Of a stretch of 32,000 bases of DNA, positions 1-32,000 are shown piece after piece. Under the pieces are notes generated by a model. That model had not been told where the DNA came from and did not search any database. It saw nothing but the letters and a program-made list of their open reading frames with translations. The position numbers and the translations under genes were made by a program. Every line of letters begins with the position of its first letter. The first letter of the stretch is position 1. This DNA comes from Labilithrix sp. (GTDB taxonomy: Bacteria; Myxococcota_A; Polyangia; Polyangiales; Polyangiaceae): positions 50,032 through 82,031 of the forward strand of contig JAHBWA010000020.1 in assembly GCA_019637195.1 (NCBI GenBank), given 5' to 3'.

Positions 1-240
1 TGCTCCGAGTACGCCGGCGCCTACCTCGCGCAGAACGAGGTCCTCCTCACGTCGAGCTGCTCGAAGCTCGGCGGCACGTTCGTCTACGCCGAGTGCCCGA
101 ACACGTCCGTCGTCGGGGCGTGCACCCTGTCGACGGGTGAGGTCCGCAAGTTCTATGGCACCGGCGCGAGCGCGTACGAACCGGAGCGCGCCCGCCAGGA
201 GTGCGAGAGCTCGTTTCACGGCGGCTGGCAGGCGCGGTAG
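1..240 (+). CDS. 3' end of a CDS entering from upstream; Cys-rich hypothetical protein (last 79 aa)
   Basis: Frame 1 is open from base 1 to TAG at 238-240 (CSEYAGAYLAQNEVLLTSSCSKLGG...ECESSFHGGWQAR*). Third positions are almost all G/C, as in the confident genes. It is absent from the ORF track because it is open-ended. Confidence 0.55.
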   Translation, partial: CSEYAGAYLAQNEVLLTSSCSKLGGTFVYAECPNTSVVGACTLSTGEVRKFYGTGASAYEPERARQECESSFHGGWQAR

Positions 241-348
241 GTCCGTCGGAACCACCATGGACTACATGGTGGGCGGTCCGGCTTGACCGGTCGAAACGCG
301 CCAAAAAAGCCGTTCGAGCGCCTTCGAAGCCGGGTAGTGTCGGCCGCG

Positions 349-1614
349 ATGGACACCAGAGGCCAACGGGTGGGGGAGCCGCGGTTTCGGCGGCGCGTCG
401 ACTGGACCCAGCTCCTCGTGCTCGTCGTCCTCGTGCTCGTCGTCGTGTTCGCGTTCGCGAACAAGGTCGGCGCGCAGCCCAGCGGCGCTCGAGGGGCCGG
501 GGCAGCCGCGGCGGCGGCGAAGCTCAAGCCCGCGGACGCGAAGGTCACCGCGACGCCGCCGGCGACGGACGCCGCCGAGGCGAAGGCCGCCCCCCACGAA
601 GGGGCGGGCGCGTCCGCGAGCGACAACGTGGCCGCGAGCGACAAGAAGAGCGCCGAGGCCACGGAGCACGACGAGCCCGTCGACCAGCTCGGCACGGCCG
701 TCCTGGTCGATCCGAGCAAGGGCGGCGTCCCGATCCACGAGGACGGTCTCTTTCGGTCGCCGTTCGCCTCGCCGAACAAGCCGCACGTCCACGCGCGCGT
801 CGGTCTCTTGCTCGAGACGGTCGAAGAGTTCGACATCAAGAAGGGGGCGTTCACCGCGCATTTTTACCTGTCGCTCACGAGCGACAAGCCGATGCCGGCG
901 AAGATCGATCTCAAGCCGACGAACGGCAAGATCGAGGAGCGCGATCTCCTCGCCGATCTCCCGACCTTCAAGATGTGGAAGATCACCGGCACGTTCCACA
1001 TCCAGCCCGATCTCCACTCGTACCCGTTCGACACGCAGGAGCTCGACATCGAGCTGGAGGACGACTCCAACGGTCAGGACATCCTCACGCTGCACCCCGA
1101 CGTCGACCACACGTTCCTCGACGCGGGCTTCAACGTTCCGGGCTGGGACACGTCGTTCCTCCGCGCGCGGATCCTCACGCACTACTACCCGGACCGGTTC
1201 GACAACGACGATCTCTACTACTCGAGGTTCATGTTCACGCTCGGCGTGAAGCGCTTCGCGACGAGCGCGGTCTTCACCGTCTTCGTCCCGGCGCTCGTCA
1301 TCGTCATGATCTCGCTCTCGGGCCTGTGGTTCCCGCGCACCGAGCTCGAGGTCCGCTCCAACGCGACGACGCCGATGCTCGCTGCGGCGGTGCTCTTCCA
1401 CTTCGCGCTCATGCAGGAGCTCCCGGCGACGGCCTACCTCTCCCGAGCCGACAAGCTGATGATGGGCGTCTACGGGTGCCTCTTCCTTCACATGGTGTCG
1501 TCGTGGATCTGGTTCGTCTTCGACGAGCGCCACACCGACGTGATCTTCCGCTGGGCCAAGTACATCTGCGCTCCGATCACGTTCGTCGTCATGGCGATCG
1601 CGATCGCGCTCTGA
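349..1614 (+). CDS. Prokaryotic pentameric ligand-gated ion channel (Cys-loop receptor superfamily, GLIC/ELIC-like) homologue with N-terminal anchor and Ala-rich linker
   Basis: ORF 283..1614; ATG at 349 is preferred and TTG at 283 is possible. It carries the signature loop YPFDTQELDIELE (GLIC has YPFDSQTL), a pre-M1 GVKR, then four hydrophobic helices (AVFTVFVPALVIVMISLSGLWF, TTPMLAAAVLFHFALMQEL, LMMGVYGCLFLHMVSSWIWFVF, ICAPITFVVMAIAIAL). The M3-M4 loop is very short, as in bacterial members. Confidence 0.8.
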   Translation: MDTRGQRVGEPRFRRRVDWTQLLVLVVLVLVVVFAFANKVGAQPSGARGAGAAAAAAKLKPADAKVTATPPATDAAEAKAAPHEGAGASASDNVAASDKKSAEATEHDEPVDQLGTAVLVDPSKGGVPIHEDGLFRSPFASPNKPHVHARVGLLLETVEEFDIKKGAFTAHFYLSLTSDKPMPAKIDLKPTNGKIEERDLLADLPTFKMWKITGTFHIQPDLHSYPFDTQELDIELEDDSNGQDILTLHPDVDHTFLDAGFNVPGWDTSFLRARILTHYYPDRFDNDDLYYSRFMFTLGVKRFATSAVFTVFVPALVIVMISLSGLWFPRTELEVRSNATTPMLAAAVLFHFALMQELPATAYLSRADKLMMGVYGCLFLHMVSSWIWFVFDERHTDVIFRWAKYICAPITFVVMAIAIAL

Positions 1615-1620
1615 CCGAGG

Positions 1621-2127
1621 ATGACGACGATGTCCCATCGCGCTTCGTTGAAACGAACCGTCGTCGCCGCGCTCGCGGTGTCGTGCGCGGTTCCGCTCGT
1701 CGGCTGTCACCGCTCGCAGGAGTACGAGGCGACCGTCGAGGTCACCCGCCTGAGCGCGGCTCGCAAGGACGAGACAGGCAGGACGACCTCGGCCGACGTC
1801 GAGCTCAACTACGTCGACTGCCCGGGGACGCAGACCGACGTGGTACGCGGCGGGAGCGAGTTCTCCGCCTGCGTGGAGAAGCTCAAGGTCGGGGACCGGG
1901 TCAAGGTCAAGCTCGAGCACCGGTGGGACGCCGCGGGGCATTACACGTTCGACGTCCTCGACATCGCCGGATGCCCCCGCATGCCCGATCCGAACGACGA
2001 GGCGTCGTTCAAGATCATCCGCGAGTGCTCCGACTGGCGCGTCAACGGCGCCGCCGTCGGGTTCCAGTGCAATTACGAGGACAAAGCCGACCTCACCAAG
2101 GCGTGCCCCTGGTTCAGGAAGCGCTGA
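1621..2127 (+). CDS. Cys-rich lipoprotein of unknown family (paralogue of 4365..4889)
   Basis: ATG lies 6 nt after the channel gene stop. Signal peptide with lipobox PLVGC. Six further conserved Cys and a C-terminal CPWFRKR. Clearly alignable over its full mature length with the 4365..4889 product. Confidence 0.8.
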   Translation: MTTMSHRASLKRTVVAALAVSCAVPLVGCHRSQEYEATVEVTRLSAARKDETGRTTSADVELNYVDCPGTQTDVVRGGSEFSACVEKLKVGDRVKVKLEHRWDAAGHYTFDVLDIAGCPRMPDPNDEASFKIIRECSDWRVNGAAVGFQCNYEDKADLTKACPWFRKR

Positions 2128-2217
2128 ACGGGCGCTCGTCGTGAGCGCGAGACGCGATCCTCGCAGGGTGGCTCTCTTGTCGCTCCCGCGCATCCGGGAT
2201 AACGGCAGACGAGGCCG

Positions 2218-4200
2218 ATGCTCGCGTTTGGTGCAGTAAGAGCCGTCCGCCGCGTGCTCCACGGCGCGGCGGCGGGGGCGGTGGCCGCGCTGGCGATCGC
2301 GCTCGTCGACCTCGTCGGTCGCGACCGGCTCGGCAACGGCGGTGTGTCGGGGCACCTGGCGGCGATCTCGGCGCTCTTCGTGGCGGTCGGCGCGGGCCTC
2401 ATGGCGAGCGTCGTCGCCGCGACGCTCGCCGCGTCGTCGATCGTCGGCGGCTCGCGTCGCTGGCTCGCCTTCCGTCGCTCGGACGTCGTGGTCGCCGCGC
2501 TGGTCGCCGCGGCCGTGGGCGCCGCCCTGCAGAAGGTGACGCTCCACGGTCCGTTCGCCAAGCTGACGAGCTTCGTCCCGGTGGTCGGCGTCGTCGGTGC
2601 CTTCGTCACGGCCCTCGTCTGGCGGCGGCGCGCCGAGCGCGCGCGCCGGCGCTTTGCGGTCGCGCTGCACGTCGTCGTCGCGCTCGCGCTCGGGCTCGGC
2701 TTGCTCTGGCTCGACCTCCGCGTGCTCCGCGGACGCCACAGCGGCGCGCACCTCGCCCTCGAGATCGGCGCGTTCTTCGCCTTCGGCGGGGCCGTCGCGC
2801 TCGCGACGCGCCGGGTCGCGTGGGGCCGCCGGCCCGTGGTGCTCGTCGGGGCCGCCGCCTTCGCGTGGTCGGCGCTCTTCTTCGTCTCGCCCGACCGGCG
2901 GCGCGACCGCTTCATCGCGCTGAGCCACCTCACGGCGGATCCGTCGATCGCGGGGAACCTCTACGCCCAGTCGCTGCCGCTGATGGGGCGCATCGAGGGG
3001 CCGGCGCCGGCGCGCCTCGACATCGAGCGGTGGCAGAGCGGCGAGCACGAGACGTCCGAGCAGACCGAGTCCGCCGCGCGGCTCCGCCTGGGCTGCCCCG
3101 ACTGCAACATCGTCGTCTACTTCGTCGACACGCTGCGCGCCGACACGGCGGCCGATCCCGACGTCATGCCCGCGGCGTCCTTCTTCACCAAGTCGTCGAT
3201 CCGCTTCCCGCAGACGTATTCGACGGCGTCGGACACGCTGCGCGCGCTCTCCAGCCTGCTCGTGGGGCGGTACGACGGCCAGCCGGACGAGCGCGAGGGG
3301 AGCGTGCTCAAGCGGGTGCGCTCGCGCGGCCTCGACAACGCGCTCTTCATCTCCACGTCGGCGAACGACTACCTCCAGGCGCAGCTGCCGGAGTTTCGCT
3401 TCGACGAGGTCGTCGCGCTCCCGGATCACTCGCCCGACGTCGAGGTCTGGGGCTACGGCGCCGACACGCCGACCGGCGACGCCGTGGCGCGGTCGGCGCT
3501 GTCGTGGATGAACGCGCACCGCGACTCCCGCTTCTTCGCGTGGATCTACAACTTCGATCTGCACGGCTGGCGGCAGATGAAGGACGAGCACGTGGGGCCC
3601 GTCGACGAGGTCGCGCGCCCCGACGCCCGCTACCGCGCCGTCGCCGGCCTGGTCGATCAGAGCTTCCGCTCGATGATCGAAGGCCTCGAGGAGCTCAAGC
3701 TGGCCGACCGCACGATCGTCCTTCTGCTCTCGGACCACGGCGAGGCGCTCGGCTACCGCGGGTTCTGGACCCACTCTACGTTCCTCTGGCAGTCGCTCAT
3801 CCGCGTGCCCCTCGCGATCCGTGTCCCGGGCCTCGAGCCGCGCGAGGTCACGCACCAGGCGTCGCTCGTCGACATCGCGCCGACGATCTCGCGCTTCGTC
3901 GACCCGGCCGCCAACATGAGCGGGTTCCACGGCGTCGACCTGATGCGCTTCTACGTCGACCCCGAGGCGCAGCGCGGGCTCCCGCTCCTCTTGCACGCCA
4001 GCAGCGAGGGCAAGGCGACGATGTACGGCGTGGTTGCCGGCGGGCGGAAGCTGATCCTCCCGAGCGCCGGCGGGCCGCCCTTGCTCCACGATCTCGAGGG
4101 CGACGATCCCGACGAGACCGATCTCGCGATGGCCGAGCCCAACGACACCGCGAACCTGCTCGACCTCCTCGTCGCGTCGCCGATCGTCACGATCCAGTAG
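2218..4200 (+). CDS. Membrane-anchored sulfatase-like hydrolase/transferase (alkaline phosphatase superfamily)
   Basis: About 230 aa of N-terminal hydrophobic helices, then NIVVYFVDTLRADT and LLLSDHGEALG motifs typical of sulfatase/LtaS/MdoB-type domains. No C/S-x-P-x-R formylglycine motif seen. Confidence 0.75.
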   Translation: MLAFGAVRAVRRVLHGAAAGAVAALAIALVDLVGRDRLGNGGVSGHLAAISALFVAVGAGLMASVVAATLAASSIVGGSRRWLAFRRSDVVVAALVAAAVGAALQKVTLHGPFAKLTSFVPVVGVVGAFVTALVWRRRAERARRRFAVALHVVVALALGLGLLWLDLRVLRGRHSGAHLALEIGAFFAFGGAVALATRRVAWGRRPVVLVGAAAFAWSALFFVSPDRRRDRFIALSHLTADPSIAGNLYAQSLPLMGRIEGPAPARLDIERWQSGEHETSEQTESAARLRLGCPDCNIVVYFVDTLRADTAADPDVMPAASFFTKSSIRFPQTYSTASDTLRALSSLLVGRYDGQPDEREGSVLKRVRSRGLDNALFISTSANDYLQAQLPEFRFDEVVALPDHSPDVEVWGYGADTPTGDAVARSALSWMNAHRDSRFFAWIYNFDLHGWRQMKDEHVGPVDEVARPDARYRAVAGLVDQSFRSMIEGLEELKLADRTIVLLLSDHGEALGYRGFWTHSTFLWQSLIRVPLAIRVPGLEPREVTHQASLVDIAPTISRFVDPAANMSGFHGVDLMRFYVDPEAQRGLPLLLHASSEGKATMYGVVAGGRKLILPSAGGPPLLHDLEGDDPDETDLAMAEPNDTANLLDLLVASPIVTIQ

Positions 4201-4364
4201 CGCGGAGGACCCGCGGCATACGTCGACGATGCGTCTTACGACGTTGCACGGAGCAACGGTCGTGAACGCTGCGCGGTGGGGTCTCTCGACCGCGGAGCGA
4301 TTGGCGCGCACCGCGCGTGAGAATTCGAGGGCTCGACGTGGAGCGCCATGGTAATCGATGAAGC

Positions 4365-4889
4365 ATGCACGTCGGCGCATGCGTCGAGCGTCCTCGGAGA
4401 AGGCGGCGCTGCGCGTCGTGCGTCGCGCTCGTCGCGACGCTGGCGACCGCGTTGGCGGTGAGCGCGTGTCACCGCCCGAAGCACTACGAGACGACGGTCG
4501 AGATCACGCGCGTCTCGACGGTGCGCACGGACGAGGCGAAGAAGCCGCTCGTCCTCGACGTCGAGGTCGCGTACTCCGAGTGCCCCGGAGGACAGCTCGA
4601 GGTCGTCCGCGGCGGCGCCGACTTCGCGTCCTGCGCCCAGAAGCTCAAGGTCGGCGACAAGGTCAAGGTCGGCATCGATCACGAGTGGACGGAAGAGGGC
4701 CACTACAAGTGGACGGTCCGCACGCTCGGCGAGTGCTCACGCGTCGCCGATCCGAACGACGAAGCGTCCTACGCGCTCGTCCGTGAGTGCGACGACTGGA
4801 CCGTGAACGGGACGCGCGTCGGCTTCCAGTGCAGGTACATCCCGGAGCAGAACCTCGTCGACAAGTGCCCCTGGTTCAAGCGGCGCTGA
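4365..4889 (+). CDS. Cys-rich lipoprotein of unknown family (paralogue of 1621..2127)
   Basis: Lipobox AVSAC. Shares with 1621..2127 the motifs CHR, YE.TVE.TR, VVRGG..F..C..KLKVGD.VKV, GHY, DPNDEAS, RECDDW.VNG..VGFQC and CPWFKRR. Confidence 0.8.
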   Translation: MHVGACVERPRRRRRCASCVALVATLATALAVSACHRPKHYETTVEITRVSTVRTDEAKKPLVLDVEVAYSECPGGQLEVVRGGADFASCAQKLKVGDKVKVGIDHEWTEEGHYKWTVRTLGECSRVADPNDEASYALVRECDDWTVNGTRVGFQCRYIPEQNLVDKCPWFKRR

Positions 4890-4919
4890 CGCCCGCGCCC
4901 GGGGGCGGGACGACGTCAG
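4886..4919. terminator. Hairpin between convergent genes (possible bidirectional terminator)
   Basis: CTGACG (4886-4891) pairs with CGTCAG (4914-4919), with an inner CCCGC/GCGGG stem. The + gene stop codon lies inside the 5' arm. There is no U-tract. Confidence 0.3.
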
Positions 4920-4929
4920 GAGCCGTCGT

Positions 4930-5925
4930 TCACGTCGGGCCGAGCGCGCAGTCCCGCGCGAGATCGAGGCCGCCGAAGAAGTCCTCGACGAGCCGCTCCC
5001 ACGCGACGCGGTTGTCCTCGCTCACGCACTTGAACGGCGGTTCGAGCGGCGCGCCCTCGAGGATGGCCTCGTGCTCGCGGAAGTACCGGAGCGCGAGCTC
5101 CGCGGCGTACTCGCGGACGTCGCGCGTCCGCTCGTCGAAGGGGTAGTACGTCCCGTCGGGCACGCGCGTGTCGTGCGGGGCGAAGTCGCCGAAGCACTCG
5201 TGGTCGCTGCCGCAGCGGTGCACGATGCCCTCGAACAGCTCGCCGAGCGCGCTGGCGGACCAGCCCCCGCGCCGCTCGTCGTTGAGGTGGAACAGCTCGT
5301 GGAAGACGGTCTCGAGGACGTCGCGCTCGTTCGTGTGGAGCGGGCCCTCGAGGTTGTAGCCGACGACGCCGCCCTGGCCCCACGCCGACGGGAACGCGCG
5401 CGTCTCGGTGCTGAAGAAGACGAACGCGTCGGGGTGGAGGCGAAAGTCGATCGGGCGCGGCGCTCGCGCGGCGAGCCGCGTGAAGACGGCGTCGTAGCGG
5501 TCGAAGCTCGCGATGAGCCAGGCGAGGTGCTGGCGATGGTCGCCGAGCGGGAGCGCGGGGCGGGTAGGGACGCGCGTCCCCGCGTAGGTCCCTTGCGACC
5601 GCGTGGTGTCGACGCCCGGCAGCACGCCGGTCTTCGCGTAGAGCGAGCGCGCGAGCTCGAGCGCCTCGGCGTCGCCCGCGAAGCGGAACGCGATCAGGCA
5701 CTCGGCGTGCTCACGCGCCGACAGCGTGGCCGGGCACGCCTTGCCGCAGGTGCCCGGCGCGAGATCGGCGCACATCCGGCGGATCGCGCGGCCTTGCGCG
5801 GGCGAGCGCGGCGCGACCGCGTGACGCGACGGACCGGACCCGGCGGACGTGGGGCGCGGGCGGCAGCCGACGGAGAGGACCGCGCACGAGAGCGCGAGAG
5901 CGCAGGCGACGGCGCGTCGCTTCAC
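4930..5925 (-). CDS. Putative zinc metallopeptidase lipoprotein (HExxH)
   Basis: The C-terminal 331 aa of ORF 4930..6750 look genuine. A GTG at 5925-5923 gives VKRRAVACALALSCAVLSVGC (lipobox). HELFH motif in ETVFHELFHLNDERRGGW. The GTG overlaps the upstream stop as GTGA. Confidence 0.7.
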   Translation of the reverse strand: MKRRAVACALALSCAVLSVGCRPRPTSAGSGPSRHAVAPRSPAQGRAIRRMCADLAPGTCGKACPATLSAREHAECLIAFRFAGDAEALELARSLYAKTGVLPGVDTTRSQGTYAGTRVPTRPALPLGDHRQHLAWLIASFDRYDAVFTRLAARAPRPIDFRLHPDAFVFFSTETRAFPSAWGQGGVVGYNLEGPLHTNERDVLETVFHELFHLNDERRGGWSASALGELFEGIVHRCGSDHECFGDFAPHDTRVPDGTYYPFDERTRDVREYAAELALRYFREHEAILEGAPLEPPFKCVSEDNRVAWERLVEDFFGGLDLARDCALGPT

Positions 5926-6644
5926 TTCGTGAGGATGAACGCCACCGCGGCGAGCCCAAGGAGGATCGCGAGGACGATCGCCAGGAGCTTCACCGACGCC
6001 AGCGTGTTCGGGGTAGACGGCGCCGCGGGCGTGGTCTTGGCGCGCGGCTTCGGCCTGGGGCGGTCCACCGCGAGCTCGTCGTCCTCGTCCTCGTCCTCGC
6101 TCGCGGCCGCGGCGCCGTCGGCGCGCTTTCGACGCTCGAGGCGCTCGAGCTCGGCGTCGCGCCGCTTCGCGCGCGCGAGCGCCTTCTTCGACGTCGGCTC
6201 CGCGCCGGGGCGCGCCGGGGTCGCCGCGCGGCTCTTCTTTGCCTTCTGCTTCTGGCGCATCGCCGCGGCGCGCGCCTTCTGCCGAGCGCGCTTGGCCTCG
6301 GCCTTCACGCGCTTCTTCTCTTTCTTCTGCGCGGCGCGCTCCTCGCGTGCCTGCTTCGCGAGGGCGAAGGCTTCGGGATCGAGCCGTTCGTCCGGGAGCT
6401 CCGGCTCGGGCTCGTCTTCCTCTTCTTCGTCGTCCTCCTCGTCTTCCTCGCCCGGGAAGAGATCGTCGAGCCAGCCCTCGTCGAGCGCGTCGACGTCGGG
6501 GCTGGACGGGGCGGGGAGCGGCGCGGCCTTCGCGCTCGGCGTGGCGGGCGCGGCGCCGACCTCGGGAGACGGAGCAGTCGCCCAGCCGTCCTCGAGCTCT
6601 TCGAGGAGATCGCGTGTGCTGTCCTGGCGGCTGCGCTCGACCAT
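5922..6644 (-). CDS. Highly charged low-complexity protein with C-terminal transmembrane anchor
   Basis: ATG at 6644. An acidic block (EEDEEDDEEEEDEPEPE), then a K/R/A-rich block, a second acidic block and a terminal helix VKLLAIVLAILLGLAAVAFILTK. Its stop overlaps the downstream start (GTGA). Confidence 0.65.
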   Translation of the reverse strand: MVERSRQDSTRDLLEELEDGWATAPSPEVGAAPATPSAKAAPLPAPSSPDVDALDEGWLDDLFPGEEDEEDDEEEEDEPEPELPDERLDPEAFALAKQAREERAAQKKEKKRVKAEAKRARQKARAAAMRQKQKAKKSRAATPARPGAEPTSKKALARAKRRDAELERLERRKRADGAAAASEDEDEDDELAVDRPRPKPRAKTTPAAPSTPNTLASVKLLAIVLAILLGLAAVAFILTK

Positions 6645-6749
6645 CGGATTGGCGCGGGTACCCTAGCCGCATTCTTCCGAGATTTCCATCGACTACCGCC
6701 GGGGCGAGGCGCGTCCTGCGCGGGAGCGACGCGCTCCGCGGGACCGACA

Positions 6750-6900
6750 CGCTCTGCCGGAGCTTGGAGCGTCAGCTCCGGGAGCGCCGCGCTCTGCCGG
6801 AGCTTGGCGCATCAGCTCCGGCCGCGACACGCTGTGCCGGAGCTTGGCGCGTCAGCCCGGCGGCGCCGCGCTGCTGCCGGAGCTTGGCGCGTCAGCACGG
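6750..6900. repeat. Tandem array, 4 units of about 40 bp, each with a hairpin-forming core
   Basis: Units start at 6750, 6790, 6830 and 6869 (CGCTCTGCCGGAGCTTGGxGCxTCAGCTCCGG...). In units 1-2, CCGGAGCT pairs with AGCTCCGG (8 bp, 9-nt loop); units 3-4 are degenerate. Unit 4 contains the receiver gene stop codon (6892-6894). Confidence 0.85.
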
Positions 6901-7266
6901 ACGCGCGGTGAGGCGACCGACGATCCGCCGGACCAGCTCGGCCGGGAGGATCGGCTTGCGGAGGAAGGCGTCGCAGCCCGCGCGCCACGCGCGGAGGCGG
7001 TGCTCGTCCTCGCTGAAACCGGTGACCGCCATCACGTAGATGTCCTTCGTGCGAGGGTCCTTCTTCAGCCGCTGGGTCGCGGTCCATCCGTCGACGCCCG
7101 GCATCGCGAGGTCCATCACGACGACGTCGGGCTCGAGCTCCTTCGCCTTCGCGATCGCCTGCGCGCCGTCGTCGACGGCGACGACGCGGAAGCCGGCGAA
7201 GCGCAGGTAGTCGGCGTAAATCCGCCGCGTGTCCTCGTAGTCGTCGGCCACGAGCACGAGGGGCAT
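6892..7266 (-). CDS. Single-domain response regulator (CheY-like receiver)
   Basis: MPLVLVADDYEDTRR...VVVMDLAMPGVDG...VMAVTG...FLRKP shows the acidic pair, phospho-acceptor Asp, Thr and Lys of receiver domains. ATG at 7266 chosen within ORF 6892..7386. Confidence 0.85.
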   Translation of the reverse strand: MPLVLVADDYEDTRRIYADYLRFAGFRVVAVDDGAQAIAKAKELEPDVVVMDLAMPGVDGWTATQRLKKDPRTKDIYVMAVTGFSEDEHRLRAWRAGCDAFLRKPILPAELVRRIVGRLTARPC

Positions 7267-7511
7267 CTTCAGGGTGGTGCGCTTCACTATCCCAAGGATG
7301 ACGCTCGGCGGGCCGTTCGAAAATGAGGTGATGCGCCGCGTAGTCGCGTGTCGGAGCACCGCGCCTGCATCGAGGGCATCGGCCATCGACGCCGGTGACG
7401 TCGAGCTGCGCTGTCGGAGGCCGATCTCGGGGCCCGCGCGGCCGGGGTGCCGCGCACGCGGATCGCAGCTCGGCCGCCCGCGTCGTCGTCATCGTCCCTG
7501 CGCGCCCGAGG

Positions 7512-7556
7512 ACAAAATAGGCACGAGGGCGAGCCGGTCACCCGGTCGCCCTCGTG
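7512..7556 (-). terminator. Rho-independent terminator (minus strand)
   Basis: Minus-strand read: CACGAGGGCGACCGG-GUGA-CCGG(C)UCGCCCUCGUG. This is a 15-bp stem with one bulge and a GNRA loop, followed by CCUAUUUUGUCC. Confidence 0.65.
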
Positions 7557-9935
7557 TTGGTTCGCTTTCCGTGGGGGAGCGTCTTAGCGCTCCGTTGCGG
7601 ATCTCTGTCCGCCCCGTTGGACGTTGCGTCAGGGGGCCACTCACCCGCCTGCGCCATCGTCGCGTTCGAAACTTGGGTGCCTTCACTACAGCCCCGGCCA
7701 TTCGCGTGGTCAGGGAAGAGGAGGGTCGACGAAGCTATTCGCTGTCGTCAGCTTCAGCCGATCACGATGCGGCGCACCTCTGAGACCGGCGCCTTTTCGA
7801 GCGCCGAGGATGCGGACTCCCCGTGGACCTTCTCGGACCTTGAAGAGCCTTCACCGAAACGTGTCGACCTCTGACGTTCCCGTCGTCACTCTCAGGCACG
7901 GCCGAGTCGGAATCCGTATCCGCCCGATCCGCTGTCCAGCGTCAGCGCGTCGACCTTGCGGCCGCCGGAGGCTGGCGTGGAGTTGACCTGCGAGTCAGAG
8001 GACCCTGCGTCGCCCTGCCGGTGAGGGCAAGACGGGCAAGAGCCCGAGAACGCCTTCTGTCGTGTCGAGAGCCTGCAAGCCGAGACCCGCAGGTCGCGCG
8101 AGAGGAGACTTTTGGATCACCTCACGCACGCGCACCGTTTCGCCTTCTGCCCACCCGCGCCCCGCGTCAGGCGGTGCTACGGGCTTCTTCCTGGCTAGCG
8201 CCCTCTTTCAGCCACCAACAGGCCTTGCGACCTCCCGGTGAAGAAGACGCGCGATGCGTCCGACCGACTTCTGCCACCCATTCGAACTGCGTGCACCCGC
8301 ACCTCGTCTGTTCCCGGTTCCTGACGCCGCTTTCACGGCGGGGACGCCCCGCGGAGAATAAGGCTCCGAGCGACTTTCCGGGGGACCGGACGTTTCACGA
8401 CGTCCGAGACCGCTTCGGCGGGTCGTCATTCAACGCAGGTTCTCGTGTCCGCTTGGAACCACGAGCGTGGGCGTTTTCTTCCCACGGCGCTGATGCGACC
8501 GAGCCTCTGACACCCCTGTCGCGATCTCCCGGTTCACCCTCCGCCTCACCCGCCTTCGCCGGTGCTGCGTCTTGGCCGTAGGTCCTTCTCTTCGAAGGGG
8601 TGCTACGGGTCGGAGGATGGGGGAAAGCGCCGAGACCAACGTCCACGCCGTCTCGTGAAAGACGACGCTTCGAGATGATCCGGGATGCCTTCCGCCGGTA
8701 GGGACTCTTCGTAGGATCCGGTGGCCATTACAACCCCGGTCCCGCGACCGCCTCACCGCTCGTGGCGATGCGACGACCGCTGGATGACGATCTCTCGCCA
8801 CCCTGAGCCTGCGCCGGTCCTCTCCCGTCTCTAGCGGTGAGGCCGACGTGCGATTCGTCCCTTCGCTCGACACCCCCGCTGACGGTCTCACCCGCCAGCG
8901 CGCGTCCCGAGCTAGGTCCCTGTTCACTCGACCCTGACCGCTCTTTTTGGAGCGCGTTTGCCGAGCCTATTCGAGACCAGACGTCGCCTACCGACTTCTG
9001 CAACTAACGATCGACGTGCGGGCAACCAAACCCGGACTCTCAGGATCCTCGCAGGGACGGAGGCCTCGACCTCCTTCCTTTTCTTGAACATGCCACGCTG
9101 CCTTCCTTGCGGAAGCGGTGGCATGCGGCGAGCCGCGCTCCGTCCGTTCGCGAAAGCCCCAGTGTTGGTTTCTCCCACTCGCGTGGGGTTGCCCAACCGT
9201 GATGCCGTCTCGAACGCCCCGCCACCGAGGATTGCTCCTGCGGTGTGTAGCGAGGATTGACGCGCACGGGTCGAAGGACCGAGCGAAGGACGCGTCACCG
9301 AACGCATGCGACGATCTCTCGTGCCTGCGACGGGTGCATACGCATTTTTGCGCGCATGCCGACGAACGTTCCCCTCCTCGGCTGCCTTCGGACATCCGCT
9401 GTCATCGGCGCGTCTCGAACAACGGAGGATACCGCTGCCCGCTGACGGACCGACCGAGGCTGCCGTTCCGACGACGCCCCGCGAAGAGCGCCGCCTTCCA
9501 GGCGACCAGGATGCCTTTCACCGCCACGACACGCGAAGGAAAGTCACGCGGAGGAATGGATACCTCCGGCCTTCGCGCCGGCTCTCCCGCTCACGCCGCC
9601 CACACTTTGTCCCCAGGCTGGGGAGAGTGCTCTTGATGGGCATTGCGAGGCCACGGTGCGGTCACCCGCGGGTTCCGTGGCAGGCTCGAGAGTACAGACG
9701 CCTTTGTGGCTCGTTGGATGTTCGCGCCTGGGACTGACGACCCAAGCACGCCACCGAGCTCGACCGGATCGGCCGTCGACGAGGTCAGATTGCCCCGCTC
9801 GCACCGATGCCAGTCGCAGCGCCCAGACGGCTTCTACGACCGAGAGCCCGCGGCCCGATGTGCCGCGAACTTCATGAGCGGTGTTATGCCGTACGGCGGC
9901 CGGTCGTTCAACAGAAAAGTGGCCCGCTCAAACAT
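7512..9935 (-). ncRNA. Candidate very large structured non-coding RNA (or cluster of RNAs); no known family recognised
   Basis: There is no protein-like ORF in any frame, and the longest ORF is under 190 aa where shadow ORFs elsewhere exceed 400-1300 aa. GC is lower than in flanking genes. The minus strand looks purine-rich and has many hairpins with GNRA or A-rich loops. Two stems contain G-U pairs only when read on the minus strand. The 3' end is fixed by the terminator at 7512-7556; the 5' end is not defined. Confidence 0.35.
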
Positions 9936-9939
9936 TTTA

Positions 9940-9960
9940 TTATCCACAGAGTTATCCACA
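9940..9960 (+). promoter_or_regulatory. Two perfect consensus DnaA boxes in tandem (head-to-tail, 3-bp spacer)
   Basis: TTATCCACA at 9940-9948 and again at 9952-9960, inside the most AT-rich patch of the left half of the window (cattttatTATCCACAgagTTATCCACAg). Confidence 0.6.
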
Positions 9961-10105
9961 GTTCGCGGCGCAAGGAAGCCCGAAGAAGCGCAAGTTGGCC
10001 CATTTTGTAGGGAAATTCTGTGATTTTCGCGCTCGAGGACACCTTGTTCGTGAGTAAATAAGTTGATTTGAAGTGGGATGAGGTGACTGGAAATCGTATT
10101 TGTGA

Positions 10106-10129
10106 TGCGTGTTTGATTGCGTGTTTGAT
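10106..10129. repeat. Perfect tandem 12-mer (iteron-like)
   Basis: TGCGTGTTTGAT at 10106-10117 and 10118-10129, preceded by the related tttgtga. Lies in the AT-rich patch about 150 bp from the DnaA boxes. Confidence 0.7.
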
Positions 10130-10422
10130 GTGGCGGCGCGGTCGCGAGGCTGTGGCCGCTCTGGCGCGGCTTCCGCTGGCGCTGCGGCGGCAGCACGCTC
10201 GCGTTTCTGTCACGCGATCGTTTCGCGATCGGGGCCGTGAGGCGACCTGGCTCTGTCCGCCAACACTCGCCGAACCGCGCTGGGGGGGCGGATTGACCGC
10301 GGGCAGAATCGATCGCGCGCTCGGTTGCCCAACCCGGAACCCGGCGGCAGGAGAGCGGCGCGGCCGACCGTCCGAGGTGAGGCGCGTCGGGTGTTCCTCG
10401 ATGCACGTCGCGCGCGCGGCAT

Positions 10423-10513
10423 GGGGCGCTCGTCGAGGCGCGCGCGGCACGGGGCGCTCGTCGAGGCGCGCGGGGCGCTCGTCGAGGCGCGCGGGGCGCT
10501 CGTCGAGGCGTGT
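10423..10513. repeat. Tandem array of a 21-bp GC-rich unit (4 copies)
   Basis: GGGGCGCTCGTCGAGGCGCGC at 10423, 10451, 10472 and 10493. There is an extra 7 bp after copy 1, and the last copy ends GTGT. The array begins 20 bp downstream of the minus-strand stop at 10534. Confidence 0.85.
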
Positions 10514-10533
10514 GGGGCGCGGGCGTCGCGTGC

Positions 10534-11721
10534 TCAGGGAGCGACGTTTGCGTAGACGGCCGTCGTGCTGCCTTCCATGCGCGTCCAGCGGAGGTTCGAC
10601 TCGATGGTGCGGGCGTCGGCGGTCGACGGGCGGACCTCCATCCCAGTGTTCGTGACCGGGAGGAGCTGCACCTGGCGGAGCGCCAGCGTCTCGGCGTCGA
10701 AGAGCGCGCGGCCGATGAAGTTCCGGCTCTGGACGGCGAGCGACGGGTGGAGGAAGTTTCCGAGGCTCTCGAAGATGACGCCCTTGCCGCCGCCCGACTT
10801 CTTGACGACGCGCACGGGCTTCCAGACGTGCGGGCCGTGCCCGAAGACGACGTCGCCGCCGTAGCGCTCGACGAACTCGATGCTCCGGCGCACGAGCTCG
10901 TCTTGATCGGCGGCGGCCCGGCTATGGGCCGAGAGGATGCGGAGGTCCGCCGGCGCGTCGCGGAGGCTCTCGTAGAGCGCGCGCGTATCGTCGAGGCACG
11001 CGGCGCGCGGGCACGACGCGCGGCCGGTGTAGATGCTGCCGAACGCGACGCGGACCTCGCGGCCCTTGATCGTGAAGGTCCGGACCTGCGCGCGGGCGGA
11101 GTCGTCGTCGCCCGTCCCGGCGACGCCGGCGGTGAGCCACTCGAGATCGCCGAGCCCGTGGATCGCGCGCGCGGTCATCGCGACGCTCGCGCCCTCTCCG
11201 CGCACGGTGGTCTCCGTGGAGCCGTGGCAGTCGCGCGTGTGGTTGTTCGACAGGGCGACGAGATTGAAGCCGCGCTCGTAGGCCTGAGTGAGGTTCTCGG
11301 GGCGCGAGACGAACGCGTAGGAGCGGCCGCGCACGTAGGGGCTCCCGAACTGCGTGCACTCGGTGCCCACGACGGTCTCCCAGTTGATGAAGGACAGATC
11401 GCCGCGGTACGACTGGCCGCTCGCGTCGAAGCGATCGAGGGCGGCGCCGAACGCCGCGGAGAGCGCCGTGCGCTCATGGGTCTTGCTCCACGCCGCGTCG
11501 CCGACGCCGCGGACGTCGATGAGGCTCGACTCGCTGCTCTTCAGCGGCGCCGGAGCGAGCGCCGACGCAGGCGCGGTCTCGTCGGGCTGCGTGATGGGGA
11601 CGATCGCGCTCTCGGCCTCCGCCGGCTCGCCATCGAGGTCGAGGACGTCGTCGTCGGCTTCGTTCGCGGCGCAGGCAAAGAGGACGAGGGGGAGGAGGGC
11701 CAGGAGGGAGCGAGCGCGCAC
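10534..11721 (-). CDS. CapA-family (PGA_cap, metallophosphatase-fold) lipoprotein
   Basis: Motifs GDLSFINWETV, ALSNNHTRDCHG, FGHGPHVWKP and ESLGNFLH. A GTG at 11721 gives VRARSLLALLPLVLFAC (lipobox). The ORF is open up to 11868, so the start is uncertain. Confidence 0.75.
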   Translation of the reverse strand: MRARSLLALLPLVLFACAANEADDDVLDLDGEPAEAESAIVPITQPDETAPASALAPAPLKSSESSLIDVRGVGDAAWSKTHERTALSAAFGAALDRFDASGQSYRGDLSFINWETVVGTECTQFGSPYVRGRSYAFVSRPENLTQAYERGFNLVALSNNHTRDCHGSTETTVRGEGASVAMTARAIHGLGDLEWLTAGVAGTGDDDSARAQVRTFTIKGREVRVAFGSIYTGRASCPRAACLDDTRALYESLRDAPADLRILSAHSRAAADQDELVRRSIEFVERYGGDVVFGHGPHVWKPVRVVKKSGGGKGVIFESLGNFLHPSLAVQSRNFIGRALFDAETLALRQVQLLPVTNTGMEVRPSTADARTIESNLRWTRMEGSTTAVYANVAP

Positions 11722-11930
11722 GCGGCTGGTGCGAGCAAGACCTACACCAGGACGACGGCCACGCCATTTCCAGGAGTTAGCGCCGATCGAGACGTCGAGG
11801 CCCCAGGCCCTGTGGGGTCCTCGATCCAGCAATGATCCACTCCCACTGGAGGAGGAGGACGAAATCACGTTGAAAAATCGAAGGCTCCATTAGGGCATCT
11901 TTCGGCACATGGTGTGCGAAAGCGCGGGGC

Positions 11931-13154
11931 ATGTTCTCCGTTCGCGCAGGGCTCTTCGCTGGCTTCTCTCTCCTCCTCGCTCTCGCCGCGGGGTGCGCGG
12001 CGGACCCGTCCGTCGCCGACGAGGGCGACGAGATGGACGAAGAAGAGGAGGCGGGGCAGACCGAGGATCCGCTCAGCGTGCCCGCTGCGACCGGCCCGCT
12101 TCGCTTCGCCGACGCGTGCCGTCCCGGCACCAAGGTGACGATCGCGGCGGTCGGGGACGTGCTCCTCCACGCCGGGCTGCAGCGGCAAGCGTACAGCTCG
12201 CCGGAGGGCTTCTCGAGCCTCTGGAAGGGCGTCGCGCCGCTCTTCGCGCGGGCCGACCTCGCCTACGCGAACCTCGAGGGGCCCTGCGCCGACGGTCACA
12301 CCGCCTCGGGCACCGCGCGCGATCCCGGGCGCGTCTTCGACGGCGCGGTCTACTCGAGCTACCCGCAGTTCAACTACCACCCCTCGCTCATCGGCGCGCT
12401 CAAGGACGCGGGCTTCGACGTCCTGTCGACGGCGAACAACCACTCGCTCGACCGCCGCGGGCGCGGCGCCGACCGCACGATCGAGAACCTCGTCAGCGCG
12501 GGGATGCCGTTCACCGGCACGCGCAGCTCCGCCGATCTCGAGGCCCCGTGGCACGCGATGACCGAGGCCAGCGGCGTCAAGATCGCCTGGCTGGCGTGCA
12601 CCTACTCGACGAACGGGATCCCGGATCCGAAGAAGCAGGTGCTCGACTGCTACAAGGATCGCCAGACGGTGCTCTCGACGATCGCCGCGCTGAAGGACGA
12701 TCCCGGTGTGGACGCCGTCGTCGTGACGCCGCACTGGGGCGTCGAGTACGCGCACTCGCCGTCGGCGCCGGAGAAGAAGCTCGCCCGCGACATGCTCGAC
12801 GCGGGCGCGACGGCGGTGATCGGCGGCCACCCGCACGTGGTGCAGCCGTGGGAGAAGCACACGACGGCCGACGGCCGCGAGGGCTTCATCCTCTACTCGC
12901 TCGGCAACTTCGTCAGCGGACAGAACGGCCTCGCCCGGCGCTCGGCGCTCGTGCTCTACCTCGGCCTGACGAAGGGCGCCGACGGGAAGGTGACCGTCAA
13001 CGGCGTACGCCACGCGCCGATCCAGATGACCCCGGCGCCGTGGACCGCGAGCTACGCGAAGGGCGACAGCCTCGCGCTGACCACGCGGATCCTCGGCGAG
13101 TGGAACCGGATCGGCCCGGACGAGGACCTGGTCACGAACCTCGAGTGTCCGTGA
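11931..13154 (+). CDS. CapA-family (PGA_cap, metallophosphatase-fold) lipoprotein
   Basis: MFSVRAGLFAGFSLLLALAAGC lipobox. Motifs AAVGDVLLH, ANLEGP, STANNHSLDRRG, TPHWGVEY, GGHPHVVQPWE and YSLGNFVSGQ. Confidence 0.85.
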   Translation: MFSVRAGLFAGFSLLLALAAGCAADPSVADEGDEMDEEEEAGQTEDPLSVPAATGPLRFADACRPGTKVTIAAVGDVLLHAGLQRQAYSSPEGFSSLWKGVAPLFARADLAYANLEGPCADGHTASGTARDPGRVFDGAVYSSYPQFNYHPSLIGALKDAGFDVLSTANNHSLDRRGRGADRTIENLVSAGMPFTGTRSSADLEAPWHAMTEASGVKIAWLACTYSTNGIPDPKKQVLDCYKDRQTVLSTIAALKDDPGVDAVVVTPHWGVEYAHSPSAPEKKLARDMLDAGATAVIGGHPHVVQPWEKHTTADGREGFILYSLGNFVSGQNGLARRSALVLYLGLTKGADGKVTVNGVRHAPIQMTPAPWTASYAKGDSLALTTRILGEWNRIGPDEDLVTNLECP

Positions 13155-13229
13155 CGGGCGCGAGCCCTCTGGGGCCGGCGCTCGCGGCTCGGCGCGCCCG
13201 AATCGGTGGGCGAGGCGAGCCGGCGGTGC

Positions 13230-15023
13230 TTACGGCTTGGTGGGCGCGGGCTTGGGCGGCGGCTTGGCGGGGGTCTTCGGCGCGTCGGGCGCCTTGGGCT
13301 TCGGCGTCGGAGCGATCGTCGGCTTGTGCTTCTTCAGCGTGTGCTGCTTCTTGAGGTCCTGCATCCACTTGTCGAGCGCGCTTCCGGCGCCCGGTGAGGT
13401 GCGGACCATCGCTTCCATCGGCCAGACGGCGATGGGGCGATCGTTCATCGCGAACACGACGTCGTAGCGGCCCTCCTTCGTGAGGAGCGGCGTGCCGCCC
13501 GTGCCGGAGCACTGCCACGTGCGCTCGGGGCGCACCTCCGGGTTCACGCAGCCCACGCCGCGCCCGACGATCTTGCCGGCCTCGTCGAGGACGAACGCGC
13601 TGATCGCGACGTTCGTCCCGCTCCAGCCGCGTGAGCCGCGGGCGTACCACGTGAAGCCGACCCTACGCGGGTAGCGCCACTCGACCCACCCCGAGCGGAT
13701 CCCGCCGAGCGCGAAGGGATCGTCGCGGCCGTACGACGCGACGACGACGTCGACGCGCGGCTCGCCGTCCTCGAAGTCGTCCTGGTCTTCGTCGTCGATC
13801 GGCTGATCGTCGTCGTCGGGATCTTCGATCCACACGTCCGTCCGCCCGATGACCTTGTTCGCGACCTTCGCGAGGACGTCGTAACGGCCCGAGACCTTCG
13901 GCTCGAAGCGGAAGTCGGCGGTCGCGAACGCGACGCGCTCGAAATCGCTCACGGTCACGTGCTTGGTGGCGGTCTCGATGACGGCGTCGTCCGGATCCAG
14001 GAGCTCGAACGTGACGTCCTGCTTGCCCTTGGGCAGGCCGAAGAGCATCGCGACGACGGGGACGCGCGCGACGTCGTCGACGCCCGGCTCGATGGAGCGC
14101 TCGTTGCCGATGATCGCGGCCGTGGTGAGCATCTGCGGGTCTTTGTGGACCGAGAGGTTCTTCGTCACGAACAGCTCGGCGCGGCTCGACGTCAGGTGGG
14201 TCTTCGCGAACGCGGCGAGCTTCGGCTCGAGCGCCGCAGGGCGCCTCGCGACGACCTCCTTGATGTCCGCGATCGACGACGCGCTCGAGATCGACGCGAC
14301 CGGCGTCAAGCCGCCCGTGAAGAGGATCGCGTGGTTGACGCCGACGACCGTGGGCTTGCCCGCGCCGTCGAGGGTGATCACCGGACCGCCGGAGAAGCCC
14401 GGGTAGACGGGGGCGTCGAAGAGCAGGAGCTTCGCGCCGAGCATCTCGACGATCCCGGACGTGATGCCCTCCGAGACGCCCCACGAGAGCGCCCAGAGCC
14501 CGGCGCCGGTGTGGCCGAGGGCCCAGACCCGGCGGCCGGGGGTCGGGTTCGTCTCCGCGAGCGAGAGGGGCGGCACCCCCTCGAGCTTCGACTGCGGCTC
14601 GAGCAGCGCGACGTCGCGGACCTCGTCGATGTGCACGAGCTTGGCGTCGACGGTCTGCCCGCGCTTGGTCGTGATCTTCAGCTGCTCGGGCGAGTGGATG
14701 ACGTGCGCGGCGGTGATGATCATCCCGCCCTCGACGAGGAAGCCCGTCCCGTGCGGGGTCGGCTCCTTGCGGAGCGACACGTCGACCACCTTCTTCGGCG
14801 CGTGCTGCTCGAGACCGATCTCGCGCATGGCCTGCTTGGCCTCCTCCTCGCGCTGCGCGGTGTCGTCGTTCAGGATGGCGACGACGGAGGGAGAGACGCG
14901 CTCGAAGACGCTCTCGGTCGACTGACCGGCGGCGGGCGAGCTAACCGGTCGGGAGGAGCCGCCGCAGCCGGCGAGGCAGGCGGCCACGGCGATCGTGGAG
15001 AAGAGGAGATGGTGGCGTTTCAT
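13230..15023 (-). CDS. Trypsin-like serine protease lipoprotein with a long uncharacterised C-terminal region and Pro/Lys-rich tail
   Basis: ATG at 15023 gives MKRHHLLFSTIAVAACLAGC. Catalytic motifs TAAHVI, DVALLE and GFSGGPV. About 330 aa of unrecognised sequence follow, ending in PKPKAPDAPKTPAKPPPKPAPTKP. Confidence 0.8.
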   Translation of the reverse strand: MKRHHLLFSTIAVAACLAGCGGSSRPVSSPAAGQSTESVFERVSPSVVAILNDDTAQREEEAKQAMREIGLEQHAPKKVVDVSLRKEPTPHGTGFLVEGGMIITAAHVIHSPEQLKITTKRGQTVDAKLVHIDEVRDVALLEPQSKLEGVPPLSLAETNPTPGRRVWALGHTGAGLWALSWGVSEGITSGIVEMLGAKLLLFDAPVYPGFSGGPVITLDGAGKPTVVGVNHAILFTGGLTPVASISSASSIADIKEVVARRPAALEPKLAAFAKTHLTSSRAELFVTKNLSVHKDPQMLTTAAIIGNERSIEPGVDDVARVPVVAMLFGLPKGKQDVTFELLDPDDAVIETATKHVTVSDFERVAFATADFRFEPKVSGRYDVLAKVANKVIGRTDVWIEDPDDDDQPIDDEDQDDFEDGEPRVDVVVASYGRDDPFALGGIRSGWVEWRYPRRVGFTWYARGSRGWSGTNVAISAFVLDEAGKIVGRGVGCVNPEVRPERTWQCSGTGGTPLLTKEGRYDVVFAMNDRPIAVWPMEAMVRTSPGAGSALDKWMQDLKKQHTLKKHKPTIAPTPKPKAPDAPKTPAKPPPKPAPTKP

Positions 15024-15448
15024 CGTTCGTTTCGTGGCGCCCCAGCGGCGCGCCGCCCAAGATACGGCAAAACGCGTGGACCTCTTCCGCCGATGCGATC
15101 GAGGGCCTGCGGCCGCAGCACGGCCCCGCGCTGCCATAAATCGATTGGATTTCGAAGGGATGGCTCTGTGCGCGGCGCACGTTCGCGCGGGTCGGCGGCG
15201 CGCCGGCGCGCGCGGTCGTTTACGCGGCCTCGCGGACCATGGTATGAGACGGCACCTTGTGACGCTGGCTTCTTCGTGAAATCGGCGGAAACGGGGCGAG
15301 GCGAGCTGAAGCGTCACCGCGCGTTGCTCCCGGATCTTTGGGGGAAGCGTGGGGAGGGCGGCCAACCCCTCGAGTCGCTGGGCTCGATCGGGACGCGTAC
15401 ACATCATGTCCTGACTCGAGCTCACCAAACTCGGAGAGGACTCGGTCC

Positions 15449-18031
15449 ATGATGTCTCGAAAGCAAGCAGCCAGCTGGCTCCTACGAGTCAGCGCGTTGC
15501 TGATCACGCTCATTTATCCACTGACAGCGCTCGCGCAGCACGCGACGGGCGCGGCGGAGGGCGGCACGACCCCGCATCACGGCGGCGGCGAGGCGAACCT
15601 CGTCGTCCCGAACCTGGGCGACCCGACCATCGCCAAGTTCATGGGCAACACGCCCGGATCCACCCTGCTGTACGGCGGACTCGTCGTCGCGGCGCTGGGC
15701 ATGGCGTTCGGCTTCATGATCTACACGCAGCTCCGGAACTTGCCGGTGCACAAGTCGATGCTCGAGATCAGCGAGCTGATCTACGAGACCTGCAAGACGT
15801 ACCTCGTCACGCAGGTCAAGTTCATCCTGATCCTCGAGGCGTTCATCGGCGCGATCATCGTCTACTACTTCGGCGTCGCGCAGCATTACTTCGCCGAAGG
15901 CAAGGCGATGAAGGTGGTCATCATCCTCGCGTTCAGCCTCATCGGCATCGCGGGCTCCTGCGCCGTCGCCTGGTTCGGCATCCGCGTGAACACGTTCGCC
16001 AACTCGCGCACGGCGTTCGCCGCGCTCAAGGGCAAGCCGTTCCCCTGCTACGAGATCCCGCTGAAGGCGGGCATGAGCATCGGCATGCTGCTCATCTCGG
16101 TCGAGCTCATCCTGATGCTCGCCATCCTCCTCTTCATCCCCGGCGACTACGCGGGCCCGTGCTTCATCGGCTTCGCCATCGGCGAGTCGCTCGGCGCCTC
16201 GGCGCTGCGCATCGCCGGCGGCATCTTCACGAAGATCGCCGACATCGGGTCGGACCTCATGAAGATCGTCTTCAAGATCAAGGAAGACGACGCGCGTAAC
16301 CCGGGCGTCATCGCCGACTGCACCGGCGACAACGCGGGCGACTCGGTCGGTCCGTCGGCCGACGGCTTCGAGACCTACGGCGTCACCGGCGTCGCGCTCA
16401 TCTCGTTCATCCTCCTCGCGGTCAAGAACCCGACGGTCCAGGTCGAGCTCCTCGTCTGGATCTTCGTCATGCGCATCGTCATGGTCGTCGCGAGCGTCGT
16501 CTCGTACTTCATCAACGACGTGCTCGCGAAGGGCAAGCACGCCAAGGCCGACAAGATGAACTTCGAGCAGCCGCTCACGCAGCTCGTCATCCTGACGTCG
16601 ATCGTCTCGGTCATCCTGACCTTCATCGTCTCGAAGCAGCTCATCCCCGGCATGACCGCCGAGGAGATCGCCGCGGCGCAGCAGGCGGGGCAGATGGTCG
16701 GCATCACCGACCAGAGCCTCTGGTGGAAGCTCTCCGTGATCATCACCTGCGGCACCGCCGCCGGCGCGATCATCCCGGAGCTCATCAAGGTCTTCACGTC
16801 GACCGAGTCGGGACACGTGAAGGAGGTCGTCACCTCCTCGAAGGAGGGCGGCCCGTCGCTCAACATCCTGTCCGGCCTCACCGCCGGCAACTTCAGCGCC
16901 TACTGGATGGGCATCGTGCTCATCTTCCTCATGGGCACCGCGTACATGGTGGCCAAGGAGGGCGTCGGCCAGATCATGATGGTCGGCACGTTCGACCCGT
17001 CCGCGGTCTTCGCCTTCGGCCTCGTCGCCTTCGGCTTCCTCGGCATGGGCCCCGTCACGATCGCGGTCGACTCGTACGGACCGGTCACGGACAACGCGCA
17101 GAGCGTCTACGAGCTCTCCGTCATCGAGGGGATCCCGGACATCAAGTCGATCATCAAGAAGGAGTTCGGCTTCGAGCCCGCCTTCGAGAAGGCGAAGCAC
17201 TACCTCGAGGAGAACGACGGCGCCGGCAACACCTTCAAGGCGACCGCCAAGCCCGTGCTCATCGGCACCGCCGTCGTCGGCGCGACCACGATGATCTTCG
17301 CGATCATCGTCGCCCTGACGGACGGCTTCAGCCAGAACACGGACAAGATCTCCATCCTCTACCCGCCGTTCTTGCTCGGCCTCGTCGCCGGCGGCTCCGT
17401 GATCTACTGGTTCACGGGCGCCTCCACGCAGGCCGTCACGACGGGCGCGTACCGCGCCGTCGAGTTCATCAAGGCGAACATCAAGCTCGAGGGCGTCGAG
17501 AAGGCGTCGATCGAGGACTCGAAGAAGGTCGTCGAGATCTGCACGCTCTACGCGCAGAAGGGGATGTTCAACATCTTCCTCGTCATCTTCTTCAGCACGC
17601 TCGCCTTCGCGTTCTACGACTCGTACTTCTTCATCGGCTACCTGATCGGCATCGCGATCTTCGGCCTCTTCCAGGCGCTCTTCATGGCGAACGCCGGCGG
17701 AGCCTGGGACAACGCGAAGAAGATCGTCGAGGTCGAGCTGAAGGCGAAGGGCACGCCGCTGCACGACGCCACCGTCGTCGGCGACACCGTCGGCGATCCG
17801 TTCAAGGACACGTCGAGCGTCGCGCTCAACCCCGTCATCAAGTTCACGACGCTCTTCGGCCTCCTCGCCGTCGAGCTCGCGGAGCAGATGAAGGACGGCG
17901 GCGGCTCGACCCCGATCGTCCTCGCGGCCGTCTTCTTCGGCCTGTCCTTGGTGTTCGTCTACCGGTCGTTCTACGGCATGCGCATCAACGCCGAGGGCGA
18001 AGAGGGCGAGAAGAAGGAAGCGAAGGCCTGA
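15449..18031 (+). CDS. hppA: Membrane-bound proton-translocating inorganic pyrophosphatase
   Basis: Motifs GGIFTKIADIGSDL, NPGVIADCTGDNAGDSVGPSADGFETY, DSYGPVTDNA, GNTFKATAKP, GGAWDNAKK and VGDTVGDPFKDT, with many TM helices. GGAGAGGA lies about 8 nt upstream of the ATG at 15449. Confidence 0.9.
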   Translation: MMSRKQAASWLLRVSALLITLIYPLTALAQHATGAAEGGTTPHHGGGEANLVVPNLGDPTIAKFMGNTPGSTLLYGGLVVAALGMAFGFMIYTQLRNLPVHKSMLEISELIYETCKTYLVTQVKFILILEAFIGAIIVYYFGVAQHYFAEGKAMKVVIILAFSLIGIAGSCAVAWFGIRVNTFANSRTAFAALKGKPFPCYEIPLKAGMSIGMLLISVELILMLAILLFIPGDYAGPCFIGFAIGESLGASALRIAGGIFTKIADIGSDLMKIVFKIKEDDARNPGVIADCTGDNAGDSVGPSADGFETYGVTGVALISFILLAVKNPTVQVELLVWIFVMRIVMVVASVVSYFINDVLAKGKHAKADKMNFEQPLTQLVILTSIVSVILTFIVSKQLIPGMTAEEIAAAQQAGQMVGITDQSLWWKLSVIITCGTAAGAIIPELIKVFTSTESGHVKEVVTSSKEGGPSLNILSGLTAGNFSAYWMGIVLIFLMGTAYMVAKEGVGQIMMVGTFDPSAVFAFGLVAFGFLGMGPVTIAVDSYGPVTDNAQSVYELSVIEGIPDIKSIIKKEFGFEPAFEKAKHYLEENDGAGNTFKATAKPVLIGTAVVGATTMIFAIIVALTDGFSQNTDKISILYPPFLLGLVAGGSVIYWFTGASTQAVTTGAYRAVEFIKANIKLEGVEKASIEDSKKVVEICTLYAQKGMFNIFLVIFFSTLAFAFYDSYFFIGYLIGIAIFGLFQALFMANAGGAWDNAKKIVEVELKAKGTPLHDATVVGDTVGDPFKDTSSVALNPVIKFTTLFGLLAVELAEQMKDGGGSTPIVLAAVFFGLSLVFVYRSFYGMRINAEGEEGEKKEAKA

Positions 18032-18061
18032 GCGGCTTCGCCACCTTCGGCTGAAACGGCG

Positions 18062-18100
18062 AGGGCCGGCCTCCGCGAGGAGCGCCGGCCCTTTCGCTTC
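18062..18100 (+). terminator. Intrinsic terminator downstream of hppA
   Basis: AGGGCCGGC-CUCC-GCGA-GGAG-(C)-GCCGGCCCU forms a roughly 13-bp stem with a GNRA tetraloop, followed by UUUCGCUUCC. Confidence 0.55.
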
Positions 18101-18119
18101 CATGCCGGCCCGCACCGCG

Positions 18120-18322
18120 CTCGCGCGTCGCGTGAGCGTTCGCGCGTCGCGAGTCGCGCGTCGCGACCGTTCGCGAGTCGCGCGGCGTTCCCGCGTCGCG
18201 TGAGCGTTCGCGCGTCGCGCCGGCGTCGGCACGTCGCGCAGGGCCTCTCGCGTCCACGTCGCGCAGGGCCTCTCGCGTCCACGTCGAGGCCTGGCGGCCT
18301 CCGCGAGGAGCGACGTGCGGCC
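18120..18322. repeat. Mosaic of GC-rich direct and tandem repeats
   Basis: CGCGTCGCGTGAGCGTTCGCGCGTCGCG occurs at about 18126 and again at about 18192. ACGTCGCGCAGGGCCTCTCGCGTCC is in perfect tandem at 18231-18255 and 18256-18280. The terminator loop string GGCCTCCGCGAGGAGCG recurs at about 18296. Confidence 0.8.
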
Positions 18323-18496
18323 TGCGCGTGAGGCCTGGAGGCCTCTCCGCGGCAGGCGCGAGAGCGTCGGGGGTGGATCGCGCGTCCACGTGCGCGCGTG
18401 CGGCGCGTGCAGGCGGGGCAGACGAATCCGCGCGCGGCGGCGCGATGTGGAAACAGTGGTGTTTTATTACAGGGACTTCGTGATACCGGTCACGGC

Positions 18497-20032
18497 ATGT
18501 TCGATGCGAAGCGTCACGCCGCCATGCGAAGCCGGTCCCTCTCCGCCGTCGTGATCTCCAGCCTCGTCGTCGCCGCGTGCTCGGCGCCGGCGCCGTCCTC
18601 GTTCGAGTGGATCGACGAGCCGGCGCTGGAGGTGGCCTCGCGGGACGAGCCGCCGCCGGACGACGAGCTCGAGCACGCGGGCGTGACCGACGTGACCGTC
18701 CCGGATCCGTCGGCCGGAGGCGCGTCGCCGGCGGAGCGCTCGATGGCCAGCGCCGCCGCGCCCACCGCGCCGGTCGTGGCCTTCCTGAACGGGGGCGGGG
18801 GAACGTACACCGCGGGCGTCGACGACGCCGGGCAGCGCGTCTCCTCGGTCCTCAGCTTCTACGGCCGCCGCACCGCGACGGCGCCGCCGACGGGCTACGC
18901 GGGCGCGAGCTGGCAAGAGCTGCTCGGCTGCGTCCGCGAGAAGTTCGCGCGCTACGACGTGACGATCACGGACCAGCGTCCGGCCGGAGCCTTCTCCGAG
19001 ATCGTCGTCACCAACGCGTGGGGCTCGAGCATCCTCGGTCTGTCCAACGCCATCGGCGGGATCGCGCCGCTCGGCGCCTGCCGCGTCGTCCCGCAGGCGG
19101 TCGGGTTCGTGTTCCAGCCTGTCTACGATCGCCCGGGCTACGGCGGCGTCGCCGGCGCGTGCGAGGCCGTGGCCCACGAGCTCGCCCACACGCTCTCGCT
19201 GTCGCACGAGCAGCTCGCGACCGATCTCATGTCGTACGCGCCCGCGAACCCCGCGAAGCGGTTCCAGGACGCCAACGTGGCGTGCGGCGTCTCCGCGCAG
19301 GCGCCGGAGGCGTGCACCTGCGGCGCCGCCACGCAGAACAGCCACCGGCAGCTCCTCTCGATGGTCGGCGCGCGCTCGGCGAGCGGCGGCGCGACGAACC
19401 CGGCGGAGAAGGTCCCGCCCGTCGTCCGCGTCGTCTCGCCGGCGAACGGCGCGAGCGCGACCGGCAACGCGAACGTGACCGTGGCGGTCGACGCGACGGA
19501 CGAGACCGCGCTCGCCGACGTGCGGCTCGTCTGGCAGCAGACCCAGCGCGCGCTCGCCTGCGACGACTCCGTGCAGGGCGTGACGTGCGTGGTGAACGGC
19601 AACCGGCGCACGTGGACGATCTTCGCGGGCACCGGCGCGCGGAGCTTCTACGCGTACGCGATCGACGGCGGCGGGAACACGACCTCGACGCCCCTCGTCA
19701 CGATCTCGCTGACGGGCGCGGCGCCGGACGCGCCGCCGACGGTGGCCGTCCAGCTCCCCGCCGATCGCGCGGTCCTCGCGCGGGGCGCGGCGATCGACTT
19801 TCAGGCGGCCGCCTCCGACGATCGCGCCGTCGCCGACGTCCGCGCGATCTGGACGTTCTCCGGCGGCACGCTCGAGTACCCGATGGCAGAGACGACCACG
19901 CCGGGCGTCTACCGCGCGACGACGACCGTGAGCGCGACGGCAGTTGCCGGCTGGCGCTCGGTCGAGATCGCCGTCGTCGACGACGGCGGCAACCGCACGC
20001 TCTCGCCGAAGCAGTGGGTCTACGTGCAGTGA
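18497..20032 (+). CDS. Metzincin-type zinc metalloprotease lipoprotein with two C-terminal Ig-like repeats
   Basis: ATG at 18497 (alternative at 18524). Lipobox LVVAAC. HELAHTLSLSH has the HExxHxxxxxH spacing, followed by DLMSY (Met-turn candidate). There are two similar roughly 100-aa modules (PPVVRVVSPANGA...DETALADVRLVW and PPTVAVQLPADRA...DDRAVADVRAIW). Confidence 0.8.
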   Translation: MFDAKRHAAMRSRSLSAVVISSLVVAACSAPAPSSFEWIDEPALEVASRDEPPPDDELEHAGVTDVTVPDPSAGGASPAERSMASAAAPTAPVVAFLNGGGGTYTAGVDDAGQRVSSVLSFYGRRTATAPPTGYAGASWQELLGCVREKFARYDVTITDQRPAGAFSEIVVTNAWGSSILGLSNAIGGIAPLGACRVVPQAVGFVFQPVYDRPGYGGVAGACEAVAHELAHTLSLSHEQLATDLMSYAPANPAKRFQDANVACGVSAQAPEACTCGAATQNSHRQLLSMVGARSASGGATNPAEKVPPVVRVVSPANGASATGNANVTVAVDATDETALADVRLVWQQTQRALACDDSVQGVTCVVNGNRRTWTIFAGTGARSFYAYAIDGGGNTTSTPLVTISLTGAAPDAPPTVAVQLPADRAVLARGAAIDFQAAASDDRAVADVRAIWTFSGGTLEYPMAETTTPGVYRATTTVSATAVAGWRSVEIAVVDDGGNRTLSPKQWVYVQ

Positions 20033-20088
20033 TCCGGGCTGAGCGCCGGCGAACCGAGTGATCGTGGCCATAGCGCCGCGGCACTGGC

Positions 20089-20184
20089 CGGGCCGAGTGA
20101 GCCCGGGGCGGAGCGCCGGCCGGGCCGAGTGAGCCCGGGGCGGAGCGCCGGCCGGGCCGAGTGAGCCCGGGGCGAAGCGCCGGC
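20089..20184. repeat. Tandem array, 3 units of 32 bp
   Basis: CGGGCCGAGTGAGCCCGGGGCGGAGCGCCGGC starts at 20089, 20121 and 20153, with one substitution in the third copy. GCCCGG pairs with CCGGGC across unit junctions. Confidence 0.85.
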
Positions 20185-20234
20185 CGGAGCGCTTCCGTGG
20201 TCGCGCGCGCCTCCGGCCGGCTACTCTGGGCGCC

Positions 20235-21035
20235 ATGCGGACGTTTCGCGCTGCGACGCTCAACATCTGGAGCCGCTTCGGACCTTGGGAGGAGCGGCTC
20301 CCGGCCATCAAGAAGGGGCTCGCCGCGCTCGCGCCGGACGTCATCGGCCTGCAGGAGGTCCTCCGCTTCCCGGAGCTCGACCAGGCCAAGCTCGTGAGCG
20401 AGGGCCTCGGCTACGCGATCGCGTGGGGCAAGGCGTCGGAGAACCACGGCTTCCCGACGGGCAACGCCATCCTCTCGCGCTGGCCGATCCTCCGCTCGGA
20501 GGTCTTCCCGCTGCCAAACGGGGGCTTCGACGAGGACCGCTCGCTCCTCTTCGCCGAGCTCGATGCGCCGTTCGGGAAGATCCCGTTCTTCTGCACGCAC
20601 CTCAACTGGAAGTTCCACCACGGACACGTCCGCTGCCTCCAGGTCAAGGCGATCGCGGAGGCCGTGGCGCGGCTCGCGCCGGTCGACGGCGTCTTCCCGC
20701 CGGTCGTCGTCGGGGACTTCAACGCGGAGCCGGAGTCGGACGAGATCCGCTACATGAAGGGCCTCACCGGGCTCGGCGGGCCGTACGTCTACTTCGCAGA
20801 TGCCTTCGGGATCGCGGGCGACGGCTCCGCCGGGGCGACGTTTTCGAAGACGAACCCGTTCGCCGAGCCGATGCGCGAGCCGGAGCGGCGGATCGACTAC
20901 GTCTTCGTCCGCGGTCCGGACGACGCGCAGCGCGGCGAGCCGATCGACGCGCGCGTCTGCTTCGACCAGCCCGTCGACGGGACGTTTCCGAGCGACCACT
21001 TCGGGGTGATCGCGACGATCACCGCGGGGCGCTGA
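20235..21035 (+). CDS. Endonuclease/exonuclease/phosphatase (EEP) family protein
   Basis: Motifs ATLNIWS, IGLQEV, VVGDFNAEPESDE, IDYVFVRG and SDHFGVIATI. Confidence 0.85.
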   Translation: MRTFRAATLNIWSRFGPWEERLPAIKKGLAALAPDVIGLQEVLRFPELDQAKLVSEGLGYAIAWGKASENHGFPTGNAILSRWPILRSEVFPLPNGGFDEDRSLLFAELDAPFGKIPFFCTHLNWKFHHGHVRCLQVKAIAEAVARLAPVDGVFPPVVVGDFNAEPESDEIRYMKGLTGLGGPYVYFADAFGIAGDGSAGATFSKTNPFAEPMREPERRIDYVFVRGPDDAQRGEPIDARVCFDQPVDGTFPSDHFGVIATITAGR

Positions 21036-21062
21036 CGCGCGCGGCGTTCGAGCGCGCGTCAG
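21032..21062. terminator. Perfect 11-bp inverted repeat between convergent genes (possible bidirectional terminator)
   Basis: CTGACGCGCGC (21032-21042) pairs with GCGCGCGTCAG (21052-21062), with a 9-nt loop. The EEP gene stop codon lies in the 5' arm. There is no U-tract. Confidence 0.4.
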
Positions 21063-21078
21063 GAGCGTGCGCGTCCGG

Positions 21079-21531
21079 TCAGTTCGAGAGGCAGATGCCG
21101 CCCAGTCCGCCGCCGCCCGGGATGCCGGCGTCGATCCCGCCGCCGCCGCCGCCGAGCGGGTTGAAGCAGCAGTGCGTGGCGGGGTTGCAGGTCGCGTCGC
21201 AGGGCGCCTGCGCCTGGAGCTCGTTTAACTTCATGAGCGCGGATGCCGGGTCGCAGTCGGGGATGCTACCGCCGCCCGAGCTGCTCGAGGAGGAGCTGGA
21301 GCTCGAGCTGCTCGACGTCGAGCCCGAGGAGCTGGAGCTGCTCGAGGAGCTCGAGCCGGCGTCCGTCGGGCCCGGGTTCGAGGGCGGCGGGAGCGTCGAG
21401 CTCGACTCCTTCTCGGTGGGCTCCCCGGCCCCCTCGGCGCCCGGGATCTCGGAGGCCGACTCCGCGCAGGCGGAGACGACGAGGACGGAGGCGACGAGGC
21501 CCGTGGCGACCAGAGCGTAGGCAGACTTCAT
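21079..21531 (-). CDS. Small lipoprotein with poly-Ser tract and Cys/Gly-rich C-terminus
   Basis: MKSAYALVATGLVASVLVVSAC lipobox. Long Ser run (SSSSSSSSSGSTSSSSSSSSSSSSS), then a module with 6 Cys and Gly runs. Confidence 0.7.
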   Translation of the reverse strand: MKSAYALVATGLVASVLVVSACAESASEIPGAEGAGEPTEKESSSTLPPPSNPGPTDAGSSSSSSSSSSGSTSSSSSSSSSSSSSGGGSIPDCDPASALMKLNELQAQAPCDATCNPATHCCFNPLGGGGGGIDAGIPGGGGLGGICLSN

Positions 21532-21599
21532 CGGGGACTGACGCTAACAAGGAGCTCGGGCTCCGAGCCATCTCCCTCGAGTCTCCCGACGGATCGAGA

Positions 21600-21848
21600 A
21601 TGACGTCCGCGAGGAGAACGAAGCTCGGATGTGCGACTCGGTCATTGATCGTGCCCGTGCTCGGCATGTTTGGGGGTGCGGCGTGCGGTGCGCTTGCTCG
21701 CTCCCGGCACCTCGCCCTGCGTGGCGGCTGCGTGCTGCGCTCGTGGACGTTCGCACCCATCTCCTCCAACGAGTCGCCGACCAAGCGGTCAGCGCCGGCG
21801 GTCCCCTGGCCCCGGTCCGCAGTGCCGCTCGATCTGCCCGATACATGA
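21600..21848 (+). CDS. Possible small hypothetical protein (weak call)
   Basis: ATG at 21600 gives MTSARRTKLGCATRSLIVPVLGMFGGAAC..., which is signal-like. There is no obvious RBS, third-position GC is lower than in core genes, and no family is recognised. Confidence 0.2.
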   Translation: MTSARRTKLGCATRSLIVPVLGMFGGAACGALARSRHLALRGGCVLRSWTFAPISSNESPTKRSAPAVPWPRSAVPLDLPDT

Positions 21849-22519
21849 CGTGTCAGGCGGTCATCTTCGGGAGCCGAGCTTCGGAGGCGGCTCGACGCCG
21901 TGCAGGGCGTCGCGGGCGCAGTGCTCCGCTCTTCGCGACGTCGCTCGCGTGGGCGCCAGGACAGGCGCGATGTTCTGAGCGATGGGATGGTGCCTGGTCG
22001 ACCTCGTGGTGTGCCGTGAGCGCTGACGCCCATTGCCGGGTTCGGTCGCGGTCCAACCGCCGACGTCCAAGTTGTCCAATGGAACTACGTAAGACCATGA
22101 ATCTATTGTGTATATCTGCGTGCCCGATCTTCATTTAAAACGAACTTATGCGGATTTTGACGATTTGGCTTGCGTATCTCCGCACCCGTCAGCTACGAAG
22201 CGCACCATTGGCGATGGCCGCGTGCCGTCGACAGGGGATGAGGGGCTGGCAACGGGGTGATCCATCGTGTTCGCCCCGCAGTCGCGATGCTGACGACCGT
22301 GGAGGGGGGGCGTTGAAGCTGGGAGTGGTAGGCGGATCGCCCCGCGCAACATCGACGCGGTGGAACGATTGCCCGCGGTTCATTCGCGGAGGCTGCTCTC
22401 CGTTGGCGCTGCCTTTGGCGGGGGCATATTCATAGATACTCATCGAGCCAATATCGTGGCGCGCAACGCGATTTATCGGCGACACCCGCATACGGCTGCT
22501 GGGAGTCTGGAGTGCATTC

Positions 22520-23380
22520 GTGATAATTTATCGATCGATCTCGGTTCCCGAGTTGTGGGGCATCTTCATTCTCCCGATTTCTGGACTGCTTGTAGTGGGC
22601 GGCGGCGCATGTGACGGCAGCGGCGCACGCGGTGGTCCGCGCCGCGCGCGACCGGACCAGATCCCCGAACAGGTGGCGATCAACGAAGGAACGTCGACCT
22701 ACGGATTCTTCATCTCTCGCGACCGGAGGCCGCTCGACGTAGGCGCGTTCCGTGTCGCAAAGCGGCCGGTCACGGTCGCTCAGTACAACGAGTGCGTCGC
22801 CGCTGGAGCTTGCTCCGGCGCCGTTGAGAACGCGTGCATCGGCGTCGAGGACGGGCTGCGTGATGCGCTTGCCGGTCGGACCCAGGGCAGCGACGCAGAC
22901 GAAGCGATACCGATGACCTGTGTCGGGGTGAGGCAAGCCCAGGCCTACTGCGGCTGGGTCGGCGGCGCGTTGCCGACGATCTCGCAGTGGTTGACCGCCG
23001 CTCGCGGGCGCGAGGTCGCGCGATTTTCGTGGGGCAATACGCTTCCGCGTTGCGAGCAGCATCCCGCAGTCACCCATTCGGTGATCGGCGGACCATGCGC
23101 CGAATCCCAAGACCAGACCTTTGCCGTCGGGCGCCACGTCGCCGGCACATCGCCGCTTGGTGTCGAAGACGTCTTGCTGGCTTCAGGTGAGCTTATTGCG
23201 CCGTCCTCTGACTCGCCGGTCTCTGCGTGTGCGGCACCGTTTCCGGCCTGTGTTGCCTACGGCGTTCGGCCTGGGGCGATCGACAGCGTCGAGGCACTCG
23301 ACGGCGTCGACACCGAAGCCGGTGAGCGGAGCCGACAAGCCTATGCCTTCCGGTGCGCCTTCCCCGGAGACTCCAAATGA
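22520..23380 (+). CDS. FGE-sulfatase (SUMF1/EgtB/PvdO-type) domain protein
   Basis: GTG at 22520. A hydrophobic N-terminus ends GGGAC. Motifs FRVAKRPVTVAQYNECV, MTCVGVRQAQAYCGWVGGALPTISQWLTAARG, FSWGN, GVEDVL and a terminal YAFRCAF, typical of this fold. The stop overlaps the next start (ATGA). Confidence 0.75.
   Translation: MIIYRSISVPELWGIFILPISGLLVVGGGACDGSGARGGPRRARPDQIPEQVAINEGTSTYGFFISRDRRPLDVGAFRVAKRPVTVAQYNECVAAGACSGAVENACIGVEDGLRDALAGRTQGSDADEAIPMTCVGVRQAQAYCGWVGGALPTISQWLTAARGREVARFSWGNTLPRCEQHPAVTHSVIGGPCAESQDQTFAVGRHVAGTSPLGVEDVLLASGELIAPSSDSPVSACAAPFPACVAYGVRPGAIDSVEALDGVDTEAGERSRQAYAFRCAFPGDSK

Positions 23381-32000: not shown

Follow-up and report, generated by a model that had tools for sequence, protein, structure and literature searches.

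Twin DnaA boxes in constant register with a downstream ~2.36 kb structured RNA gene in Labilithrix: a candidate DnaA-responsive control module

The window, the 32 kb stretch of Labilithrix DNA that was analysed as a whole, carries on its minus strand a ~2.36 kb structured non-coding RNA gene that is previously undescribed and belongs to no known family. It is preceded by an AT-rich island holding two exact DnaA boxes and further short repeats. Negative positions below are counted from the start of the invariant RNA. The features, in the direction of transcription, are:

9931-10130, no assigned strand: AT-rich island, 44.5% GC, which holds the whole upstream control module
10066-10129, minus strand: array of TCAAAC-type hexamers at -253, -241, -228 and -196, conserved in position
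10128-10123, 10116-10111, 10103-10098 and 10071-10066, minus strand: the individual TCAAAC-type hexamers
10049-10057, minus strand: degenerate remnant of an inverted DnaA box, TTACTCACG, with 3 mismatches, at the -183 position of relatives
9952-9960, minus strand: DnaA box F1, TGTGGATAA on the RNA-sense strand, exact consensus, -85 to -77
9940-9948, minus strand: DnaA box F2, TGTGGATAA, exact consensus, -73 to -65, with 12-bp start-to-start spacing from F1
9922-9939, minus strand: A-tract and GTGnTTGAG following box F2, in a UP-element-like position (about -64 to -47)
9906-9911, minus strand: candidate -35 hexamer TTGAAC (TTGCGA or TTGATC in other lineages; TTG invariant)
9883-9888, minus strand: candidate -10 hexamer CATAAC (CATAAA in other lineages; identity 0.87)
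7510-9875, minus strand: ~2.36 kb structured RNA gene, non-coding, covarying and terminated
7510-7556, minus strand: intrinsic terminator of the RNA, with a 15-bp G+C-rich stem and GUGA loop (7556-7522) and a U-rich tail (7521-7510)

Coding potential in the interval 7500-10530 was considered and rejected, as GC content is flat at all three codon positions; substitutions within the RNA are likewise not 3-periodic (201/212/215). RNAalifold, applied to 14 sequences, returned a fold of -872 kcal/mol with 721 pairs, 251 of them compensatory, compared with about -258 kcal/mol and 47 compensatory pairs for column shuffles and -485 kcal/mol and 152 for the opposite strand. In an independent count on the 5' half, 97% of cells were paired and both bases had changed in 98 pairs, versus 35.8 +/- 4.1 in shuffles, none of 500 of which reached 98. 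Ten of the 16 tetraloops are GNRA. The terminator hairpin (-31.4 kcal/mol, z = -6.0) is kept in lineage L002 with compensatory changes. Conservation begins exactly at the boxes, runs 2.45 kb leftward and ends at the terminator, and in four genomes the RNA is 92, 87.5, 94 and 78% identical to the window, above the flanking coding genes. Non-coding, strand-specific, rich in compensatory pairs and with defined ends, the locus has the attributes of a generic structured non-coding RNA.

Searches for known families returned no candidate. Rfam 15 gave no match in the window at gathering thresholds, a single chance-level match outside the RNA when 7300-10700 was searched at E <= 5, and none for six other copies of the RNA at E <= 1. 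No tRNA or tmRNA was detected at the site, and a literature search on giant myxobacterial RNAs or Labilithrix DnaA returned nothing relevant. Internal duplication of the RNA was considered and set aside, as only 10-16-nt repeats with non-significant E-values were present. The gene is single-copy and chromosomal, in a narrow clade of Labilithrix-type soil myxobacteria. In being very large, conserved and intricately folded, with many GNRA tetraloops, abundant covariation and no assigned function, it resembles the ornate bacterial RNAs GOLLD (~800 nt), ROOL (~580 nt) and OLE (~610 nt) (PMC12286853). It differs in being about three times longer than GOLLD, in matching no Rfam model across 7 copies (E <= 1, or <= 5 for the window), in having no association with phages or tRNAs, and in being preceded by DnaA boxes. 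Five contigs contain the RNA only, and all are in the sense orientation, which favours their being transcripts. As proof of expression they were discounted, since an assembly that broke off at both borders of a conserved block would give the same picture.

An earlier, sequence-only reading of the window had drawn attention to the boxes, describing two exact copies of TTATCCACA on the plus strand at 9940-9948 and 9952-9960, head-to-tail with a 3-bp spacer. This description is exact, and the two are the sole perfect copies in the 32 kb, each matching the consensus at 9/9 positions (TTATNCACA being the pattern that allows variants). Base composition predicts ~0.04 perfect copies, in agreement with the earlier estimate of 0.03, and sites with at most one mismatch number 4 in the window against 0.8 in dinucleotide shuffles. 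The accompanying claim that the pair is not a product of chance is upheld by its occurrence at the same place in 12/12 distinct related sequences, far above random. An inverted repeat surrounding the boxes (9859-9871 / 9960-9972) is not conserved in relatives and was taken as chance.

The comparison set of 12 distinct sequences was drawn from Labilithrix-like genomes and metagenomes. Across it, boxes F1 and F2 begin at -85 and -73 (+/-1) from the invariant-RNA start, and their mean pairwise identities (0.97 and 0.96, respectively) equal the conservation of the RNA. Identity falls to 0.47 in the 3-nt spacer between the boxes and to 0.46 in the 45 nt that precede them, a contrast that marks site-specific purifying selection on the boxes relative to adjacent DNA. 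The sole variant of the twin boxes among the 12 lineages is TGTGGACAA, equal to TTGTCCACA, the DnaA-box consensus of high-GC actinomycetes. Sharp conservation of the boxes against a drifting spacer and flank is the footprint of a 9-bp DNA-binding site. The module accompanies the RNA gene despite differing immediate neighbours (a PGA_cap pair, LigB or adenosine deaminase). In L039 the twin boxes alone are kept from the upstream module, and in L005, where the RNA gene has decayed, its boxes have degenerated along with it.

The segment between the boxes and the RNA has promoter-like features. Directly after box F2, the A-tract segment (consensus AAAAAGTGaTTGAG, identity 0.79 across the 12 sequences) may serve as a UP-like element. 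It is followed by a TTG-N17-CATAA pair whose arrangement suggests a promoter; its spacer is variable in sequence and exactly 17 nt long in the window and four genome loci, with a displacement of no more than 1 nt in some other lineages. The candidate -10 predicts a +1 at ~9876-9875, where the invariant RNA and its first covarying helix begin, and three of the RNA-only contigs reach 5-8 nt upstream of this predicted +1. The +1 is thus a putative start or processing site, and the sigma factor is likewise putative. By sigma-70 rules the core promoter is weak, with CATAAC lacking the -7 T and matching TATAAT imperfectly, and a sigma-70 promoter scan gave no match. Two other promoter classes were considered: an ECF-type GAAC...CGT reading was rejected for wrong spacing, and a sigma-54-type GG-N10-GC motif in the variable spacer often has its GG correctly placed, although it matches poorly and is interrupted by an indel in L036. 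The stretch from the boxes to the RNA was also considered as a structured leader, which was rejected, as its fold is not unusual (z = +0.9), which fits promoter DNA.

These data refine an earlier proposal that the boxes gate a leftward transcript. In outline it is supported by conservation that runs from the boxes to the terminator and by the constant distance in 12 lineages. The mechanism put forward for it, a -10-like GATAAT/TAAAAT embedded in the boxes, does not survive comparison: that hexamer is confined to the window and L040, a metagenomic sequence nearly identical to it, other lineages read GATAAA/AAAAAG at this position, and the sole conserved -35/-10-like pair lies ~30 nt downstream of the boxes.

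Additional position-conserved sites lie farther upstream. An inverted DnaA box at -183 reads TTATCCACA or TTTTCCACA in most relatives; it is present with 0-1 mismatch at -182 to -185 in 9/12 distinct sequences and is a 9/9 consensus match in five lineages, whereas the window, L040 and L001 carry it in decayed form and L039 lacks it. A weaker inverted box near -445 is also conserved in position, against a background of 0.36 boxes with at most 2 mismatches per 600 nt. Within 450 bp, relatives contain one or two weaker boxes in addition to the two strong ones; the window contains two strong boxes, the distal inverted boxes being dispensable in its own lineage. Their inverted orientation at conserved positions points to recognition at the DNA level rather than in the transcript.

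The TCAAAC hexamers occupy the same positions (+/-2 nt) in 11/12 distinct sequences, with varying intervening DNA. The tandem 12-mer reported previously (TGCGTGTTTGAT x2 at 10106-10129) is exact, and is the window's form of the first two hexamers (ATCAAACACGCA x2 on the minus strand, 10129-10106). The E. coli-type IHF consensus, WATCAANNNNTTR, was found in 0/12 upstream regions, the TCAAAC array included. The surrounding island had been described as the most AT-rich stretch of the left half, which understates the case: no other 200 bp anywhere in the window is as low in GC as 9931-10130. Upstream regions of all relatives are 45-58% GC versus ~68% for the genome.

Taken in aggregate, the data suggest, with moderate confidence, that the twin boxes are high-affinity DnaA sites around which a conserved control module upstream of the RNA promoter is built. 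The boxes most likely couple production of the giant RNA to replication state rather than mark a replication origin. If so, DnaA would occupy the head-to-tail pair, with box centres near -81 and -69, in a cooperative manner, just upstream of the A-rich UP-like tract and the TTG-N17-CATAA core promoter, and in most lineages would also bind the inverted boxes at -183 and ~-445. Binding would raise or lower RNA polymerase recruitment, and the level of the giant RNA would then follow DnaA availability, i.e. replication-initiation status. A second factor probably binds the TCAAAC hexamers between -254 and -196. The core promoter lies clear of the boxes at -69/-81, which argues against simple occlusion as the mode of action; occupancy by DnaA and the direction of its effect are predictions from sequence.

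This arrangement has precedents. Promoters of the rRNA type, such as rrnB P1, combine a UP element with phased upstream activator (Fis) sites; by analogy, the Labilithrix module may pair an A/T-rich tract upstream of the -35 with position-conserved sites reaching ~-250, the sites here being DnaA boxes and TCAAAC hexamers and not Fis sites. It is well established that DnaA can activate or repress transcription from boxes in promoter regions, for example at dnaA, nrdAB and sda, where multiple boxes allow cooperative, nucleotide-state-dependent binding (PMC8203912; PMC2533591). As at E. coli dnaA and nrdAB and B. subtilis sda, ywlC and yydA, high-affinity boxes are here clustered just upstream of a promoter, near a defined transcription unit and in a register conserved in 12/12 sequences. 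Unlike those cases, the target is a 2.36 kb structured non-coding RNA and not a protein-coding gene (a review of DnaA transcriptional targets names no non-coding RNA; PMC8203912), and the layout combines a perfect head-to-tail pair at -81/-69 with inverted boxes farther upstream and another array of repeats, its regulatory role being putative.

Two alternatives retain a DNA-binding function for the boxes without DnaA control of the RNA. One possibility, also offered by the sequence-only reading and considered unlikely here, is a DnaA reservoir or modulator akin to datA, DARS or other box clusters, which would titrate DnaA or change its nucleotide state; the boxes would then adjoin a heavily transcribed stable-RNA gene, perhaps letting transcription modulate their occupancy. 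Up to four boxes within ~450 bp at conserved positions would suit this role, as would the non-origin B. subtilis intergenic DnaA-box clusters, which are conserved among relatives and some of whose transcriptional roles are unclear (PMC2533591). The placement also recalls E. coli datA, which adjoins tRNA genes and is reported to be affected by transcription reading through from them (PMC10950094). Pure titration, however, would not need a box-to-RNA-start distance fixed to +/-1 nt in 12 lineages, and the boxes of L005 degenerated together with the RNA gene. The boxes are also fewer (two strong in the window lineage and at most four in relatives, compared with 4-10 in B. subtilis clusters, 5 in datA and 3-6 in DARS1 and DARS2), they are differently arranged, and the IHF and/or Fis sites that accompany datA and DARS (PMC4585315) have no counterpart in the form of an IHF consensus in any of the 12 sequences. 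It is rather improbable that a protein other than DnaA recognises the TGTGGATAA repeats, with a coincidental match to the DnaA consensus. The unexplained TCAAAC set shows that other factors act here. Against coincidence, both sites match at 9/9 positions, as does the inverted third site in five lineages; the DNA-binding domain of DnaA is highly conserved; and the tolerated variants TTGTCCACA and TTTTCCACA are known DnaA-box variants, the latter being the cyanobacterial box (PMC2650636). In the related Sorangium, the box predicted at oriC is a differing one, TTATCCCCC (PMC2650636); this lends some support to a different protein and counts against DnaA-responsive control of the RNA promoter, and the box of Labilithrix DnaA may itself differ.

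The remaining alternatives, both raised by the sequence-only reading, concern replication origins and are not supported. A chromosomal or secondary origin, in which the boxes and the AT-rich 12-mer island would form an unwinding element and transcription of the RNA would activate or prime initiation, is very unlikely. Like a bacterial oriC, the locus places perfect boxes beside the lowest-GC DNA of the region with short direct repeats at 12-bp spacing, and the twin-box orientation puts the AT-rich DNA on the side where the E. coli R1 box faces the 13-mers. Origins in Polyangia are also poorly defined (PMC2650636). Yet neither dnaA nor dnaN lies within -10/+22 kb in the window or in any of the 10-21-kb related loci, whereas the predicted Sorangium oriC abuts dnaN (PMC2650636); proximity of an oriC to these genes is common but not a universal rule. 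No conserved DnaA-trio array or periodic trio pattern adjoins the boxes; the DNA at -86 to -130 is G+C-rich and variable (identity 0.46), and the AT-rich repeats begin 110 bp from the twin boxes and extend to 170 bp. The boxes are few for an oriC, and with the RNA masked, GC skew shows no consistent sign change across the site in four genomes (left/right flanks 0.003/0.011, 0.001/-0.002, 0.026/0.012 and 0.027/-0.009), over the 6-22 kb per side that the analysis covered. The fixed register to the RNA start and the decay of the whole module in L005, which an essential origin could not tolerate, further oppose an origin. Still less credible, to the point of being nearly negligible, is an integrated remnant of a plasmid- or phage-type replicon, for which the likeness is one of superficial anatomy (boxes, short direct repeats, AT-rich DNA). 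Pfam searches found no rep, integrase or mobility genes in the window, in line with the previous observation that it lacks replication genes, and comparison with 72,556 plasmids, 50,697 phages and viral contigs gave no similarity. The repeats are 6-mers at 12-bp spacing, not the 17-22-bp iterons found by a rep gene. The locus is chromosomal and syntenic, in a region stable across a dozen lineages; a search for a complete genome found a neighbouring protein only on a 5.8-kb Logan contig. The analysis thereby removes a false origin candidate in a clade whose origins are hard to place.

Of the two elements at this locus, the RNA is the larger prize. At ~2.36 kb it is, to our knowledge, the largest non-ribosomal structured bacterial RNA; with more than 250 covarying pairs and conservation exceeding that of neighbouring proteins, it may represent a new ribonucleoprotein, ribozyme or RNA assembly. 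Through the box pair the matter becomes testable, as mutation of the boxes or perturbation of DnaA should change the level of one well-defined transcript. A giant RNA of a new class, wired directly to the replication initiator, might take part in replication or cell-cycle control, as a component or as an effector, and, in the extreme, the boxes, AT-rich repeat island and transcribed RNA might form a transcription-activated or RNA-primed initiation site; we regard this extension as a long shot. The known role of DnaA as a transcription factor covers a few protein-coding genes; a DnaA-box module in strict register with a giant RNA gene would extend the DnaA regulon to non-coding RNA, and provides the first functional lead for this RNA, a possible link to replication or the cell cycle.

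The conserved block that starts at the twin DnaA boxes is a minus-strand gene for a giant structured RNA. Window positions 9961-7511 align to four related loci, L001, L002, L004 and L036, with 92, 87.5, 94 and 78% identity, respectively, in each case above that of the neighbouring coding genes. One edge of the similarity falls exactly at the box pair and the other at a hairpin at 7522-7556; substitutions within the block lack 3-periodicity (201/212/215). This extent, together with covariation on the minus strand, supports the leftward RNA that the sequence-only reading had regarded as putative. From ~7500 to 10530, no frame carries a high third-position GC signal; window GC is ~68%, and third-position GC of real genes is 0.8-0.96.

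Genes flanking the giant RNA (Pfam)
6892-7386, minus strand: stand-alone receiver-domain response regulator
10534-11868, minus strand: PGA_cap-family protein, on the other flank

The minus-strand fold of five sequences reaches -1111 kcal/mol with 107 compensatory pairs, as compared to ~-812 kcal/mol and 21-34 for column shuffles and -860 kcal/mol and 74 for the opposite strand. A metagenome scan with one invariant 20-mer added 18 loci, including six further full-length copies (two of them L002 duplicates) and four RNA-only contigs. In the 14-sequence alignment A2, the consensus fold contains 721 pairs, 251 with compensatory changes, at -872 kcal/mol (shuffles: ~400 pairs, 47 compensatory, -258 kcal/mol; opposite strand: 152 at -485 kcal/mol). 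An independent count over the 5' half found 97% of cells paired and 98 pairs with both sides changed. Shuffles gave 35.8 +/- 4.1 such pairs, with 0/500 reaching 98, and partner sliding gave 14-34. At the 3' end, the terminal hairpin (-31.4 kcal/mol, z = -6.0) has a GUGA loop and a U-rich tail, and it recurs in L002 with compensatory changes. The RNA measures ~2,366 nt at 65.6% GC, with 45 predicted hairpins and GNRA sequences in 10 of its 16 tetraloops. Seven copies had no Rfam family match at E <= 1 (<= 5 for the window), and we found no description in the literature. GOLLD, itself termed 'giant', is ~800 nt (PMC12286853); the RNA described here is ~3 times as large as the biggest 'ornate' RNAs.

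The control region upstream of this gene was compared in 12 distinct sequences. Positions are numbered from +1, set at window 9875, the A in the invariant ATGAAGTTCGCGG.

Control region of the giant RNA (position relative to +1; window coordinates; conservation)
~-445; absent from window: weaker box CTnTCCACA, 8/12
-254, -242, -229, -196; 10128-10066: TCAAAC-type hexamers, 11/12
-183; remnant TTACTCACG at 10057-10049: inverted box TTATCCACA/TTTTCCACA, 9/12
-130..-86: 45 nt upstream of F1, identity 0.46
-85; 9960-9952: box F1, 12/12, identity 0.97, sole variant TGTGGACAA
-76..-74; 9951-9949: spacer between boxes, identity 0.47
-73; 9948-9940: box F2, 12/12, identity 0.96
~-64..-47; 9939-9922: A-tract and GTGnTTGAG, identity 0.79
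~-36..-31; 9911-9906: TTG(AAC/CGA), TTG invariant
9905-9889: variable spacer, 17 nt in window and genome loci, +/-1 nt in some others
-13..-8; 9888-9883: CATAA(C/A), identity 0.87

For comparison, identity over the first 40 nt of the RNA is 0.97. The two TTATCCACA copies, on the plus strand with a 3-bp spacer as first described, are the sole perfect ones in the window, and both boxes are present in every sequence compared; the background rate is 0.36 boxes (<=2 mismatches) per 600 nt. In the lineage of the window itself, the inverted box at -183 is decayed. A -10-like element (GATAAT/TAAAAT) read as embedded in the boxes proved lineage-specific to the window. The perfect tandem TGCGTGTTTGAT x2 at 10106-10129 was likewise seen correctly and corresponds, in the window, to the first two TCAAAC hexamers. 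These hexamers keep their positions at 12-13-bp spacing, while the DNA in between varies. No full match to an E. coli-type IHF site occurs in this array (0/12), and another factor probably binds it. The surrounding DNA is even more extreme than claimed: with 44.5% GC, 9931-10130 ranks lowest among all 200-bp stretches of the 32 kb, and not just of its left half.

The arrangement TTG-N17-CATAA predicts a start at ~9876-9875, which coincides with the onset of the invariant sequence and of the first covarying helix. As a -10, CATAAC is poor, and a weak sigma-54-like GG-N10-GC is also readable in the variable spacer. On the RNA-sense strand, folding of the stretch between boxes and RNA start is unremarkable (z = +0.9). 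Three RNA-only contigs reach 5-8 nt past the predicted +1.

Orthologous loci of Labilithrix and related Polyangia genomes were fetched with the PGA_cap protein as anchor. The immediate neighbours of the RNA vary by lineage: the PGA_cap pair, a divergently transcribed LigB-type dioxygenase (L042, L044) or an adenosine deaminase (L051), with a response regulator or peptidase C26 downstream. A trypsin-like protease and an H+-pyrophosphatase are common to the wider region. Despite these changing neighbours, control module and RNA occur together in all contexts, and L039 keeps the twin boxes where the distal DNA differs. To judge from these comparisons, the control module belongs to the giant RNA gene. 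In L005 (2746-3108), the RNA gene persists as a decayed, internally deleted remnant, with ~60 nt left from the 5' end, ~110 nt from the 3' end and degenerate boxes that read TGTGGAAAA and TGTGGAGAA. At least one lineage can thus dispense with the RNA.

Other features of the region were also recorded. The response regulator at 6892-7386 (minus strand) directly follows the RNA terminator on its downstream side in the close relatives L001, L002, L004, L036 and L005, and not in more distant ones. A G+C-rich tandem repeat (10395-10541; unit GGGGCGCTCGTCGAGGCGCGC, 21 or 28-nt spacing, 5-6 copies) lies between the PGA_cap gene and the AT-rich island, directly after the stop codon of the former. Further away, ~2.2 kb (21100-23320) without clear coding signal includes both a tRNA-Arg(GCG) call of unusual length (96 nt) at 22916-23011 and, at 22071-22270, the stretch with the second-lowest GC in the window. 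Beyond it, 23326-31998 encodes a 1,898-aa ORF with an IPT/TIG domain and then a Tc-toxin-like ORF (SpvB, TcdB_toxin_midN, FG-GAP) that extends past the window end; this segment is possibly acquired, as its third-position GC is lower than elsewhere in the window.

Four contigs from metagenome collections (L038, L041, L050, L053; 2.1-2.4 kb) consist solely of the giant RNA. Their starts fall no more than ~10 nt from the positions equivalent to window 9885-9875, and they end at the terminator or just short of it. L038, L050 and L041 begin within 3 nt of one another (CACCGCTCATG, CCGCTCATG, CGCTCATG); homology in L053 begins at ATGAAG, after 8 unrelated nt. These may be metatranscriptome assemblies and would then point to abundant expression. 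A fifth contig, L037 (1-1625), is circularly permuted: near 485-495, the junction ...GCGATCGATG|TGAAGTTCG... fuses an internal 3' site to the very beginning of the invariant RNA, and the 3' portion ends ~165 nt short of the terminator. Possible explanations are template switching by reverse transcriptase at the 5' end, a circular or branched form of the RNA, and an assembly chimera. All five are in sense orientation and resemble stranded transcript assemblies, with a 5'-end template switch in L037. The resemblance is only suggestive, because assembly breaks at conserved-block borders could look alike.

Closely spaced head-to-tail boxes favour cooperative binding. Here, a defined stable-RNA transcription unit is preceded by two (up to four) consensus DnaA boxes of conserved position. 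DnaA bound at -81/-69, beside the UP-like A-tract, would modulate RNA polymerase recruitment, so that the level of the giant RNA would track replication-initiation potential. With the boxes located upstream of the -35 and clear of the core promoter, occlusion seems less likely than activation or architectural control. At other promoters, including dnaA, nrdAB and sda, DnaA acts as activator or repressor via promoter-proximal boxes, its effect set by its level and bound nucleotide (PMC8203912; PMC2533591).

The boxes could instead form a datA/DARS-like modulator, which is unlikely: they keep strict register with the start of the RNA and decay together with it in L005, both of which favour a transcriptional role, and the defining IHF site is absent. 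That a factor other than DnaA binds the box repeats is also unlikely. A more radical reading, likewise unlikely, gives the RNA itself a part in controlling replication or the cell cycle, or in a transcription-coupled initiation site.

A chromosomal origin at the boxes is highly improbable. Pfam scans of all convincing ORFs agree with the original view that the window holds no replication gene, and dnaA/dnaN are absent from every context examined; the predicted Sorangium oriC abuts dnaN (PMC2650636). No conserved trio-like array lies beside the boxes, the AT-rich repeats are >110 bp away, and the control module decays in L005. The local skew minimum is produced by the G-rich RNA itself; with the RNA gene masked, no consistent GC-skew switch is seen over the 6-22 kb per side covered in four genomes. 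A plasmid remnant is barely credible, as the giant RNA has no plasmid, phage or viral-contig match.

As a DNA element, a DnaA-box cluster at a promoter is of an already known kind. The novelty lies in its target, a giant non-coding RNA without match to any known family, together with the architecture and the lineage (Myxococcota, Polyangia).
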